Part shown: positions 1 to 64,000 of the stretch, piece after piece
How positions within the stretch are numbered: position 1 is the first letter of the stretch
Layout: each line of letters starts with the position of its first letter
Assembly (NCBI GenBank): GCA_028715605.1
Contig: JAQURM010000003.1
Coordinates: 98,810 to 162,809, forward strand
Length of the DNA: 64,000 nt
DNA from: Desulfovibrionales bacterium
GTDB taxonomy: Bacteria > Desulfobacterota > QYQD01
Direction of reading: 5' to 3'
Program-made: the position numbers and the translations under genes
Notes under the pieces: model-generated
Databases searched by the model: none
What the model was told of the DNA's origin: nothing
The model's input: the letters and a program-made list of their open reading frames with translations, nothing else

Positions 1-506
1 TGGGAACGGGAAGCGGCCGTTTTGCCGCAGCCTTAGGGGTTGAGTTTGGAATTGACCCTTCAATGATTATGCTTAATCTGGCCAAGGCCAGGGGAGTTAT
101 ATCCGTCCGGGCCATGGGGGAGGCTATTCCTTTCCGGGGTGAGACCCTTGCCGCCGTCTTTATCCTTTTTACATTGTGTTTTGTACAGCGCCCCTTGAAT
201 TTATTTAAAGAATGCGGGCGGATTTTGAGGCCGGGTGGACGGATAGTCATCGCCTGCATTAATAAAAACAGCGCATGGGGCAAGCTCTATGCGGAAAAGA
301 AGCAGGCCGGACACCCCTTATATAGATATGCCACTTTTTATGCTTCTACTGAGGTGGAAGGGTTGCTGATTGCAGCCGGATTCAAAGTGGAAAGATTATA
401 CTCGACCCTTTTGCAGCCACCGGGGCAGGTGGAGTCGATGGAGTATCCGAGAACCGAACTTTTAGACGAGGCAGGTATTACCCTTTTCTTAGGCAAAAAA
501 TGCTGA
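1..506 (+). CDS. Class I SAM-dependent methyltransferase (Methyltransf_11-like), 5'-partial at the window edge
   Basis: The frame is open from base 3. Motif I GTGSGRFAAAL and post-I/III-like motifs (LRPGGRIVIA) are visible; the ORF track shows residues 63-506. Confidence 0.7.
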   Translation, partial: GTGSGRFAAALGVEFGIDPSMIMLNLAKARGVISVRAMGEAIPFRGETLAAVFILFTLCFVQRPLNLFKECGRILRPGGRIVIACINKNSAWGKLYAEKKQAGHPLYRYATFYASTEVEGLLIAAGFKVERLYSTLLQPPGQVESMEYPRTELLDEAGITLFLGKKC

Positions 507-631
507 GCTGCGAATTTGGGGAGATTTGTTATGGCGTGGAAAAGTTGTTGACATCAGGGACAGGATGAATAAGATAGCTGTCAAATTTTGCCATCTTCAT
601 TTTGGCTTACCGGTTTTGGAGGGGATACGAC

Positions 632-1045
632 ATGGGTACGAAATTGAGCTTAAATAGTTTTAAAAATCCATTACTGGTGTTCTCGGTAACCGTCTGGTTT
701 ACAGCCTTTCTCCTGTTTCCGGCTTTAGCTACGGCCGCCCTTTCTGACTCCATTCTGAGCGGTCCGGGGGCATCTCTGGAGCGGGAGACAGAACTGGCTA
801 AGGTCAGGCAGGTCCTGGAGAACAAGATGGCCGTGCAGAAGCTAAAGGATTTTGGCTTGAGTCCGGACGAGGTCTCGGGCAAGTTATCTTCGATGACTGA
901 TGAACAGATTCATCACCTGGCTTCGCTTTCTGAGCGCATCACGGCCGGCGGTGATGGGGTAGGCACGGTCATCGGCGTATTACTCATCATTATTCTGGTC
1001 ATAGTAATTATCAATCTTCTGGATAAAAGGATTATCATAAGATAA
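632..1045 (+). CDS. Small membrane-anchored protein, PA2779-family-like partner of the downstream C39-like peptidase
   Basis: ATG at 632 is preceded by GGAGGGG. There is an N-terminal TM or signal segment and a C-terminal hydrophobic tail. It is adjacent to and co-directional with the C39-like peptidase and TPR genes, as in PA2778/PA2779 loci. Confidence 0.45.
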   Translation: MGTKLSLNSFKNPLLVFSVTVWFTAFLLFPALATAALSDSILSGPGASLERETELAKVRQVLENKMAVQKLKDFGLSPDEVSGKLSSMTDEQIHHLASLSERITAGGDGVGTVIGVLLIIILVIVIINLLDKRIIIR

Positions 1046-1052
1046 CGCCATC

Positions 1053-1661
1053 GTGACCCCGTTCCTTTCCGTGGCTTGGCGCAGGAATATAGGATTGCTT
1101 GCCGTCGTTCTACAGGTTTTTCTGGCGGCCTCCTGCAGCCGCATAACTACGCGTCTCCAGGTTATCGAGGCAATTACACGCGGAGAGGAACGGGGTCACT
1201 ACATCTCTTCCGTTCCTTTTATTTATCAAAAAGATAAGCGTTGCGGGACGGCGGCCCTGGCCGGCGTCCTTCACTATTATGGGGATACAATCAGTGAGGA
1301 GGCAATTGCCGGGGATATTTTTTCTCCGGGGCTGAGGGGGACATTGCTATCCGACCTGGAAAATTTTGCCCGCCGCCGGGGATTCTACACCCATGTCTAT
1401 CCGGGAAGTCTGTCCGACCTCAAAAGGCATATCGAACGTAATGAGCCTGTTATTATCCTTATCGATGAGGGTGTTTCAGTCTATCAACGTCCCCACTACC
1501 TCGTAGCGGTGGGGTATAGTGAAAAACAGAGGCTGGTGATTGTCCATACCGGGACAGAGGCCGATGCCCTCTGGTCTTACGGGCGGCTGGAATCGGCCTG
1601 GGCCCGGATGAATTATCTCTGCCTCCTTATTATGCCTGTTTCCAAGGCCATACAAGAGTAA
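1053..1661 (+). CDS. C39-like (papain-fold) cysteine peptidase family lipoprotein, PA2778-family-like
   Basis: Signal peptide with an LAASC lipobox. Has a CGTAALAGVLHYYG Cys-nucleophile motif and a downstream His in RPHYLVAVGY. Confidence 0.65.
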   Translation: MTPFLSVAWRRNIGLLAVVLQVFLAASCSRITTRLQVIEAITRGEERGHYISSVPFIYQKDKRCGTAALAGVLHYYGDTISEEAIAGDIFSPGLRGTLLSDLENFARRRGFYTHVYPGSLSDLKRHIERNEPVIILIDEGVSVYQRPHYLVAVGYSEKQRLVIVHTGTEADALWSYGRLESAWARMNYLCLLIMPVSKAIQE

Positions 1662-1662
1662 T

Positions 1663-2493
1663 ATGCGTTCTATTATTAAAGCGGCATTTAAATACATAAA
1701 TTCGTCAAATCCCCCTGTATCCCCCTTTATCAAAGGGGGACTTGACGGGATCCCCCCTTTAACAAAGGGACAAGCTAAAATCCCCCCTTTGGGAAAGGGG
1801 GGTGAGGGGGGATTTAGGCTTTTTAATTGCCGTAGCTATATCTCCTGGGCCTTTGTACTATGCTGGATCCTTTTGTGCCTGGGCTGCGGAAAACTACCGG
1901 AAATCGTCATCCTTCACGATCCGCTCACGGCGGAGGAACACAATAATCTGGGCGTGTCCTATGAGGCGCGCGGAGAATATAGTTTAGCAGAGCGCGAGTA
2001 TAAAGAGGCATTAAAGATAAGGAAAGACCTCTTTTGCGCCCAATTTAACATCGGGAACCTCTACTTAAAGACGGGACAGGAAAACGAGGCGGAAGATGCC
2101 TACAAGAAGGCGATAGCCCTTGATCCCGCACAGCCTGATATTTATAACAATCTGGCCCATCTTTATCTTCAGAGCGGCCGCCATCCGGATGAAGCGCAAA
2201 AAATGGCTGAAAAGGCCGTGAGCTTATCCGGCCCTACGCCTCGGCGTGTCTTCGAGCGGCGCTATCGTTATCTGGATACATTAGGCATGGCTTATCTTGG
2301 TCAGGGAGAGGTTGATAAGGCGCTCCGGTGTTTAGAGGAGGCGCTTGACATTGCGCCGGCTGAGGATAATGCCTTTCTGGTTGAGGTCTATAGACATCTG
2401 GCCGGGGCCTGTCGGATAAAAGGGGACGAAGTCCAGGCAAAAAAATATCTGGATAAGGCCCTGGAGTTGACAAAAAAAGGCCGTTCTCTTTAA
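1663..2493 (+). CDS. TPR-repeat protein; the N-terminal 50 codons overlap a palindromic repeat element, so the start is uncertain
   Basis: Multiple TPR motifs (NNLGVSYEARGEYSLAEREYKEAL, YNNLAHLYLQSG and others). Residues 10-50 are encoded by repeat family 1 (PPVSPFIKGG...GKGGEGGF). No in-frame ATG precedes the hydrophobic LLCLGCG segment. Confidence 0.65.
   Translation: MRSIIKAAFKYINSSNPPVSPFIKGGLDGIPPLTKGQAKIPPLGKGGEGGFRLFNCRSYISWAFVLCWILLCLGCGKLPEIVILHDPLTAEEHNNLGVSYEARGEYSLAEREYKEALKIRKDLFCAQFNIGNLYLKTGQENEAEDAYKKAIALDPAQPDIYNNLAHLYLQSGRHPDEAQKMAEKAVSLSGPTPRRVFERRYRYLDTLGMAYLGQGEVDKALRCLEEALDIAPAEDNAFLVEVYRHLAGACRIKGDEVQAKKYLDKALELTKKGRSL
1708..1814. repeat. Dispersed palindromic repeat family 1 (units CCCCCTTT-N-AAAGGGGG), copy a
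   Basis: aaatccccctgtatccccctttatcaaaggggga...tccccccttt gggaaaggggggtgaggggggatt. Related copies lie at 6073, 6569, 8811 and 16745. Confidence 0.85.
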
Positions 2494-2537
2494 GTTATTT
2501 ATCTAACTGCCGATAAAACAATAAAGGAGGCAGGGCC

Positions 2538-2990
2538 ATGAAGATAAAAGAGACAGTAACCCATTTGCCTGGCGGGGCCGGCCGGTTAAAGCCCGGGGAA
2601 AAAACAGAAGGGGCGTCCTTTCGGGATGTCTTTTCCAAAGTTGCGGGGAAGGCGGATCAAACGCCTGTGAGCGCAGGGCTAAACAATGCGGCGCCGCTTT
2701 CTTCTATTGATGCGCTGGCCGCTCCGGGGACAGATACCAGGCTCCGGGGAGTGGCCAGGGCAGAGGAATTGATTGCCCTTCTGGATCAATACCGTATGGC
2801 CCTTGCTGATCCAAAGAAAACCCTGAAAGATGCCGGTCTCCTGCTTGATTCGGCTGGTGAGAAGGTCAGACAACTTGATCCTGTTATCCAGGGATTGCCT
2901 TCAGGCGACCCGCTCAAAAGGCTTCTGAATGAAACAGGGGTTATTATTGCGGTTGAGACCATTAAATTCAATAGAGGCGACTATCTTTAA
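2538..2990 (+). CDS. Hypothetical protein (150 aa)
   Basis: Strong RBS AAAGGAGG sits 8 nt upstream of the ATG. No confident family assignment. Confidence 0.5.
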   Translation: MKIKETVTHLPGGAGRLKPGEKTEGASFRDVFSKVAGKADQTPVSAGLNNAAPLSSIDALAAPGTDTRLRGVARAEELIALLDQYRMALADPKKTLKDAGLLLDSAGEKVRQLDPVIQGLPSGDPLKRLLNETGVIIAVETIKFNRGDYL

Positions 2991-3010
2991 TACCAGGTTG
3001 CAATCCTTTC

Positions 3011-3409
3011 TTACCCCTCAATGACCTTAACATAAACCTTCCGGGTGCGCGGGCCGTCAAATTCGCAGAAGAAGATGCTCTGCCACGTTCCCAGCAAGAA
3101 CTTACCTGATTCTACAATTACCTTTACCGAAGAGCCCATGATACTGGCCTTTATATGGGCCGGCGAGTTGCCCTCAGCGTGACGGTAGGGGAAACGAAAA
3201 GGTATTACCTCATTCAGGACGGCCAGGATGTCCGTTTGCACACTTGGATCCGCCCCTTCATTAATGGTAACCCCGGCGGTGGTATGGGGGATAAAGATAC
3301 AACATAGACCGTCCTGAATCCCCTTTTCCTTTAAAACCCGCTCTACCTGACCGGTTATATCTATCAGCTCAGTCTGATTTGTCGTCTTTATAGTGATAGC
3401 GGAAGTCAT
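3011..3409 (-). CDS. YjbQ/UPF0047 family protein (secondary thiamine-phosphate synthase-like)
   Basis: Characteristic sequence IFIPHTTAGVTINEGADPSV...HIKASIMGSSV...GTWQSIFFCEFDGPR. Confidence 0.85.
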   Translation of the reverse strand: MTSAITIKTTNQTELIDITGQVERVLKEKGIQDGLCCIFIPHTTAGVTINEGADPSVQTDILAVLNEVIPFRFPYRHAEGNSPAHIKASIMGSSVKVIVESGKFLLGTWQSIFFCEFDGPRTRKVYVKVIEG

Positions 3410-3427
3410 GGATGTGTTTCCCGTAAT

Positions 3428-3522
3428 TGTTCACCGTTCACTGTTGACCGTTCACCGAAAAGACGTTCCTCGCGCTTTTCAGGTTCTTGCAGTCAACGGT
3501 GAACGGATAACGGTGAACGATT
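3428..3522. repeat. Dispersed inverted-repeat element family 2 (GTTCACCGTTCACTGTTGACCGTTCACCG ... CGGTGAACGGATAACGGTGAACG), copy a
   Basis: Imperfect inverted repeat of about 95 bp. Related copies lie at 22424-22552 and 26524-26600. Confidence 0.8.
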
Positions 3523-3537
3523 ACTTTCCTTAAGATG

Positions 3538-4605
3538 TCAGTTTTGGTCCCCGGCTACCGGTAATCTGACCACTACGGTGGTGCCTTTCCCGGCCTCACT
3601 TTCGATGTGGATGGTACCGTTTGCCCCGGTTACTATCTGATAAGCCGTCCATAAACCAAGCCCCGGAGACTGGGTCCCTTTTGTAGTGAAGAAAGGCAGA
3701 AAGACCCTGGGGATATCTTCGCGCGTGATTCCTGATCCCTGATCGATAAATCGAATCTCGACCATGTCCTGATCCTTGATCCGGTTTATGTTAACCTCAA
3801 TACTTCCTTGGCCGTCCATGGCTTCAACGGCATTCTGCACGATTTTTTCAAAGGCCAGAGAGATATTGCTTAATGCCTTCACGGATAGGGTCTGCCCGTC
3901 ACCGGTAACCTTTATGGTGAATGGCGCAAATTTTTTTCTGAGTGAGGAGAAAATAAAGGGAATATCTGCCGTAAATAACTCTTCTTTTTTGACGTAGGAA
4001 GTAACCATAAGAAGTTCGTTGACTACTTCCGTGACGCGCAGCGCGGCCTCAACAACAGATTTTAAGCGGTCTCTGGCCTTCTCCACCTCACTATGCTGCA
4101 GATGTTCGAGGGCAAGGTCCCCCAGGGCCACTACTGTGGTTATCCTGTTGTTCAATGTGTCGGCTAACCCCCGCACCAGGTCCAGCAGGGCATCCTGCTT
4201 CTCCTTTTCCTTGGCTATCCTTCCCAGTTGCTGCCTGTCCAGGGCCCGTTGCACCTTGAAGAGGAGATCAGCCTGTTCACAGGGTTTAAGGATGTAGTCC
4301 ATGGCCCCGGCATACATGGCATTTACGGCCGTCTCAACGGAGGAATGCCCGGTTATCATGAGGACCACCGATTCCGGCGAGATCTTTTTGGCCTCTTTAA
4401 GCAGGGTGAGACCGTCCATGCCATCCATGACCAGGTCAGTAAGGATGAGGTTATAAAACTCACGGCCCAGGCTGGCCAGGGCCTCTTTGCCGCCGGCGAC
4501 CGGCGTGACTTGATACCCGTCTCGTTCCAGCATGCTGGTCAGGATATCCAGCGTGAGCTTGTCATCATCTACAACCAGGATTTTTTGGGGCGCTGTATCG
4601 GCCAT
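3538..4605 (-). CDS. Response-regulator receiver domain fused to a histidine-kinase ATPase domain (hybrid sensor kinase/regulator)
   Basis: N-terminal REC (KILVVDDD...LTDLVMDGMDG...KP). C-terminal HATPase_c (N box, QNAVEAM; G boxes DQGSGI, GLGLW). Confidence 0.8.
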   Translation of the reverse strand: MADTAPQKILVVDDDKLTLDILTSMLERDGYQVTPVAGGKEALASLGREFYNLILTDLVMDGMDGLTLLKEAKKISPESVVLMITGHSSVETAVNAMYAGAMDYILKPCEQADLLFKVQRALDRQQLGRIAKEKEKQDALLDLVRGLADTLNNRITTVVALGDLALEHLQHSEVEKARDRLKSVVEAALRVTEVVNELLMVTSYVKKEELFTADIPFIFSSLRKKFAPFTIKVTGDGQTLSVKALSNISLAFEKIVQNAVEAMDGQGSIEVNINRIKDQDMVEIRFIDQGSGITREDIPRVFLPFFTTKGTQSPGLGLWTAYQIVTGANGTIHIESEAGKGTTVVVRLPVAGDQN

Positions 4606-4784
4606 ATTTTTACCTGATGGATTGTATCAATATTATGGGTATTTGGATTCCATGTCAAGAAGTCTGTTTTTGTATTTTTTTAGGGATTCCCTAAAAAAAG
4701 GAAACTCCGGATCTAATTTTTACCTTGACGTATGGGCAGTTTAGTGAGAATTAATTTATAAGGACCGGGAAAGGTAACAATTAT

Positions 4785-5990
4785 ATGGACTCTGAGCCCG
4801 TTTTTAAAAGCGACATCTTAAAGGCCCGTACACAGCGGCTCCAGGAAAAGATGCGGGCGCAAGGCATCGCTGGAGCCCTTATAAGACAGAATGCAGACCT
4901 TTACTATTTTAGCGGCACGATGCAGGAGGCTTATCTTTTTGTGCCCCTGAGCGGCTCACCCCTTCTCATGGTCAGACGCAACCTGGAACGGGCGAGAGCG
5001 GAGTCTTCCCTTGAAAACGTTATACCGCTTGGCGGTGTGCGGGGGATTCCCAAGGCGATAGCCGGGCATGGTTATGATGTCCCAGGGCTTTTGGGCCTGG
5101 AAATGGATGTCATCCCGGCCAAGCTATTTCTTTATTTAAGGGATGACGTATTTCCGGGAGTGAAAATAGCAGACATTTCTCATGCGATTCGCGAGGCGCG
5201 GATGCTCAAATCTCCCCTGGAGATAGAATGGATGCGGCAGGCTGCCGAACAACTGAACAGCGTCATTAAAGAGGTGCCGGATTTATTGCGGCCGGGAATG
5301 ACCGAACTGGAACTTTCCATTGAGCTTGAATACCGGCTCCGCCGGGCCGGCCACCAGGGATTTATGCGTATGCGAGCCTGGAACCAGGAACTTTTTTTTG
5401 GGCACATACTATCCGGGCCGTCCGGCGCGGAACCTTCTTATTTTAAGGGGGCCACAGGAGGCAGGGGTATCAATCCGGCCTTTAGCCAGGGGGCGTCAAG
5501 TAAGGTTATCTCTGTGGGGGAGCCTGTTAGTGTTGACCTGGGAGGATGTGTAAATGGTTATATGACCGACCAGACCAGGATGTTTGCCCTCGGTTTCCTG
5601 CCCGAGGAGTTGAAAAAGGCTTATGAGGCGGTCATTGAGATACACTATGGACTCCGGAAAAAGATAAGGGTAGGCGAGACCTGCGGCCGCATCTATGAAT
5701 GGGCCTCTGACAAGGCGGCCTCTCTGGGTTATGCGGACAACTTTATGGGATATGGAGAGGCTAAGATGCCGTTTATCGGTCACGGCATAGGGTTGGAAGT
5801 AGATGAGCTGCCGGTTTTTTCGGCCCGGAATCCTATGCGGCTTGAGGCCGGGATGACTTTTGCCATCGAGCCTAAGTTCATCTTCCCCGGAGTAGGGCAC
5901 ATAGGCGTTGAAGATACCTATGTTCTCACGCCGAAGGGCCTTGAGGCGATCACCACGTCACCGGACAGGCTGATGATTATTGACGTTTAG
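4785..5990 (+). CDS. M24 family Xaa-Pro aminopeptidase/creatinase-like peptidase
   Basis: Creatinase_N-like N-terminus and an M24 core with HGIGLEVDELP and metal-binding D/H/E motifs. Confidence 0.85.
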   Translation: MDSEPVFKSDILKARTQRLQEKMRAQGIAGALIRQNADLYYFSGTMQEAYLFVPLSGSPLLMVRRNLERARAESSLENVIPLGGVRGIPKAIAGHGYDVPGLLGLEMDVIPAKLFLYLRDDVFPGVKIADISHAIREARMLKSPLEIEWMRQAAEQLNSVIKEVPDLLRPGMTELELSIELEYRLRRAGHQGFMRMRAWNQELFFGHILSGPSGAEPSYFKGATGGRGINPAFSQGASSKVISVGEPVSVDLGGCVNGYMTDQTRMFALGFLPEELKKAYEAVIEIHYGLRKKIRVGETCGRIYEWASDKAASLGYADNFMGYGEAKMPFIGHGIGLEVDELPVFSARNPMRLEAGMTFAIEPKFIFPGVGHIGVEDTYVLTPKGLEAITTSPDRLMIIDV

Positions 5991-6072
5991 AGGCCTTGAA
6001 AGAGGGGTATTATCCATCCGGTGTCAATATTCTGAATTCTGTATCAGTTTAGCTGGTTGAAAGAGTATTCTA

Positions 6073-6150
6073 AAATCCCTCCCACCCTCCCTTTTTCAAA
6101 GGGAGGAGAAACGCTTCCCCCTTTGGGAAAGGGGGATTGAGGGGGATTTT
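6073..6150. repeat. Repeat family 1, copy b (CCCTCCC/GGGAGG subtype)
   Basis: aatccctcccaccctccctttttcaaagggaggagaaacgcttccccctttgggaaagggggattgagggggatttt. Near-identical to the copy at 16745-16820. Confidence 0.85.
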
Positions 6151-6192
6151 GGCCCTTATAGAGCGCCTTGCTTAGGCATATTTTTCAAAAAC

Positions 6193-7020
6193 CTAAAGTG
6201 TTACTGAATTCCGACTCCTGCATTCCGAATTCTGTATGATAAGCGGTATTTTCTCACCAAGCAACGCCACCCGAAGCCACCTGCACGCAAACTTAAAGAG
6301 AGAAAGTTCGTCTTGTAACGCCGTCCTTATCTCTTCGCCCTTAAGTTTGTATGTATCCAGGAAGCCTTGTCTGCACACCAGTTGAGCGAATTCGTCCAGG
6401 CTGTAACTGGCGAGAAAGAACATCTGTATGCCTGTTTTGTCCAGACCGCCGGCGGGGAACCTCTCGCTAAGGGTTACCTGGGACCACAGGTCGTTCATCT
6501 CTTCGTAAACAGCCGTCCCTTGTCTTTCCCTCCATGTCCTTACGGTTAACAAGTTATCTTCTTCCGGGAATCCCCCTGTATCTCCCTTTTCCAAAGGGGG
6601 ATTTTTTCCATTAAAGCCCAGGCAAAACGGCCGCTTAACTACTGAATACAAGGGGGTTGCTGGTTTGCTGTCCCTGGTTTTGTCAACGCATGGTTCCAGC
6701 GGAAAGATGCGGCATGACCAGGGACGGTCCGGATATACCCGGCATCCATCCGGACCGGAGAATGGACAGCGTTTTTCATCGCCGGTCATCTTCATTACCA
6801 CCAGGGGGTGGCCGATTTCTTCCATATAGAGGGCTGTGGTATAGCGGTCAAGGAATTCCCTTGAGGAAAGAGAAAGATTCCTTTTCAGCCGCATTATGTC
6901 ATAAGGCGTGAGGAAAAGGTTGATATCCCGGCAGCACCGGTTGAAGCAGTCCAAGCCCTTCCGGCAGTCAAAGGGGAATATGTCATCGAGAGTAAGTGTA
7001 AGACTTTCATCCATTGCCAT
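6193..7020 (-). CDS. YkgJ-family (UPF0153) Cys-cluster protein carrying an in-frame repeat-derived insertion
   Basis: FDCRKGLDCFNRCCRD Cys cluster and CPF..GCR..P..C motifs. The segment NPPLEKGDTGGF is encoded by repeat family 1 at 6569-6607. Confidence 0.7.
   Translation of the reverse strand: MAMDESLTLTLDDIFPFDCRKGLDCFNRCCRDINLFLTPYDIMRLKRNLSLSSREFLDRYTTALYMEEIGHPLVVMKMTGDEKRCPFSGPDGCRVYPDRPWSCRIFPLEPCVDKTRDSKPATPLYSVVKRPFCLGFNGKNPPLEKGDTGGFPEEDNLLTVRTWRERQGTAVYEEMNDLWSQVTLSERFPAGGLDKTGIQMFFLASYSLDEFAQLVCRQGFLDTYKLKGEEIRTALQDELSLFKFACRWLRVALLGEKIPLIIQNSECRSRNSVTL
6569..6607. repeat. Repeat family 1, short copy c, lying inside a CDS
   Basis: aatccccctgtatctcccttttccaaagggggatttttt, in-frame within the ykgJ-like gene. 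Confidence 0.8.
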
Positions 7021-7114
7021 GTCCTCAATTCAATAGCCAAAGTTAGAAGCCGTGGAGACAGGAGACAGAACACAGAATACAGAATACAGAATTATTCTGT
7101 CTTCTGACTTCTGA

Positions 7115-7498
7115 CTACTCAGTTTTTACCGCAATAAAGGCCATCTCTACCCGCGCGTCTTTAGGCAACCCGGAAACCTCCACTGTGGCCCTGGCCGGCG
7201 GATCGTCTTTAAAGAATTCACTATAGACGGCATTCATGGCGGCAAAGTCATCCAAATCTCTCAGATAGACAGTAGCCTGAACCACATCCGCATAGCCCAT
7301 ACCTGCCGCCCTTAATATCGCCCCAAGGTTTTTCAGAATCTGTCCGGTCTCGGCGGCTATATCTACATTGACCATCTCTCCGGTGACCGGGTCAAGGGCG
7401 ATCTGTCCGGAGATGAATAACTGGCCGCCGGCCATGACCGCCTGACTATATGGCCCTATGGCCTCCGGGGCCTCTTTTGTAGTAATGATCTTTTTCAT
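7115..7498 (-). CDS. ridA: RidA (YjgF/TdcF) family reactive-intermediate deaminase
   Basis: APEAIGPYSQAV...GQIALDP..G...A.VTVYL.D..DF..MN.VY. Typical 127-aa length. Confidence 0.9.
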   Translation of the reverse strand: MKKIITTKEAPEAIGPYSQAVMAGGQLFISGQIALDPVTGEMVNVDIAAETGQILKNLGAILRAAGMGYADVVQATVYLRDLDDFAAMNAVYSEFFKDDPPARATVEVSGLPKDARVEMAFIAVKTE

Positions 7499-7584
7499 CT
7501 TTTTTCCCTATCAGGACGTCCGCCTGGGCGGACAGATATGCGCAGAAAATTTTTCAAATTATCTTTCTATATTTAAAATCCTGG

Positions 7585-7810
7585 TAACACGTTAGGTGTT
7601 TGAAACAGTCCTACATTCAGAAAAGGCTATTAATCTGGAACTCACAACCTCATGAAAAGAAGATACAAAAATCTCACTTCAATTTGGAACTCATGAACTC
7701 ATGAAAAACAGAGCAACCAGAAGCCGAACTGCTGAAAATCAATTTCTCAAAAATACTTTCCTGATTTCCTGAGTTCCTGATTAAAACGTCTTCCTGAATT
7801 CCTGATTTGA
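7585..7810. repeat. MITE-like element family 3 (termini GTAACACnTTAGGTGTTTGAAAC...; internal TTCCTGAGTTCCTGATTAAAACGTCTTCCTGAA)
   Basis: Shares its arms with the inverted copy at 24855-25000. Solo termini lie at 6184-6200 and 16848-16868. Confidence 0.75.
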
Positions 7811-7879
7811 TATGTTTTTTGCACTTTTTATCATGTATTTTCAAAATGCTAACTTGTTACAAATCCTGTAAATCTGCGT

Positions 7880-8542
7880 TCATCTGCGTCCAATGTCCTG
7901 CTTTGATTCGAGAAGTTTCCTCCCCCGGGCGAGAAGACCATAGGTAAGGATACCGGCAAGCACCACTATGTCTTCCGTAGGGAGGAAGGAAGGGATCGTT
8001 TCATCAAAGAGGATGTTTCCTTCTGCCGGAAATTCGTCATCCCCCTGCCAGAGTACAAAGGCCAGGGGTATATTGGGGAGCGGACGACATACGAGCGAGA
8101 TGTCGCCCAGCCCAATAGAGGACAGGGTTGGCAGCCCCTTGGAAAATTTCCGCAATATCTCCGGGTGACGGCCAAAGAAACCGGTGAAAGGCTTAATACA
8201 CCTCTTGACGAAAGGTTCGTAGTAAAACATGCCCGATGGGATCTGCCGGAAGGTTATCCAGTTTTCCGTGATCGGGACTCCCCGGGCGTGTATCAGGTAA
8301 TGGAGGATAACGATTTGTTCCGTTGGTTTTAGCGCTTTTGGACCGGTGATAACCTCGATTTCCACTTCCGGGAAGCGGATGGCGCACTCTCCAGCCCAGA
8401 AAGTGAGATGGAGGAGCCCTTCGCCCCGGGCGTTTCCTTCCCATCTGCCGCCGGTTCTTATGGAGATTGGTTCCGGCTCCATCACGGCCAATGTTTTCCT
8501 GGCTAACGAGATCGATTCCTGGTAAGCCTCTTCAAAAGGCAT
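7880..8542 (-). CDS. Conserved hypothetical protein (220 aa)
   Basis: Clean ORF ending before the miaA region. No motif I can assign with confidence. Confidence 0.5.
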   Translation of the reverse strand: MPFEEAYQESISLARKTLAVMEPEPISIRTGGRWEGNARGEGLLHLTFWAGECAIRFPEVEIEVITGPKALKPTEQIVILHYLIHARGVPITENWITFRQIPSGMFYYEPFVKRCIKPFTGFFGRHPEILRKFSKGLPTLSSIGLGDISLVCRPLPNIPLAFVLWQGDDEFPAEGNILFDETIPSFLPTEDIVVLAGILTYGLLARGRKLLESKQDIGRR

Positions 8543-8640
8543 GTTTCACCTGAAAATATGCTCACCGCAAAGGCGCAAAGGGCGCAGAGAAAAATATGCT
8601 TTTCTCTGCGATCTCTGTGTGCTCTATGGTGAACAAGTTT

Positions 8641-9714
8641 TTACGATTTCTGCAAAAACAACCTTACCTGCCGGGAGATGCCGGATACATCCGACGGCGC
8701 ATACCACCTTATCTCCGGGTCGCCCCTGAACCACGTCAACTGTCTCTTGGCATAACGCCTGGTGTCCCGGATCATGGTGCGCAGCATCTCATCAAAGGTA
8801 TATTCACCTAAAAATCCCCCTGTATCCCCCTTTTTCAAAGGGGGACTTAACGTATCCCCCCCTTTAGTAAAGGGGGGTGAGGGGGGATTGCCTTCATTTT
8901 CGAGATACCGGATGACGTGCCGATAGCCGAGAGACTGCATGGGTTTGAGGTCTTTAGCGTAACCGGCCGCAAGAAGTCCCCTGACCTCATCAATCAGGCC
9001 CGCCTCCAACATCTCATGTGCGCGAATCTCGATCCTTTCATAAAGCTTATCACGCTCGAGTTCAAGTCCTATTTTTAACGTGTCATATTTGCTGTCGCTA
9101 AACTCATGCTCGGATTGATAAACTGAAATAGGTTTGCCGGTCAGGCGGAATACCTCGATGGCCCGCAAGACGCGCACCTTATCATGGCTGTGGATTTTCT
9201 CAGCGGCCTCCGGATCCGCCTCTTTCAATTCCGCATAGAGGCGGTCCGGGCCATTTTTTTCCATTTCGTTACGTAACGTCCGGCGTATGGCCTCGTCTGC
9301 AGCCGGAAGATAAAAAAGACCGCGCGTCAAGGCCTTGATATAAAGACCGGTTCCTCCGACCACGAAGGCGCATTTCTCCCGCCCGTATATATCCCGGATA
9401 GCCTCTTTCGCATCCTGACAGTAGCGGGCGGCATTATACACCTCATCCGGATAGACGATATCCAGGAGATGGTGCGGCGCCAGTTTTCTTTCCTCTGGTG
9501 AAGGCTTGGCCGTGCCGATGTCCATCAGCTTATAAATCTGCATGGAATCGGCATTTATGATCTCACCGCCGAACTTCCGGGCCAGCGCAATGGACAGGCC
9601 GGTCTTTCCAACTCCCGTTGGCCCGGCAATGATAATCAGCGTCAGTTTTTTATTTACGCTTGAAGCCTTTTTCCAATTCATAGTACGTGTAGAGCTGTTG
9701 GATGGGCCGGCCAT
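8641..9714 (-). CDS. miaA: tRNA dimethylallyltransferase MiaA with a roughly 26-aa repeat-derived insertion
   Basis: P-loop IIIAGPTGVGKT, DSMQIY and TRRYAKRQLTWFR motifs. The NPPSPPFTKGGDTLSPPLKKGDTGGF segment between YLENEG and EYTFDEM is encoded by repeat family 1 (8811-8889). Overlaps the mutL 3' end. Confidence 0.9.
   Translation of the reverse strand: MAGPSNSSTRTMNWKKASSVNKKLTLIIIAGPTGVGKTGLSIALARKFGGEIINADSMQIYKLMDIGTAKPSPEERKLAPHHLLDIVYPDEVYNAARYCQDAKEAIRDIYGREKCAFVVGGTGLYIKALTRGLFYLPAADEAIRRTLRNEMEKNGPDRLYAELKEADPEAAEKIHSHDKVRVLRAIEVFRLTGKPISVYQSEHEFSDSKYDTLKIGLELERDKLYERIEIRAHEMLEAGLIDEVRGLLAAGYAKDLKPMQSLGYRHVIRYLENEGNPPSPPFTKGGDTLSPPLKKGDTGGFLGEYTFDEMLRTMIRDTRRYAKRQLTWFRGDPEIRWYAPSDVSGISRQVRLFLQKS
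8811..8889. repeat. Repeat family 1, copy d, inside miaA
   Basis: aaaaatccccctgtatccccctttttcaaagggggacttaacgtatcccccctttagtaaaggggggtgaggggggatt. Confidence 0.85.
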
Positions 9715-11410
9715 GCGGGCAGTTTGAAGAAATGGGACAGGAGTTAAGCTGCTGCAAAAGGCTCTCCATCTCCTCGACCGTCAGCGGTTGTCCGGCTTTT
9801 ATGGCGGCGTGGCAGGCCATGAGGGCCAGAATATCATTAAGGAGTCTTTCGTCCAGAAACGAGCCTCCGGCAGTGGCCATGATAGCCAGGGCCGATTCCA
9901 CCAATCCCTTTATATCCCGGTTGGCGAGTATGGCGGGCGCAGCCCGGATGACAAAGGTTTCTCCGCCAAACGGGGCTATCTCCATCCCCAATGCGGCAAA
10001 ATCCGCGAGATGCCCGGATAAGGCCTCTCTTTCGGATCGGGCCAGTTCAAGGGTTACAGGAAAGAGGAGTTGCTGGCTATCAATTCCACCCTTCCGGAGT
10101 CTGTCTTTGAAACTCTCAAAAAGGATGCGTTCGTGAGCGGCATGCTGGTCGATGATAATCAGCCCTTCTTCCGACTGGCAAAGGAGGTAGCTTGCGGCCA
10201 ACTGGCCGATAAGTCGCAAATCAGAAGGTGAGGGTTGGGTCAACGGGAGAGAGCCGGTGTATGGAGCCGCTTTTTCCTGCACGCTGGCCCCGGCCTTTAG
10301 CGGTTCTTCAGAGAAGAGACCCTGTGTCTGATGGACAGCCACGCCGCAGGCAGATTTATCAGGTTCTCTATATGGCTCCCATGAGCGGTGCGTCTCGGCC
10401 GGTCCCGGCCCGCCGATTTTTTGCCGGGAGAGAATGGCCGCGCGGATGCCTTCACTGACTATCTGATGTATCAATTTGGGTTCCTTGAAACGAACCTCAT
10501 GTTTGGTCGGGTGCACGTTTACATCCACCCCGGCTGGAGGAAGCGTTACGTAGAGGGCTCCGACCGGATAGCGTCCCTTCATAAGGAAGCTTCCGTAGGC
10601 CTCGAGGACGGCATGCTGGATGATCCGGTCACGTACAAAACGCCCGTTGATAAAGATGCAGAGGGACCGTAAAGAGGCCCGGTTTATCTCCGGCCCGGCT
10701 ATATAACCGGAGAGGGCTATCTCTCCGCGGGCATTTGACACCGGGATCAGTTTACTGCTGTGGTCAAGATGAAATATGGCCTGCAGGCGATCTTCGAGCC
10801 TTTCGCCGGATGAGGTGGTGAACACCCCGCGCCCATCATTAGAGAAGATAAATTGCACGGCGCAGGCGGCAAGCGCTATATGCTCGACGACGTCCTGGAT
10901 ATGTCCGGTCTCCGTGTCGTATGACTTAAGGAACTTCCGGCGGGCCGGCAGGTTGCCGAAGAGATCCCTTACTTCAACTACTGTCCCTTCCGGGCAGCCC
11001 GTTTCCAGGACTTCTTTTATGCGGCCATAATGGATGGTAACCCGATGCCCGGATAGATCCCCGCGGCGGCGGGATATCAAGGCCATCCTGGAGACGGAGG
11101 CGATGCTGGGCAGGGCCTCTCCCCTGAATCCCAGGGTATTAATGTGGAACAGGTCCGTATCAGTCGCAATCTTGCTGGTGGCGTGGCGTTCCAGGGAAAG
11201 GAGGATGTCCTCGCGATCCATCCCCTCGCCATTATCTATGACCCGGATAAGCTGCTGTCCGCCGCCTGTTACCTCCACCTCTATGCGCTTTGCCCGGGCA
11301 TCCAGGGCGTTTTCGATGAGTTCTTTCACCACCGAGGCCGGGCGTTCGATGACCTCTCCGGCCGCAATCTGATTGGCAAGGGATTCATAGAGTATCTTTA
11401 TCTTAGCCAA
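9650..11410 (-). CDS. mutL: DNA mismatch repair protein MutL
   Basis: N-terminal GHKL ATPase (LANQIAAGEVIERPASVVKELIENALDA, DNGEGM), a transducer domain and a C-terminal dimerisation domain. mutL-miaA synteny is conserved. Confidence 0.95.
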   Translation of the reverse strand: MAKIKILYESLANQIAAGEVIERPASVVKELIENALDARAKRIEVEVTGGGQQLIRVIDNGEGMDREDILLSLERHATSKIATDTDLFHINTLGFRGEALPSIASVSRMALISRRRGDLSGHRVTIHYGRIKEVLETGCPEGTVVEVRDLFGNLPARRKFLKSYDTETGHIQDVVEHIALAACAVQFIFSNDGRGVFTTSSGERLEDRLQAIFHLDHSSKLIPVSNARGEIALSGYIAGPEINRASLRSLCIFINGRFVRDRIIQHAVLEAYGSFLMKGRYPVGALYVTLPPAGVDVNVHPTKHEVRFKEPKLIHQIVSEGIRAAILSRQKIGGPGPAETHRSWEPYREPDKSACGVAVHQTQGLFSEEPLKAGASVQEKAAPYTGSLPLTQPSPSDLRLIGQLAASYLLCQSEEGLIIIDQHAAHERILFESFKDRLRKGGIDSQQLLFPVTLELARSEREALSGHLADFAALGMEIAPFGGETFVIRAAPAILANRDIKGLVESALAIMATAGGSFLDERLLNDILALMACHAAIKAGQPLTVEEMESLLQQLNSCPISSNCPHGRPIQQLYTYYELEKGFKRK

Positions 11411-11558
11411 AGGTTTGATAATCTCGTAACAAGTAAAATTTTACCGCAGAGGTCGCCGAGAACGCTGAGATAACATATTGAATGATTTACGATTTTTCTC
11501 TACGGACTCTGCGTGCTCAGCGGTGAAAAAGTTTTTTTACGAAGCCGTCAAAGGTTGC

Positions 11559-12923
11559 TCAGTTGGATAATTTTAAAAGGACATTATCCTGGATCCAGTG
11601 CTCATCCCACCACTCGACCGGATTGACAAATGTTCCGCCTACCAGCATGGAAAAGTGGAGGTGGTCGCCGCCGGCCAGACCGGTAGATCCTGAACAGCCC
11701 AACACCATCCCCTTTTCTACCATCTGCCCGGGAGCGACATTGATGCTGCTTAAGTGGGCATACAGGCTGAAGATCCCCTGCCCGTGGTCCATGATAACGG
11801 TATTCCCGTAAATACCGAGGTATCCGGTAAAGATAATCTTGCCGGTATTGGCGGCCTGGATGGGCGCCCGTTCGTTTGAGGCCAAATCAATACCCAGATG
11901 GACAGCATGGTCTATTTCCTGCCCGTTGTAGGTGTAGATACGCTGATCGGCAAAGAGGCCCATGGGCGCTGCGTTTTGCATACGCAGAAATGCCCCGGTC
12001 CAGAGCGGCCCGGCCTCAGAACGGGAACAGATCTCCGCCACTTTGCGGTCATTTTCAACCCTGATTTTGTGGTTAACCTGCACAAAGACCTCTTCATAGC
12101 TCCCTTTGAGGTCTGGATAATGTTGCATAAGCTCCGGCATCTTGGTCTGCAGAAAGGCCGGAGAGAGAGCGATTTTATCTGCCCTGAACCGGCGGGTTTT
12201 TATACGATACGTAAAGGGCACCCGTGCCGTATTGCCGGCCTCGTCGCGAGCGGCAAGGTATAGGGGAACATTGGCACGCCCTGGCGCATCTGCGACTGGA
12301 GCGTCCCACGGCAGGGCGAAATAGGCCACATAAACACCTTTAGGGCCTTCCGGCTTTGGATACCCGCGATAGAATTTCGGGCCCACATAGACACCGCTCA
12401 CCGGAACATCATCCTCTGTCTGATAGACTACAAGCCCGCTGCCCCCCAGATTGATATTATGAGCGGCGCTCAGGGCATAAACGTCAGGCGGCCTGCTGTC
12501 AATGGAGACTTTTTTATCTATGATGCGCCTGTTGCCTGAAAACCATCCCCACCATGAATAATCCCGGACCGATACCCGGAGAAGGGCCTCACCATTAACC
12601 AGCCCCGCGCCAAGGGGGCGAAGCGTTACAGGCATAGAGTGGCCTTTTACGTTCCCTCTCAAAAGCAGGCCTCCTTTGGGAAAAGACTGCCTTGCCATTT
12701 CTACCTTTTTACCCCCTTGGAGAAGGGTTACTTCTATTTCCCTGAGTCCGCTCAGCCTGTCTTTAGCGGTAATGGTTATAGTCTTTTCCATGCCTACGCG
12801 CCTGACATCAGGCGCAATGCGCACCTCCGGCTTAAAAAATTCGAATTTTAATGCAGCTACTGCAAGTATTAAAAAGAATATTAGTAGTCCAAATACAGCG
12901 ATGGAAAAGCGGGATTTAGGCAT
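11559..12923 (-). CDS. M23 family metallopeptidase (LytM-like) with N-terminal TM anchor
   Basis: HLGIDLA...G....G..GN.V.I.HG.G..S.YAHL..... and GDHLHF motifs. Confidence 0.85.
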   Translation of the reverse strand: MPKSRFSIAVFGLLIFFLILAVAALKFEFFKPEVRIAPDVRRVGMEKTITITAKDRLSGLREIEVTLLQGGKKVEMARQSFPKGGLLLRGNVKGHSMPVTLRPLGAGLVNGEALLRVSVRDYSWWGWFSGNRRIIDKKVSIDSRPPDVYALSAAHNINLGGSGLVVYQTEDDVPVSGVYVGPKFYRGYPKPEGPKGVYVAYFALPWDAPVADAPGRANVPLYLAARDEAGNTARVPFTYRIKTRRFRADKIALSPAFLQTKMPELMQHYPDLKGSYEEVFVQVNHKIRVENDRKVAEICSRSEAGPLWTGAFLRMQNAAPMGLFADQRIYTYNGQEIDHAVHLGIDLASNERAPIQAANTGKIIFTGYLGIYGNTVIMDHGQGIFSLYAHLSSINVAPGQMVEKGMVLGCSGSTGLAGGDHLHFSMLVGGTFVNPVEWWDEHWIQDNVLLKLSN

Positions 12924-13129
12924 AAGGCGAGATTTACTCCTTTTGGGCTGTTATAACTTATGAAACTATACTGAAACAGGCAAAACGTCAAGTGGCACGA
13001 GATTCCACATCCCGGGATAGAAAATCGTCATTGCGAGTCCGCCGCAGATGGGCAAGGAGAACGTGGGGCGTCAGGACAGGAAAAATACACGCAAGGGCAA
13101 GAAGAAGTAAAAAGATGGTTTCCAAGAAA

Positions 13130-13168
13130 GTGGAACTATTTTCCATAAAAGTGGAACTATTTTTCCAC
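13130..13168 (+). promoter_or_regulatory. Tandem palindromic upstream activator sites (TGGAA-N5/6-TTCCA x2), likely enhancer-binding-protein sites
   Basis: tggaactattttcca and gtggaactatttttccac lie about 105-140 bp upstream of a -24/-12 promoter. A paralogous pair lies at 14648-14686. Confidence 0.6.
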
Positions 13169-13271
13169 TAAAGAGAAAACCTTTTCCATTCAGCCAAAAA
13201 ATTGATCCACCATCGCCTACGCTAACTATCCGTAAATAATATATTTTTTATTTTAAAAAGGTTTTGTGCAT

Positions 13272-13287
13272 CTGGCATACAAATTGC
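13272..13287 (+). promoter_or_regulatory. Sigma-54 (-24/-12) promoter TGGCAT-N5-TTGCT
   Basis: ctggcatacaaattgctt matches the TGGCAC-N5-TTGCW consensus, about 70 bp upstream of the PEP-CTERM gene start. Confidence 0.7.
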
Positions 13288-13359
13288 TTAATTATTGAAG
13301 CACAATTCACTTTGAAGATATGGTTCTGAGAAATTTTAAATGGGAGGAGGTGAAAAAGG

Positions 13360-14235
13360 ATGAAAAAGCTCTTGATGTTTTTGTGCGTCGTGTCCCTCGT
13401 AGCGCTTTGGGCTCCGGCATTTGCTTTGACGGTAACGCCGCTGGACAGCGCCGGTAATTTAGCCCAAAGTCTTGTGGGGCCGGGGGTCACAATATCGAAT
13501 GTTACTTATACGGGAGCAAACGCTGCATCGGGATATTTTACGGGTGGCCTTGCCGCTGGAATTGGCATCCAAAGCGGTATTGTTTTGACCTCTGGGTACG
13601 CTTCCAATCTGAATGGCACATCTAATACTTCAGACGCTATAACGGGTAATAATGGTTTAGCGGGTGCCGCCATGCTTAATGCTTTGATCCCTGGGTATAG
13701 CACATATGATGCCACCATTCTGGGGTTTGACTTCGTAAGTGCCGGGAACTCAGCTTATTTCAATTATGTCTTTGGTTCTGACGAGTATAATGAATGGGTT
13801 GCTTCAAGTTATAATGACGTGTTTGGTTTCTTTTTCAACGGAACGGCTGTTTCAGACAATGTAGCGCTCATTCCAGGGACAACGACAGCAGTTGCCATCA
13901 ACAATGTGAACAATGGATCCAACTCTCTCTATTATAACGATAATGATCCTGGTGACCTATCTCCGATTCCATTTGCTTTTGAATATGACGGGTTCACCGA
14001 CGTGTTTACCGCCAGCATACTAGGGCTGACTGCTGGGAATACATATCATCTGACATTGGCCATAGCCGATGCCGGTGATAGCGTTTTGGATTCCGGCGTT
14101 TTCTTACAGGCAAAAAGTTTTTCTCAAAATCCTGTGAATCCAGATGTCCCGGAGCCCGCGACCATGGTGTTGCTTGGTTCCGGTCTGGTTAGTCTGGCCG
14201 GGTTTGGACGGAAGAAGCTTTTCAAGAAAGGCTAA
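13360..14235 (+). CDS. PEP-CTERM sorting-domain secreted protein (choice-of-anchor-like beta-rich domain)
   Basis: RBS GGGAGGAGG. Signal peptide. C-terminal VPEPATMVLLGSGLVSLAGFGRKK is a PEP-CTERM motif (PEP, TM helix, basic tail). Confidence 0.8.
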   Translation: MKKLLMFLCVVSLVALWAPAFALTVTPLDSAGNLAQSLVGPGVTISNVTYTGANAASGYFTGGLAAGIGIQSGIVLTSGYASNLNGTSNTSDAITGNNGLAGAAMLNALIPGYSTYDATILGFDFVSAGNSAYFNYVFGSDEYNEWVASSYNDVFGFFFNGTAVSDNVALIPGTTTAVAINNVNNGSNSLYYNDNDPGDLSPIPFAFEYDGFTDVFTASILGLTAGNTYHLTLAIADAGDSVLDSGVFLQAKSFSQNPVNPDVPEPATMVLLGSGLVSLAGFGRKKLFKKG

Positions 14236-14262
14236 AAAAGAGATAATCAAAAACCATAAAAA

Positions 14263-14296
14263 GCCACCTCGGGGGAATCCCCAAGGTGGCTTTTAT
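14263..14296 (+). terminator. Rho-independent terminator
   Basis: gccacctcggggg aat ccccaaggtggc followed by ttttat. Confidence 0.7.
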
Positions 14297-14647
14297 ATTC
14301 TATGATGCTTTTCTTAGATTTCTTTAGTTTCAGAGTCAAGCGTTTCATTATACCAACTATCTCCGTAATGTCTCATCGGTTAACTTAATTCCATCTATCT
14401 CCATAAGCTTCTCAGATACCGGCATTAGTCCAAATCCTTGGGCTTCGCATTTCCTCCCTTTGGCAGATGGAGGGTAGGAGGGATTTTAAATAATGTTTTT
14501 TGCGCAAAATTGCTATCTTAAAGATCACATCGAGTCATGGTTATCAGGGGTGATTCATTCGCCTCTGGGCAGGGAGAACGCGGGGCATCAGGATAGAAAA
14601 AATATACGCAAGTGCAAAAAAAGAATTGAAAAGGTAGTTTACAAAAA

Positions 14648-14686
14648 TTGGAACTATTTTTCACAAAAGTGGAAATACTTTTCCAC
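14648..14686 (+). promoter_or_regulatory. Tandem palindromic upstream activator sites (paralogous to 13130-13168)
   Basis: ttggaactatttttcaca and gtggaaatacttttccac (a perfect GTGGAAA..TTTCCAC palindrome). Confidence 0.6.
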
Positions 14687-14708
14687 TCAAGAGAAAATTT
14701 TGTGTATC

Positions 14709-14724
14709 TGGCATAAAGATTGCT
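14709..14724 (+). promoter_or_regulatory. Sigma-54 (-24/-12) promoter TGGCAT-N5-TTGCT
   Basis: ctggcataaagattgctt. The flanking 250 bp are paralogous to the 13060-13330 region. Confidence 0.7.
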
Positions 14725-14785
14725 TATTGTTGAGTCACAATTCATTTTGATTAGATATGGTCTCATAAATTTTAGATAGAAGAAG

Positions 14786-15367
14786 ATGAAAAAGATAATA
14801 TTATTAATCGGTTTTGCAGTAATGTTGGTATTTGTAAGTGTCGCCCATGCGGCTCCTGTCGTAGATATTATCCAGGCTCCTACTGGATATTTTGTGCCTA
14901 CAGATGCGCAAAAGTATGATTATCCGTATTATCGCTGGTATGGCGAAGATTGGGGTTGGACACACAACGCCATTAGCGGGTCCATTACATCTGCGACTTT
15001 GAACATTAGTGCATTTGATGTGGATTATTCATCGGGTGAGCTGGATGAGATTTTCGCTTGGGACAGTGGTGCGTGGAGTTCACTCGGGTTTTTGACTGGT
15101 GTAGATGATGATTGGTCTTATGCGACATTTACATTGGGGTCGAGTTTCTTCGATGATATTGGTGCTGGTCTTCAAGTTTTTATGAAAATAGATACCGCTG
15201 ATGAGGGATGGGCTGTTACGCTTGCCAAATCAGTTCTTTCAGTCGATGGAGGTACGTTACCCAATCCCGATCCCAATCCTGTCCCCGAACCCTGTACCAT
15301 GATTCTCTTCGGTACTGGTATAGCGGGAGCTGCGGGCTTACTGAGAAAGAGGAGTAAGAAAAGTTAA
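14786..15367 (+). CDS. PEP-CTERM sorting-domain secreted protein
   Basis: Signal peptide (AVMLVFVSVAHA). C-terminal PVPEPCTMILFGTGIAGAAGLLRKRSKK is a PEP-CTERM motif. Confidence 0.75.
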   Translation: MKKIILLIGFAVMLVFVSVAHAAPVVDIIQAPTGYFVPTDAQKYDYPYYRWYGEDWGWTHNAISGSITSATLNISAFDVDYSSGELDEIFAWDSGAWSSLGFLTGVDDDWSYATFTLGSSFFDDIGAGLQVFMKIDTADEGWAVTLAKSVLSVDGGTLPNPDPNPVPEPCTMILFGTGIAGAAGLLRKRSKKS

Positions 15368-15400
15368 CCGGTACATTTGCACAATTATGTTAATTAAAAA

Positions 15401-15433
15401 AGGGCACGACCAAGACGGAGTGCCCTTTTTTGT
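15401..15433. terminator. Hairpin terminator (possibly bidirectional, between the convergent PEP-CTERM and dinB genes)
   Basis: agggcac gaccaagacggag tgccct followed by tttttgtg. Confidence 0.6.
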
Positions 15434-15449
15434 GTATGCTAAAAGGTAA

Positions 15450-16619
15450 TCAGGTCAGGCTCCGTCCCCGTTTTATGATCCCCGGCCCCAGTTTTTCCCG
15501 AATCCGGTCAATTGCATAATCGACTCGTTCCAGTTTCTCCATCTCTTTTTCCAGGCCGGGGAGGAGAGAATATTGCTGCCCTCCGCCAAAATTGGAGACG
15601 GCCAGCCCAATCAACCGCACGGGCGTCTTCAAATTATACCGTTCGAGAAGCATTACGGCGGTGTCATAGAGGATTTTAGTCGCACACGTGGCCTCTTTAA
15701 GGCTGTGGCTTCTGGTCACCAGGGTAAAGTCGCTGTGTTTCAGCTTTAAGGTTATGGTACTTCCTTTTAGACCATGCCTGCGCAGCCGTTCCCCCACCTC
15801 TTCTGCCTGGGACAGGAGCTGCTTCTTAAGGATATTAATATCGGTTGTGTCCTCGGGGAGGGTATCTTCGCTGCCCATGGATTTGGCCGGCCAGGGCCGA
15901 CCTATGGCCGGGATGCAAGGGATAACCGGTGAATCGTCGATTCCCTGGGCCAATTCCACCAGGCGCAGGCCATATTTGCCGAATTTTCTTTCCAATACCC
16001 CGGGCGGGAAGCTCAGAATATCAGAAACAATGCGGATTCCCAGCCCTCGGAGCGCCTCTTCAGATTTAGGGCCGATGCCGGGCAGTTTGCCGACCGACAG
16101 GTCTTTCAAAAAACTCTGCACCTCTTCCGGTACGATCGTCAGCCCGTCAGGCTTTTGCAGGTCAGAGGCTATCTTGGCCAGAAACTTATTGGGGGCAATA
16201 CCAGTAGAGCAGGTCAGGCATGCCTCGGCGTATATTCTCTCTTTAATTTTACGAGCGGCCTGCGTAGCGTCCCCATGCAGCCTTTCCGTGCCGGTGAGAT
16301 CGACAAAGGCCTCGTCTATGGATACCTGCTCGACCAGCGGCGATACGGCCTCCAGTACAGCCATCACTTTTTGTGATATCTCCTGGTATCTTTCCATCCT
16401 GACCGGTAAGAAGATACCCTGCGGGCACCGCCTTTTGGCCTCGAAGATAGGCATGGCCGACCGCACACCGTATTTCCGGGCCTCGTAAGAGGCGGTAGAG
16501 ACGACGCCTCGTTTTGCGCCGCCCACGATAACCGGTTTGCCCTTAAGCGCGGGATTATCGGCCTGCTCCACTGCGGCAAAAAAGGCATCCATATCCATGT
16601 GCAGGATAGTGCGGGGCAT
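15450..16619 (-). CDS. dinB: DNA polymerase IV (Y-family translesion polymerase)
   Basis: ILHMDMDAFFAAVE, SIDEAFLD, and HhH/little-finger regions. Confidence 0.9.
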   Translation of the reverse strand: MPRTILHMDMDAFFAAVEQADNPALKGKPVIVGGAKRGVVSTASYEARKYGVRSAMPIFEAKRRCPQGIFLPVRMERYQEISQKVMAVLEAVSPLVEQVSIDEAFVDLTGTERLHGDATQAARKIKERIYAEACLTCSTGIAPNKFLAKIASDLQKPDGLTIVPEEVQSFLKDLSVGKLPGIGPKSEEALRGLGIRIVSDILSFPPGVLERKFGKYGLRLVELAQGIDDSPVIPCIPAIGRPWPAKSMGSEDTLPEDTTDINILKKQLLSQAEEVGERLRRHGLKGSTITLKLKHSDFTLVTRSHSLKEATCATKILYDTAVMLLERYNLKTPVRLIGLAVSNFGGGQQYSLLPGLEKEMEKLERVDYAIDRIREKLGPGIIKRGRSLT

Positions 16620-16744
16620 TTTTTATTTATTTGCTCCTAACGCGGATACGTCATAGGCGGAGAACCAAATTTGCCACGAAGACACAAAGGCACGCATGTC
16701 TTCCGCGCATCTGCAAAAGGAAGCTGTTTGAAAAAGTATTTTAG

Positions 16745-16820
16745 AATCCCTCCCAACCTCCCTTTTCCAAAGGGAGGAGAAACACTTCCCCCTTTGAAAA
16801 GGGGGATCAAGGGGGATTTT
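16745..16820. repeat. Repeat family 1, copy e (CCCTCCC subtype)
   Basis: aatccctcccaacctcccttttccaaagggaggagaaacacttccccctttgaaaagggggatcaagggggatttt. Confidence 0.85.
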
Positions 16821-16922
16821 GAGGCACCGTTTTCTGGACGACCAGCTATTTTCAAACAGCCAAGGTGTTACTAATTTTTGATCTCTCCGTGCCTTGGCGC
16901 CTTTGTGGCTAAATTTTCCTTC

Positions 16923-17234
16923 TCATTCTGATAGGCCTTCTTTGCCTGCGGGTGCGGCGCTTTTTCTGCTCTTCCTGCGGTCGAGCACCTCGGCCAGAAT
17001 CGGTAAAAGCACCAGCCCCCCGGGCAGGAGCAAGATGGATAAGGCGGGTATCCTTTTGGCGAGACGGGTAAAGTGTTTCTTCATGGCGGCCAGATCTTCC
17101 CCTGTCCACTTGGCGTGCGTACCTTTCATAAGGATACCCATAAGATCCTGAGCCTGGAGGACTTCATTCAGTATCTCATTCCGGTACCTTAAAAAAGTGG
17201 CCTTAGTTTCCGCCTTGAGATCTTTTAGATGCAT
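16923..17234 (-). CDS. Small hypothetical protein with a C-terminal TM helix
   Basis: Internal ATG at 17234 (MHLKDLK...), chosen to avoid overlapping the der C-terminus. Unknown function. Confidence 0.4.
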   Translation of the reverse strand: MHLKDLKAETKATFLRYRNEILNEVLQAQDLMGILMKGTHAKWTGEDLAAMKKHFTRLAKRIPALSILLLPGGLVLLPILAEVLDRRKSRKSAAPAGKEGLSE

Positions 17235-17241
17235 AATAAGA

Positions 17242-18585
17242 CTATGTCTTCTTTTTGCCCCCGGGACGTTCGCTTTTTTCGCGGCGCCGTAAGATAAGCC
17301 GGAGCGGACACCGGTCAAAGGCGAACTTCTCGCGTAGTTGATTGATAAGGTAGCGTTCATAAGAAAAATGGATGGACTCCGGGTAATTGCTGAAGACCAC
17401 AAAGGTAGGCGGCTTTATCCCGGTCTGGGTCATATAGTATAACTTGACGCGGCGCCCGTTTCGGAGAGGCGGTTCGTGATGAGCGAGGATTTCCTTGAGG
17501 GCCTGGTTAACCTTACCGGTGGAGATGCGGGCCGTGTATTGTTCATATACCTTGTCCACAGACTTTAATATACTGTTAACCCGATAACCGCTCACGGCAG
17601 AGATTTTCAACACCGGGGCATAGGCCATAAAAGGCACGGCCACGGTAATATCCTCCATGAGCTTTTTCTTGCGCTTCTCATCATCCTTCACCAAATCCCA
17701 CTTATTAATTGCTATAATACAGCCCTTGTGGTTATCCGAGACATAGCCGAGGATGTGGGTATCCTGCTCGGTAATCCCTTCTGCGGCGTCAACAAGTACA
17801 ATGGCCACGTCGCACTCCGCCAGGCTCTTTAATGCCTTTAGGATGCTGTACTTTTCCAGACGATGGCTGATGCGCCCCTTCTTCCTTATTCCGGCGGTAT
17901 CGATCAGGCGGTATTTTGTCCCGCTCCTTTCCAGGATAGTGTCCACGGAATCACGTGTGGTGCCGGCTATCTCGGTCACCAGCATTCTCTCTTCGCCCAG
18001 TAACCTGTTAACTAGCGAAGATTTGCCGACGTTCGGCCGTCCCAGTATGGCCATCCGTATAACTTCCGGCCCGGCCTCCGCAGCGTCCTCCGCGGGAATG
18101 TGAGCAACAAGCTCATCCAAAAAATCCCTGATGCCATAACCATGCTCAGCCGAAACCCCATAAATATGATTCACTCCGAGCTGGTAAAAATCTAAGAGGA
18201 GGTCTTCCTTTTCCAGGCTATCTATCTTATTTGCCACGTAGAATACCGGTTTTTCTATCTTCCGCAGGCGATCGATGGCTTCATAATCGGTAGCCGTAAG
18301 CTCCTCTCGTCCGTCCATGAGAAAGATGACAGCGTCCGCCTCTTCCATGGCCAGAGTGGTCTGCTCCTGCATCCTTGAGACCAGTTTGTCGCCGCCGGCC
18401 GGTTCGAATCCGCCCGTGTCAACCAGGACAAACCGTTTTCCTTCCCAGGTAACGTCGCCATAGTTTCGATCCCGCGTCACGCCGGGTGTGGAGTCAACGA
18501 TAGCCCTCCGGCTGTGCGTCAGGCGGTTAAAAAAGGTTGATTTACCGGTGTTTGGCCGTCCTACAATAGCTACTAGAAAAGGCAT
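17242..18585 (-). CDS. der: Ribosome-biogenesis GTPase Der (EngA), double GTPase domains plus KH-like domain
   Basis: Two G1 motifs (GRPNTGKST, GRPNVGKSS), DTGG/DTAG motifs, and NKWD/NKID. Confidence 0.95.
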   Translation of the reverse strand: MPFLVAIVGRPNTGKSTFFNRLTHSRRAIVDSTPGVTRDRNYGDVTWEGKRFVLVDTGGFEPAGGDKLVSRMQEQTTLAMEEADAVIFLMDGREELTATDYEAIDRLRKIEKPVFYVANKIDSLEKEDLLLDFYQLGVNHIYGVSAEHGYGIRDFLDELVAHIPAEDAAEAGPEVIRMAILGRPNVGKSSLVNRLLGEERMLVTEIAGTTRDSVDTILERSGTKYRLIDTAGIRKKGRISHRLEKYSILKALKSLAECDVAIVLVDAAEGITEQDTHILGYVSDNHKGCIIAINKWDLVKDDEKRKKKLMEDITVAVPFMAYAPVLKISAVSGYRVNSILKSVDKVYEQYTARISTGKVNQALKEILAHHEPPLRNGRRVKLYYMTQTGIKPPTFVVFSNYPESIHFSYERYLINQLREKFAFDRCPLRLILRRREKSERPGGKKKT

Positions 18586-18595
18586 GAATACCTCA

Positions 18596-19594
18596 TCAGA
18601 TATGACTCACTACCCGGCGTAGTTTCTGGAAAGAAACAAATATCTCCCGGTCCAGGATATTTTTCAAGTTCTTTACAGCCACCGGGATATACGGCTCGAA
18701 AAAAGGCTTTTCCTTTACCCGGGTCAGAAAACCAAAGGCCCCCAGCACCTGTAGGGCTCGTTGCAGGGCTATATACCAGAAATGATGCCGGAAGTCTTCT
18801 TCATTAATCCGGCGCTGCCTCCGCAGCCTGCGAAGATAGGTCTCGAACAATGCCTCTTTCATATCATCCGGCGGGTCAACGTAGGGATCGAAGAGAAGAG
18901 AGGCCAGGTCATAGGCCGGGGGGCCGAGGCGTCCGCCCTGGAAGTCTATTAACCGCAGCCTCCCCTTACAGACCATGAGATTCCTTGACTGGAAATCACG
19001 ATGCAGAAAGAGGGTAGGGGATTGTTCACCGGCCAGGTCAGCCAGCCTTTCAAAATCCGGGGCCAGTTCATCCCGTGTGATCTCCAGCCCCAGGTAGCCT
19101 TGTAAGAAGGCCTGCAGGAAATAGCCGGACTCCCGTTCCAACATAAGCCTCCGGTCATAAACAGGCGTATCAAAACAATACCGGGTATCAAACCCCTCGG
19201 CCCCTCTTATCTGCATGTTCACCAGGATATCCACGGCCTCCAGATACCACCTTTCCGTCGCCCCGGTATTATTTTCTTCCCTGACGGCTCGCTCAAGATG
19301 CCTATCCCCCAGGTCTTCCATGATGATGGCCCCGGTGGCCCGGTCATAACCGTAGATAACCGGTGTGGGGATACCCTTTGCGGCCAGATGCCGGCCTATG
19401 TAATGATATGCCTCACTTTCCTTAAGGTGCAGGGGGTCTTTACTCTCAGGCAGGACAACTATGAGCGATCCTTTAGACCCGGAGATACGATAAAAAGGGC
19501 GGCTCGAACCGTCGCCGGTGAGCATTATAAGGTCCGGCGTTACCCCTCCATCCGTAATCAGAGAAAAATAAGGTTTTATAATATCCTGTAACAC
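18596..19594 (-). CDS. Aminoglycoside-phosphotransferase-fold kinase, AmgK-like (anomeric MurNAc/GlcNAc kinase candidate)
   Basis: APH-family Brenner motif HRDFQSRNLMV and DFQG. Immediately downstream of and co-oriented with an NDP-sugar pyrophosphorylase, as in amgK-murU. Confidence 0.6.
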   Translation of the reverse strand: MLQDIIKPYFSLITDGGVTPDLIMLTGDGSSRPFYRISGSKGSLIVVLPESKDPLHLKESEAYHYIGRHLAAKGIPTPVIYGYDRATGAIIMEDLGDRHLERAVREENNTGATERWYLEAVDILVNMQIRGAEGFDTRYCFDTPVYDRRLMLERESGYFLQAFLQGYLGLEITRDELAPDFERLADLAGEQSPTLFLHRDFQSRNLMVCKGRLRLIDFQGGRLGPPAYDLASLLFDPYVDPPDDMKEALFETYLRRLRRQRRINEEDFRHHFWYIALQRALQVLGAFGFLTRVKEKPFFEPYIPVAVKNLKNILDREIFVSFQKLRRVVSHI

Positions 19595-19597
19595 CGC

Positions 19598-20509
19598 TTA
19601 ATCCCGTGGAAAGACGCCGTGTACCACGGCATTGACAATCCGGCTGTCGGCCTTTACTTTGGCCCCCTCCCAGACTACGGACTGTTTCAGGTGTGTATGA
19701 GGCTCCACAGAGACCCGGTCGCCCAGGGAGACCCAATCTGTAAACTCTACGCCTTCGCCTATGGAGACATCCTCCCCCAGACAAAAGGGGGAGTCACATG
19801 GCAGAAGGTCATCTATCCCTTTCACCCGGCCTTTTAATAAATCGCCATGGAGCGATAGATAGGCCTCTGTCGTTCCGATGTCCGTCCAATAGTGGCCGCT
19901 AACCCTGAAGGCGCCCAGCTTTGCGCCTTTTGAGATAAGGGCGCGATAGGCATCCAGTATATCATAATAGACGCCTTTGGGGATAAGAGAAAGGACATCC
20001 GGATTTATCACATGGATACCGGTAAAGGCCATCCGGCCATCCGGATGAGAGCTAAAGCCCTTTATATAATCCCGGTCGTCAACCAGGACATTGTTGTATT
20101 TCGGATAGTGGTGGAGCGCCATGGTCGCCGTATTGCCTGAAGCGATATGGAAACTATAGGCCGCCTTTAAGTCTATGGTGGTAAATATATCCCCATTGAT
20201 TACCAGGAAGGGCGCGTCATCCAGGAAACGCCCGGCATTTCTAAGGCCGCCGCCCGTACCCAGGATTACCTCCTCGTGAAGGACGTGGGCAGTAATTCCT
20301 GAGAGATTATGTTTTTCAAGGAATGCCGCAATCTGATCGCCCAGGTGATGGGTATTGACCTCTATCTCAGTCACCCCGGCACGCCGGAGCTGCTCAATTA
20401 TTACTGCCAGAAGGGGTTTATTGAGGACCGGGAAAAGGGGCTTGGGCTTAAGGAGAGTGAGCGGCCTTAAGCGTGTACCAAACCCGGCTGCCAGAATCAT
20501 GGCCTTCAT
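19598..20509 (-). CDS. NDP-sugar pyrophosphorylase (MurU/GlmU-like nucleotidyltransferase) with a C-terminal left-handed beta-helix
   Basis: MILAAGFGTRLRPLT..KPK signature. C-terminal hexapeptide repeats (GEDVSIGEGVEF...RVSV). Confidence 0.65.
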   Translation of the reverse strand: MKAMILAAGFGTRLRPLTLLKPKPLFPVLNKPLLAVIIEQLRRAGVTEIEVNTHHLGDQIAAFLEKHNLSGITAHVLHEEVILGTGGGLRNAGRFLDDAPFLVINGDIFTTIDLKAAYSFHIASGNTATMALHHYPKYNNVLVDDRDYIKGFSSHPDGRMAFTGIHVINPDVLSLIPKGVYYDILDAYRALISKGAKLGAFRVSGHYWTDIGTTEAYLSLHGDLLKGRVKGIDDLLPCDSPFCLGEDVSIGEGVEFTDWVSLGDRVSVEPHTHLKQSVVWEGAKVKADSRIVNAVVHGVFPRD

Positions 20510-20636
20510 ATTATCTCTTAAGCTATCGGCTTTCAGCTATCAGCAGTCAGCCTTTAACGCTCGACGTTCGAGTTATTTTATTAGAAAAACCAGGATGGCG
20601 GGGATAAAGCGGGGGTTGGAATCCATTAACCGGAAG

Positions 20637-20939
20637 TTAAGCCTTTAATTTGTCAATACTCTCCTTTACCTCACGGGCTTCCTTCACTCCAGGGAGATCG
20701 TCCACGGCCTTTTCCAGGGGATTCTGGTCCCTCACCGCAGTTGTATCTTGTTTTGTCTTATTATCTGTTTGTTCAGAAAGAAGCCCTTTGCTGTCTTCTT
20801 CGATATCATTCAGGCCTTTTTTAAAGGAACGAATCCCTTTCCCCAGATCCCGGCCAATTTCCGGGAGCTTTTTGGCGCCGAAGATAAAAAAGGCCACTAC
20901 TAAGATAATGACCAGTTCCTGAGTTCCCAACCCGAACAT
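20637..20939 (-). CDS. Twin-arginine translocase TatA/TatB-family protein (longer paralog)
   Basis: MFGLGTQELVIILVVAFFIFGAKKLPEIGRDLGKGIRSFKKG. Confidence 0.8.
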   Translation of the reverse strand: MFGLGTQELVIILVVAFFIFGAKKLPEIGRDLGKGIRSFKKGLNDIEEDSKGLLSEQTDNKTKQDTTAVRDQNPLEKAVDDLPGVKEAREVKESIDKLKA

Positions 20940-20970
20940 CTCTATCCTCCTGGCTTGCCCCCGGAATCAC

Positions 20971-21171
20971 CTAATCATCGGAAGGGGGGTTATTTTTCCC
21001 CTCTATTTTAGACCGGTCGGACGGGGTCTCTTCCTCTCCCCGGATGCTCTTGCGAAAGTTTCGTATGCCCTTACCGATGCCAGCCCCTATCTGCGGCAAT
21101 TTACCCGCGCCAAAGATAACCAGAATAATGACCAGAATAATCAAAAGCTCCGGCATTCCTAATCCGAACAT
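20971..21171 (-). CDS. tatA: Twin-arginine translocase TatA/E-family protein
   Basis: [42 protein letters not shown]. Confidence 0.8.
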
Positions 21172-21299
21172 GAAAGAAAATCCTCCGAGAGGCCTGAATA
21201 ATAGAGTACTGGATCATTATTAACACCCTTTTATTGTGGCTGTCAATTAAAAAGGCTCCGGGCTTATGCCCGCTGACTAATTGGTACTACCCGATCGTC

Positions 21300-22346
21300 C
21301 TATACATTAAACCGGAAGTTTATTATGTCGCCGTCCTGGACGATGTAGTCACGGCCCTCCAGCCGAGCCAGTCCCTTTTTTTGGGCCTGGGCATAGGAAC
21401 CGTGCTCCACAAGATCACCATACGCCAGTACCTCGGCCCGGATAAACCCCTTCTCTATATCGGAATGTATCACGCCCGCCGCCTTCCGGGCAGGCGTGCC
21501 TTTCGTAATTGTCCAGGCACGCACCTCGTCCTTTCCTACGGTAAAGAAAGAAATAAGTCCCAAAAGGGCATAGGAATAACGTATAATTCTTTGCAATGCC
21601 GGTTCGGCATCCACCTCCAGACCGCCGCGGAAAACTTCAGACTCCTCCGGGCTTAACTGCGCAAGCTCCATTTCGATCTGGCCGCAGACCTCGGCGACCA
21701 TGGTGTTGGGCGGCGCCCCGGAAATCTCCACCTTTGGATATTTCTCTCCATTATTGATAACCCACAAGATTGGTTTTGCCGAAAGGAGGGAAAATCCTCT
21801 GAGGAGGGGTGAAGACACTGCCTCACTGAGGGAGCGCAGAGGTTTTTCCTCTTCCAGTGCAGTAAGACACATGGAAAGTAGATTATGCTCTTCTTCGTCT
21901 ATCTTCCGTCCCCTTTTTTTGTCTTCTTCTATCCTGGCAAGCCTCTTTTCTACCACGATAAGGTCAGCCAGTATAAGTTCAGATTCTACCTTCCCTATAT
22001 CAGACCGGGCCGCAGGCGCGATACCGCCTGTCTCAAAGTTACGGGCTACAAGCACGATGGCATCTGCCGGCCGCACAAGAGTCCATAGTTTTTCGTCAAG
22101 AGGTTTGTCCTTTTCGCCGGAGCTGTCAAGGCCGCCTACATCCGCATACTCAACGTGGGCATAGATAGTCTTTTGAGGCTCATACATAGTGGAAAGCAGG
22201 TCCACACGGCCATCCGGCACCTTTACCACACCGATATTGGCTTCCCTGGATCGTCCTCCCGCAGATATCGCCGCGTGTCCCCTGGTCAGGGCATTAAAGA
22301 GTGTGGTTTTACCGGAACCGGGCAGGCCAATTATAGCCAGTTTCAT
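21300..22346 (-). CDS. ychF: Ribosome-binding ATPase YchF (OLA1) with C-terminal TGS domain
   Basis: GLPGSGKTTLFNALT, NFETGG, and a C-terminal TGS domain (RAWTI.KGT.A..AAG.IHSD...GFIRAEV). Confidence 0.9.
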   Translation of the reverse strand: MKLAIIGLPGSGKTTLFNALTRGHAAISAGGRSREANIGVVKVPDGRVDLLSTMYEPQKTIYAHVEYADVGGLDSSGEKDKPLDEKLWTLVRPADAIVLVARNFETGGIAPAARSDIGKVESELILADLIVVEKRLARIEEDKKRGRKIDEEEHNLLSMCLTALEEEKPLRSLSEAVSSPLLRGFSLLSAKPILWVINNGEKYPKVEISGAPPNTMVAEVCGQIEMELAQLSPEESEVFRGGLEVDAEPALQRIIRYSYALLGLISFFTVGKDEVRAWTITKGTPARKAAGVIHSDIEKGFIRAEVLAYGDLVEHGSYAQAQKKGLARLEGRDYIVQDGDIINFRFNV

Positions 22347-22423
22347 TTAGCGCCCTTTCTTGATTCGTTTTTGCAAATATAACGCCTTCTATAGTGAATG
22401 TCATTAGTCAATAGTCATTAGTC

Positions 22424-22552
22424 ACTGGTAAAAGCTGTCAGCATTCAGCTATCGGCATGAAGCCGGTCCACCGTTCACTGTTGACCGTTTACCGAAAAAA
22501 ATGTCGGAAAACGGCTAACGGTTAACGGATAACAATCATGCTGATGGCTGAA
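22424..22552. repeat. Repeat family 2, copy b, with an outer inverted repeat GCTGTCAGCATTCAGC..GCTGAATGCTGACAGC
   Basis: ccaccgttcactgttgaccgtttaccg...cggctaacggttaacggataac, flanked by a perfect 16-nt inverted repeat. Confidence 0.8.
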
Positions 22553-22684
22553 TGCTGACAGCCTGATAAATAACATCTGCTTATGAATAATGCAATGACG
22601 TGACGGGAAAAGGTATACGAGACATGGAATCTACGAAGAAGAGACACAATGATGTCATTATATATAGTGTTAAAAGGTTAGCTG

Positions 22685-23908
22685 TTATGGGGGTGGGAGG
22701 AGCTTGAAAATAGCATAAAAGGTGGACCCACGACCCGGTTCACTATCTACAAAAATTTCACCGTCGTGGAGCTGGATGATTTCCCTGACTACTGCGAGTC
22801 CGATGCCCATACCCGGGGCCTTAGTTGAATGCGAAGATTTGGCCCGGTAATATCGCTCAAAGACCTTTCCCTGTTCTTCAGACGGGATGCCAATACCCGT
22901 ATCTTTAACTGAAATACACACCTTTTCCAGACCATAGGCCCTGGCCTCAATTTTAACGCTGCCTCCAGGCTGGTTGTATTTCACGGCATTGGAAAAAAGG
23001 TTATTAAACACCCTGCTCAACTGATGTGCGTCGCCCTGTATAATCATGGGGCCGTGTTCTATCTCTGTTTCCATAATTATATTTTTGAGTTCGGCGAGGG
23101 GTTCCAGCCAGGCCAAGCTTTTCCTTAAAACATCGCTGATATCTACCTCTCCTTTGTTTATAACCGGCTTTCCAGTCTTGGCCCGGGAATAATTCTCAAG
23201 GCATTCTACCAGCTCAGCCTCACGACTAATGGCCATGGAACAACTCCGCAGGAATTTGTCCTGCTTGGCCGTAAGCGGACCTGCTTTCTCACTCAACATC
23301 ATATCGACAAAGCCTTTGACCGCCGTCAAGGGTGTCTTCAAATCATGAACGATGCCGGCCAGGTATTGACTCCTCATTTGATCGAGAGTTTGAATTTCTG
23401 CATAGGCCTTTTCAACCCCGGTCTCTCTTTTCTGTTGCTCTGTAATGCCCCTGGCAACTGTCAGGAAGAATTTCTTTGAATGGCAGTATATGGCACGGCA
23501 ACTTACCTCTACAGGTTTTGCTTTGCCATTTTTACAGACATAAGCTGTTTTAAAGGTAACCGGCTGGTCATTTATATCCTTCGTAAAAAGGCGGGCAGGT
23601 ATTTTTGCTACTCCTGAAGCAGCGATATCACGATACCGCATACCTAATATCTCATCCTGTGAGTAGCCAAGCTCTATGCACACAGAAGGGCTGACTTCGA
23701 CGATATTACCTTTGCGATCTAACACGACGACCTGCTCGGGGATATGTGCGAATAAGACCTCGTATGTATCAGCCCCCAGAGCAGATGCAGGTCTGAAGTT
23801 ATTAAAATCGATTTCTGGATTGATCTCTGGTGGATAAAGATCATCTATGAACTCTTTATTATTAATCCAGGATTTTTTTCTTATTTCGGCAAGCGATCCG
23901 TTTAGCAT
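22685..23908 (-). CDS. PAS-domain sensor histidine kinase
   Basis: PAS segment. HisKA H-box HDLKTPLTAV. HATPase N/G boxes (NAVKYN, DTGIGIP, GMGIGL). Confidence 0.85.
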   Translation of the reverse strand: MLNGSLAEIRKKSWINNKEFIDDLYPPEINPEIDFNNFRPASALGADTYEVLFAHIPEQVVVLDRKGNIVEVSPSVCIELGYSQDEILGMRYRDIAASGVAKIPARLFTKDINDQPVTFKTAYVCKNGKAKPVEVSCRAIYCHSKKFFLTVARGITEQQKRETGVEKAYAEIQTLDQMRSQYLAGIVHDLKTPLTAVKGFVDMMLSEKAGPLTAKQDKFLRSCSMAISREAELVECLENYSRAKTGKPVINKGEVDISDVLRKSLAWLEPLAELKNIIMETEIEHGPMIIQGDAHQLSRVFNNLFSNAVKYNQPGGSVKIEARAYGLEKVCISVKDTGIGIPSEEQGKVFERYYRAKSSHSTKAPGMGIGLAVVREIIQLHDGEIFVDSEPGRGSTFYAIFKLLPPP

Positions 23909-24059
23909 GTCCTTTGGTCTTTCTCACTTTCTTTTAACGAGGTTTTATGTAATTATCCATCGACCTTATTAATTGAATTCATAAGAATATTTGGGCAATG
24001 TGCATTTTTTCTCTTATTATGGCCCTTGATACGGTGAATAAAGAGATTCAAAAGATAAC

Positions 24060-24650
24060 GTGTTAATCATGCAAAGCGGGCAATCTCGGATAGCGGCGGT
24101 CGAATACTGGAGGAAGGCCTTTCATCTTTGCGGCCTGTGCATCCCCTTGGCCTACATGTATCTGCCGGAAAATATTTTTTTGCGTCTCTTTTTTCCGATG
24201 GCAGCCGCCTTCATAATCATTGACTTGGCCAAGCTCAAAATAAAATGGCTGGGAAGGATATACCTGCGGGTCGCCAAAAATCTATTACGCGACAGGGAAT
24301 ATAGCGGGCCTGCGGCCAGTCTTTACTATCTCATTGGTTCCGGCCTGACTATCATCCTCTTTCCAAAACAGATCGCTATTGCGGCGCTGGCAGTACAAAC
24401 CATATCCGATACCGTGGCTGCTTTAGCCGGTCAGCGCTTAGGGAGACACAAAATAGGGAATAAGACTGTAGAGGGAAGTGTGGCCTTCTTCGTTTCGGCC
24501 TGGATAATTCTGGCCGTATATTTCGGCCGTGAGCCCTTAAAACATTTTATACCCGCCCTGGCTGGAACTCTGGCCGAGCTTTTCCCTATCCCTATCGATG
24601 ACAATCTGACTGTCCCGCTGGTCATAGGCCTGTCCTACGTGATCTTTTAG
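24060..24650 (+). CDS. CTP-transferase-like integral membrane protein (CdsA/dolichol-kinase family)
   Basis: Multi-TM protein. C-terminal GQRLGRHKIGNKTVEGSVAFF resembles the CdsA-family signature. Confidence 0.55.
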   Translation: MLIMQSGQSRIAAVEYWRKAFHLCGLCIPLAYMYLPENIFLRLFFPMAAAFIIIDLAKLKIKWLGRIYLRVAKNLLRDREYSGPAASLYYLIGSGLTIILFPKQIAIAALAVQTISDTVAALAGQRLGRHKIGNKTVEGSVAFFVSAWIILAVYFGREPLKHFIPALAGTLAELFPIPIDDNLTVPLVIGLSYVIF

Positions 24651-24854
24651 AGTCTCCCTATATCTTAAGAACCTCCAGTCTCTTCGCTTCACGGCTTGCA
24701 CAGCGACCCCTTCAAGGCTCGCAGGTGGAGAATGTTTGCCCCTTCCAGCCACTAAAGGGCTGGCTTTCCCCTTCCTGCTCTCTCTCGATGGGTACCCCGC
24801 TACTCCAGCAAGTTTCGCTCAGAAACATAGGGGTTCCGTAACAATTTAGCGTTT

Positions 24855-25000
24855 TGAAAATGCATGACAAAAAGTGCAAAGAACATATCAAATCTGGAAA
24901 TCAGGAAATCAGGAATGCGTTTTTCTTCATGAGTTCCTGAGTTCCAGATTAAAACGTCTTTCTGAATGTAGGACGATTTCAAACACCTAAAGTGTTACGG
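24855..25000. repeat. MITE-like element family 3, inverted copy
   Basis: Its reverse complement matches 7585-7660 (gtaacac.ttaggtgtttgaaa..gtcctacattcagaaa...ctggaactca..aactcatg). Confidence 0.75.
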
Positions 25001-25081
25001 GGTTCCTAAAAAGCAGGGGAACTTCAGACGTAATCTTAGGTTGACGGCACCTATATCGGCTGGTATGTTACTTTTTAAGCT

Positions 25082-26413
25082 ATGACTGATCTCAAAACCG
25101 TAACTATCATCGGCGGCGGGCTGGCCGGAAGCGAAGCCGCCTACCAGATTGCTAAAAGAGGCATCCGGGTCAGTCTTCATGAGATGAAACCGGTCAGGTT
25201 CTCGCCCGCCCACCAATCTCAAAATCTGGCTGAACTGGTTTGCAGCAACTCACTCCGGTCCGATGCCCTGGATTCTGCCGTGGGCCTGCTCAAGGAAGAG
25301 ATGCGCCGCATGGGTTCTCTCGTTATGGAGGCGGCGGATAATACCAAAGTCCCGGCTGGAAAAGCGCTGGCTGTTGACCGGGAGCGCTTTTCTTCTTACA
25401 TAACACAAAAAATAGCTGTCCATCCCTTGATAACCATAGTGCGCGAAGAGGTCACGGAAATTCCGGAAGAGGGCATAACCATTATTGCTACCGGCCCCTT
25501 GACCTCGGAGGGGCTATCTAAAAGATTGGGAGAACTGATCGGCGAAAATTACCTGTATTTCTACGATGCCATAGCCCCCATTATCTTCAAGGACTCCATC
25601 GACTTCAATGTGGCCTTCAAGGCCTCACGTTATGCAGAGGGCGAGGGAGATTATCTGAACTGCCCTATGGATGAGAAACAATACGAGGATTTTATCCGGG
25701 CATTAAAGGAGGCCGAGAAAGTGCCTCTGAAACCGTTTGAAAAGCCCGTCTATTTTGAGGGGTGCCTGCCCATCGAGGTCATGGCCGAACGGGGGGATGA
25801 GACTCTTCGGTTCGGTCCCATGAAGCCGGTAGGATTAAGAGACCCGCGTGCAGGAAAAGAGGCCTACGCCGTGGTGCAGTTAAGACAGGAAAATGTGGCC
25901 GGGACGCTTTACAACATGGTTGGGTTCCAGACCAAACTCAAATGGCCGGAACAGGAACGCATCTTCCGTATGATACCCGGCCTGGAAAAGGCAGAGTTTG
26001 CCCGTCTGGGCAGCATCCACCGCAACACCTTTGTCAAGGCGCCTGTGGTTATTACCAAGACTCTCCAATTACAAAAAAATAAAAATATTTTTCTGGCCGG
26101 TCAGATATCCGGGGTGGAAGGCTATGTGGAATCTACTGCCATGGGATTGATAACCGGGATAAACGCTGCCCTTCTGGCCGGTGGTAAGGAAATGATTGCG
26201 CCGCCGGATGCTACAGCCCACGGGGCGCTGATAAACCACATAACGGAAAGCAAACCCGAATCATTCCAGCCTATGAATGTCAACTTCGGCCTCTTCCTCC
26301 CACTCTCCGGGAAAATCCCCAAGAAAAAGCGTGGAGAGGGTTACGCAGAAAGGGCGCTGGCGGCACTAGAGATATGGATAAAAGAAAAAGATGTGCTTGT
26401 CCACGATGTATAG
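25082..26413 (+). CDS. trmFO: Methylenetetrahydrofolate--tRNA-(uracil-5)-methyltransferase TrmFO (Gid)
   Basis: FAD-binding [18 protein letters not shown] and the conserved TrmFO core. 443 aa. Confidence 0.9.
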
Positions 26414-26523
26414 ACATGCCTCTATTGCCAAACCGTTGAAGCCGAACCTTGACGGCTTCGTAAAAAGTCCATTTGCTGCGTTGTCCGCCTCCGGCGGATC
26501 ACTGCGGCGTAGCTATGGAAATA

Positions 26524-26600
26524 GTTCACCGTTCACTGTTTACCGTTCACCGTAAGTGCATGGTTTGTTGACGGACAACGGATAACGGTCAACGGATAAT
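26524..26600. repeat. Repeat family 2, copy c
   Basis: gttcaccgttcactgtttaccgttcaccg...gacggacaacggataacggtcaacggataa. Confidence 0.8.
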
Positions 26601-26681
26601 AGGATTTGCGCGCCTTACAACCGGAGTTTTTTACTGTGCCGTCCATGCTTTGATTTTTTACGAGCTCATCAACTTTATCCT

Positions 26682-26969
26682 TTAACCCTTCAGTGACTTG
26701 ATAAATTCATCAATCGGGATTGCCGCTAAGGTCATGCCTTGCATGGTGCCCCGGGCCCCAAGCTCCACGGAAACCCTGGTGACCGTGGTATTATCCGGCG
26801 CCTCCAGGATATTGACAAAGTCATAGGGGCCGAGCACGGCATACTGGGCCAATATTTTTACGCCCATGGCCTCCACTTCCTTGTTCACCTCTTTGATTCG
26901 TTCCGGATGTTTTTTGAGGGTCTCTCTGCCTTCACCGGTTAAACTGCTAAGCATCACATAAATACCCAT
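26682..26969 (-). CDS. GYD-domain protein (small, about 96 aa)
   Basis: Internal ATG at 26969 (MGIYVMLSSLTGEGRETLKKHPERIKEV...), a typical GYD-family N-terminus. The upstream extension in the ORF track is unlikely. Confidence 0.6.
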   Translation of the reverse strand: MGIYVMLSSLTGEGRETLKKHPERIKEVNKEVEAMGVKILAQYAVLGPYDFVNILEAPDNTTVTRVSVELGARGTMQGMTLAAIPIDEFIKSLKG

Positions 26970-27399
26970 GGCAAGCCTCCGTCGGAAATAGGTTTTTATC
27001 TTAATTTTATGATTGCAAATCTGCGTGGTCCTTGTCAACAGAAATTCTATTTTCAGCATCCCACAGCGACCGTTGCAGTATAGATCGCTATCAGTCGCCT
27101 GATAAAGGTTAGCATGACCTGTGCGAAAAATAACTTTTATTTTTCTTGACAAACTGAATGCAAATTCATAGTCTTTAATTAAAGGATACGCAACTAAATC
27201 TATTTTTTAACAAACGAGGATTTCCATGGATGGAAGCCCGCAGCCCTCTAAAAAATCAAATCTCACATATATACTCCCTGTTGAGCTTGGGTCGGCGACT
27301 GAGAGAAGGGTCGGCCCGTTCCTTCCGGATAAACTGTTTTTCTCCGAAACTGCGTGAGGCTTAAAAACATAAAAAGGGCTTAGGCCCGAGGAGGTAAAA

Positions 27400-28176
27400 A
27401 TGTCAAACGGAACGAGTGCAGCAGTAACCGAGGCCGCCCGCCTCAATGAAATTGGATTTCCGGAGTTTACGGCTAAACTGATTACAGATACCTTCGATGC
27501 CCTGGTAAGCGCCAATATACGTCAAACAGAGGCATATATTGAACTGGTTACCCAGGTATCAAAAACCATCACCCAATTCATCAACGACACCAAAGATGAT
27601 ATAAGCGGGGAGATGATCCTGCAGTTTCTGGCCAAAGTCCTTCCGGCCGCCGAGGAGGAATCCGGGACAAAGGTGAAAGAGGGGGGCACACTTACCGAAC
27701 AGGAAGCCACCACTATCACCAGTGCTGTGGCTGTAGCAGGAGATGAGGCCAATAATCCTGCCATTAGCCAGGGCGACATCGATAAGAGCAAGTATCAGTC
27801 AATCCTGGACGCCGTAGCCCGTCGTATTTCTGCCGACAAATACACCATGCTCAAAGAAATGGTCAAGATGGGCATCCTCCGGCTGGTAGTCGAGAACGGG
27901 GTAATCGAAACCCGGCTCACCTTTACCACGTACGGCTCGACCTTCTATCAAAAGCAAACGAGTAAATACCACCGCGATGCCTTCAGCTTCCGCGCCAAGG
28001 CCAAGACCGGATCTCTTGTCAGTCTGTGGGCCAAGGCCTCGGCATCTACGTCGTACAACAGCGTCAATATAAGCACGTCTAAAGAGACCAACCGCGATAT
28101 ATCCGGCAGCCGGGTACAGATTTACGGCCGGGTGGAGATTAATTTCAAAACCGATTATCAGCCTCTGACGGCGTAA
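27400..28176 (+). CDS. Hypothetical protein, paralog A of an unassigned three-member family (258 aa)
   Basis: RBS GGAGG. N-terminal motif EIGFPEFTAKLITDTFDALV and C-terminal motif GRVEINFKT, shared with the next two ORFs. Confidence 0.6.
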   Translation: MSNGTSAAVTEAARLNEIGFPEFTAKLITDTFDALVSANIRQTEAYIELVTQVSKTITQFINDTKDDISGEMILQFLAKVLPAAEEESGTKVKEGGTLTEQEATTITSAVAVAGDEANNPAISQGDIDKSKYQSILDAVARRISADKYTMLKEMVKMGILRLVVENGVIETRLTFTTYGSTFYQKQTSKYHRDAFSFRAKAKTGSLVSLWAKASASTSYNSVNISTSKETNRDISGSRVQIYGRVEINFKTDYQPLTA

Positions 28177-28186
28177 GGGTATCCCG

Positions 28187-28894
28187 ATGCCAAGCCCCAT
28201 CACTAAACCGGCGGAGGTGGGTTTTGCCGAGTTTACCGGCCAGCTCATCTCTGAAACCTTCCAGGCTGTGGTTCGTTCCCTGGTTCAACAGGAGAAAGAG
28301 GTCAGGGACATGGAGCAAATCGCAGCCCTGGAACCGGCGGATTTCGCCAGGCTCTATATTACCGAAGATATGCTGAGAGCCGAGATTGTTCGCTTGTTTC
28401 CATCTAAGGAGGGCAAAGAGACCGAAAGCTCTATATATCCAGGCTCCCCTTATACCCTACAGGATGAGAAACAGGCCGAGGACCCGCCTGTATTCATACT
28501 TACCGGCTACCGTATAACCGGGAAAGACTTGGAAAAGGATCGCGAAACCGGAAATCTTAAAATAAGTAAAGTTGGTTATGCGCATATTAAAGAGATTATC
28601 CAATCCATGCTGGCCGCCGGCTATAGGGACACCCTTCTCCTCATGTTTCAAAAGGGCATACCCAGGGTTATGATTGATCATGGAAAAATCAATACCAAAC
28701 TTTCATTTTATCTGACTAACGTTATGGAAAAGGGAGAGGAGACCAAATCCAAACTGCCTGCGGCCTTTATATCTAAGCTATCCCTGCCCAGACTGACGGT
28801 CAAGCCGGTGAGTAATCGTACCCCGGAATTTCTAACTCTCAAGATCGATGTTATTGGAGAGGTCGAGATAACATTTAAAACCATAAGCGCTTAA
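28187..28894 (+). CDS. Hypothetical protein, paralog B (235 aa)
   Basis: N-terminal EVGFAEFTGQLISETFQAVV and C-terminal GEVEITFKT. Separated from paralog A by 10 nt. Confidence 0.6.
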   Translation: MPSPITKPAEVGFAEFTGQLISETFQAVVRSLVQQEKEVRDMEQIAALEPADFARLYITEDMLRAEIVRLFPSKEGKETESSIYPGSPYTLQDEKQAEDPPVFILTGYRITGKDLEKDRETGNLKISKVGYAHIKEIIQSMLAAGYRDTLLLMFQKGIPRVMIDHGKINTKLSFYLTNVMEKGEETKSKLPAAFISKLSLPRLTVKPVSNRTPEFLTLKIDVIGEVEITFKTISA

Positions 28895-28923
28895 TCTGAT
28901 CGCTTACAGCTCCTTATAAGATT

Positions 28924-29385
28924 ATGCCATACAAAGATACGAAAATAACTGCAAAGACCAGAGACATTTTTCTGACGGAGACGATATTATCTATCCACCA
29001 TGACGTCCAGAGCGCCATCGATTACATAAGCGAGGTGTCCGGCCGCGAGTCCACAGAATTGGGAAAGAGCCCGGCGGTTATGGGAATTGAAAAAGTAAGG
29101 ATCAGGCTCCCCATCATTTTCGAGACAGAGCAGAAAGAGCATAAGGTAGATGAAAAACCGGCTGTCTTTGACATCAAGACCATTGTAGGTAATCTGGCGC
29201 GGCGGAAGGGTTTTCTCATAGACAAGGGGGCGCCGGGTAAACGCGGCCTATATACCAAGGTAAAGTTAATACACCCAAAAGCGGCGGAGACAGCAGGAGC
29301 CGGAGAAGAAGGACCACCGAAGCAGCAGCTCGTAGGTGAGATAGAGATTATTTTTGCCCCCTTGGGCCGGGAAGAGTCCGAATAG
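28924..29385 (+). CDS. Hypothetical protein, shorter paralog C (153 aa)
   Basis: Shares only the C-terminal strand motif GEIEIIFAP. Confidence 0.5.
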   Translation: MPYKDTKITAKTRDIFLTETILSIHHDVQSAIDYISEVSGRESTELGKSPAVMGIEKVRIRLPIIFETEQKEHKVDEKPAVFDIKTIVGNLARRKGFLIDKGAPGKRGLYTKVKLIHPKAAETAGAGEEGPPKQQLVGEIEIIFAPLGREESE

Positions 29386-29433
29386 GTGTTTCACGGCTCG
29401 ATCTGACCTCTGACGAATCTTACGGAGGGGATT

Positions 29434-29763
29434 ATGCATCTAATAACATCCTTCCGGCACCTGGAAATCAGAAAAATATCTTGTGTTGCTGTTTTGTTTC
29501 TCGCCTTGGTATTTTTTCTCCCATCCACAGTGCTGGCCGGTAAGTTACAAGGGACAGTCATCGGCCGGAAGGGAGACCTTAAAAAATACGTGAGAATCAG
29601 CTTAGTTGGCCGCGAATCCAGGACCACATTTACCAACGGCAGGGGAATTTTTGCCTTAGACGCACCCAATGGAAGATATGGAATGACTATATTTGAGAAA
29701 GGCAACGAACAGACATTTGCAGTTGAAATACCCGGCAGGTGGAAATTTCAGGTTGATTGGTAG
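29434..29763 (+). CDS. Secreted small protein with a CarboxypepD_reg-like beta-sandwich domain
   Basis: Signal peptide (VAVLFLALVFFLPSTVLAG), then GTVIGRKGD...NGRGIFAL..PNGRYGMTI. Confidence 0.55.
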   Translation: MHLITSFRHLEIRKISCVAVLFLALVFFLPSTVLAGKLQGTVIGRKGDLKKYVRISLVGRESRTTFTNGRGIFALDAPNGRYGMTIFEKGNEQTFAVEIPGRWKFQVDW

Positions 29764-29777
29764 GCGAAGGCAAGGCT

Positions 29778-30587
29778 ATGTCACAGGAACAAAATAATAA
29801 GACAAACGACAAAAGAAAAGATGCCTGGGACAAGGCAGATATCGTTATAAAGGGAATCGGCATAGCCGTCATTTCCGGGGCCATTACCCTCTACGGCATC
29901 TGGGCAAACAATAGCCGGGAAAGAGAGGCCGAGATCAACCGGAAATCCCAGCTTTTTGTACAGACTATGAGCAACCGGGAGGCCTCGGAGTCCAACCTGA
30001 GGGCCAAGATGTTTGAACAGCTCATGAATCATTATTTTGAAAAAAAAGACGAAGAGGCCCAACTCCTATTTTTAAAACTTATTGCCCTCAATTTTCAGGA
30101 ATACCTGAACGTCAAGCCCCTCTTTGAACACCTGGCCAGAAAACTGACCTCAAGCCTGCACAGGATGGAACTCCGGAGAGTAGCCAAGGATACGATCGGC
30201 CGCCAGATTGCGGAACTGGAAGGAAGCGGGGGCGAGGTATGGGAGGAGCCGGGTTGGCTTGAGAAAGGTAAGGTTACTCCCGCCGGACCGCTGCAATTGG
30301 AATTATTAGGGGTAAGCGAAGACCGTATTCGCATAAAAACATTGCCGGAAGATGAAGACGGATTCGAGGTGACATACTTCGATATGCCTTATGTGGACAA
30401 TAGTACTATAAATGCCATGAGATATTCTGTAGTGCTCGCAGGAATAGACTTAAAAGGGGAAAGGGCTAAGATAAAGATAGTCATTTTCCCGGAGAATTAC
30501 CTGAGTCCGAGAGACAGGCCGCGCATGGACTGCCTGATTACCGATCTTCTTAAAAACCAGGAGGCGCCTGCCCCTGTAAAGAAGTAA
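29778..30587 (+). CDS. Single-pass membrane protein of unknown function (holin/anchor-like N-terminus plus a roughly 220-aa soluble domain)
   Basis: ATG at 29778, after the previous stop. TM helix IVIKGIGIAVISGAITLYGIW. Confidence 0.5.
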   Translation: MSQEQNNKTNDKRKDAWDKADIVIKGIGIAVISGAITLYGIWANNSREREAEINRKSQLFVQTMSNREASESNLRAKMFEQLMNHYFEKKDEEAQLLFLKLIALNFQEYLNVKPLFEHLARKLTSSLHRMELRRVAKDTIGRQIAELEGSGGEVWEEPGWLEKGKVTPAGPLQLELLGVSEDRIRIKTLPEDEDGFEVTYFDMPYVDNSTINAMRYSVVLAGIDLKGERAKIKIVIFPENYLSPRDRPRMDCLITDLLKNQEAPAPVKK

Positions 30588-30596
30588 TGGAGACTG

Positions 30597-30680
30597 TTAA
30601 GCAGTTCAAGCAGTTCAAGCAGCTCAAACAGATCAAACAGTTTAAACAGCTTAAACGGTTTAAGCTGCTGTATTAAATTC
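30597..30680. repeat. Degenerate 9-bp tandem repeat (8-9 units, TTCAAGCAG / NTCAAACAG)
   Basis: gttaagcag ttcaagcag ttcaagcag ctcaaacag atcaaacag tttaaacag cttaaacgg tttaagctg. A related array lies at 50505-50565. Confidence 0.8.
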
Positions 30681-30697
30681 CGTCAAAAGGTGGCTAT

Positions 30698-31417
30698 ATG
30701 TTTCTCAAAAGAGGGAGCCAGGGCCGCCTGGTAAAAAACCTACAGGAAAGACTTAATGAACTGGGTTATGAAGCCGGGGAGGTTGACGGCTTTTTCGGGC
30801 CGAATACGGAAAAGGCGGTTTTAAGATTCCAGCAGGATAAGAAGATAGATGCCGATGGTATCGTAGGCAATCAGACCTGGCAGGCCCTGTTTGCAGAGGC
30901 CATACCCGAAACAGCCACTTCTCTGGATACACCGCCTTCTGAGGCATTATGCTTCGATATCTTCGGAGACTTCAGATTGGCCGGCTGGTCTGAACATAAC
31001 CTGGTGCGCTGCGACCTGTCGGAATGGAAAGATGCCTTCCGCCACGTCTATTACAAGACCGCGACAGAGACCATAAGGATATTTGAACATACAGACTGGT
31101 TCGGGTTCCGGACCCACCGCCTTATAGTTCCGCAATTGCGGCTGGCCTTTAAAAACCTGGCCGGGCGCGGCTTATCAAATGATCTCAAGACCTTTGACGG
31201 GTGTTTTAACCCCAGACTGAAACGGGGCGGGTCCACCTGGTCCGTCCACTCCTGGGCCATAGCCATAGATGTAAATGCCGCCTGGAATGCCTTTGGGCAA
31301 AGAGACTTCGAAATGTCGAAAGAGTTCGCCGCCTGCTTTGAGGACGTTGGCTTCATTTGGGGCGGAAGATGGTCAAAACCGGACGCCATGCACTTCCAGT
31401 ACTGTATGGACAGGTAG
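30698..31417 (+). CDS. Endolysin-like cell-wall hydrolase: PG_binding_1 domain plus LAS/M15-type metallopeptidase
   Basis: LQERLNELGY..GEVDGFFGPNTEKAV..FQ PG-binding repeat. C-terminal HSWAIAID (HxxxxxxD) with terminal DAMHFQY His. Confidence 0.8.
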   Translation: MFLKRGSQGRLVKNLQERLNELGYEAGEVDGFFGPNTEKAVLRFQQDKKIDADGIVGNQTWQALFAEAIPETATSLDTPPSEALCFDIFGDFRLAGWSEHNLVRCDLSEWKDAFRHVYYKTATETIRIFEHTDWFGFRTHRLIVPQLRLAFKNLAGRGLSNDLKTFDGCFNPRLKRGGSTWSVHSWAIAIDVNAAWNAFGQRDFEMSKEFAACFEDVGFIWGGRWSKPDAMHFQYCMDR

Positions 31418-31529
31418 GGTGATTACGGCAGGTATAAAGAACGGCCAGGCGCAGGTGTAAAATGACGGGGGAAAGCGGAGCGCAGATTTTGAAAGGCCCA
31501 AGAATGAATACTCTCCAGGAGGTGAAAAC

Positions 31530-32051
31530 ATGACAGAATTTGTCGTTAATCCACACCGGTGTGATCCTTATAAGCAATTCAAATTCCGTATCAAGTGGGA
31601 TGGGAAATATATTGCCGGAGTCTCAAAGGTAAGCGCCCTTAAGCGGATAACCGAGGTCGTGACCCACCGCGAGGGTGGGAGTCCTAATACCGTCCATAAA
31701 TCGCCGGCACAAACCGTATACGAGCCCATTATTCTCGGCAGAGGCCGGACACACGACCCGGAATTCGAGAAGTGGGCCAATAAAGTCTGGAACCCCGGGG
31801 CAGGATCAGGGGCGGAAGTCTCTCTAAAGGACTTCCGGAAGGATATAATTATAGAGCTTTACAATGAGGCCGGGCAGCTTGCTATGGCCTTCACGGTATA
31901 TCGTTGCTGGCCTTCTGAATACGTGGCCTTGAGTGAGCTCAATGCCAACGACAGCTCCGTGGCGTTTGAGTCCATAACGCTTCAGCACGAAGGCTGGGAG
32001 CGTGATTACGAAGTTACCGAGCCTATGGAACCGTCATTCACCGAACCATGA
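31530..32051 (+). CDS. Contractile-tail tube protein homolog (T4 gp19 / TIGR02241 'phage tail region protein' family)
   Basis: RBS AGGAGGTG. QFKFRIKWDG..AGVSKVSAL..ITEVVTHREGG ... WPSEYVALSELNANDSSVAFESITLQHEGWER matches the N- and C-terminal signature strands of eCIS/phage tube proteins. Confidence 0.8.
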   Translation: MTEFVVNPHRCDPYKQFKFRIKWDGKYIAGVSKVSALKRITEVVTHREGGSPNTVHKSPAQTVYEPIILGRGRTHDPEFEKWANKVWNPGAGSGAEVSLKDFRKDIIIELYNEAGQLAMAFTVYRCWPSEYVALSELNANDSSVAFESITLQHEGWERDYEVTEPMEPSFTEP

Positions 32052-32064
32052 AGGGGGTAAAAAA

Positions 32065-34401
32065 ATGAATGAAAAAGGTAAAAAAAAGAATGAGTTGACG
32101 CTGACCGTCAAGGTGCGTCTGGAACAGGCTAAAGGCAAGGAGCTTCCGGAGGTCGTGGTTTACGCCTTTGACCAGACCGGCCAGTTTCTTACCGCTGCCA
32201 AACTACCAAAGGGCGAGCAGGCCGAGGTCAGGCTGGATCTACCCATAGGGTTGCGAGGTACAACCGTACGAGCCATTCTCGGTCCACCCCTGGCTGCGGA
32301 AGACGAAGATGTGCCATCCTGGATGGCCATACTGATGCGCAGGGGCAAGGAACAAAAGGAAGTACCATCGTCAGCCGTCCTCGTACAGAGGGGGGCATAC
32401 GAGAAGCGCGCCCGTATGCATACGGAGCACGAGGTGCTCAGTGTAGCGGTTTTTCCCCATGACTGGACAAAGTGGCTTCGATGTTTATGTACGGTGCAGG
32501 GTAGAGTAGTCAAACGCATGGCCCTGCCGGACGGCACAACCAAAGACCTGGGTGTCTGTCACGCCTGCGTCAAGATCTATGAGGTGGACAAGTTTCCTAA
32601 ATTGATTGCGCGTCTGCCGGAGCGTGACCTTTTCCGGCTGAGGGATGATCTGTGGCGCCGCTTCAGGCAGTGGCCTCCCGAAGAATTGCCGTTTGAATAC
32701 AAACCCAGGGTTTGGCCGTCTCCGCCGCCCCCGCCACCCGAACGTACCCAAATGTCCGGCATCTCCTCTCTCGAAGCTGTCTCAGCCGTGGCCATTAACC
32801 CCCAACCTGAACCTCCGATTGAGGCCCTTGGAAAGGGAACAGTAATTACCCCCATAAATAGTCAGATACAGACGGAGCTTGAACCAATCCTCCTCGCCGT
32901 ATCCGCCACTGAACTGCGGTCGGCCCTGGTTGCCAAGGCAGACATACTGGTCCGTTTCGCCTGTCTCTGGGAATGGCTTTACTCCTATTTCCACACGGAC
33001 CTGATCAAGTGTGCCTGCACGGATGAACAGGGTCGCTTTCAGACGACCGTCTCGTATCCCTGTGGCGGTGATAAGCCCGATCTCTACTTCAAGGTGATGC
33101 AGTGTATCGATGGCGCTTTGCACACCTTATACGACCCGGGGGTGGCATGTCACACCTACTGGAACTACGAATGCGGGAGTGAGGTAACCCTTGAGGTCAC
33201 CGATCCGGCGGCCAGGGTCTGCGTGCCGACGGATCCTGTAGAAGTGCCGGCCGGCGTCTCTCTCTGGGTGATGCCTTATGCCGTGGGCGGCATCAGTCTG
33301 GATCGGATCAAGCCTAACTGGCAAAAGAACCTAACATGGCATGTGGCTGATCCGGATCCCACTAAGCGTGGTCTCACCGATTACGGAAGCATCGTAGATG
33401 CCCCGTTCGGCGGCTGGCTCGGTTTCCGTCATGGTTACGCCAGCAGCATTCCCACCCCTGCCCTGTATTACTACCGCTGGCGCTACAAAAAAGAAGGCGA
33501 AGCCGAGTGGCACGATTTCAGCGAACCTGTGGTGCGTCACTACGTCAAGGAAATGCCGGGAAAGCTGCCTACCTTCCCGGTCTGCACCCTGGGGCCAAAG
33601 GGGGTGGACGGCAAGAACCTGTACCGTTTCAAACCGCATGATCCATCCGAGTGTGGCGATTTTATCCCAGGTGGCACCAATTACTGGCCCACCGATGACT
33701 GGTTCGGCGACATCTACACCGGCTTTCTGAATTCACCCGGCCTGCCCGGGGGCGTGGACACCTCGGCCGGTAAGTACAAGATAAAGCTGGAGGTCTATGA
33801 CCAGGCAGGCAACCGTGTCACTTCCGGGCCGGGGACCTTTCAGTTTATTGTGCCTACGGGCGTGGCAGATGATGGCGTGACCATCGAGACCCGGCTGGCT
33901 GATGCCGCCGAAATCGAGAGCGATGGTTTTGTCTTTTATCTGCACATAGACAACCGGAAGTGCACGGCTATCATTGACGCGCCGACTATTGGCGGCGTTT
34001 CGGCAGGTGACGTGTGCGGATTCCTCCGCTACACGCCGGGCGATTCCACCCCGGTGCACATCGCCTTCCACGCCGTGCATACGGCCAATTTTGCCACATT
34101 CTCTTTTTCGGTCACACGCGGCGCCACTCCGGTGAGCAACGTCGGTGGCGAGGTGGCGGCCGGCTCTGTAGCGGATAAGACCACGGCTCCGTCGGACCAC
34201 AGTTACACGGGCGACGGCAACGGCAACTTCCAGCATGATTTTCCAACCGGCCGCCTGCTGGGGCCGTGTGCGGAGGCCGCCTTTGCCGAGGTTCTGAACG
34301 TGGATGCCAAGGCCACCAATGGCTGGCGGCGGCTTGACGAATATGATGCGGACGCGGTCCGCGCCTTCGCCCTAGCCCCGGAGACAGGCGATGAGACATA
34401 A
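32065..34401 (+). CDS. Large Cys-rich protein (778 aa): Lys-rich N-terminus, beta-sandwich-like domains, PPPPPP linker
   Basis: ATG at 32065 behind AAGGGGG. No signal peptide. PSPPPPPPE linker. Many Cys residues (CACTDEQGRFQ..CGGDKPDLYF..C..C). No catalytic motif I recognise. Confidence 0.65.
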   Translation: MNEKGKKKNELTLTVKVRLEQAKGKELPEVVVYAFDQTGQFLTAAKLPKGEQAEVRLDLPIGLRGTTVRAILGPPLAAEDEDVPSWMAILMRRGKEQKEVPSSAVLVQRGAYEKRARMHTEHEVLSVAVFPHDWTKWLRCLCTVQGRVVKRMALPDGTTKDLGVCHACVKIYEVDKFPKLIARLPERDLFRLRDDLWRRFRQWPPEELPFEYKPRVWPSPPPPPPERTQMSGISSLEAVSAVAINPQPEPPIEALGKGTVITPINSQIQTELEPILLAVSATELRSALVAKADILVRFACLWEWLYSYFHTDLIKCACTDEQGRFQTTVSYPCGGDKPDLYFKVMQCIDGALHTLYDPGVACHTYWNYECGSEVTLEVTDPAARVCVPTDPVEVPAGVSLWVMPYAVGGISLDRIKPNWQKNLTWHVADPDPTKRGLTDYGSIVDAPFGGWLGFRHGYASSIPTPALYYYRWRYKKEGEAEWHDFSEPVVRHYVKEMPGKLPTFPVCTLGPKGVDGKNLYRFKPHDPSECGDFIPGGTNYWPTDDWFGDIYTGFLNSPGLPGGVDTSAGKYKIKLEVYDQAGNRVTSGPGTFQFIVPTGVADDGVTIETRLADAAEIESDGFVFYLHIDNRKCTAIIDAPTIGGVSAGDVCGFLRYTPGDSTPVHIAFHAVHTANFATFSFSVTRGATPVSNVGGEVAAGSVADKTTAPSDHSYTGDGNGNFQHDFPTGRLLGPCAEAAFAEVLNVDAKATNGWRRLDEYDADAVRAFALAPETGDET

Positions 34402-34439
34402 TAACCGGAGGATTTCAAATAAGAAGGAGGTAAAAAGCT

Positions 34440-35633
34440 ATGCATAAGCCGAGGTTTTTAAGAAGTCTGGTGTTCATTGGATTAATGGTACTGGCAATGG
34501 CAGGCAGTGTTTTTGCCCAGCACGACGTATACCTGGAAACCCCAAATACTGTCCCTTCATATTGTCAGGAAACAAATATCTGGTGTGGTGCGGCCACTAC
34601 ACAGATGATCCTGGAAGGATATCCGGGCGGAACCGAACATCCATTTACGCAAACGCATATCTGGAACAGGATTCAGGCCCACAGGGATGACCTGGCGGTA
34701 AACTGGGCCACAGACCCTGATGGGCTGAGGGATACACTTATGGAGCTTGGCGGGGACCCCGGGGTGAGTTGGAATATCTATGCCAACTCCAATGCCCAGT
34801 CGTTGATGTACTCTGTCAGCTATTGGATGACCAGACGACAGTTCCCGACGGCCGTATTGGTCTATGGCTTTCAGCATTGGGTCATGATTGACGGCTTCAC
34901 AACAGATGTGAATCCTACTACAAATGCTACAATAAATCTCCAGTCGATCGAGATTGTTGATCCTGGAAACTTTCCCTGTCCGACGGCCTCTTCCGGCGGC
35001 GTGCGATCCTTAATGACCGGAGCCAACTGGTACGCCAATTACTGGTACACGCCGGGCAATATCGCGGCCAGTAAGTGGAACGGCAACTATGTCGCCGTAA
35101 TTGAACCGCCCGCCAAAGAGGGTGTAGCCAAGGCGCCCAGGCAGGTGGAAGAAGGACGTATAATCTCTGAGGGCGCCGCCAAAGAGCATGCCATGAGATG
35201 GTTTAAGGAACTTCGCCTGGAAAAACGGGCGCCCTATGCCGTACTGCGGCAGACCAAGGGACTTCAGCCGCTCCTGGTGAATCCAAAACGCAAGGGGTAT
35301 TTCCTGGTCCCCCTGGGCTATAGTGAAGGGGAACTAAGCCAGGGAGCGATCCTTGTAAATGCGTACGATGGGAGTTTTCAGGAGGTGGGTGTCTTTCAAA
35401 GACCTCTCAAGTACCTCTCCAGGGATCAGGCCATACGGATTGCCCGCAACTACCTGTGCGCCTGCAAGGATAAGCGGCTAAGAGTTCAGGCCCAGCTCAT
35501 GTTTCAACCTTCGGAGCAGACCCAAAGCCGGTTTATGCCCTTATGGGAGGTTATGGTGGACAGAGTCACTCTCTATATCACCCAGGAGGGCAAGGTATTT
35601 GAGAAGCTGACTCCGCTTCCACTGGGAGATTAA
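34440..35633 (+). CDS. Secreted papain-fold (C39-like) cysteine peptidase domain protein
   Basis: RBS GAAGGAGG. Sec signal peptide. NIWCGAATTQMILEGY Cys motif, comparable to CGTAALAGVLHYYG of the 1053 gene, and a downstream His in FQHWVMIDGF. Confidence 0.6.
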   Translation: MHKPRFLRSLVFIGLMVLAMAGSVFAQHDVYLETPNTVPSYCQETNIWCGAATTQMILEGYPGGTEHPFTQTHIWNRIQAHRDDLAVNWATDPDGLRDTLMELGGDPGVSWNIYANSNAQSLMYSVSYWMTRRQFPTAVLVYGFQHWVMIDGFTTDVNPTTNATINLQSIEIVDPGNFPCPTASSGGVRSLMTGANWYANYWYTPGNIAASKWNGNYVAVIEPPAKEGVAKAPRQVEEGRIISEGAAKEHAMRWFKELRLEKRAPYAVLRQTKGLQPLLVNPKRKGYFLVPLGYSEGELSQGAILVNAYDGSFQEVGVFQRPLKYLSRDQAIRIARNYLCACKDKRLRVQAQLMFQPSEQTQSRFMPLWEVMVDRVTLYITQEGKVFEKLTPLPLGD

Positions 35634-35734
35634 AAAAACTATGATTATGGGGTTGCCGGAAGCGCTTGAAGATATTGTTATGCAGTGCCGCGAGACCGGC
35701 AACCCCTGCAATGGCCTGGATATGGTGAATAAAA

Positions 35735-37456
35735 ATGTCCGACAAGCCTAAAAAGCTTTCCGAAATAAGGTTTAAACCGGCGAGCCGGGTCTTCCCCTCT
35801 CCTTTAGATTGGCGGGACCAGTTCGTTTATTTTCTCCTGGTGGACCGGTTTAACAGCGGGAAAGGTGATATCCCTCCATTCGTACCTGGCTCAACGTCCA
35901 CCGGCAGAAATGATGAAGAAGGCGAAAAATGGCAGGGCGGGACACTGAAAGGTATTACTGAGAGACTCGACTATATAAAAGGCCTGGGCTGTACGGCCGT
36001 ATGGCTCAGCCCTATATTCAAAAACCGCACAGAGCTTAACACCTACCATGGCTACGGCATCCAGAATTTTCTCGATATTGACCCGCGCCTTGGGTCGGTT
36101 AAAGACTTACAGACCCTGGTAAAAAAAGCCCACAAGATGGGGATGTATGTAATTCTCGATATAGTCTTGAACCATACCGGCGACAACTGGGCCTATCCGG
36201 GAGGCTACCGCTACGAATACTGTGGGGGGCAGAGATTTCCCTTTGGTTTCTGGCGGGAAGTTACCCCTGGTTCAGGGATCGAGTGGCCGGATGATGCGGT
36301 CTGGCCGGTAGAATTCCAGAATCCCGAGTGGTACAGGCGAAAGGGCGAGATCCGAAACTGGGACACATTCCCGGAGGCGAGGGACGGCGACTTTTGTACT
36401 CTGAAAGAGCTTGATACCTCAAGCCGTGAAGTACTGCGAGCCCTCATCGACATACATAAGCACTGGATTGCCGTCACCGATGTGGATGGCTACCGACTCG
36501 ATGCGGTAAAGCACCTGGAAGAGTCAAGCACTGCTCTATTTTGCGCGGCCATAAGGGAATATGCCCAGTACATCGGCAAAAAGAATTTCCTATTCTTTGG
36601 AGAGATCATCGGAGACGACCGTTTTATCGACCAGTATATCGGCAGAAATGCCCGCATCCCGGGCACTAACGAACGTTTTCCTTCCCTGGACGCCGCCCTT
36701 GACTTTCCCTTGTGGGGGATACTGGAAGGGGTAATAAAGGGATTTACAAATCCGGCCGAACTCAGGAAAAGATATGAAGGATTCCGGGAATTATATAGCG
36801 ACCACGGTCGGGCCGGCGAATATTTTGTGACTTTTATTGATAACCACGACCAGATTGGCCGCTCGCCAAGGGCCAGATTTCTCCATAACGATCCCCTCCA
36901 GAGACAGGCTGTTCTGGCCATAGGTTACCTGCTTACAAGCATCGGTATCCCCTGCCTCTATTATGGGACAGAGCAGGGGTTCGACGGCGGAGGTGACCAT
37001 GATAAGTACATACGTGAATGTATGTTCGGCGGCCGCTGGGGGGCCTTCAATACTACAGGGCATCATTTCTTTAACCCGGATAACCCCATCTATAAAGATA
37101 TATCCCGTATCGCAGGGATAAGAGGGGAAGAGCCTGCTCTGCGTTATGGAAGACAATACTTCCGGGAGATATCAGGAAACGGCATCGATTTTGGCTATCC
37201 TATCGACGGCCGTTCTACCCTGGCCTATTCCCGTATTCTCGACAGCACCGAGATACTCGTGACCATGAATCTGGATATGAAGCCAAGGAGTGACTTTGTA
37301 ACCGTAGATAGCAGCCTTTCTCCCATTGGTAAAGAAATGGTTAACCTTCTGGACGCGCGGTCAAGAGTAAAGATAAGCGAGGTAAGCGGACGGCATATAG
37401 TCCGCACCGACTTGCAGCCTCATGAAATAGCAATATTTAAAATCATTGTTCCATAA
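35735..37456 (+). CDS. GH13 alpha-amylase-family glycoside hydrolase (cytoplasmic)
   Basis: YHGYGIQNF..DP..G....L...HKMGMYVILDIVLNHTG, GYRLDAVKH and FIDNHD conserved regions. Confidence 0.9.
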   Translation: MSDKPKKLSEIRFKPASRVFPSPLDWRDQFVYFLLVDRFNSGKGDIPPFVPGSTSTGRNDEEGEKWQGGTLKGITERLDYIKGLGCTAVWLSPIFKNRTELNTYHGYGIQNFLDIDPRLGSVKDLQTLVKKAHKMGMYVILDIVLNHTGDNWAYPGGYRYEYCGGQRFPFGFWREVTPGSGIEWPDDAVWPVEFQNPEWYRRKGEIRNWDTFPEARDGDFCTLKELDTSSREVLRALIDIHKHWIAVTDVDGYRLDAVKHLEESSTALFCAAIREYAQYIGKKNFLFFGEIIGDDRFIDQYIGRNARIPGTNERFPSLDAALDFPLWGILEGVIKGFTNPAELRKRYEGFRELYSDHGRAGEYFVTFIDNHDQIGRSPRARFLHNDPLQRQAVLAIGYLLTSIGIPCLYYGTEQGFDGGGDHDKYIRECMFGGRWGAFNTTGHHFFNPDNPIYKDISRIAGIRGEEPALRYGRQYFREISGNGIDFGYPIDGRSTLAYSRILDSTEILVTMNLDMKPRSDFVTVDSSLSPIGKEMVNLLDARSRVKISEVSGRHIVRTDLQPHEIAIFKIIVP

Positions 37457-37468
37457 GGAGGGAACGGT

Positions 37469-38341
37469 ATGAGTAAATTTGACAAATCAGCTCTGGGGTG
37501 GCTACCTGACTATCCTGATTTCAGGGACTATACACAGGAGCAGGAAAAGATCAGCAAAGTGCTGGCGCCCACCGGCGTTCTGAAGGCCAGGGTGAAGCAG
37601 CCTACCGCCGTCGATTTAAGGCCGTGGTGTTCAGCCATTGAGGATCAGGGGGCCCTCGGGTCATGCACGGCCCATGCGGGTGTGGGGATTGTAGAATATT
37701 ACGAGAGGCGCGCCCTTGGAAGGCATATCGATGCCTCCCGGCTATTTCTTTACAAAGCCACCCGCAATCTTCTCCACTGGACCGGGGATACCGGGGCGTT
37801 TTTGCGGAGCACTATGGGCGCATTGGTCCTTTTTGGCGTACCGCCTGAAGAGTACTGGCCTTACGCCATCGCCGATTTTGACAAAGAGCCGCCGGCCTTC
37901 TGTTATGCCTTTGCCCAAAACTATCAGGCTATTCAATATTACCGCCACGACCCGCCCGGGACGCCGGGAGATGCCCTGCTTGATCGAATAAAAACTTACC
38001 TGGCCGTAGGTCATCCCTCTATGTTCGGGTTCACAGTCTATAGCTCCATTGAGCAGGCGGACAAGACAGGTAAAATCCCATTTCCCTGCCGGGGAGAAAG
38101 GATAGAAGGCGGCCACGCTATTGTAGCCGTTGGTTACGATGATAAGGTGAAGATTAAAAATACGGGTAAATGCGGGGTCGAAACTGCCGGCGCCCTTCTC
38201 ATTCGGAACTCGTGGGGCACAGGCTGGGGAGATGCAGGCTATGGCTGGCTGCCGTATGAATACGTACTTAGAGGACTGGCCGAGGACTTTTGGTCTATTC
38301 TTAAGAAGGAATGGGTGGATACCGGAGAATTCAAGGCCTGA
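37469..38341 (+). CDS. C1 (papain) family cysteine peptidase
   Basis: QGALGSCTAHAG Cys region, HAIVAVGYDD His, and NSWGTGWGDAGYGW. Confidence 0.8.
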   Translation: MSKFDKSALGWLPDYPDFRDYTQEQEKISKVLAPTGVLKARVKQPTAVDLRPWCSAIEDQGALGSCTAHAGVGIVEYYERRALGRHIDASRLFLYKATRNLLHWTGDTGAFLRSTMGALVLFGVPPEEYWPYAIADFDKEPPAFCYAFAQNYQAIQYYRHDPPGTPGDALLDRIKTYLAVGHPSMFGFTVYSSIEQADKTGKIPFPCRGERIEGGHAIVAVGYDDKVKIKNTGKCGVETAGALLIRNSWGTGWGDAGYGWLPYEYVLRGLAEDFWSILKKEWVDTGEFKA

Positions 38342-38359
38342 GAATTGTGGAGATATAAC

Positions 38360-39286
38360 ATGGAGTTGGAAGAACTGGGGCGACTGCTCCTGCGCTATGC
38401 TGACTTGTGCCTTAGGGCCGGATGTACCGAAGACGCCCGAATCATGGCCCATACCGCCGTTGAAGTGCTGAAGAATACCGGATCGGGACAAGGGATTACG
38501 GCCGCATACAGATTTTTCTACCAGATAGATGAGATTGAAAAAAAGGAAAAAGGTAAGGCCGCTACGCCCCGGCGCATCTCCGACCGGGCTGATAGTTTAG
38601 GGCTGGCCCCGGCAAATCCAAGGTTACAGGGATTGGAGTATGATTTACTCTCTGCCCTTGATCATATTACACTGGCCAGAGCTTTCCTGGATCTCTACGG
38701 GTACTTTAAATCAGGCCCAAATAATTTAGACTTTTCGCACGCCTCGGCGCATCTACGGCCGGACACCCTTATATCCAGGGCTGAAGAGCACCTTAAGGCA
38801 GCAGATAAGACCGGCACTAATTATGAAGATATACTCTCCTGTCAAGCCGAGTTATGGCGTTTAAAGGGAAACCTCCGGGAGGCCAAAAAGCATTGGCTGG
38901 AGATTATAAGAAGATTTAAAGATGAGGCTCAGGTGGCCTTACTTACCCCTGCCCCGCTCCCGGATAGAGCCCGGGACGGCCTCAGATTATTTTGCGCTGC
39001 GGCCGTCAACTTCGGGCAGTCATGTTTTTCTTTTGAGACTGGAGAATTGCAGGACGCCACATTTCTGGGAGACAGAGACTATATTGATGCCGTAGCCCTG
39101 GCTACGAGACTGAGCCACAAGTACCCCCAGATATTACCTGACGTGAGGAGCCGTGTTATCTTGCATGGGATAATGGGGAGGCTGTTTGCCTTTCAAAGTA
39201 AGTGGCCGGAGGCCTTTTTTGCCTTTCTGAAAATAACCGGTGATATTCCTGTCCCGGGGACGTCATGTATTATGTTATCTGAATAA
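38360..39286 (+). CDS. Hypothetical protein (helical repeat-like)
   Basis: ATG at 38360. No recognised motif. Confidence 0.45.
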   Translation: MELEELGRLLLRYADLCLRAGCTEDARIMAHTAVEVLKNTGSGQGITAAYRFFYQIDEIEKKEKGKAATPRRISDRADSLGLAPANPRLQGLEYDLLSALDHITLARAFLDLYGYFKSGPNNLDFSHASAHLRPDTLISRAEEHLKAADKTGTNYEDILSCQAELWRLKGNLREAKKHWLEIIRRFKDEAQVALLTPAPLPDRARDGLRLFCAAAVNFGQSCFSFETGELQDATFLGDRDYIDAVALATRLSHKYPQILPDVRSRVILHGIMGRLFAFQSKWPEAFFAFLKITGDIPVPGTSCIMLSE

Positions 39287-39373
39287 CGTGGGCAAGGGGA
39301 CCGCTATTTTCTCGCCATTGGCCAAGACGCTTACTGTCATAGCAAAGGAGAATTCGGTACAGAGAGAGGCGTT

Positions 39374-39946
39374 ATGGTGCAGGTGGATTTGCCGGGGGCA
39401 TTTGCAGCGAGCCAGATTTTCGCCTTTTTGAGCAGGGGATATCTCAAAAGGGAGAAACGCCTTTTCATGCACAGGCTGATGGGGCCTATGGCCGCATATT
39501 TCGCCCTCCTGTTTGCTCCCACGGGAATTTTTCTCCTCATCTGCTGGCCGGCCTGGGAATGTATGTACCGGTGGGAATGGGTGGAAAAACCTGCCGGAAA
39601 TCAATCTGTTACGCTCTTTTATGTAGGCTTTTACATGGCCATGGTAGTGATAGGGTGCGCCAGTTATATGCTTGCCCACTGGCTTTACAGGCAGGGTAAA
39701 GACCGGACGGTAAAAAGACTGTGTGTCGCCAGCGTGATTGCAACTCTGCTGCCCTTTTTTCTGTGGCCGTTTACCTGGTATTACATAGGCACTTACGCTC
39801 AGTACCACGCCTTTCCAAGGCAGTCTGCAACGTTCGGCACGCCTTTTTTCTTCTTTTCATGGCTTGGCGCCATGGGCTACTTCATTACAGCCTCGGTCTT
39901 TTTCGGTCTGTGGTTAAAAAGGAAGTCAAAGATTATGGAGTTGTAG
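39374..39946 (+). CDS. Hypothetical polytopic membrane protein
   Basis: 4-5 predicted TM helices, rich in aromatic residues. Confidence 0.5.
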   Translation: MVQVDLPGAFAASQIFAFLSRGYLKREKRLFMHRLMGPMAAYFALLFAPTGIFLLICWPAWECMYRWEWVEKPAGNQSVTLFYVGFYMAMVVIGCASYMLAHWLYRQGKDRTVKRLCVASVIATLLPFFLWPFTWYYIGTYAQYHAFPRQSATFGTPFFFFSWLGAMGYFITASVFFGLWLKRKSKIMEL

Positions 39947-39957
39947 CGTGAGGAACC

Positions 39958-41169
39958 ATGGATGTGTTGTTTAGCCCCGGCAGGATAGGATCGCTTGAAT
40001 TAAAAAACAGAATGATACGTTCTGCCTCTCATGAGGGACTTGCGGACAGGAGAGGCGCCCCGACAGAGAGACAATTTCAATTTTATAAGCGGGTTATAGA
40101 AGGCGGCATCGGGCTAATTATTACCGGTTACGCAGGTATGATGCAGAATGGCAAGAGCGCTCTCTACCACATGACAATGATCGACTCAGACGACCTGATA
40201 CCTGCGCACAGGACTATGGTCAATAATATACACAACATCGAAGGGAAGATAGTGCTTCAGATCGCCCATTGCGGAAGGCAGACACTATCCTCGGAAACAG
40301 GCGAAGCCACACTGGTGTCGCCCTCGTCTGTTCCGAACCGTTTTTATAAAGAGGTGCCCCGGGAACTGTCTGAACCTGAAATCGCTGAGATCATCGAAAA
40401 TTTTGCCGCGGCCGCCCGAAGGGCGAAGACTGCCGGATATGACGGTGTGCAGATACACGCCGCGCACGGCTATCTCCTGTCCACTTTTCTGTCAAGGCAT
40501 TCCAATAAAAGGACCGACCGGTGGGGAGGACACATGGAGAACAGGTTTAGAATAGTGGGCGAGACCCTTCGGGCCGTGCGGGATACCGTGAGCCGGGACT
40601 ACCCGGTCTTTATTAAACTGAACTCATTCGAAAAAGCCCGGGACGGGATAAGACCCGATGAATGTGTTCGTTTTTCAAGAATGGTGGAAGACACGGGTTG
40701 TTGCGACGCCATCGAGCTCAGCGCCGGAAGCAACGAGGACAGTTTCTACATGGCGCGGGGTAAATTTCCAACCGAAGGTATCCTCAAATATCTGAGACCG
40801 TACTGTAAGATGGGGAGGGTGGCCAAATTTCTCATAAGACACGCGGTCGCCCCGGTGCTTTCCAAAGTCCAGCCGCCCTTCAGGGAAGGCTATAATCTGG
40901 AGACCGCGGCCAGGGTAAAGAAGGCGGTCTCGTTACCTGTTATTACGGTAGGGGGTATGAGGTCAAAGGCCTTTATGGAGGCGGCTATCAGGGAGGGCAA
41001 GACGGATTTCGTCTCTATGGCGAGGCCGCTTCTGCTTGAGCCGGATCTGGCAAATAAGTTCAAGACAGGGGAGAGCTCAGTTGCCAGATGCGACAACTGC
41101 AATATCTGTTTTGTCGCCACAGACACCATGCCCATCCGTTGTCATAGAGACGAATTCAAGGGGCGCTGA
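39958..41169 (+). CDS. Old-Yellow-Enzyme family NADH:flavin oxidoreductase
   Basis: LKNRMIRSA, HAAHGYLLSTFLS, R.D.WGG and TIM-barrel FMN motifs. Confidence 0.85.
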   Translation: MDVLFSPGRIGSLELKNRMIRSASHEGLADRRGAPTERQFQFYKRVIEGGIGLIITGYAGMMQNGKSALYHMTMIDSDDLIPAHRTMVNNIHNIEGKIVLQIAHCGRQTLSSETGEATLVSPSSVPNRFYKEVPRELSEPEIAEIIENFAAAARRAKTAGYDGVQIHAAHGYLLSTFLSRHSNKRTDRWGGHMENRFRIVGETLRAVRDTVSRDYPVFIKLNSFEKARDGIRPDECVRFSRMVEDTGCCDAIELSAGSNEDSFYMARGKFPTEGILKYLRPYCKMGRVAKFLIRHAVAPVLSKVQPPFREGYNLETAARVKKAVSLPVITVGGMRSKAFMEAAIREGKTDFVSMARPLLLEPDLANKFKTGESSVARCDNCNICFVATDTMPIRCHRDEFKGR

Positions 41170-41173
41170 GAGG

Positions 41174-41746
41174 ATGAAAAAACTAGCGGAGTTTCTCAAC
41201 TCACCTTTCGGGCTTCTTATCGCAGGGGCCATAATCAGCGGGCTTCTCGTCCAGTATATAGCCTCTAAGTGGCAGCAGAAGAACTGGCTCTTTCAACAAC
41301 GGTTCACGGCAGAGAGCGCCAAATTTGATAAGGAGCTGGAACAGAAATACAAAATCCTGGAGGAGATTAATAGGTCTGTTGCAGAGATTCTGACACACTC
41401 TCAGGATGTGACAGTAGGGTATATGAAACAGGTACCGGCAAAGCAAAGGGAGGAAGAAATCCTCAACTACAACGAAGCGCAGATGAAATGGGAAAATAAT
41501 TTCCGGATACATACGATCCGCATCAAGACTTTTTTTACGGACAAGAAGCTCCAGACAATGTGGGACGATATCAAGAAAGAACGGGACCACTTGGATGTTG
41601 CGTTTTACATGCTGACGGCACGAGGTCAAGGAACGCCTGAAGAATGTCTGGATATGATCAATAAGATTTCTGATATGACCGTTAACTTATCGCAGCGTAT
41701 GCTGGCAGAGATTAATCAGATGAAACAACGTGGTTCCAAGTTGTAA
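41174..41746 (+). CDS. Hypothetical protein with N-terminal TM helix and coiled-coil region
   Basis: ATG at 41174 behind GAGAGG. LLIAGAIISGLLVQYIA TM segment. Confidence 0.5.
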   Translation: MKKLAEFLNSPFGLLIAGAIISGLLVQYIASKWQQKNWLFQQRFTAESAKFDKELEQKYKILEEINRSVAEILTHSQDVTVGYMKQVPAKQREEEILNYNEAQMKWENNFRIHTIRIKTFFTDKKLQTMWDDIKKERDHLDVAFYMLTARGQGTPEECLDMINKISDMTVNLSQRMLAEINQMKQRGSKL

Positions 41747-41833
41747 GACACACTTCCGGATGACGCAGGACTAATCTTTCCCGTAACCGGGAAACAACAG
41801 GCCTACGGCTTGCCGTAGGCAGGAGGAGAGGAG

Positions 41834-42694
41834 ATGATCGGTATCAAGGGACTCGCTGATTTTCAGGATCGTTTTTTCAACAGCGTCAAGGAGAAAAGTG
41901 CGGAACTAATAAAAGGGAATCTGGACGAGGAATTAAGGTCAGGTAAAGATTTTCCCGTATCAATCAGAGCTGACTTCTGCCTGCTTATAAACGAAATAAA
42001 TGCCCTGAAGGGGGCGGAGAGCCTTCTCGCTGGCGTTACCAAAGAGTTACAAAATGATTTTAAGGAGCTTATCAACAGTACGAGTTTCGATAACTTTGTT
42101 GACAACTTCAGGGAGCTGGTCACGGTCGAACAGTTTAAAAAGGCACCCGACGTCTTGCGTGGTATCATCCACATGGAAATAGGTCTGGTTTTATCGTTTG
42201 TCACCGTCCTAAAGAACTTCGAAAGGCTTCAGATGGAAGATTATGCAGAGAGCCTTAATCAGTATTTCTTTGCACGGGACGGATACAAAACCGTATCCGG
42301 GGATCTGATTATGCGGCCTCAGTTCCCTAATGTCCGCAATTTGGAGGACGCAAGGGGAATCGGTGACCAGATCAATGCCGAACGTTATATCCGGGATATA
42401 ACCAGGATCGTCGGAGAAACTACCGGCGACGCACTGTATGATCTCAGGCCCCGCTACGTCAGGCTTGTTCAGCAGTATCAGTCGGATTCCATTAAGAAGC
42501 TCATAGGCTGGTTTAATTCATTTGGAGACCTGGCGGAGGCCTCGTTGCTCCCGGCCGTTGAAGGTATAATCAACGGGGCCTTTAACCTCAGCTTAAATCC
42601 CCTGATAGCCGCAGCCATAGGGACGTTTTGCTCGGTTACCGCACGAAAGGCCACGGAGCATTCGTATCTTGCTCTTTTGAGGATAATGCCGTAG
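41834..42694 (+). CDS. Hypothetical protein (286 aa)
   Basis: RBS AGGAGGAGAGGAG preceded by a perfect hairpin GCCTACGG-CTT-GCCGTAGGC. Confidence 0.5.
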   Translation: MIGIKGLADFQDRFFNSVKEKSAELIKGNLDEELRSGKDFPVSIRADFCLLINEINALKGAESLLAGVTKELQNDFKELINSTSFDNFVDNFRELVTVEQFKKAPDVLRGIIHMEIGLVLSFVTVLKNFERLQMEDYAESLNQYFFARDGYKTVSGDLIMRPQFPNVRNLEDARGIGDQINAERYIRDITRIVGETTGDALYDLRPRYVRLVQQYQSDSIKKLIGWFNSFGDLAEASLLPAVEGIINGAFNLSLNPLIAAAIGTFCSVTARKATEHSYLALLRIMP

Positions 42695-42766
42695 GATTTG
42701 AAATTTCAAATTTGAGATCAGGACAAAAGAAGGAAGCAGCCATGTTAGCGAAACCCTTTGCAGAAT

Positions 42767-42800
42767 CCCCGCGGCTTGCCGCGGGGTGCCATATTTTATT
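42767..42800 (+). terminator. Hairpin terminator downstream of the 41834 gene
   Basis: ccccgcgg cttg ccgcgggg followed by a T-rich tract. Confidence 0.55.
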
Positions 42801-42840
42801 TATTGACACACAGTCTTGAGTCTGGTAAACGTAACCTAAT

Positions 42841-42894
42841 ATGAAAATTTATGACGGCATAATTTTACGCTGGTGGTGGAGTGGGTTGATATAG
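42841..42894 (+). CDS. trpL: trp operon leader peptide MKIYDGIILRWWWSGLI with three consecutive Trp codons
   Basis: 17-codon ORF with TGG TGG TGG at 42871-42879, followed by alternative hairpins and an attenuator terminator 190 nt upstream of trpE. Confidence 0.7.
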   Translation: MKIYDGIILRWWWSGLI

Positions 42895-42944
42895 GGTGAG
42901 GTGTACCCACTTCCCGGTTATTAACATACGTGCCGTTCAATAAA

Positions 42945-42979
42945 CCGTGGGTCATCTCAAAATGACCTGCGGTTTTTTT
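42945..42979 (+). terminator. trp attenuator: 11-bp stem (2 G-U pairs), CUCAAA loop, U7 tail
   Basis: ccgtgggtcat ctcaaa atgacctgcgg ttttttt. The left arm gtgggt can alternatively pair with acccac (42905-42910), giving an antiterminator. ggagtgggt (region 1, after the Trp codons) can pair with acccacttcc. Confidence 0.75.
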
Positions 42980-43089
42980 ATTGTAACTGCTCAATTAGCC
43001 ACCAAGGCACCAAGACACAAAAGAAAGAAATCCCTAATGTTGACGCCTTGGCGTCTTAGTGGCTGAATAGTTGTTTTTTAAAAGGTAAA

Positions 43090-44565
43090 ATGTATTCACC
43101 AACCTTTGAACAATTTAATAAGCTTGCTCAGCAAGGAAATCTCATTCCGGTCTATCGGGACATCCTTGCGGATATGGAGACCCCTCTTTCCATTTACCGT
43201 AAGCTGGAAGAGGGAAAATATTCCTTTCTCCTGGAGAGCATGGAGGGCGGGGAAAAATGGGGGCGTTATAGTTTCATCGGCCTGAACCCCTCGGTCATAA
43301 TCCGGGCCAAAGGCGACAGATTGGAACGCCTCAATGCCGCCGGTGAGGTCCATACTGAAACCGGGGATCCTATCCTGTTCCTGCGCAAGGTCTTGTCGGC
43401 TTACAAACCCGTGGTATTTGACGGCCTGCCCCGTTTTTTTGGCGGCGCCGTGGGTTACCTGGGTTATGACACCGTACGCTTTATAGAGGCTATTCCGGAG
43501 ATCAATCCGGACGTGCTTGGCTTCCACGATATGGTCTTTGTAATATGTGACCAGATCCTCATCTACGACACCTTCAACCAGTCTCTTAGGGTCATAACGA
43601 ATGTGCGCATCAAGGAAGGCGATGATCTGCAATCGCTTTATGATCAGGCCATAGCCGGGATAGACGGCATTGTTGACAGACTGCGCAGGGCACCGGTTTC
43701 GCAGCCGGAGGATATTCCCCAGGATGATCTTCCGGTATCGGCCAACATGCCGCCTGAGGACTTTAAGTGTATGGTCGGAAAGGCCAAGGAGTATATCCGG
43801 GCGGGAGACATCATTCAGGTGGTGTTGGCCCAGCGCTTTCAGACGACGTGGCAAGGAGATCCCTTTTCGGTTTATCGGGCGTTGCGTAAGATAAATCCCT
43901 CGCCGTACCTCTTTTACCTCCGTTTTGATGACGAATATCTGATCGGTTCTTCACCGGAGGTCCTGGTACGGCTGGAGAACCGGAAAATAGAAGTCCGGCC
44001 CATTGCCGGGACGCGGCCCCGCGGAACAAACGAGGAAGAAGATCGCAGGCTGGAACAAGAACTCCTGAACGATCCCAAGGAACGGGCCGAGCATATAATG
44101 CTGGTTGACCTGGGGCGAAATGATGTGGGCCGGGTAGCCGGATACGGCAGCGTAGAAGTAAACGAACTGATGGCTATTGAACGGTATTCACACGTCATGC
44201 ATATAGTTTCCAATGTGCGCGGCCTGTTAAAAGAAGGCAAGGATGCCTTTGACGTTTTCTCCGCTACGTTTCCGGCCGGCACGGTAAGCGGCGCCCCAAA
44301 GGTGCGGGCCATGGAGATCATTGAAGAACTGGAGCCCGACCGCCGCGGGCCGTACGCCGGTGCGGTTGGTTATTTCAGCTTTTCCGGCAACATGGACCTG
44401 TGTATCGCCATCCGCACGCTGCTCATTAAAAATGGACGGATAAGTGTCCAGGCCGGGGCGGGGATCGTAGCTGATTCCGATCCGGATAAGGAATATCAGG
44501 AGACGGTAAACAAGGCGCGCGGTATGCTGAGGGCTATCGAATGGGCAAAAAAGGGATTGGAATAG
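43090..44565 (+). CDS. trpE: Anthranilate synthase component I
   Basis: LLES..GG..GRYSFIG and the chorismate-binding C-terminal core (GAVGYF, G.G.V.DS). Confidence 0.95.
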   Translation: MYSPTFEQFNKLAQQGNLIPVYRDILADMETPLSIYRKLEEGKYSFLLESMEGGEKWGRYSFIGLNPSVIIRAKGDRLERLNAAGEVHTETGDPILFLRKVLSAYKPVVFDGLPRFFGGAVGYLGYDTVRFIEAIPEINPDVLGFHDMVFVICDQILIYDTFNQSLRVITNVRIKEGDDLQSLYDQAIAGIDGIVDRLRRAPVSQPEDIPQDDLPVSANMPPEDFKCMVGKAKEYIRAGDIIQVVLAQRFQTTWQGDPFSVYRALRKINPSPYLFYLRFDDEYLIGSSPEVLVRLENRKIEVRPIAGTRPRGTNEEEDRRLEQELLNDPKERAEHIMLVDLGRNDVGRVAGYGSVEVNELMAIERYSHVMHIVSNVRGLLKEGKDAFDVFSATFPAGTVSGAPKVRAMEIIEELEPDRRGPYAGAVGYFSFSGNMDLCIAIRTLLIKNGRISVQAGAGIVADSDPDKEYQETVNKARGMLRAIEWAKKGLE

Positions 44566-44568
44566 GCG

Positions 44569-45147
44569 ATGATATTCATCCTCGATAATTATGATTCCTT
44601 TACTTATAATCTCGTCCAGGCCTTTGGCGAGATGGGTGAAGACCTGATCGTGGAGCGCAACGATAAGATCGGCCTCAAGGGGATTGAAAGACTTTCTCCC
44701 TCACACCTGGTCATTTCTCCCGGGCCGTGTTCTCCGGAAGAGGCTGGCATTTCCGTGACAGCTATCCGGTATTTTGCCGGCCGGCTGCCCATACTCGGGG
44801 TCTGCCTGGGGCATCAGTCCATAGGCGCGGCCTTTGGCGGCCGCATAGCGCGCGCCGAAAGGCTCATGCACGGCAAGACCTCTTTGATCTATCACGACGG
44901 GCAAACGATTTTTGAGGGGCTGCCGCTGCCCTTTGAGGCCACGCGCTATCACTCGCTTATTGTAGAGAAAGAGTCCCTGCCCGATTGTCTGGAGATAACC
45001 GCCTGGACCGAAGAGGGAGAAATCATGGGCCTTCGGCACAAAGAGCTTATCATAGAGGGGGTACAATTCCACCCCGAATCAATCCTGACCAGAGAGGGAC
45101 CGGGGCTCCTGAAGAATTTTACAAGACTGTCCGGGGGGAGGAGATGA
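44569..45147 (+). CDS. trpG: Anthranilate synthase component II (glutamine amidotransferase)
   Basis: [12 protein letters not shown] catalytic Cys and HPES. Confidence 0.95.
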
Positions 45148-46166
45148 CTGTGATCAAGGAAACGCTGGCTCGGGTAGTTAACCGCCAGGACTTAAGCGAA
45201 GAGGAAATGACGGCGGTTATGGAAGAGATTATGAGCGGCGCCTGTACGCCGGCCCAGATAGGGGCCTTTATCACGGCGCTCCGCATGAAGGGTGAATCTG
45301 TAGCGGAGATAACCGGAGCAGCCCGCGTAATGCGGGAAAAAGCCACTCAGATTAAGGTTGAGGCAGAGATAGTGGTGGATATCGTCGGCACCGGCGGTGA
45401 CGCCTCTAATACCTTCAATGTTTCTACAACCGCTGCCTTTGTAATAGCCGCATCGGGAGTGAAAGTGGCGAAACATGGAAATCGTGCGGTCTCATCCCGT
45501 TGTGGGAGCGCCGATGTCCTGGAGGCGCTGGGGGCCAACTTAGATATTTCACCTTCACTCGTGGCCGCCTGCATAGGTAAGGTTGGTTTTGGCTTTCTTT
45601 TCGCTCCCAAATTACACCTGGCCATGAAACACGCCATCGGTCCCCGAAGGGAGATAGGACTGCGTACCATATTCAACATTCTTGGGCCTCTGACCAATCC
45701 GGCCGGGGCCAATGTTCAGGTCCTCGGGGTCTATGATGGCAGTCTGGCGAATACCTTGGCCTCGGTGCTGAAAAATCTGGGGTGCAAGGCGGCTATGGTG
45801 GTCTTTGGTGAAGGCGGGTATGACGAGCTGAGTATAGTTGGGCCTACCCGGGTAAGCGAACTCAAAGGAGGCGCTGTCCGCGATTATGTCGTGCAGCCGG
45901 ATGATTTTGGCCTCAAAAGGGCTACTCCGGCGGAGATTATTGGTGGCGATGCGGCAAAAAACGCACAGATTGTGCGGTCTATTTTTGCCGGTGAAAAAGG
46001 GGCCTGCCGGGATATGGTGGTTCTTAATGCGGCTGCCGCCTTGGCTATCAGCGGCAAGGCGAGAGACATGTCCGAAGGTGTAAGGATGGCCGAGGAACTC
46101 ATAGATAGCGGTGCAGCAGGCAAAAAGCTTGAGGAATACATCACGTTTTCCCGGAAAGCGGCATGA
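45144..46166 (+). CDS. trpD: Anthranilate phosphoribosyltransferase
   Basis: ATGA overlap with the trpG stop. [27 protein letters not shown]. Confidence 0.9.
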
Positions 46167-46219
46167 GATGAGAGATAGAAAAGATCATGGCTGATAGCTG
46201 ACCGCTGAAAGCTGAAGGC

Positions 46220-47035
46220 TTGATTACTATGATTTTAGATAAAATCGTTGCCCATAAGAGACTTGAGGTGGCCCGGCGTAGGGAGGAAGAACCCATTCCT
46301 GTCTTGATGCAGGAGATAGGTCGCTTGGCAGCACCGCGTTCATTGAGCAGCGCTCTTACTGCGGGTGGCGGAATAAATATAATTGCCGAGATAAAGCGGG
46401 CTTCACCCTCTGCCGGCATGATAGCCGGTAACATAGACCCGTCGTCTGTTGCTATGGAATATGAGATGGGTGGGGCAGCGGCCATTTCGGTATTGACGGA
46501 CAGGGAATTTTTTGCCGGTGACATTGCCTTTCTGCCCCAGGTCAGGCGGACGGTCTCGCTTCCCGTGCTTCGTAAAGATTTCCTCATAGACCCCTACCAG
46601 GTCTATGAGGCCAGGGCCTACGGGGCGGATGCCATCCTGCTCATTGCCGCCATCCTGGGAAACAGAGAGCTGAAGTCGTTTCTTGATTTGACACATGGGC
46701 TGGGGATGGAGGCCCTGGTTGAGGTGCATGATGAGCATGAACTCCATCGGGTACTGGAGACCGGAGCCGGCGTGATCGGGATCAATAACCGGAACCTCAA
46801 GGACTTTACAGTATCGCTGGAAGCCACCTTTAACCTTTGCCGCAAGATACCGGCGGGGAAGATAATAGTCAGTGAAAGCGGGATTAAAACCCGTTCCGAC
46901 ATTGTCCGGCTGGAAGAGGCCGGGATACAGGCGGTCTTGATCGGAGAGACCTTGATGCGAGCCCCGGACAGGACAAAAGCGATTATGGAGCTGTTAGGAA
47001 AAAGTGATCAGGATAAAGGTGTGTGGTATCACTAA
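46220..47035 (+). CDS. trpC: Indole-3-glycerol-phosphate synthase
   Basis: IIAEIKRASPS, LRKDF, and the GINNRNL region. Confidence 0.95.
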   Translation: MITMILDKIVAHKRLEVARRREEEPIPVLMQEIGRLAAPRSLSSALTAGGGINIIAEIKRASPSAGMIAGNIDPSSVAMEYEMGGAAAISVLTDREFFAGDIAFLPQVRRTVSLPVLRKDFLIDPYQVYEARAYGADAILLIAAILGNRELKSFLDLTHGLGMEALVEVHDEHELHRVLETGAGVIGINNRNLKDFTVSLEATFNLCRKIPAGKIIVSESGIKTRSDIVRLEEAGIQAVLIGETLMRAPDRTKAIMELLGKSDQDKGVWYH

Positions 47036-47618
47036 TATTGAGGATGCGTTGGCGGCCCAGGCCCTTGGGGCAGACGCCATAGGGCTGGTATTTGCCGAAA
47101 GCCCCCGCCGGGTGGAGAAAGAACGGGCCCGGAAGATCGTCCATGCCCTGCCTCCCTTTGTGCATTTGGTCGGGGTTTTCGTGGATGAAGAAAAGAGCGT
47201 GGTAGAGGAGATAGCTGATTTTTGCCGGTTGACGGTCTTGCAGTTCCACGGGTCGGAATCTCCTGAGTATTGTGCGGGATTTACCCGTCCTGTAATTAAG
47301 GCATTTCGCATAAGTCAGAGAGAAGATATCGAACGTATGGAACCGTACCAGGGTAAGGTAAGCGCATTTCTTTTAGACACCTATCACCCCGCGCTTGCCG
47401 GCGGTACCGGGCAGGCCTTTGATTGGACTATGGCTAAAGAGGCCGGAAAGATCGGGCCGGTTATCCTGGCCGGCGGCCTTAACCCGGATAATGTCGAGGC
47501 TGCCATCCGGGCTGTTAGGCCCTATGCGGTTGATGTGAGCAGCGGCGTGGAGATGTCGCCGGGCAAGAAGGATCATGATAAGATACAGCTGTTTATAGAA
47601 CGGGCGCAGCAGGCGTAA
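47004..47618 (+). CDS. trpF: Phosphoribosylanthranilate isomerase
   Basis: IKVCGIT, QFHG.E and LAGGL. 32-nt overlap with trpC. Confidence 0.9.
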   Translation: MIRIKVCGITNIEDALAAQALGADAIGLVFAESPRRVEKERARKIVHALPPFVHLVGVFVDEEKSVVEEIADFCRLTVLQFHGSESPEYCAGFTRPVIKAFRISQREDIERMEPYQGKVSAFLLDTYHPALAGGTGQAFDWTMAKEAGKIGPVILAGGLNPDNVEAAIRAVRPYAVDVSSGVEMSPGKKDHDKIQLFIERAQQA

Positions 47619-47682
47619 ATCATATAATCAGCCCGTCTTCTGAATTCTGTCTTCTGTATTCTTTCTAAAGGAGGTAAGCATA

Positions 47683-48870
47683 ATGCTTCCAGACAAAAGA
47701 GGGCATTTTGGCATGTTTGGGGGACGTTTTGTCCCGGAAACATTGATGCCGGCCCTTATGGAACTCGGGAAAAAATATCACTACTACCGGAAAGACAGGT
47801 CCTTTAAGGAAGAGCTCCGCTTCTACCTTACGGAATACACGGGCAGGCCAACCCCGCTTTACTTCTGCAAGCGTCTTACGGAGAAACTAAAAAGGGCCAG
47901 GGTCTATTTAAAGCGGGAAGACTTGACCCACACCGGGGCACACAAGATAAATAATACCTTGGGCCAGGTCTTGCTGGCCAGGAAAATGGGCAAAAAGCGG
48001 GTTATTGCCGAGACCGGAGCCGGACAGCACGGCGTGGCCACGGCCACCGCTGCGGCCCTTTTGGGCCTGGAGTGCGATGTCTATATGGGCGCGGTGGACA
48101 TCAAGAGACAGGCCATGAATGTCTTTCGTATGCAGCTACTCGGTGCCAAGGTCATACCTGTGGAACAGGGCAGCAAGACCCTGAAGGACGCTATTAACGA
48201 GGCTATCCGGGACTGGGTAACCAACGTTCAAAATACCCATTATGTGATCGGCTCGGTGGTGGGGCCGCATCCTTATCCCATGATAGTCCGTGACTTCCAA
48301 TCGGTAATCGGTCAGGAGACGCGGCGGCAAATCCTAAAAAAAGAGGGACGCCTTCCCGATGTTATTATAGCCTGCGTGGGCGGCGGGAGTAATGCTATGG
48401 GCATCTTTTATCCCTTCCGAAGTGACCCGGTCCGCTTGATCGGCGTGGAGGCGGGTGGGGAGGGCATCCCCTCCGGGCAGCACTCGGCTACCCTCGGTGC
48501 CGGAAGCATCGGCGTTCTGCATGGGGCTATGAGCTACCTGCTTCAGACCGCTGACGGCCAGATCAGAGATACCCATTCCGTAGCTGCGGGTCTTGACTAT
48601 CCCGGTGTGGGGCCGGAACACGCCCATTATCAGGATAGCAAGCGCGCGGAATACGTCTCGGTAACGGATGCCGAGGCATTGGAAGGTTTTAAGCTCCTTT
48701 CCGAGACCGAGGGGATTATCCCTGCCTTGGAGAGTGCGCATGCCATCGCCTACGCCGCCAAGATTGTGCCCAGGTTGTCCCGTAAGGATATAGTAGTAAT
48801 CAACCTCTCCGGCCGGGGAGATAAAGATGTAGAGACCGTAGCCGGTCTTTTAGCAGGAGGTGCTGCATGA
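47683..48870 (+). CDS. trpB: Tryptophan synthase beta chain
   Basis: [12 protein letters not shown]-Lys and GGGSNA.G. Confidence 0.95.
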
Positions 48871-49658
48871 GCCGTATAGCAGAGGTTTTTGCCGGCAAGA
48901 AAAAAAACAAGAAAGCTGCTCTCATCCCGTTTCTTACCGCCGGTGATCCATCTCTTGACCATACCGCAGAACTGGTGTTGGAGATGGAACGGCAGGGGGC
49001 GGATCTAATTGAATTGGGTGTGCCTTTTTCCGATCCCTTAGCCGACGGGCCGACCATCCAGGCCGCCAGCCAGCGTGCCTTGACCCAGGGTGTACGCCTG
49101 GAGGACGTCATCGGCCTGGTTCGGAATCTTCGCAGCAAAACCCGTATCCCGCTCGTCCTGATGACTTATTATAATCCGGTCTTGCAGTATGGGTTGAAAC
49201 GCACGGCCCGGAAAGCAGCTCAAGCCGGCGTGGATGGCTTTATCATCCCTGATCTTCCTCCCGAAGAAGCAGAAGAGTGGAAAAAAGAGGCAGACAAAGC
49301 CGGTCTGGACACCATTTTTCTCCTGGCTCCGACCAGTGACCTCGACCGGATTAAGAAGGTTACCCGCTTGAGCAGCGGTTTTATCTACTATGTCTCGGTT
49401 ACCGGCATAACCGGCGTCAGGAAAGATCTGCCGGGCGATCTTCTGGCTAAGTTAAAATTGGTCAAGAAACACGCTACCGTTCCTGTGTCTGTGGGATTTG
49501 GCATCTCCACACCGGAACAGGTGGCCATGCTGGCCCCGCATGCGGACGGCATCATCGTGGGCAGCGCCATTGTAAATCTTATAGCCAGACATGCTGAAGA
49601 TCCGCAGCTCGTGCCCATCGTGGGCCGATTTGTGGCCCATCTCAAGACCGGGATATAG
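48867..49658 (+). CDS. trpA: Tryptophan synthase alpha chain
   Basis: ATGA overlap with trp[22 protein letters not shown] and YYVS.TGVTG. Confidence 0.95.
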
Positions 49659-49666
49659 TAGCTTAA

Positions 49667-50449
49667 TTATATTTGTCCTCTGAGTTTGGTCCAGGCTATC
49701 CCTAAATATTCGTAAACAGCCGTTTCCGACTTATGGAGGTTATCCGCATGGGGAAAGAACGAACCAGGGCCTAACGCCTGGTTACTCTTGACCCGATGTC
49801 TGGTAGGGGCAGGAATCGGATTCATCCCTAGCTTTTTAAACAGGGACATGGCCCGCGGCATGTGGGAGGCTGAGGTCACCAGGACAAAAGGGGCGCTGCC
49901 GACTATAGACTTCATGATGCAGGCCTCATCGTGCGTATCTTTGGGCCTGCTTTCGACAATTATATCGTTCCTATCAACACCAAGTTCCCTGGCAATACCG
50001 GCCATAACCTCGGCATTAGGAACCGGGTCAAACACCCTTCCGCCGGACAAAACAAGCTTACTACCCGGTTGCTTCCGGTAAATTCGAATTCCCTCTGCCA
50101 GACGAACCATGGAAGAATCATCTATCTGACTGGTCATGGGAAGTTTTGGGTCAGAGGTATGCCCTCCGCCCAGGACGACAACAAACCTTGGCGGATATTT
50201 AGGCCCATCCGCCGCACCTTCAGTAACATAAGTCTTGTATCTGTTTTCGAGGGGATGCAGGAGCCGGTCAGATATAAACCCATAGCTTAAAAGCGTCAGG
50301 GTAATTAAGCCGATAGATATAAGCGCCTTGCCCAGCCTTTGTCTTCGCGTGAAGTACAGCAGGAATAATCCTGTAAGGGAAATTTCAAGGCACAAGGGTA
50401 GCGGGAGCAAAAGTTGAGAGATTATTTTTTTTAGCAGAAACATAAGCAT
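49667..50449 (-). CDS. DUF218 (SanA/YdcF/ElyC-family) membrane-anchored protein
   Basis: N-terminal TM. VVLGGG, LVLSGG and E...M...A...GV...I..E..S..T. Confidence 0.75.
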   Translation of the reverse strand: MLMFLLKKIISQLLLPLPLCLEISLTGLFLLYFTRRQRLGKALISIGLITLTLLSYGFISDRLLHPLENRYKTYVTEGAADGPKYPPRFVVVLGGGHTSDPKLPMTSQIDDSSMVRLAEGIRIYRKQPGSKLVLSGGRVFDPVPNAEVMAGIARELGVDRNDIIVESRPKDTHDEACIMKSIVGSAPFVLVTSASHMPRAMSLFKKLGMNPIPAPTRHRVKSNQALGPGSFFPHADNLHKSETAVYEYLGIAWTKLRGQI

Positions 50450-50504
50450 ATCCCTATCGATGATAATCGTATTGTCAAAAGATTAACCACAGAGCACACC
50501 GAGA

Positions 50505-50565
50505 AGAGACGGTTTCAACCGTTTGAGCGGTTTAAGCTGCTTGAACTGTTATAAGCGGTTTAACA
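50505..50565. repeat. 9-bp tandem repeat array related to 30597-30680
   Basis: ggtttcaac cgtttgagc ggtttaagc tgcttgaac tgttataagc ggtttaaca. Confidence 0.7.
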
Positions 50566-50604
50566 AATGATGATGGCCACGTAACTTCAAAACAGTATGG
50601 CGGC

Positions 50605-52464
50605 CTACTGTAAAATTCCAACCTGCGGTGGGCACGCCTCGTCGTGCTCCCTCTCTCTAATCGCACATTTTTTTTCAAAGCCGGCGTATAGAGATTTCAG
50701 CCGGGCTTTCTGCCGCTCCACAGTCGGCGGGATGGATGCCAGGTTTTCTCCCGGATAGGGCTGCTTTCGCCCAATATCAAGGCAAAAATCCATACTTTTT
50801 TCGAGATGGTCCTTGAATTCCCGCAGGTTTTTGATTTCTTTGGGCGTGTGTTGACTGCGAGCCACCTGTTTTTCGAAGTAATCCACGTACAGCACGATTT
50901 CGTTGGCAAACATGTGCGGCCGCTGAGATGAAACCAGGGACGGGCTCCGCCCGTAGATGTGATCCACCATCTCTTGCAAGGTGTAAATTCCGTTGAACCA
51001 GGCGAGGTTAGGGCCGGGGCATATACACTGGGGCGCATCTTTGGCCTCGGCGATTCCCAGGGCGATGAGGGCTCCATTTCCCAGATGATCGCAGATACAG
51101 GCCCTTTCCATGATCTCCTCACGCAGCCTTTCTTTCTCAGCCTCCGGAAGCCCCATCTGGTTTATCTCTTTCAGCTTATTTTTCTGGAATTGTCTGGAGG
51201 CAAGACATATAGGTTTTTTAGTAAATTCGGTGTTGGATATCAGATAACCCTTGGCACAGGGAGAGCCCGGCCTGCCCTCCGCCGCCATCTTGCGCAGCCA
51301 CAGTTCTGACCCGGTGTTGCGCACATTGTTGAAAGGAATTCCGAGAGGGGAGGCGCCGCTAATGTAGAGATCAGTTTCTCCGGCCTGCCTTAATAACTCA
51401 CGGGTAGGGGCATCCACACAGGTGGCTTCAGGGACCAGGAGAAACGGGGTGCCCCATCCGGTCAGGTCCATACCGAAGTCTTCCTGCAGCCTGCGCACCT
51501 CTCCGTGGTTGCCGATACCACCCTGAACAGTGATGAGTGGGCCGGTTTCCAGACCCGGTTCCGGATAGGTCCAGCCCATATCCCGGTAGTGCCTGAGTAT
51601 CAGCGGTTTAAATTCTGCGGCCAGTTGCCCGCGTTTTTCCTTGAATTCCTGGAGAATGCCGGGGAGTAAAATTCCGTTGGTGGGAAAGGCATGCCCTCCG
51701 CAATTAAGTCCTGATTCAACGCGGAATTCATGCACCTCCAATCCCTTTTTCGCCAGGAACTTCCCCTGGATGAGTGCGGAGCGGAAGTCGCTCACCTTGA
51801 GGATTATCTTCTTTTTGACCTCACCCCGTTCATCCCGGTAAAAATCCCGGAACCGGGTCATGTAGGTGTAAAGGCTCTGGTTAATCCCGGCGGAAAATAC
51901 GATGCCGGACCTGAGGCTGCTATCGGCATAGCCTTTAAGGGCTGTTTTGGCGTCGCTGAATTCATCATCGCGGGGGTGGCCGTTTCTGTCAAAGGTGTTG
52001 TCCAGTTTGACCATAATATTGACGTCAATAGAGCCGGCGTGCATTCTACGGGTCAGATCCCTTTCCAGCGCATCTCGTTCCGGCCCGGCGTGCATATCCA
52101 ACAGCCTGCTGTAATCCTTTTTCAGGGGGCTTTCATCCGGTAACAGCTCAAAATACTTCCTCTTGTCGTTGTCTGCGAAGAAGGGTTGTTGCCGGATGTC
52201 CTCCATTCTAAGCCGAACGATTTCCCGAACGACTTCGAGGTAAGCAGTGATCCTTTTTGCCCTGCCATGCTCTTCGTGCCTTGGGATTTCGACGTATGGT
52301 AAATTGTATTTTTCGCTGTAGTATTTGCGGATTTGTTCGAGCAAAATATCATCTACCAATGAAATAACGGAAGAGATACCCAGCGGAGCCACACGGATGG
52401 GCGTGTCAACAGAGTGCCCGGTACCCATGACCGGGATGTGAAAGGTGTGGTAATAGTCTATCAT
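50605..52464 (-). CDS. Large conserved protein with an FMN-type TIM-barrel-like core (IMPDH/NPD-like GGIGN..G motif) and a C-terminal Cys cluster. Function unknown
   Basis: ATG at 52464 (MIDYYHTF), RBS AAAGGGG. LNCGGHAF, VQGGIGNHGEVRRLQEDFGMDLTGWGTPFLL, CICDH..CICPG. Confidence 0.55.
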   Translation of the reverse strand: MIDYYHTFHIPVMGTGHSVDTPIRVAPLGISSVISLVDDILLEQIRKYYSEKYNLPYVEIPRHEEHGRAKRITAYLEVVREIVRLRMEDIRQQPFFADNDKRKYFELLPDESPLKKDYSRLLDMHAGPERDALERDLTRRMHAGSIDVNIMVKLDNTFDRNGHPRDDEFSDAKTALKGYADSSLRSGIVFSAGINQSLYTYMTRFRDFYRDERGEVKKKIILKVSDFRSALIQGKFLAKKGLEVHEFRVESGLNCGGHAFPTNGILLPGILQEFKEKRGQLAAEFKPLILRHYRDMGWTYPEPGLETGPLITVQGGIGNHGEVRRLQEDFGMDLTGWGTPFLLVPEATCVDAPTRELLRQAGETDLYISGASPLGIPFNNVRNTGSELWLRKMAAEGRPGSPCAKGYLISNTEFTKKPICLASRQFQKNKLKEINQMGLPEAEKERLREEIMERACICDHLGNGALIALGIAEAKDAPQCICPGPNLAWFNGIYTLQEMVDHIYGRSPSLVSSQRPHMFANEIVLYVDYFEKQVARSQHTPKEIKNLREFKDHLEKSMDFCLDIGRKQPYPGENLASIPPTVERQKARLKSLYAGFEKKCAIREREHDEACPPQVGILQ

Positions 52465-52613
52465 GTACGCCCCTTTTTGTTCGGTCGAACCGATACAATG
52501 CCTTCGAAAAGGCGCAATACGCAATATGTTACAGCAACCTGCGGTAAGATTCCATAAATCTGTTAAAAAGTCAATGGAGTTCAGGAAGATGTCCCGGGCA
52601 GGCCTCCGATAAT

Positions 52614-53471
52614 TTATCTTCTTACCAGGCTGATTATAAAGGTGAGTAAAAAGCAGAGCGATGCCGTGAGGATGATAGAGGCGCCGGTGGCCATATCGGT
52701 GTAGAAGGAGATTACCAGCCCGGAGATACCGGATACCCAGGCAAAAACCAGAGCGTACCAGAACATCTGGCGGACGTTCCGGCTGACATTTCGGGCGCTG
52801 GCCGGGGGGACAATAAGGAGCGCGGTGATAAGCAGCATGCCGATAGTTCTTATACCCACGGTTACCACCACGGCCAGGATTATGGCAAAAATGTAGTTAT
52901 AGATCTTGACCGGGATGTCTTGTGAGCGCGCCAATGGTTCGTTGATCCCGGTGAGTAGGAGGCGGTTATAGCTAAGGGCTATGAAGATAAGAACGACTGC
53001 GAACAGGGCGAAAGTGACGGCTATCTCCATTTCTGCTATGGTGAGGACGTCACCAAAGAGGAAAGGGGAAAGGGTCTGGGAGAGACCTTTGCGAGTGCTG
53101 ATTATGGCGATACCCAGGGCGATGGTGGCGGCAAAAAAGACGCCGATTATGGTGTCCATAGGGAGATCGGAACGGGTTTTAAACTTGGCGATGCCCAAGG
53201 CTACCAGGACCCCGAATACGACCATGGTCAGGAGCGGATTTATGTTTAAAAGCAGGCCGAGGGCGATACCGGCAAAGGCCGAATGAGAGATGGCATCACT
53301 GAAAAAGGCCATACGGTAATTTACCACCTGTATGCCGACGATGGCGCAGAGCGGGGTTATGAGCATGATTTCCAGAAAGGCCCTTTTCATAAAGAGAGAA
53401 GCGGCCCAGGCGAATGGGAGGGCGGTGTCCAGAAGGCTGTAGATTGTGGCGAAGAGAGATTCCATAGTCAT
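52614..53471 (-). CDS. znuB: Zinc/manganese ABC transporter permease (ABC-3 family)
   Basis: 8-TM ABC-3 topology with the conserved loop motif. Confidence 0.85.
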   Translation of the reverse strand: MTMESLFATIYSLLDTALPFAWAASLFMKRAFLEIMLITPLCAIVGIQVVNYRMAFFSDAISHSAFAGIALGLLLNINPLLTMVVFGVLVALGIAKFKTRSDLPMDTIIGVFFAATIALGIAIISTRKGLSQTLSPFLFGDVLTIAEMEIAVTFALFAVVLIFIALSYNRLLLTGINEPLARSQDIPVKIYNYIFAIILAVVVTVGIRTIGMLLITALLIVPPASARNVSRNVRQMFWYALVFAWVSGISGLVISFYTDMATGASIILTASLCFLLTFIISLVRR

Positions 53472-53474
53472 AGG

Positions 53475-54263
53475 TTATTTATGGTGCAAGGGATGGATAC
53501 AGGTCGTAGATGCGCCGGGGCGTATATCCTGGCCGTGCCGGTACAGACCGGCGTGGGGGCCATAGACGGCCATGATATTTTCCGGTGTCAATACTTCCGG
53601 CGCTCCACCCTGGCACTGGACGGTTCGGTTAAGGCAGATGACGTGTTCGGCATGGCCGGTCACTATGGAAAGATCATGCGAGACAATCACCATGGTTAAG
53701 TGGCCTTCCCTCTGCACCCGGGTCATAAATTCACAGAACAGGACTTCTCCGGAGACGTCGACCCCCGTGGCCGGTTCGTCCAGAAGCAGGATTTCCGGAT
53801 CCCGCGAGATAGCCATGGCCAGCATAACCCGCTGCAGTTCTCCGCCGGATAGCCGTCCGATCTGACGCTCGCGCAAGTGTTCCACACCGATCTCACGGAG
53901 GGCTTCCAGGGCCTTGTCTCTTTTTGCCTGTTGGTAGCCCAGCCAGAGGGGGCGCCGTTGGGAAGAAAGGGTGAGAAAATCGAGGACGGTGAGCGGCAAC
54001 CCGCGATCAAAATCCAGGCGCTGCGGAACGTAACCGATGCGGGGTCTGGCTGTTTCCCGCCGGCCGTCCCGGAGAAAGAATATCTCCCCTTCATGCGGGA
54101 TGACACCGAGGATGGCCAGTATCAGCGTAGTCTTCCCGGCACCGTTGGGGCCGATCAGGGCCGTAATTTTGCCCTTAGGGATGCCGGCGCTGACATTCTT
54201 TAGAAGAGACACACGATTTACAGTTACGCTTACATTTACAAGTTCGATAGCTGTGTTGGCCAT
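53475..54263 (-). CDS. znuC: Zinc ABC transporter ATP-binding protein
   Basis: Walker A GPNGAGKTT, signature LSGGELQRV, Walker B LLLDEP. Confidence 0.9.
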   Translation of the reverse strand: MANTAIELVNVSVTVNRVSLLKNVSAGIPKGKITALIGPNGAGKTTLILAILGVIPHEGEIFFLRDGRRETARPRIGYVPQRLDFDRGLPLTVLDFLTLSSQRRPLWLGYQQAKRDKALEALREIGVEHLRERQIGRLSGGELQRVMLAMAISRDPEILLLDEPATGVDVSGEVLFCEFMTRVQREGHLTMVIVSHDLSIVTGHAEHVICLNRTVQCQGGAPEVLTPENIMAVYGPHAGLYRHGQDIRPGASTTCIHPLHHK

Positions 54264-55209
54264 CAGTTAATTCTCCTGCCAGGGCTTTTTGTATAATAGC
54301 AAGGTTTGCGTGCATGACCTTTTCATAGTAATCAAGCCCGATAGTTCCTTGAGCAGTGGTTACCGGGTCTAAGACATAAAACGGGACCCCGGTTTCATGG
54401 CTCAAGACCTGGGCCAGGCGGGGCGGATACTGGGGTTCGGCAAAAATGGCGGCGACCTTCTCTTTTTGTATGGTCTGGATTAATTTGTTCAATTTCCCGG
54501 CAGATGGCGGTTGGCCGGGATCTTCTTCGATATAAGCGACTACCGTAAGGCCAAGGTCGCGAGCCAGGTAATCAAAAACGTTATGGAAGGCAACCACCTT
54601 TCGTTTTTTAATCCTACAGGCGGCGTCTTTGACCCCGGAGATGAGTTTTTCCAGCCGTGCCGTAAAATTTGCGGCGTTTTTGCGGTAGAGTACAGAATGT
54701 TTCAGGTCTATGGCGGAAAGAGACTCGGCAATATTTCTAACTTGAACCGCGGCCAGAGCCGGGCTGGTCCATACGTGGGCATTGATCCGGCCGGGATGAT
54801 GTTCATGGCCATGGTGGCTGTGGCCTTCTTTCGCTTCCAGAGGTGTAATCCCTCTTGAAGCATCTATGATCTTAATATCAGGGTTTGCTGCCTGAACAGG
54901 GCGGCCGGCAAATTCTTCCATGCCGAGACCATTGATGACCAGAACGGAGGATGCAGCGATCTTCTTCAAGTCGCCCGGTGTCAAGGTATAGTCATGCGGA
55001 CAACCCGTGCCCGGAGGGAGCATGAGTTCGACAGATACCCCCGGAATTCCCCGGACTACATTATTTGTAAAGATATAGATGGGCAGGAAAGATGCGAGGA
55101 TGCGAAGGTTTTCCCCCCCTTGCGATGAAGAGGCATGGGCCGGCATCGGACATACAAACAGGGCTAACGAGATAATGAAGCAAACAGCGAGCGAAATTAG
55201 TTTACGCAT
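54175..55209 (-). CDS. znuA: Zinc ABC transporter periplasmic binding protein with a His-rich loop
   Basis: Signal peptide. EGHSHHGHEHHPGRINAHVW His-rich region, and the cluster-9 SBP fold. The 3' end overlaps znuC by 89 nt. Confidence 0.85.
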   Translation of the reverse strand: MRKLISLAVCFIISLALFVCPMPAHASSSQGGENLRILASFLPIYIFTNNVVRGIPGVSVELMLPPGTGCPHDYTLTPGDLKKIAASSVLVINGLGMEEFAGRPVQAANPDIKIIDASRGITPLEAKEGHSHHGHEHHPGRINAHVWTSPALAAVQVRNIAESLSAIDLKHSVLYRKNAANFTARLEKLISGVKDAACRIKKRKVVAFHNVFDYLARDLGLTVVAYIEEDPGQPPSAGKLNKLIQTIQKEKVAAIFAEPQYPPRLAQVLSHETGVPFYVLDPVTTAQGTIGLDYYEKVMHANLAIIQKALAGELTDGQHSYRTCKCKRNCKSCVSSKECQRRHP

Positions 55210-55402
55210 AAAATTACTCCCCAGCGCTTTGGTAGTCAGTTGTCCGTAGTCCGTCAAATTCTTAAATCAAGAACTCAGGAACTTATAAAAATACTATTCT
55301 GTTCCTGTTTTTCCGCCCCGGCGGATCTGACTGTGGCACGACTTAATTTCCAGATTCATCCATATTAGTTACATCCATTGTAACCGGCAACTGACAGCGG
55401 GC

Positions 55403-55849
55403 TTAGATCCCCTGACAATCCGGGCAAATTCCGAAGCATTCCAGATAGTGGTCTTCCAGGGTAAAACCTGATTCTTTTTGAATGGCATCAGCCATATCCT
55501 GCACCACACAATGGCGCACTTTTTCTATCCGGCCGCAGACCTGGCACTTGATATGGTGCACATGCCGGCCGGGTAGTATAGCTTCGTAGCGTTTGAAAGC
55601 CTCTCTTAAATCGATTTCCCTAACCAGGCCAACGCCCTTCAGGGCGCGCAGATTGCGATAGACAGTAGCCAGATCGACCTTATGGCCTGCAAGTCGCCGG
55701 TGGATCTCATCCGGGCTTAAGGGCTTTTCGCTTTGGGTCAGTATACGCCATATTTCTGCCCGGGCCCGGGTGAGAGATTTTCTGTGCCTGCGCAGATGGT
55801 TCGCTATGTCCACAAATAATACAATAACAAAAATGCAAATCATTTGCAA
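55403..55849 (-). CDS. zur: Fur-family zinc uptake regulator
   Basis: R..IL..L. helix, HHH.H..C..CG....C and C..C metal sites. Start at 55849 or 55843. Confidence 0.8.
   Translation of the reverse strand: MQMICIFVIVLFVDIANHLRRHRKSLTRARAEIWRILTQSEKPLSPDEIHRRLAGHKVDLATVYRNLRALKGVGLVREIDLREAFKRYEAILPGRHVHHIKCQVCGRIEKVRHCVVQDMADAIQKESGFTLEDHYLECFGICPDCQGI
55832..55846. promoter_or_regulatory. Perfect 15-bp palindrome TGCAAAT-C-ATTTGCA overlapping the zur start (candidate Zur/Fur operator)
   Basis: aaaaatgcaaatcatttgcaagtttt in an AT-rich context at the 5' end of the zur-znuACB operon. Confidence 0.5.
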
Positions 55850-56099
55850 GTTTTGTTACGACAACGAGGAGTCGCATATTAAATATCAGGTGAATAGAGT
55901 CGATAAGACAAAAAACGATCCTGGCTTCCTGGTGGGGGAACGTCTGCTTTTTGTTCCAAAAACTCTCAAGGTATTGGTACAAGTTAGTTTGCGGTCGATA
56001 AAAAATTAAGGGGGTATGTATCCTTTTTGTTGTATAATTGCATCATTCAATAAATAGTATATAAGGTCATTTTGATTTTAAGGAAGACGAGGAGGTAAG

Positions 56100-58025
56100 G
56101 TGGAGAACGTAAGATATGATGTAAGCCTTATTACAGAACATGATACCTATCTTTTTAAAGAAGGAAATCACTTTCGACTCTATGACAAACTGGGGTCGCA
56201 TGCGACGACCGTAGGTGATATGCGGGGTATTTACTTTGCCGTCTGGGCGCCGAATGCGCATAAGGTGTCCGTAGTCGGAGATTTCAACGGATGGGTTCCG
56301 GAGGCCCATCCCTTAAGGTCAAGGGACGATAGCTCCGGTATATGGGAAGGCTTTATCCCCGGTATCGGCCGGGGTGCGCTCTATAAGTACCATATTGTTT
56401 CGAATTACAATAACTATATGGTAGATAAGGGAGATCCCTATGCCTTTCTATGGGAGGCTCCTCCGCGAACTGCCAGCGTGGTGTGGGGCCTGGGATATGA
56501 ATGGAACGACGGGGAATGGATGAAAAACCGACGCCATCATAACAGGCTTGACGCCCCTTTTTCCATCTACGAGGTTCATCTGGGATCATGGCGCCGGGTG
56601 CCGGAAGAGGGCAACCGGTTTCTCACCTACCGGGAGATGGCACATTACCTGGCGGATTATACAAAAGAGATGGGTTTTACCCATGTTGAATTATTGCCGG
56701 TAATGGAACATCCCTTCTACGGCTCCTGGGGGTATCAGACCCTGGGATATTTTGCCCCTACCAGCCGGTATGGGACTCCCCAGGATTTTATGTACTTCGT
56801 TGACCATCTCCATCAGAATGGAATCGGCGTTATCCTGGATTGGGTGCCTTCGCATTTTCCGAATGACGAGTACGGACTTATCTATTTTGACGGCACGCAC
56901 CTTTATGAACATGAAGACCCCAGGAAGGGATTTCACCCCGATTGGAACAGCGCCATTTTTAATTATGGCCGTAACGAGGTGAGAAATTTCCTTATCAGCA
57001 GCGCCCTCTTCTGGCTTGACAAATATCATATTGACGGGTTGAGGGTGGATGCCGTGGCCTCCATGCTCTACCTGGACTATGCGAGAACTGGTGGAGATTG
57101 GATACCGAATGAATACGGGGGGAACGAGAATATAGAAGCGATAAGCCTTATAAGAAGGTTTAACGAGGCGGTTTACGAAAATTATCCAGATGTTCAGACC
57201 ATGGCGGAAGAGTCCACCGCCTGGCCTATGGTTTCACGGCCGACATACGTGGGGGGCCTCGGATTCGGCATGAAGTGGAACATGGGCTGGATGCACGATA
57301 CGTTGGATTATTTTTCTATCGACCCTGTTTTCAGGAAGTATCATCATGACCAGCTTACCTTCAGTCTCTGGTATGCCTTTACAGAAAATTTTGTTCTCCC
57401 TCTTTCCCACGATGAGGTGGTTCATGGAAAAGGCTCGCTGTCCGGAAAGATGCCCGGGGATGAGTGGCAGAGGTCTGCCAACCTCAGGCTTTTGTTTGGA
57501 TATATGTACGGTCACCCCGGAAAGAAGCTGCTCTTTATGGGCGATGAATTCGGGCAGTGCAGGGAGTGGGTCCACGAAGAGAGTCTGGAATGGCATGTCC
57601 TTGAGTATCCCGCTCATCATGGGGTGCACAGGTGGCTCAGGGACCTGAACCACTTTTACCGGAACGAGCCGGCCATGCATGAGCTGGATTTTGAGGCAGA
57701 GGGTTTTGAGTGGATAGACTTCTATGATTGGGAGCAAGGCAGTATAAGCTTTATAAGAAAAGGCAAAACCACGGACGATATGATCCTGGTGGTCTGTAAC
57801 TTTACGCCGGTTCCCAGAGAGAACTACAGGCTCGGGGTCCCGCGGGGAGGCTTCTGGCGAGAGGTCTTAAACAGCGATGCCCGGATATATTGGGGGAGCA
57901 ATTGGGGGAATTCCGGGGGCGTTGAAGCAGCCCCGGTTCCGGCGCATGGGAGACCCTATTCTCTGTCCCTGCGGCTGCCTCCACTGGGTGTTCTCTTTTT
58001 TAAAAGTGAGGGGCATAGAAGATAA
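56100..58025 (+). CDS. glgB: 1,4-alpha-glucan branching enzyme (GTG start)
   Basis: GAGGAGG lies 6 nt upstream of the GTG. CBM48 and GH13 motifs ([37 protein letters not shown]). Confidence 0.95.
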
Positions 58026-58072
58026 CAGTGAACAATGCCGAAAAGGTAATGTCAAAAGTTATATGAAAAACA

Positions 58073-58302
58073 AGCCACAGAGGACACAGAGCGCACAGAG
58101 CAACGTAAAGAAATCAAAAGAAAAAGACAGAGCAGCTAAGAAAAAAGCAGATTTATGGGCACTTCCGTGACCTGTGTACCCTCAAGGGCTGTGATTGAGC
58201 CATTGTCTGGGGGACAACAAGAGCATTGGAGAAACTGGGGAGGGGAGGAACCAAATTGTGCTTTAACCTACTGATACCTCTGTGTTCTCTGTGCTCTCTG
58301 TG
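58073..58302. repeat. Inverted-repeat pair CCACAGAGGACACAGAGCGCACAGAGC / GCTCTCTGTGCTCTCTGTGG flanking about 170 bp, between glgB and malQ
   Basis: The arm at 58073-58103 is complementary to 58275-58302. Related CAGAACACAGAATACAGAAT motifs lie at 7050-7110. Confidence 0.6.
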
Positions 58303-58345
58303 GCAAAAGTTTTGACAGTACGGCCGAAAATTTGAGGAGAAATAA

Positions 58346-59845
58346 ATGAAGAGGCGAGGAAGCGGCATATTGCTCCACATCACATCCCTGCCTTCATCTT
58401 ACGGTATAGGGGATTTGGGTCCATCGGCGTACCAGTTTGTGGATTTTCTTTCTGAAGCCAGACAGGGCTTCTGGCAGATACTCCCCTTAAAGCCTACCAG
58501 TACGGCGCACGGGAATTCTCCCTACAGCAGTTTTTCCGCCTTTGCGGGGAATACGCTCCTTATCAGTCCTGAGCGCCTGGTAGAGGAAGGCCTTCTCTCA
58601 AAAAGGGATGTCGAAGACTGCCCTCCGTTCTCTAATGAAATGGTTATCTACGAGGCCGTGACCGGGTACAAGACAGAACTTTTTCGCGCCGCCTATGGCA
58701 ACTTTAAAAAAAGAAGGCAAAAAGATTGCGACTTTGAAGAGTTCTGTAATGAGAATCGCTACTGGCTGGATGATTATGCCCTGTTTGTGACTCTAAAGGA
58801 AAGTTTCAGCGGGGCCATCTGGGGCGAATGGCCGGAGGATATCAGAGATAGAAAAGGGGATATAAGTAAAAGGTTAAAGGGCAGGCTTAAAGACAAAATT
58901 GAGATGGAGAAGTTCCTTCAGTATGTATTTTACAAACAGTGGCATTCATTAAGGGCTTACTGTAATAGCAGAGACATCCAGATAATAGGAGACATTCCTA
59001 TCTATGTGAATTACGACAGCGCAGACGTATGGGCCAATCCCCGGATATTCAAATTGGGCGAAAACAGAAGACCGACCTTTGTGGCCGGGGTTCCCCCCGA
59101 TTACTTTAGCAGCACAGGCCAGTTGTGGGGTAATCCGGTTTATAATTGGGAAGCCCTGAAGAAAACCGGCTACGCTTGGTGGATAAGGCTTATAGAACAC
59201 AACCTGAAACTCTTTAATATAATCAGGCTTGACCATTTCAGGGGGCTTGTGGCCTATTGGGAGGTCCCGGCCGGTGAAGAGACGGCTATAAATGGGAAAT
59301 GGGTAGAAGTCCCGGTCCGGGACTTTTTCGATAAGCTTTTGAAACATTTTCTCTCCCTTCCCATTATTGCTGAAGACCTGGGGATTATAACCCCGGATGT
59401 ACGGGAAATCGTTGACCTATACGGATTTCCGGGGATGAAGCTGCTCCTCTTTGCCTTTGGTGACGACCTGGCGACGAATCCTTACGTGCCGCACAATCAC
59501 GTAAAAAACTGTGTGATATATACAGGAACGCATGACAATAATACGGCTAAGGGATGGTTCGGGAAAGAGGCCAGACCTGAAGATAAGCGGAGGCTTTTTC
59601 AATACCTGGGGCGGGAGGTCTCAGAGGAGACGGTTCACCAGGAACTCACAAGGATGGCCATGATGTCCGTGGCCGATCTGGCTATCATCCCCATGCAGGA
59701 CATCCTTGGCCTGGGGGAAGAGGCCCGGATGAACGTCCCGGCCACGGCCGACGGCAATTGGGGCTGGCGGCTCTTACCGGAACAATTAACGCCTTCCCTG
59801 GCTGCCAGCCTTTCAGAACTTACCCATATTTATGGAAGGGCGTAA
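58346..59845 (+). CDS. malQ: 4-alpha-glucanotransferase (amylomaltase)
   Basis: RGSGILLHITSLPS..GIGDLG, GD.P and GTHDN GH77 motifs. Confidence 0.9.
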   Translation: MKRRGSGILLHITSLPSSYGIGDLGPSAYQFVDFLSEARQGFWQILPLKPTSTAHGNSPYSSFSAFAGNTLLISPERLVEEGLLSKRDVEDCPPFSNEMVIYEAVTGYKTELFRAAYGNFKKRRQKDCDFEEFCNENRYWLDDYALFVTLKESFSGAIWGEWPEDIRDRKGDISKRLKGRLKDKIEMEKFLQYVFYKQWHSLRAYCNSRDIQIIGDIPIYVNYDSADVWANPRIFKLGENRRPTFVAGVPPDYFSSTGQLWGNPVYNWEALKKTGYAWWIRLIEHNLKLFNIIRLDHFRGLVAYWEVPAGEETAINGKWVEVPVRDFFDKLLKHFLSLPIIAEDLGIITPDVREIVDLYGFPGMKLLLFAFGDDLATNPYVPHNHVKNCVIYTGTHDNNTAKGWFGKEARPEDKRRLFQYLGREVSEETVHQELTRMAMMSVADLAIIPMQDILGLGEEARMNVPATADGNWGWRLLPEQLTPSLAASLSELTHIYGRA

Positions 59846-59887
59846 CTGTCCCCTGGACTTAGTCTTTAATGGGGTGATTGAGGGAAA

Positions 59888-60310
59888 TCAGGATGGATTG
59901 CCACCGCCAAACCCCATGATTCTTTCCGTGAAAGCAACAAGATTATCAAGATCGCTTTTTATGACGGATTTAACAATCTCTATATCCATCCTTTGATACT
60001 GATGAATGACGACATTTCGAAAGTGGACCATTTTCTTTAATTTTTCTGTAAGAGCGCTGTCGATGACGGATTTCTTCCGCAGGAGGTCAAAACTCTCGGC
60101 GCTGGAAGTTGGGATTCCCATTTTGTGTGCTTTAATAATATGATTTGCCAGGTCGAGCGCCTGTTCGCATGCCCGAAGGATATTTAAGACAGCGGCATCC
60201 TGCCGGGAGTAATCCTCATCAAATCCCTCCGGATTTTTCATATACTCCTCTCTTGCGCGTTCTATGCAGCGTTGAATGCTTTGTATTTTATTAATCACAA
60301 TGTCATTCAT
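59888..60310 (-). CDS. hepT: HepT-family (DUF86) RNase toxin of a type VII toxin-antitoxin pair
   Basis: Rx4HxY motif RNVVIHQY. 4-nt overlap with upstream mntA. Confidence 0.8.
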   Translation of the reverse strand: MNDIVINKIQSIQRCIERAREEYMKNPEGFDEDYSRQDAAVLNILRACEQALDLANHIIKAHKMGIPTSSAESFDLLRKKSVIDSALTEKLKKMVHFRNVVIHQYQRMDIEIVKSVIKSDLDNLVAFTERIMGFGGGNPS

Positions 60311-60720
60311 ACATTAAAAGCCCTCCTGGTCTCAAAGAATGACTGTAAAATATCCCTGCGTTCCTCGCTTAATTTCTGGTAATAAGAAAGGACGAGCATT
60401 TCGAATTCATCGGTGGCATATTCATCGGCACAATAAATTCGGCGACCGGCAACGATAACTTCCTTCTGGAGGATAGTGGAAACCTCTCGTAAATTGATCA
60501 AATCCACATCCTTATTCAACAAAGATTCCAGTTCAAAACGTAAGTCGCTTATCATTAGAGAGCCTGCCTCTTTTGCCTTTTTCCATGGCAAAAGCAGCGC
60601 AATATCGACATCACTGTCCGGCCATTCCTCATCCGTGCCGTATGTGCCGAAAATATAAATGGCCTGTAAATCGGGATAATACTTAAGAGAGGCCTTAATA
60701 ATGACATCCCTTGCGTTCAT
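60307..60720 (-). CDS. mntA: MntA-family nucleotidyltransferase antitoxin
   Basis: GTYGTDEEWPDSDVDIALL minimal NTase motif (GS/T-x9-DxD). Confidence 0.8.
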   Translation of the reverse strand: MNARDVIIKASLKYYPDLQAIYIFGTYGTDEEWPDSDVDIALLLPWKKAKEAGSLMISDLRFELESLLNKDVDLINLREVSTILQKEVIVAGRRIYCADEYATDEFEMLVLSYYQKLSEERRDILQSFFETRRAFNV

Positions 60721-60821
60721 ACCCTCACCTCGATAATCTTTATAGTGTCGTTGCCGAAGATGTTCAACACTTCCACGGTGATCTTACGCCACCCCCGGCG
60801 CGCATTCGTGATATATACTTT

Positions 60822-60986
60822 TCAACTCCAAGGGGCGGTTTTTCTTGGTGCGGAAGGACCGCCATTCCATACCAATTCAACTTCCCGTTTCTCTTCAAAC
60901 AGCAAAAAACTGTACTTCTCCGGCAACGGCTTGCCCGCTTCGAGATGCCGGGTGATATCCCTGATTTCATTATCAGTCAGTTTCAT
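60822..60986 (-). pseudogene. 54-codon ORF resembling the N-terminus of an N6-adenine DNA methyltransferase (Type III Mod / Type IIG-like), probable gene remnant
   Basis: MKLTDNEIRDITRHLEAGKPLPEKYSFLLFEEKREVELVWNGG, compared with the conserved K.eLtWiGKe methylase N-termini. Ends at a stop 5 nt downstream of the 860-aa gene, with no catalytic domain. Confidence 0.35.
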
Positions 60987-60990
60987 CTGC

Positions 60991-63573
60991 CTATCTGTTC
61001 AGTTCCTTCTCTTCTTTTCCCGCCAGCGGTTTTTTCCTCTGTCCCCTTGTACTAACCTCTCTCGACGCTAAGTAAATGCTGCTAGTCCGTCTTCCAAACC
61101 ATCCTAAGTCAGCGGGATGATCATTAAATCCTTGAACATCATAGGCCACAATTGTTTTTAACTCGATATGAGAGCCTATGTGGTTTCTTATTTCATCAGA
61201 TGCCTTGATTAGAGATGCTTTCGTAGCCGATACATTTTCTTCTGGTTCACAATATCGCTCAAACGATAGCATGGCAATGTCTGGTTGAATTAAATTTATC
61301 TTTTTGATGAACTTATCTACTTCCCCAGGTTTGTTTATAAAAAGAGAAACGCTGAGTTTTACTTCAACTGCATAAAACTTACCGTCAAGAACGCAAAAAA
61401 TATCCATTTCATTTTTTGTCTCAGCATCATCGGACTTCTCAAATAGATCGACCTCTGGTAGATACCAAAAACTTCCTCTAATAAACCGATCATGCAAGAA
61501 TCCCAGAGTCCACAGTACGGGTAAGCCAGTCTGTTTAATTAGTGAGCGATAAACAAAATCATTAAGTTGATATGTCCATCCAAGATCAATAGGCGCTAAG
61601 TATTCCCTGCTACAAATTTCACAGCTATTCTTAATTTTCATGCCATCGAAGCTGCGAGAGTTCGTATGCCCACAATATTGACATCTCCACTGGTGCACTT
61701 GATAGAAGACATTAGTTCTTATTAGGTATTCGAGTGTATCGGTAAGATTGTTCATCATAAAATTTGAAACCTTACCGATATTACTTACATTCAGCTTTTT
61801 CATTAATTTTTCTCTAGTTGGCCGATCATTTGGGAGAAACCCGTTTAGTTTTTCACGGTCATATACGAGATATTTTACCGAATCTTCTTTTCCTGCTCTT
61901 AATACTGCTCTCCAATACTTATTGGTCAGAATTTCATAGGCGCTGGAGAGACTGCCAACCATTGAGATAACACCTCGTAGATTTTGTCCCTTATCAGATA
62001 TCGATAGATCTTGGTAAGAATTCTTCACTATCGAAGCTCGTAAATCATCCGGTGGATACTTGAAGAAATCTAGTACTAGGTGTTGGAAAAATATCTCATC
62101 ATCAGGTAAAGACAAGTTATACAAATACTCTTTATTAATAGATTGGTCACCGATGGGAAAGTCTTCTGTTGTTGGTAGAAGTGCGAGTCGGTGACCGATG
62201 GTAACTTTTCCTAAGTTTTTAGTAAAAGCTCTTACGATTTTACGTCTTCGCGGCAACACCCAGTTGTCAACAACGTTAGAATATCTGGACAAGTTATTGT
62301 GTCTCTGGATATCAAGTTCAACGACCCATTGACCCTTGGCGATGCCCTTGTAACGAGGAGGTATATAGGTGAAATGCGCGGGCTCTTCAGCTGGTAACGT
62401 ATTAGTATCTTCATTTAGTTTGAATGTGGATGTGTCGGTTGATCTTCTAAAGTAACCTGCCTTTAATTTCTTTTTCTCCGGTAATGCAGGTACGTTGAAA
62501 TTTTTTCCAACAAATATCGAGTTGTAGGTGTGCTTACTCAGCTTATCTTGGATTGAGCGCAGCTCTTCTTCGCTATGGCTGTAGCTTCGAATGGAAACCT
62601 TAGCGGGACCGTTTTCTTGTCCCAGGAAATTGTTCTGGTTCAGATATTGACCCAACTGACTTATCAAGTTTTCATCATTGAAAAATGTAGCTTCTATGAT
62701 AAATGCGCCCGGTGTTGTGGCGTAACTAGGAGTGAAATGGCGAGCGTTCCAGAAATGAACTCGATCAAGAAGTGTTTTTCCTATGAAAAGGTTAAAGCTA
62801 TGCGCCCATTCATATGGTTCAACCCGAGGTATAGCTTCGCTATGTGCCGACGCAAGTCTAGCAATTGGCAATGCCTTTCGGTTGCTAAGCGCAGAAAGTA
62901 TATCTGCAATCGAACCGCATCTCTCGGTACCTGCGATGATACGGTCGGATAGATCAGGAGGAACTAGGCAAAGCGTTCGAAAGAGATCAGGGATGGCATG
63001 AGTGACTATGTGAACCTTAAATGCCGTACCAAAGTTATCACTTAACAGGCGATGTGTGGATTCGTTACCGTATTGGGTGATGACGGTAATTTCACTCTCT
63101 GGTTTTTGCCTCATAAAGGACGGATACTGCGCATGGGGGCTTTGGATCGTTGTCATCGATGATATAGGTCTAAAGTAGTGTTGCCAGTCATGAATAAACG
63201 CGCGCCAGTGAAGATCGTCTAAATCATGTTTCCTAATCTCATGCCGTAGAAACGCGATCGGAGAGCACACCCTATCGATTTTTTCGACCAGGTCTTTTTC
63301 CAGTTCAACGTATGTACAAACGAAATCCGGATCGAAAAATTCCAACCACGATTCATAAGCTGGATCGAGGAACTCCATTGAACCAGAAGGAACGATTAGC
63401 GTGTAAGCGCCGGCCCAGCGTGTGTAGGACTCATAGAATAACGCGTCCAATAACATATGATTAACAGATAATTCGTCGTAGGGGACTAGATACGCGATCT
63501 TTATGGGCCGGTTGCTGGTCTTGACCTCAATCGTTTTCCCAAGACTTTGGGGGCGGTCTAAATTCATATTCAT
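60991..63573 (-). CDS. Large AT-rich gene (860 aa) of unknown function with a C-terminal C4 zinc ribbon and a PD-(D/E)xK-like nuclease motif
   Basis: By eye about 36-40% GC against about 53% for the flanks. CQYCGHTN...CEICSREY. EMDIFCVLDGKFYAVEVKLS (D..D/E-V-K). No Walker A, no RT YxDD. Confidence 0.7.
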   Translation of the reverse strand: MNMNLDRPQSLGKTIEVKTSNRPIKIAYLVPYDELSVNHMLLDALFYESYTRWAGAYTLIVPSGSMEFLDPAYESWLEFFDPDFVCTYVELEKDLVEKIDRVCSPIAFLRHEIRKHDLDDLHWRAFIHDWQHYFRPISSMTTIQSPHAQYPSFMRQKPESEITVITQYGNESTHRLLSDNFGTAFKVHIVTHAIPDLFRTLCLVPPDLSDRIIAGTERCGSIADILSALSNRKALPIARLASAHSEAIPRVEPYEWAHSFNLFIGKTLLDRVHFWNARHFTPSYATTPGAFIIEATFFNDENLISQLGQYLNQNNFLGQENGPAKVSIRSYSHSEEELRSIQDKLSKHTYNSIFVGKNFNVPALPEKKKLKAGYFRRSTDTSTFKLNEDTNTLPAEEPAHFTYIPPRYKGIAKGQWVVELDIQRHNNLSRYSNVVDNWVLPRRRKIVRAFTKNLGKVTIGHRLALLPTTEDFPIGDQSINKEYLYNLSLPDDEIFFQHLVLDFFKYPPDDLRASIVKNSYQDLSISDKGQNLRGVISMVGSLSSAYEILTNKYWRAVLRAGKEDSVKYLVYDREKLNGFLPNDRPTREKLMKKLNVSNIGKVSNFMMNNLTDTLEYLIRTNVFYQVHQWRCQYCGHTNSRSFDGMKIKNSCEICSREYLAPIDLGWTYQLNDFVYRSLIKQTGLPVLWTLGFLHDRFIRGSFWYLPEVDLFEKSDDAETKNEMDIFCVLDGKFYAVEVKLSVSLFINKPGEVDKFIKKINLIQPDIAMLSFERYCEPEENVSATKASLIKASDEIRNHIGSHIELKTIVAYDVQGFNDHPADLGWFGRRTSSIYLASREVSTRGQRKKPLAGKEEKELNR

Positions 63574-63599
63574 TTAGCAAAGAAACCTATTTTGTGCAG

Positions 63600-63900
63600 A
63601 TAAAGCCGCTAAGCAGCCACGCAGCGTTTTTGCGTCGGTTGAATTAGCCTTGTGTACGCCCGGCATGGGCCTGAACCCTGCTTAATGTGTTGATACCTTA
63701 GCAGAAGTCCTGGCCGAAGGCAAGGGCGGAATCGTGATCCGCCTGCGGCGGACAGGGAGACCGTCTGAAGGAAGCTGAATATTGAAGCTCCCCGCTGCAA
63801 GCAGCGGGGGATGCGCTCGCTATGCATGTTCACTATTCCGCCTCAGGCGGATGCCAGGTGGGGAGGGGCCAGGGGTGAGAAGCTACCGCTTCCTGAATTA
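63600..63900. other. GC-rich, hairpin-dense non-coding block (candidate structured RNA or mobile-element boundary)
   Basis: Multiple perfect hairpins: CCGCC-tg-CGGCGG, CCCCGCTG-caag-CAGCGGGG, CCGCC-tca-GGCGG. Flanked by AT-rich sequence on both sides. Confidence 0.4.
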
Positions 63901-64000
63901 GATGGCTATTGTTTTTTAATCCCAAAAATCTTTCGGGTCTATATTGAAACGACGTAATATTGCCAAGATGGTTTGAAAGTATATTTCAGTGGATGGGCCA

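Follow-up and report, generated by a model that had tools for sequence, protein, structure and literature searches.

Introduction

Ribosome-mediated transcription attenuation of tryptophan biosynthesis has its textbook example in E. coli, and related arrangements are known or predicted in other bacteria. Classical trp attenuators were predicted in Actinobacteria (Corynebacterium, Streptomyces) by Seliverstov et al. 2005 (PMC1262725), and Deinococcus deserti possesses leaderless leader peptides, including a trpEGD leader, with the mRNA 5' end coinciding with the start codon or lying 1 nt ahead of it (PMC4007540). In Sinorhizobium meliloti, trpL is described as a ribosome-dependent attenuator with consecutive Trp codons ahead of trpE(G) (PMC6614838). 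A literature search combining leader peptide, attenuation, trpE and Deltaproteobacteria, which did not cover the review by Merino, Jensen and Yanofsky 2008, found no comparable description, and Rodionov et al. 2004 (PMC545781) make no mention of tryptophan.

Here we analyse a 64-kb stretch of DNA (the window; features lie on its forward strand unless stated otherwise) from an uncultured Thermodesulfobacteriota lineage, a relative of sulfate reducers. An exact-protein look-up matched a Logan assembly (SRR22315506) alone. Following up a preliminary description that proposed a leader peptide and attenuator upstream of trpE, we consider it highly probable, on the grounds of sequence and its conservation, that this element is a ribosome-mediated (leader-peptide) transcription attenuator of trpEGDCFBA.

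A Trp-rich leader ORF precedes a complete trp operon

The operon downstream of the element spans 43090-49658 and comprises trpE (43090-44565), trpG (44569-45147), trpD (45144-46166), trpC (46220-47035), trpF (47004-47618), trpB (47683-48870) and trpA (48867-49658), each assigned by NCBIfam matches and delimited from the ORF list or, for trpD, with the start codon read from the sequence. Scores for all seven lie near or above the NCBIfam equivalog cut-offs (587.7 bits for TIGR00564 and 643.2 bits for TIGR00263, for instance), which confirms the complete gene set originally reported to follow the leader. Both trpG/trpD and trpC/trpF, which are fused in E. coli, are separate genes here. GC content ranges from 0.42 to 0.57 over the window and stands at about 0.49 around the locus; the genome, at about 50%, is thus not the GC-rich one it had been taken for.

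Ahead of the operon lies a trpL-like ORF of 17 codons plus TAG (42841-42894; MKIYDGIILRWWWSGLI), found exactly where it had been placed, with three consecutive UGG regulatory codons at codons 11-13 (42871-42879) and its stop codon at 42892-42894. No competing ORF of note was found on either strand of 42695-43089. The TGG triplet run TGGTGGTGG occurs once in the 64 kb against 0.36 copies expected and, because 30 of 100 shuffles contain at least one copy, is not significant alone; significance comes instead from its conjunction with a terminator and trpE, from the fold statistics and from conservation in 27 distinct related sequences.

Inverted repeats flank the element on both sides. Upstream, a perfect 9-bp GC hairpin (42767-42786; CCCCGCGGC tt GCCGCGGGG) followed by a T-rich stretch is likely the terminator of the preceding gene, insulating the trp promoter. 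This hairpin is missing in related loci L003-L005 and partly deleted in L002, and it marks the element boundary, outside the switch proper. Downstream, the spacer between attenuator and trpE contains a long imperfect palindrome (42997-43064), seen as two inverted repeats and in the fold. The spacer measures 107 nt here and from 3 to 146 nt among close relatives, with unrelated sequences, and the palindrome is a variable insertion that likewise lies outside the switch. A partial second copy of it is present at 16891-16910 on the reverse strand.

The leader is conserved in two related lineages

We found an attenuator leader at each of the 10 loci, in Thermodesulfobacteriota MAGs, whose TrpE is a close relative (77-95% identity), and a sister version, represented by 18 distinct sequences, at about 22 Syntrophales-like loci whose TrpE is 54-60% identical. 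A W-rich leader ahead of relatives' trpE is thus conserved, and absence from close relatives, which the preliminary description had named among its refuting outcomes, does not apply: all of them, and a sister lineage, carry the element. Below, group 1 denotes the window's clade (9 distinct sequences) and group 2 the Syntrophales-like sister set (18 distinct sequences).

A covariance model returned 29 matches (62-99 bits), every one at a locus where the WW-ORF scan had a leader; loci L102 and L103, both outside the covariance-model search, carry the leader too. It is absent from the other TrpE-related loci (about 128, mostly Desulfobulbales). Matches of 15-29 bits before Desulfobulbales trpE were considered as divergent attenuators and rejected, as they are really the terminator of an S20-like (rpsT) gene, so called from its C-terminal sequence; at these sites there is no Trp-rich ORF, and trpE follows rpsT with no leader.

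All 27 distinct family members retain an in-frame ATG, the Trp run (WW, WWW or WWWW) and a stop codon. In group 1 the stop codon trails the Trp run by 12 or 21 nt, in group 2 by 30-33 nt, and in every member it falls at or inside the 5' strand of the antiterminator described below.

A conserved promoter and a probably leaderless mRNA

Reading the sequence upstream of the leader revealed a -35 hexamer, TTGACA (42803-42808), preceded by an AT-rich tract (ATATTTTATTTA). The hexamer is invariant in 9 of 9 distinct group-1 sequences despite diverging flanks, so the candidate promoter noted earlier stands, although its position is one base off the 42804 first given. An extended -10 element, TGgTAAACG (42823-42831), follows 17 nt after the -35, and the -10 region GTCTGGTAAA(C/T)GTA is kept in nearly all group-1 sequences (L005 has GTTTGG). 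The distance from -35 to ATG is constant at 38 nt in group 1, and is 40 nt in L007. A generic promoter scan made no call at the trp leader promoter, because TAAACG is a weak hexamer that matches only 3 of 6 -10 positions.

Only 9 nt separate the end of the -10 element from the leader ATG, and we infer a transcription start at about 42838-42840, 1-3 nt ahead of that codon. This short distance makes a leaderless mRNA the probable template for translation of the leader ORF. The ATG is preceded by no Shine-Dalgarno sequence, so translation of the leader would hinge on such a start; the "weak RBS" previously attributed to the leader is better read as there being no room for an RBS. If the mRNA is indeed leaderless, ribosome loading would be tied to the first transcribed nucleotides.

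Protector hairpin and terminator

Unconstrained folding of 42830-42985 yielded -50.5 kcal/mol (z = -3.48; 0 of 200 shuffles as good), and this minimum free energy (MFE) fold contains both a 1:2 hairpin and a terminator. Region 1, the 5' strand of the 1:2 protector hairpin (42872-42886), overlaps Trp codons 11-13 plus the next 7 nt, and would therefore be covered by a ribosome stalled there. Its partner is 42905-42918 within region 2 (42897-42918, delimited by constrained folds). The pairing originally picked out, GGAGUGGGU (42878-42886) with ACCCACUUC (42905-42913), is part of this helix, which extends into Trp codon 12.

The 3:4 terminator with its U7 tract also holds, spanning 42942-42979: a stem of 14 pairs (42942-42975) closes a 6-nt loop and runs into a T-run. 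Region 3 (42942-42961) is made up of the terminator 5' arm (42942-42955) and the loop (42956-42961), and region 4 (42962-42979) of the 3' arm (42962-42975) and the U7 tract (42973-42979). In a scan of 42400-43300 it was the sole terminator-like site.

In pair counts from an alignment that was fitted to the covariance model's own structure, 97.9% of cells are paired across the terminated fold of the 27 distinct sequences, 97.2% in the 1:2 consensus helix, where UGGUGGUG.G pairs with CCACC..., and 98.5% in the terminator, where both partners change in 5 of 10 pairs. The covariation score of 0.362 compares with 0.239 for shuffled data (0 of 500 reach it) and with at most 0.174 when partners are slid. 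Covariation for the 1:2 and 2:3 helices comes mainly from the sister group, because regions 1-3 are near-invariant in the window's clade.

The MFE fold also displays an optional long-range helix, P0, which encloses 1:2 by pairing GACGGCAU (42853-42860, leader codons 5-7) with GUGCCGUU (42930-42937). Its changes comprise one compensatory C-G to U-A replacement in L005 and several G-U/G-C exchanges. A role for P0 as a pause or synchronising hairpin was considered and rejected, the duplex-versus-shuffle z being about 0 for most family members, group 2 included; P0 is a close-clade feature with no established role.

An antiterminator that excludes the terminator

Constrained folds revealed an antiterminator of 13 bp with one bulge, mutually exclusive with the terminator. 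Its 5' strand (42897-42910, pairing through 42897-42903 and 42905-42910; UGAGGUG-u-ACCCAC) begins 3 nt past the leader stop codon, and its 3' strand (42947-42959; GUGGGU-CAUCUCA) reaches into the terminator loop. The ACCCAC/GUGGGU pairing proposed earlier does exist, but as the core of this 13-bp helix and not as a 6-bp helix. When the ribosome footprint was masked and the RNA cut off at 42961, the 13-bp antiterminator became the MFE structure (-21.2 kcal/mol), and the region 2/region 3 duplex reaches -22.4 kcal/mol (z = -3.96; 0 of 300 shuffles as good).

Across group 1 the motif GGGTGAGGTG.(A/C)CCCAC is kept, with one substitution each in L006 and L007. In 25 of the 27 distinct family sequences the terminator 5' arm is sequestered when the RNA is folded with a stalled ribosome, and the antiterminator pairs at least 9 nt of this arm in 24 of 27 (6 nt in L006); in the same masked-fold test it was not seen in two group-2 sequences, L094 and L099. 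A core antiterminator pair covaries, from C-G in group 1 to U-A in group 2, and cognate region 2/region 3 duplexes stand at -17.25 kcal/mol versus -14.1 kcal/mol for swapped ones (p = 0.054 for this comparison within group 2). In the outer antiterminator helix, fixed-column covariation is weak (71% paired, strand-swap p of about 0.04), because the register differs between subclades. A second antiterminator candidate, which pairs CCCGGUU with AAACCG-U-GGG, was dismissed as the main helix because several close relatives have A in place of C at 42915.

Proposed mechanism

The positions of stall and stop fit a classical attenuator, with region 1 no more than about 13 nt from the Trp codons and region 2 starting at 42897. 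Given the footprint of a bacterial ribosome, a stalled ribosome would mask region 1 and free region 2, while a ribosome at the stop codon would mask region 2.

We propose that the sigma-70-type promoter (TTGACA, 17 nt, TGgTAAACG) starts transcription roughly 1-3 nt ahead of the leader ATG. Under a shortage of charged tRNA-Trp, the ribosome would stall at UGG codons 11-13 with its footprint over region 1, leaving region 2 (42897-42910) free to pair with 42947-42959 once these nucleotides are made; this antiterminator pairing would sequester 13 of 14 nt of the terminator 5' arm, and RNA polymerase would read through to trpE. When Trp is plentiful, the ribosome would reach the TAG at 42892-42894, 3 nt ahead of region 2, where it would either occlude the antiterminator 5' strand or depart and let 1:2 form. 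The 3:4 terminator could then form, and transcription would end at the U7 tract. Untranslated transcripts would adopt the 1:2 plus 3:4 fold and also terminate. Every sequence-testable part of the ribosome-mediated reading is present and conserved, which supports the attenuation logic first put forward for this locus and makes Trp-responsive switching of the trp operon the most likely function.

Alternative explanations

An addition to this model, rather than a replacement for it, is that the terminated leader RNA or the 17-residue peptide also acts in trans. Precedent exists in the rnTrpL/peTrpL products of S. meliloti (PMC6614838, PMC7298713), and RWWWSGLI, which forms the C-terminal half of the peptide, is kept within the close clade. 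This conservation is, however, fully accounted for by the RNA helices that its codons encode. The N-terminal residues vary (position 3 is I, T or A, and L006 and L007 differ almost completely), group-2 peptides have in common only the Trp run and the residues encoded by region 2, and the sequence suggests no target. We regard a function in trans as improbable.

Less probable still, and very unlikely in our judgement, is a terminator/antiterminator switch set by a trans factor, be it a TRAP-like protein, uncharged tRNA-Trp acting in T-box fashion or the small-molecule ligand of a riboswitch, with the UGG run conserved merely for its RNA pairing to CCACC. The family consensus does show UGGUGG paired to the region 2 CCAC motif, so that UGGUGG is under RNA-level constraint too; the leader ATG without a Shine-Dalgarno sequence would also suit an untranslated RNA. 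Such an RNA would nevertheless have no cause to keep frame and stop, whereas in 27 of 27 distinct sequences an upstream start codon shares its frame with the UGG run and the stop is fixed relative to region 2, even as the N-terminal coding diverges. Nor does 41500-44500 contain a T-box, riboswitch or other Rfam match at E-values up to 10, and in place of a TRAP-type (G/U)AG repeat array there are just 3-4 scattered triplets.

Finally, a chance short ORF beside an ordinary unregulated terminator or RNA-stabilising hairpin, with no attenuation at all, would agree with the unremarkable frequency of TGGTGGTGG by itself and with a density of one terminator-like site per 900 nt (shuffle expectation 1.2), but is strongly disfavoured and in our view extremely improbable, given that the whole arrangement recurs with covarying helices in 27 distinct sequences from two lineages with TrpE proteins no more than about 55-60% identical, that the antiterminator is energetically significant in nearly all members, and that an unregulated terminator between promoter and operon would silence an essential biosynthetic operon.

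Significance

Ribosome-mediated attenuation at this locus would bring bacterial gene control in its best-understood form to an uncultured Thermodesulfobacteriota lineage and its Syntrophales-like relatives. The mechanism itself is a known one, of the E. coli textbook type, and current understanding of attenuation is not overturned; what is new is its occurrence in a lineage for which we found no description. In the sister clade, one leader peptide appears to be followed by two tandem terminators in a five-helix chain (1:2, 2:3, 3:4, 4:5, 5:6). Tentatively, and with confidence a little short of even, we propose from the sequences a Thermodesulfobacteriota/Syntrophales trp attenuator family, absent from Rfam and with no description found, in which the window's clade has a leaderless leader and a single peptide in the sister clade controls two tandem terminators. 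The probable leaderless leader and the two-terminator chain offer natural variants for studies of transcription-translation coupling.

The 27-sequence alignment is ready for a covariance model; since Rfam lacks the family, it would aid the annotation of MAGs from these lineages. Related lineages regulate trpE differently, as in Desulfobulbales, where trpE is found after rpsT and the leader is absent.

Comparison with known attenuators

No Rfam match to RF00513 (Trp_leader) or to any leader, T-box or riboswitch family was obtained in 41500-44500 at E-values up to 10, and no match anywhere in the whole 64-kb window reached gathering score. The element resembles RF00513 in function, yet is not a member.

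Like S. meliloti trpL (PMC6614838), it is probably a ribosome-dependent trp attenuator with consecutive Trp codons upstream of trpE; that one controls trpE(G) alone and not a whole operon, and trans functions are documented there for rnTrpL/peTrpL, of which there is no sign here. With the predicted actinobacterial trp attenuators (PMC1262725) it has in common UGG codons in pairs or triplets, a terminator that is GC-rich and carries poly-U, and the reuse of one short motif, gGCC-rGCy-GGCC in their case and GUGG(G)/CCCAC/GUGGG/CC(C/U)(A/G)C in ours. Those attenuators belong to another phylum, were defined on other motifs and are unrelated in sequence, with homology judged by the Rfam scan. The leaderless arrangement recalls the D. 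deserti trpEGD leader (de Groot et al. 2014); the starts of that organism, from a different phylum, were mapped by differential RNA-seq, whereas ours is deduced from the spacing between promoter and ATG.

The enterobacterial trpL of E. coli differs in that it has two Trp codons and not three, is translated from a Shine-Dalgarno sequence where translation here is probably leaderless, and shows no detectable homology in sequence or structure to the present element (Rfam, E-values up to 10); further distinctions are that the antiterminator here extends into the terminator loop and that the host is an uncultured Thermodesulfobacteriota lineage. Both elements nevertheless combine a short leader ORF with tandem UGG codons, four segments forming a 1:2 protector, a 2:3 antiterminator and a 3:4 terminator with a U-run, a stop codon sited so that a finishing ribosome would block region 2, and control of a whole trp operon that starts with trpE.

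The trp leader and its terminated fold

A Trp-codon leader ORF ahead of a complete trpEGDCFBA operon had been proposed in the preliminary description, and both were confirmed. The ORF (42841-42894, forward strand) reads ATG AAA ATT TAT GAC GGC ATA ATT TTA CGC TGG TGG TGG AGT GGG TTG ATA TAG, encodes MKIYDGIILRWWWSGLI and carries three consecutive UGG codons (42871-42879), and NCBIfam matches identify the seven ORFs downstream as trpE, G, D, C, F, B and A, with trpD starting at the ATG at 45144 and overlapping the trpG stop, and a convergent elyC-like gene following trpA. The description of the genome as GC-rich does not hold, GC being about 0.49 around the trp leader and ranging over 0.42-0.57 in the window. 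TGGTGGTGG occurs once against 0.36 expected occurrences and on its own is not improbable; the case for an attenuator is made instead by the way the elements combine, by the fold statistics and by conservation.

Folded without constraint, the RNA of 42830-42985 reaches -50.5 kcal/mol, against an average of -37.8 for shuffles (z = -3.48), and none of 200 shuffles folded as well. This fold contains the anticipated protector hairpin between regions 1 and 2 (GGAGUGGGU, 42878-42886, with ACCCACUUC, 42905-42913), extended by three further pairs into Trp codon 12, together with an outer long-range helix around it, P0 (GACGGCAU, 42853-42860, with GUGCCGUU, 42930-42937), and the proposed 3:4 terminator hairpin with its U7. 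The latter was also the only terminator-like site returned by a consensus scan of 42400-43300 (stem 42942-42975, 14 pairs and a 6-nt loop; T-run 42973-42979).

Conservation of the element among relatives

TrpE searches of one-genome-per-species contigs and metagenome contigs yielded 160 loci. The W-rich leader expected upstream of trpE in relatives is conserved: the same element is present in all 10 loci of the window's close clade (group 1: L001-L007 and L081-L083; TrpE identity 77-95%), all from uncultured Thermodesulfobacteriota or "Deltaproteobacteria" MAGs; the closest have leader peptides of the form MK[ITA]YDGIILRWWWSGLI, whereas L006 has MKIFGGVTSGCWWCEWVNIG and L007 has MRAEYCMDLSWWWSGEHNKG. 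A recognisably related element occurs in a Syntrophales-like sister clade (group 2: about 22 loci, 18 distinct sequences; TrpE identity 54-60%), where the leader takes the form ...NWWW(W)QNSxEGFxHR, region 2 is organised around UCCACC and the terminator reads AGCCGUGGAG...CUCCACGGCUUUUU. A covariance model derived from 25 sequences and searched over the window and L001-L099 gave 29 matches of 62-99 bits, only one of them in the window and all at loci with a leader by ORF scan; L102 and L103, outside this search, likewise have a leader. No Trp-rich short ORF was found within 450 nt of trpE in the other loci of the 160, mostly Desulfobulbales, and trp regulation therefore differs between neighbouring orders.

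In the Desulfobulbales-type loci (L017-L080, L095-L160; e.g. L066:2090-2312), trpE lies 40-380 nt 3' of an S20-like (rpsT) gene, identified by eye from its C-terminal sequence (…KGTIHKKTASRKVSRLTKRVN…), which has a strong terminator. Weaker covariance matches in these loci correspond to this terminator, lack a leader and were rejected.

The predicted antiterminator switch

A stalled ribosome was modelled by masking its footprint on each Trp codon and ending the nascent RNA at 42961, ahead of region 4. In the resulting minimum free energy structure, UGAGGUG-u-ACCCAC (42897-42903 and 42905-42910) pairs with GUGGGU-CAUCUCA (42947-42959), giving an antiterminator of 13 bp with one bulged U that, with weaker inner pairs, sequesters 13 of the 14 nt of the terminator's 5' arm. 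The 2:3 pairing originally described does exist, within a helix much larger than had been stated. The duplex of regions 2 and 3 has an energy of -22.4 kcal/mol (z = -3.96; as good in 0 of 300 shuffles), and placing the footprint on the stop codon, or leaving the ribosome out, makes the terminator conformer the minimum.

The antiterminator duplex accounts for the conservation of GGGTGAGGTG.(A/C)CCCAC throughout group 1, L006 and L007 each having a single substitution. Across the family (27 distinct sequences of both groups), the same test gave pairing over 9 nt or more of the terminator's 5' arm in 24; L006 pairs 6 nt, and L094 and L099 fail this simple test. Family z-scores for the duplex range from -2.3 to -5, except in L089 (-1.5). 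In the window the stop codon falls 3 nt ahead of the antiterminator's 5' strand; in L006 and L007 it falls within that strand, and in group 2 just beyond its CCAC core. A ribosome finishing the peptide would therefore physically block antitermination, as in the classical logic.

Covariation

Covariation was computed on a model-fitted alignment of the 27 sequences. In the terminated conformer 97.9% of cells are paired, and the covariation score of 0.362 compares with 0.239 for shuffles (observed value reached by 0 of 500) and at most 0.174 with partners slid; 5 of 10 terminator pairs change on both sides, and covariation support for the terminator is firm. The 1:2 helix, in which the Trp codons themselves pair with CCACC, shows little variation other than G-C to G-U changes. 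P0 shows one compensatory change, in L005, with no support across the family, and is not counted as part of the switch. In the antiterminator, the core pair, C-G in group 1, is U-A in group 2, and region 2/region 3 duplexes lose stability when partners are swapped (-17.25 kcal/mol cognate versus -14.1 swapped), the window's own pairing being bettered by 1 of 20 swaps. These signals are marginal within group 2 (cognate-versus-swapped p = 0.054) and for the fixed columns (strand-swap p about 0.04), and support for the antiterminator comes mainly from per-sequence energetics and conservation.

Nearly all group 2 leaders carry a second conserved hairpin and U-run, aaaaGGCCGUGA...UCACGGCCuuuuuu, between attenuator and trpE, 30-60 nt 3' of the first terminator (L010, L011, L012, L014, L015, L018, L086, L088, L089, L092, L093, L094, L097 and L102; e.g. 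L088:672-720); the window has no equivalent. When read-through RNAs were folded, the first terminator's 3' arm and U-run paired with the A-run and 5' arm of the second hairpin in 12 of 14, suggesting that one leader peptide may control two tandem terminators via a chain of alternative helices.

Promoter and probable leaderless translation

Group 1 conserves TTGACA together with an extended -10, TGgTAAA(C/T)G, at 17-nt spacing, and the sequence further upstream is wholly different between loci. The window's -35 hexamer, previously placed at 42804, is present at 42803-42808 on the forward strand; the -10 hexamer is weak, and a generic promoter scan made no call for this group 1-type promoter in the window. 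The distance to the leader ATG is 38 nt from the -35's first T (40 in L007) and 9 nt from the end of the -10 hexamer (11 in L007). With transcription starting at the usual distance, the 5' UTR would measure 1-3 nt, too short to hold a Shine-Dalgarno sequence. The leader's RBS had been called weak; no Shine-Dalgarno sequence precedes the ATG, and we infer that a leaderless mRNA is the best explanation. Deinococcus deserti offers a direct precedent, with leaderless leader peptides, including that of trpEGD, established by mapped start sites (PMC4007540), whereas we infer the start in the window. Most group 2 leaders begin about 22-24 nt 3' of the predicted start site, with Shine-Dalgarno sequences weak or absent. 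In the group 2 subclade of L094, L099 and the duplicate L103 (leader MKMNVENFRMTMAKNWWWQTITVWAVHC), TTGACA precedes the first in-frame ATG by 37 nt, the leaderless-type spacing also seen in the clade of the window.

Flanking sequences

The spacer from U-run to trpE is 107 nt in the window and 3 to 146 nt among close relatives. In the window it holds a long imperfect palindrome outside the switch (AGCCACCAAGGCACCAAG...CTTGGCGTCTTAGTGGCT, 42997-43064), of which a partial second copy lies on the reverse strand in another intergenic region (16891-16910). Close relatives (L002, L003 and L081) have unrelated hairpin repeats (AGCTGAAAGCTGA-type) in this place, or lack a spacer altogether; these palindromes look like small mobile palindromic repeats.

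Just 5' of the leader, a 286-aa ORF (41834-42694, forward strand) has no Pfam or NCBIfam match and is called as a gene beside trpE on an independent assembly (L161). Directly after its stop lies an AT-rich, nearly perfect palindrome, GATTTGAAATTT-C-AAATTTGAGATC (42695-42719), at which the aligned L002 sequence differs. A 25-codon ORF (42743-42820, MLAKPFAESPRLAAGCHILFIDTQS) with a good Shine-Dalgarno-like AAGGAAG spans both the hairpin at 42767-42786 and the trp -35, and is probably fortuitous, since only L001 and L002 conserve its start. Downstream, a 639-aa ORF (50605-52524, reverse strand) has no Pfam match.

Comparison with known attenuators

Taken together, the leader ORF, alternative folds, terminator and conservation support the initial interpretation of ribosome-mediated attenuation, a mechanism in which we have high confidence. 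Judged from its sequence, the element is a bona fide attenuator, conserved among relatives, and Trp is very probably what it senses. It belongs to neither Trp_leader nor any other Rfam family. In 2010, leader-peptide systems counted as established for the Proteobacteria and the Actinobacteria (PMC2965389); in the literature searched we found no trp leader peptide described for Deltaproteobacteria/Desulfobacterota, a negative result that does not prove absence. Mechanistically, the element has the same design as E. coli trpL, and, like the classical trp attenuators predicted in Actinobacteria, it employs one motif repeatedly, in several segments that are complementary (PMC1262725). It is a further case of this well-known attenuator type, here with two mildly unusual traits, namely probable leaderless translation and an antiterminator that extends into the terminator loop.

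Follow-up and report, generated by a model that had tools for sequence, protein, structure and literature searches.

What does the 860-aa open reading frame (ORF) near the end of the window, i.e. the whole 64-kb stretch of DNA analysed here, encode, and does its product serve in defence? A preliminary description of this DNA proposed a horizontally acquired nuclease-based defence or restriction-like factor whose cognate methylase had been lost or replaced. The gene lies in a small, variable islet that follows malQ and also contains a HepT/MntA toxin-antitoxin (TA) pair and what is left of a methyltransferase gene (mod). The features of this region are as follows.

59888-60310, minus strand: HepT RNase toxin of a type VII TA system (NCBIfam NF047751, Pfam HepT-like)
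60307-60720, minus strand: MntA nucleotidyltransferase antitoxin of a type VII TA system (NCBIfam NF047752, Pfam Polbeta)
60822-60986, minus strand: remnant of a Type III-like mod gene, a 54-codon ORF with 42 homologous codons followed by 12 unrelated codons
60991-63573, minus strand: the 860-aa ORF, a single ORF in the ORF list
63590-63900, minus strand: GC-rich composite intergenic repeat, with module A at about 63830-63900 and module B at about 63650-63735
63916-64000, minus strand: 3' end of an 81-aa ORF, which runs past the window end, as the identical contig L018 shows

The 860-aa ORF has a GC content of 0.416, where the 49 window ORFs of at least 150 aa average 0.517 (sd 0.031); its GC3 is 0.402, the average of the same ORFs being 0.574 (sd 0.057). 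Both values are the minimum of the window genes, and the AT-richness noted by eye from about 61080 to 63600 is thus also deviant when computed. Only 1% of equal-length segments are as GC-poor, and those overlap the same locus. A similar bias is seen in the family of homologues described below, whose genes are AT-richer than their own flanks in 19 of 22 loci, with a mean difference of 6 points. A copy in contig L003 of a sister MAG is 92% identical, and the homology between the two contigs extends from about 20 nt upstream of the ATG to codon 42-43 of mod; beyond this shared segment, the flanks are unrelated on either side. The distribution of the family is patchy: members are known from Thermodesulfobacteriota, Nitrospirota, Beta- and Gammaproteobacteria, including copies in Luteimonas, Stenotrophomonas, Dyella and Piscirickettsia, and also from plasmids. 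The deviant GC and GC3, the breaks in the flanks relative to L003 and the patchy distribution demonstrate that the 860-aa gene was horizontally acquired, as had been suspected. Comparison with the L003 copy gives a dN/dS of 0.20, demonstrating that the gene is intact and under purifying selection. No tRNA gene was found in the 64-kb window, and an 18-nt inverted repeat on either side of the cassette (60809-60826 and 63971-63988, 83% complementary), considered in the search for att sites, is at chance level for such a length.

The genes downstream of the ORF record a rearrangement of the islet. Four nucleotides (GCAG) separate the stop codon of the 860-aa ORF from the ATG of the 54-codon ORF, of which 38 of 42 residues are identical to the N-terminus of a 658-aa PF01555 protein (N6_N4 methyltransferase) of L003 (E 9e-25). 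The DNA homology to the L003 mod gene ends at about 60857. Since the homology covers no more than the initial 42 residues, and the PF01555 domain, which spans aa 119-425 in the L003 protein, is missing, the 54-codon ORF is a remnant and not a gene, in agreement with the preliminary description. A res gene is absent from the window, and in L003 full-length Type III mod and res genes adjoin the family gene. A deletion or recombination event would have taken out the Type III restriction-modification (R-M) module that still flanks the L003 copy. The locus can be read as a record of islet remodelling, in which deletion has left 42 codons of a Type III R-M system, with a TA pair at the junction today. 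This pair was correctly recognized in the earlier reading: HepT and MntA score 142.8 and 94.9 bits, respectively, against the NCBIfam equivalog cut-offs of 60 bits (Pfam HepT-like 3.3e-29, Polbeta 5.6e-17), the HepT translation contains the R-x4-H motif (RNVVIH), and mntA lies upstream of hepT with an overlap of 4 nt. Judged by their sequences, the two genes are a genuine type VII TA pair. On the other side of the islet, the 81-aa ORF has a weak match to Pfam HicA_toxin (E 0.0057, under the cut-off).

The GC-rich stretch upstream of the ORF had been described as a structured element. The stretch itself exists and carries three short GC hairpins, but it is a dispersed repeat with weak predicted structure. 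Three sites in L003 and a second site in L018 carry copies with 82-93% identity, and metagenome contig L027 has a full copy of modules A and B directly 3' of the stop codon of a gene. The folding of the repeat is barely better than that of shuffled sequences (z -1.5 to -2.5). An RNA family or riboswitch was rejected, as Rfam gave no match at the gathering score or at E<=1, and so was an integron attC site, which would have a long imperfect hairpin with R''/R' core sites, as the single-strand DNA folds are short local hairpins (module B z -1.5 to +0.6). The element is a composite dispersed intergenic repeat of related contigs and not demonstrably a structured RNA.

The 860-aa protein was modelled by AF2 with a pLDDT of 82.9 and a pTM of 0.81, and can be divided into four parts.

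61714-63573, minus strand: N-terminal module, aa 1-620, with alpha/beta, beta-rich and helical parts
61561-61713, minus strand: C4 zinc ribbon, aa 621-671, W629-x-C631-x2-C634 ... C651-x2-C654
61072-61560, minus strand: PD-(D/E)xK nuclease domain, aa 672-834, with predicted catalytic D724 (61402-61404), E737 (61363-61365) and K739 (61357-61359)
60994-61071, minus strand: read-through tail, aa 835-860, not conserved

The C-terminal domain shows a restriction-endonuclease-like core fold (alpha-beta-beta-beta-alpha-beta), in which D724 lies on strand 2 (residues 720-729) and E737-V-K739 on strand 3 (residues 732-741). The D724...E737-V-K739 motif is invariant in 40 homologues; among 57 members, the most distant at 22% identity, D724 is still invariant and E737 and K739 are at least 90% conserved. 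Sequence matches in this region are weak. The CARF_PDDEXK models of PADLOC match with E 0.036 for the 860-aa protein and 0.0026 for a distant relative, spanning only the nuclease segment aa 717-760; NERD matches 3 of 57 distant members below threshold (best E 4.8e-5) and leaves the 860-aa protein itself unmatched; Mrr_cat (0.12) and PDDEXK_10 (0.15) also appear among distant members. Structural matches extend over 180-210 residues, the best being CARF nucleases activated by cA4 or cA3. The PD-(D/E)xK core postulated in the preliminary description is thus well supported by the conserved motif and the modelled fold. The domain is predicted to be catalytically competent and probably has nuclease activity.

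The zinc ribbon ahead of this domain, likewise noticed before, has four Cys residues (C631, C634, C651 and C654) that are invariant in all alignments, including that of 40 homologues, and are retained in relatives at 22-28% identity. This segment recurrently gives weak matches to zinc-ribbon Pfam families, with RanBP2/NZF fingers at E 0.1, and searches of the PDB by sequence profile with the protein returned chance or zinc-finger matches only. The N-terminal module consists of two to three alpha/beta domains, Rossmann-like and placed at about aa 12-135 and 158-360, a beta-rich part at about aa 375-490 and a helical part at about aa 490-620. It contains a cluster of invariant residues, D81, D83, D270, N276, S330 and S526. 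Its approximately 600 residues match generic α/β domains only, and no ligand-binding or recognition fold was identified among them; an internal duplication of the N-terminal domains was rejected (hhalign probabilities <3%). The tail at the other end is shared, in the 40-sequence alignment, with the L003 copy alone, and most members stop no more than a few residues from the Y834 position. In the window, the codon after this position is TTA, and a 1-nt difference in an A-run puts the tail out of frame with that of L003. Its pLDDT in the AF2 model is below 50.

The protein belongs to a large family without a name. Proteins of about 830 aa form at least 1,342 clusters at 50% identity (E<=1e-3), and the identity between phyla is 50-57% over the full length. 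No Pfam domain was found in any of 196 homologues at 50-100% identity. The 860-aa protein has no match in Pfam or NCBIfam at E<=1, which also bears out the earlier statement that it has no helicase, ATPase or RT motifs, and no usable match in PHROGs or PADLOC. When the protein and 10 distant relatives were compared with the defence models of PADLOC-DB v2.0.0, no significant match was obtained, the best E value being 0.036 for the 860-aa protein and the relatives matching at 0.0016 or weaker over short segments only. Scans of the 10 and of 57 distant relatives returned zinc-ribbon and weak nuclease matches only. No copy is present among 50,697 phage genomes, and searching the literature with accessions and keywords turned up neither an account of the family nor a paper citing the accessions used. 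Since Pfam, NCBIfam, PHROGs and PADLOC make no assignment for it, the family goes unseen by these resources and is annotated everywhere as "hypothetical protein".

Association with defence islands was judged by eye in about 24 neighbourhoods, whose flanks usually contain TA, R-M or mobile-element genes. The informative contexts are the following.

L003: Type III R-M, a ThsB-like TIR protein and PIN genes
L008: a Type IIG R-M enzyme, which overlaps the start of the family gene by 4 nt
L021: an MmeI-type enzyme, BrxR, a reverse transcriptase and HigBA
L002: a DUF4917 protein, an HNH protein and a prophage
L020: an integrative conjugative element (ICE)
L024: an HTH-M78/PemK pair and the family gene, inserted between draG and draT
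Plasmid copies: adjoining RelE TA and MazEF
Nine further loci: integrases, Tn3, TniQ, HepT, PIN, SocA and NERD

Flanks are housekeeping-only or uninformative at L001, L019, the P0015 locus and L022. Most homologous loci have a defence, TA or mobile-element setting, in keeping with the preliminary description, rather than a consistent housekeeping context. TA genes and mobile elements also travel with non-defence cargo, which counts against a defence reading of these neighbours. All-against-all clustering of the flanking ORFs gave no shared neighbour family; since no neighbour is conserved across the approximately 24 loci, the family is considered stand-alone.

We consider it somewhat probable that the family, to which the 860-aa gene belongs as an intact member gained by horizontal transfer, is a self-contained sensor-nuclease defence candidate. 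The N-terminal module would hold the nuclease inactive before an infection cue binds, and this cue may be a phage protein, a nucleic-acid feature or a small ligand. Once released, the nuclease would cleave nucleic acid, so that the invader is restricted or the infection aborted, and the mechanism would need no dedicated partner gene. The N-terminus may act as the sensor; since its fold gives no sign of ligand binding or recognition, the sensing step is purely one that we infer. Genomic context and the nuclease fold both point to a possible anti-phage role. If this role is correct, the family would add a nuclease effector that is widespread, works without a partner and carries an entirely uncharacterised sensing module, and this module would be a tractable target in the search for a new trigger-recognition mechanism. 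A bolder formulation, which we put forward only tentatively, is that the family represents a new class of single-protein immune sensor-nucleases, in which a module of about 600 residues without a described homologue senses the cue and frees a zinc-ribbon-tethered, Can2-like nuclease. Such a mechanism would parallel the sensing by Upx or Avs with unrelated parts, and horizontal transfer would have carried the family into many phyla.

Among the alternatives, a restriction endonuclease dependent on DNA modification, either Type II/III-like with its methylase lost here or Type IV with an N-terminus that reads modified DNA, survives best and is still unlikely. The nuclease fold recurs in many restriction enzymes, among them FokI, BstEII, NgoMIV, EcoT38I, AspBHI and LlaBIII, and an N-terminal reader followed by a C-terminal PD-(D/E)xK domain is the layout of Mrr/MspJI-type enzymes. 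A DNA methyltransferase gene abuts the family gene at L003 (Type III mod) and L008 (Type IIG). However, these are only two of about 24 loci, and in both the methyltransferase is part of a complete, self-sufficient R-M system (Mod+Res and an R-M fusion enzyme, respectively). In L003, the family gene and mod share 4 nt as a result of the recent read-through tail and not of an ancestral operon. The first proposal, a lost cognate methylase, is therefore not supported: the remnant derives from a complete Type III Mod+Res system seen only beside the L003 copy, and the family has no conserved partner. In the Type II version, a sequence-specific enzyme without protection would be unable to last as a solitary gene; the Type IV version may still apply.

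A non-immune role is quite improbable in our estimation. The nuclease would serve its carrier mobile elements or islands in maintenance, competitor exclusion, recombination or excision, or would be an accessory DNA-repair factor. Family genes are often found on ICEs, plasmids or recombinase-trio elements or near transposases, and ImuB/DnaE2 mutagenesis cassettes adjoin at two loci; nevertheless, no consistent linkage to recombinase, transposase or repair genes is seen, several copies are lone insertions within housekeeping regions, and the phage genomes searched carry none. Strong purifying selection over such diverse hosts and elements is more easily explained by a trait that is host-beneficial or selfish-addictive than by the mechanics of one element. 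Least probable, and indeed very unlikely, is a second-messenger effector like Can2/Card1, in which a Rossmann-like N-terminal domain binds a cyclic nucleotide made by CRISPR type III, CBASS or another synthase elsewhere in the genome and turns the nuclease on: the best structural matches and the only PADLOC matches are CARF nucleases, but the latter are confined to the nuclease segment, the protein has twice the size of Can2, and no cas10, CD-NTase or other synthase gene was found in the examined neighbourhoods.

The proposed sensor-nuclease can finally be compared with known systems. Among curated nuclease families, only NERD (PF08378) gives a recurrent sub-threshold sequence match, and NERD proteins have different partners and lack an equivalent of the N-terminal module. 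The nearest structural relatives of the nuclease are Can2, Card1 and Can1, which, with Cdn1, are CARF-PD-(D/E)xK ancillary nucleases of CRISPR type III (DUF1887; PDB 8bao, 7bdv, 8q3y, 6wxw, 6sce and 8z4i). There is no significant sequence-profile match to Can2/Card1, and the 860-aa protein misses Pfam DUF1887 at E<=1. Unlike Can2 and Card1, it has no detectable N-terminal CARF domain, and the family shows no association with CRISPR or a signal synthase in the approximately 24 loci, no cas gene being present among the Pfam-annotated neighbours. The protein is also about twice as long as Can2 and has the C4 zinc ribbon inserted ahead of the nuclease. The Type IV enzymes Mrr, MspJI and AspBHI are similar in that a single chain carries an N-terminal recognition part and then a C-terminal PD-(D/E)xK domain; they are often found beside R-M systems, and AspBHI and Mrr_cat give weak matches to the family. 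Upx (PDB 9wuf) shares with the family a stand-alone large polypeptide, a C-terminal canonical PD-(D/E)xK core and large N-terminal and middle domains that buttress it. Upx is a single-protein PD-(D/E)xK defence whose reported trigger is the direct recognition of a phage protein (PMC13099982, PMC13601566), the same mechanism as we propose for the family.

The large gene, which encodes a protein of 860 aa, lies in the following arrangement, read along the minus strand.

63916-64000, minus strand: 3' end of an 81-aa ORF that begins outside the window
63590-63900: GC-rich intergenic stretch, after the 81-aa ORF in minus-strand reading
63573-60991, minus strand: 860-aa ORF, after the GC-rich stretch
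4-nt spacer between the 860-aa ORF and the 54-codon ORF
60986-60822, minus strand: 54-codon ORF
60720-60307, minus strand: mntA
60310-59888, minus strand: hepT
58346-59845: malQ, housekeeping gene convergent with hepT
56100-58025: glgB, housekeeping gene convergent with hepT

The 860-aa ORF is the most AT-rich gene of the window. Its GC content is 0.416 and its GC3 is 0.402, against means of 0.517 (sd 0.031) and 0.574 (sd 0.057) for the 49 window ORFs of at least 150 aa, so that the AT-richness given in the preliminary description is correct. No more than 1% of windows of the same length reach such a low GC, and all of these overlap the 860-aa ORF locus. A second low-GC stretch (0.41-0.44; window 13360-15367) encodes two PEP-CTERM-anchored proteins of 291 and 193 aa, and another PEP-CTERM protein is seen just past the window end on L018, a contig identical to the window across the large-gene locus and reaching ~3 kb past its end; it follows that the organism possesses an exosortase system. 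Two small overlapping ORFs of 125 and 81 aa (window 63916-64000 and beyond; L018 2468-3083) precede the large gene; the shorter has a sub-threshold HicA-toxin match (E = 0.0057), and together the two could form another TA pair of the islet. An 18-nt inverted repeat (60809-60826/63971-63988, 15/18 complementary) brackets the 54-codon ORF, the large gene and the GC-rich element, and its presence at both cassette edges is probably due to chance.

The 860-aa protein has no match in Pfam, NCBIfam or PHROGs, and its sole PADLOC match is a marginal one to CARF_PDDEXK (E = 0.036, aa 717-760). A word-indexed search found 196 relatives, none with a Pfam domain; the full-length ones are all 810-885 aa, and those with a name are all "hypothetical protein". 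In an exhaustive HMMER profile search over 1.84 billion cluster representatives, 1,342 clusters were found at E ≤ 1e-3, 379 of them at E ≤ 1e-30. Since full-length proteins among the best 150 of these 1,342 clusters are ~800-930 aa, the family architecture is fixed. Ten distant members have no Pfam match, and their PADLOC matches are marginal and cover short segments only. Copies from Thermodesulfobacteriota and Beta/Gammaproteobacteria share 50-57% identity over their full length. A 66%-identical partial copy occurs in an archaeal bin (L009, a 2,024-bp contig of an uncultured Methanobacterium MAG), which could reflect inter-domain transfer or a binning artefact. Between the window and the 92%-identical sister copy on the Thermodesulfobacteriota MAG contig L003, dN/dS is 0.20, indicating purifying selection on the large gene.

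C631, C634, C651, C654 and D724 are invariant in alignments down to 22% identity, and E737 and K739 are at least 90% conserved in them. In the AlphaFold2 model built on 40 homologues (pLDDT 82.9, pTM 0.81), D724 and E737-x-K739 are located on consecutive strands, as is canonical, and a Foldseek search against the PDB returned Can2, VC1899 and Cdn1 (E 1e-5 to 1e-3, probability ~1). Residue conservation, strand placement and structural matches thus support well the PD-(D/E)xK proposal made earlier, and we consider that the C-terminal third comprises a zinc ribbon and, very probably, a PD-(D/E)xK nuclease. Among 57 diverse members, NERD was matched by three (best 4.8e-5), Mrr_cat or PDDEXK_10 by single members only, and zinc-ribbon families weakly by many. 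The ribbon signature, Q-x3-W-x-C-x2-C-x-H-x-N...C-x2-C, spans aa 625-654 (window 61612-61701). As a lead only, it weakly resembles eukaryotic RanBP2/NZF fingers (TRABID, E = 0.1). Fingers of this type include some that bind ssRNA and some that bind ubiquitin.

When aa 1-620 are modelled on their own (pLDDT 78.8), four parts are seen.

~aa 12-135: alpha/beta domain
~aa 158-360: second alpha/beta domain
~aa 375-490: beta-rich domain
~aa 490-620: helical region

None of the CARF, SAVED, SRA, TIR, helicase and ATPase folds was found in aa 1-620, and hhalign detected no internal duplication in the N-terminal part. The conserved motifs RWGG-x3-L-I-V-P, D81-P-D83, DNFG, G265-D-x2-D270-R-x3-W-N276, R-S330-x-S, G-x-W, LPRR and S526-D-K-G suggest a specific site. 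At the other end of the protein, the final 26 residues were gained recently by read-through. Most homologues in the 40-sequence alignment stop within a few residues of the Y834-aligned position, where the window has a TTA codon after Y834; the tail is disordered in the structure model, and a single-A length difference in a homopolymer run (A6/A7) puts it in different frames in the window and in L003. The 26-29-aa tail (window 60994-61071; L003 6135-6212) makes the L003 copy of the large gene overlap mod by 4 nt, which gives a false impression of translational coupling.

On L003, the large-gene copy is followed by a 658-aa N6_N4 DNA methyltransferase (PF01555, 1e-39), a 192-aa ORF without a Pfam match and a ResIII helicase (5e-14); by these matches, the methyltransferase and helicase are assigned to a Type III Mod/Res module. 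The 54-codon ORF is identical to the first 42 residues of L003 Mod at 38/42 positions (E = 9e-25) and is thus assigned as a stump of mod, in agreement with the methyltransferase remnant noticed earlier. DNA homology to L003 ends after ...GTATGGAATGGC, near window position 60857, and the following 137 nt up to mntA are unrelated to L003. Since the homology ends inside mod, the window lineage has lost mod and res by deletion or recombination. The proposal that the methylase was the cognate partner of the large protein is not supported: the methylase was part of a Type III module that is self-sufficient and was observed in a single sister lineage, and no methyltransferase partner is conserved across the family. 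A DNA methyltransferase directly abuts the family gene only in L003 and L008 among about 24 loci, and Type IV or otherwise modification-linked restriction is an unlikely role for the large protein. The HepT/MntA pair is unambiguous, as both proteins exceed the NCBIfam equivalog cut-off of 60 bits (HepT, NF047751, 142.8 bits, with Pfam HepT-like at 3e-29; MntA, NF047752, 94.9 bits).

The stretch at 63590-63900, previously called a structured element, is indeed GC-rich and contains three short GC hairpins (TCCGCCTGCGGCGGA, CCCCGCTGCAAGCAGCGGGG and TCCGCCTCAGGCGGA), but it folds barely better than shuffles and has no Rfam match, so that the structure is not upheld. It is composed of module A, the GC hairpins and module B (about 250-300 nt), and module copies 82-93% identical occur at three L003 intergenic sites after PIN cassettes (1076-1130, 1276-1362, 2223-2318) and at a second L018 site (1191-1234). 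The metagenome contig L027 carries a complete copy (1624-1880) directly after a stop codon; there, an insertion of ~75 nt separates the conserved parts of module B. The description that fits the element best is that of a dispersed intergenic repeat, REP/BIME-like and specific to the lineage. On related Thermodesulfobacteriota-like contigs, it sits just 3' of stop codons of TA-/defence-type cassette genes. An integron attC site was rejected, as the folds are not attC-like.

The flanks of family genes were surveyed at about 24 independent loci. Defence, TA or mobile-element genes are present at the following ones.

L003: Type III R-M, ThsB-like TIR protein, 8xMP, two PIN genes
L008, 6063-12526: 1,313-aa Eco57I/MmeI-type Type IIG R-M enzyme, its stop 4 nt inside the family gene start
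L021: MmeI-type enzyme, BrxR, reverse transcriptase, HigBA
L002: DUF4917 protein, HNH protein, prophage
L020: integrase and type IV secretion system (ICE)
L015: resolvase, primase-polymerase
L016: MazE-PIN inside a recBCD region
L023: transposase, AbiU2 fragment
L024, 3328-7512: HTH-peptidase M78, PemK-family toxin and family gene, between draG and draT-nifH-nifD (nitrogen-fixation cluster)
Piscirickettsia plasmid: RelE/HTH, RecB-like nuclease, helicase, Fic
Burkholderia glumae conjugative plasmid: three-tyrosine-recombinase element, MazEF
Nine further genome loci: integrases, Tn3 transposase and resolvase, TniQ, HepT-like, PIN, SocA, NERD, ImuB

The L024 islet, an insertion of three genes, is a clean example of the joint arrival of the family gene and a TA-like pair. 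Housekeeping or uninformative flanks are a minority (L001, L019, the P0015 locus and L022). In 19/22 loci the family gene exceeds its flanks in AT content, by a mean of 6 points and up to 16. A search of 50,697 phage genomes found no copy. Since the homology between the window and L003 starts only ~20 nt ahead of the ATG, the gene travels from islet to islet as one unit. A nuclease in the service of mobile elements or repair was also considered, and we regard it as quite improbable. All-against-all clustering of flanking ORFs revealed no neighbour family common to different loci except the query family itself, and the large protein is therefore stand-alone. A second-messenger-activated effector, which would depend on a distal synthase, is a very improbable alternative.

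We lean, by a small degree, towards the large protein as a candidate defence sensor-effector. It would act as a stand-alone, horizontally mobile sensor-nuclease, in which the N-terminal module may control the zinc-ribbon-linked PD-(D/E)xK nuclease. The defence role is suggested because of the nuclease fold, the patchy, AT-rich, island-type distribution and the TA, R-M and mobile-element genes that lie nearby, and the family is a good, testable candidate for such a function. No description of this family, of the module at its N-terminus or of the inserted zinc ribbon was found in Pfam, NCBIfam, PHROGs, PADLOC or the literature searched. As a kind, regulated single-chain PD-(D/E)xK nucleases of defence islets are already known. 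The predicted nuclease belongs to the Can2/Card1 structural type. A precedent is Upx, a single-protein PD-(D/E)xK defence whose reported trigger is a phage protein (PMC13099982, PMC13601566).
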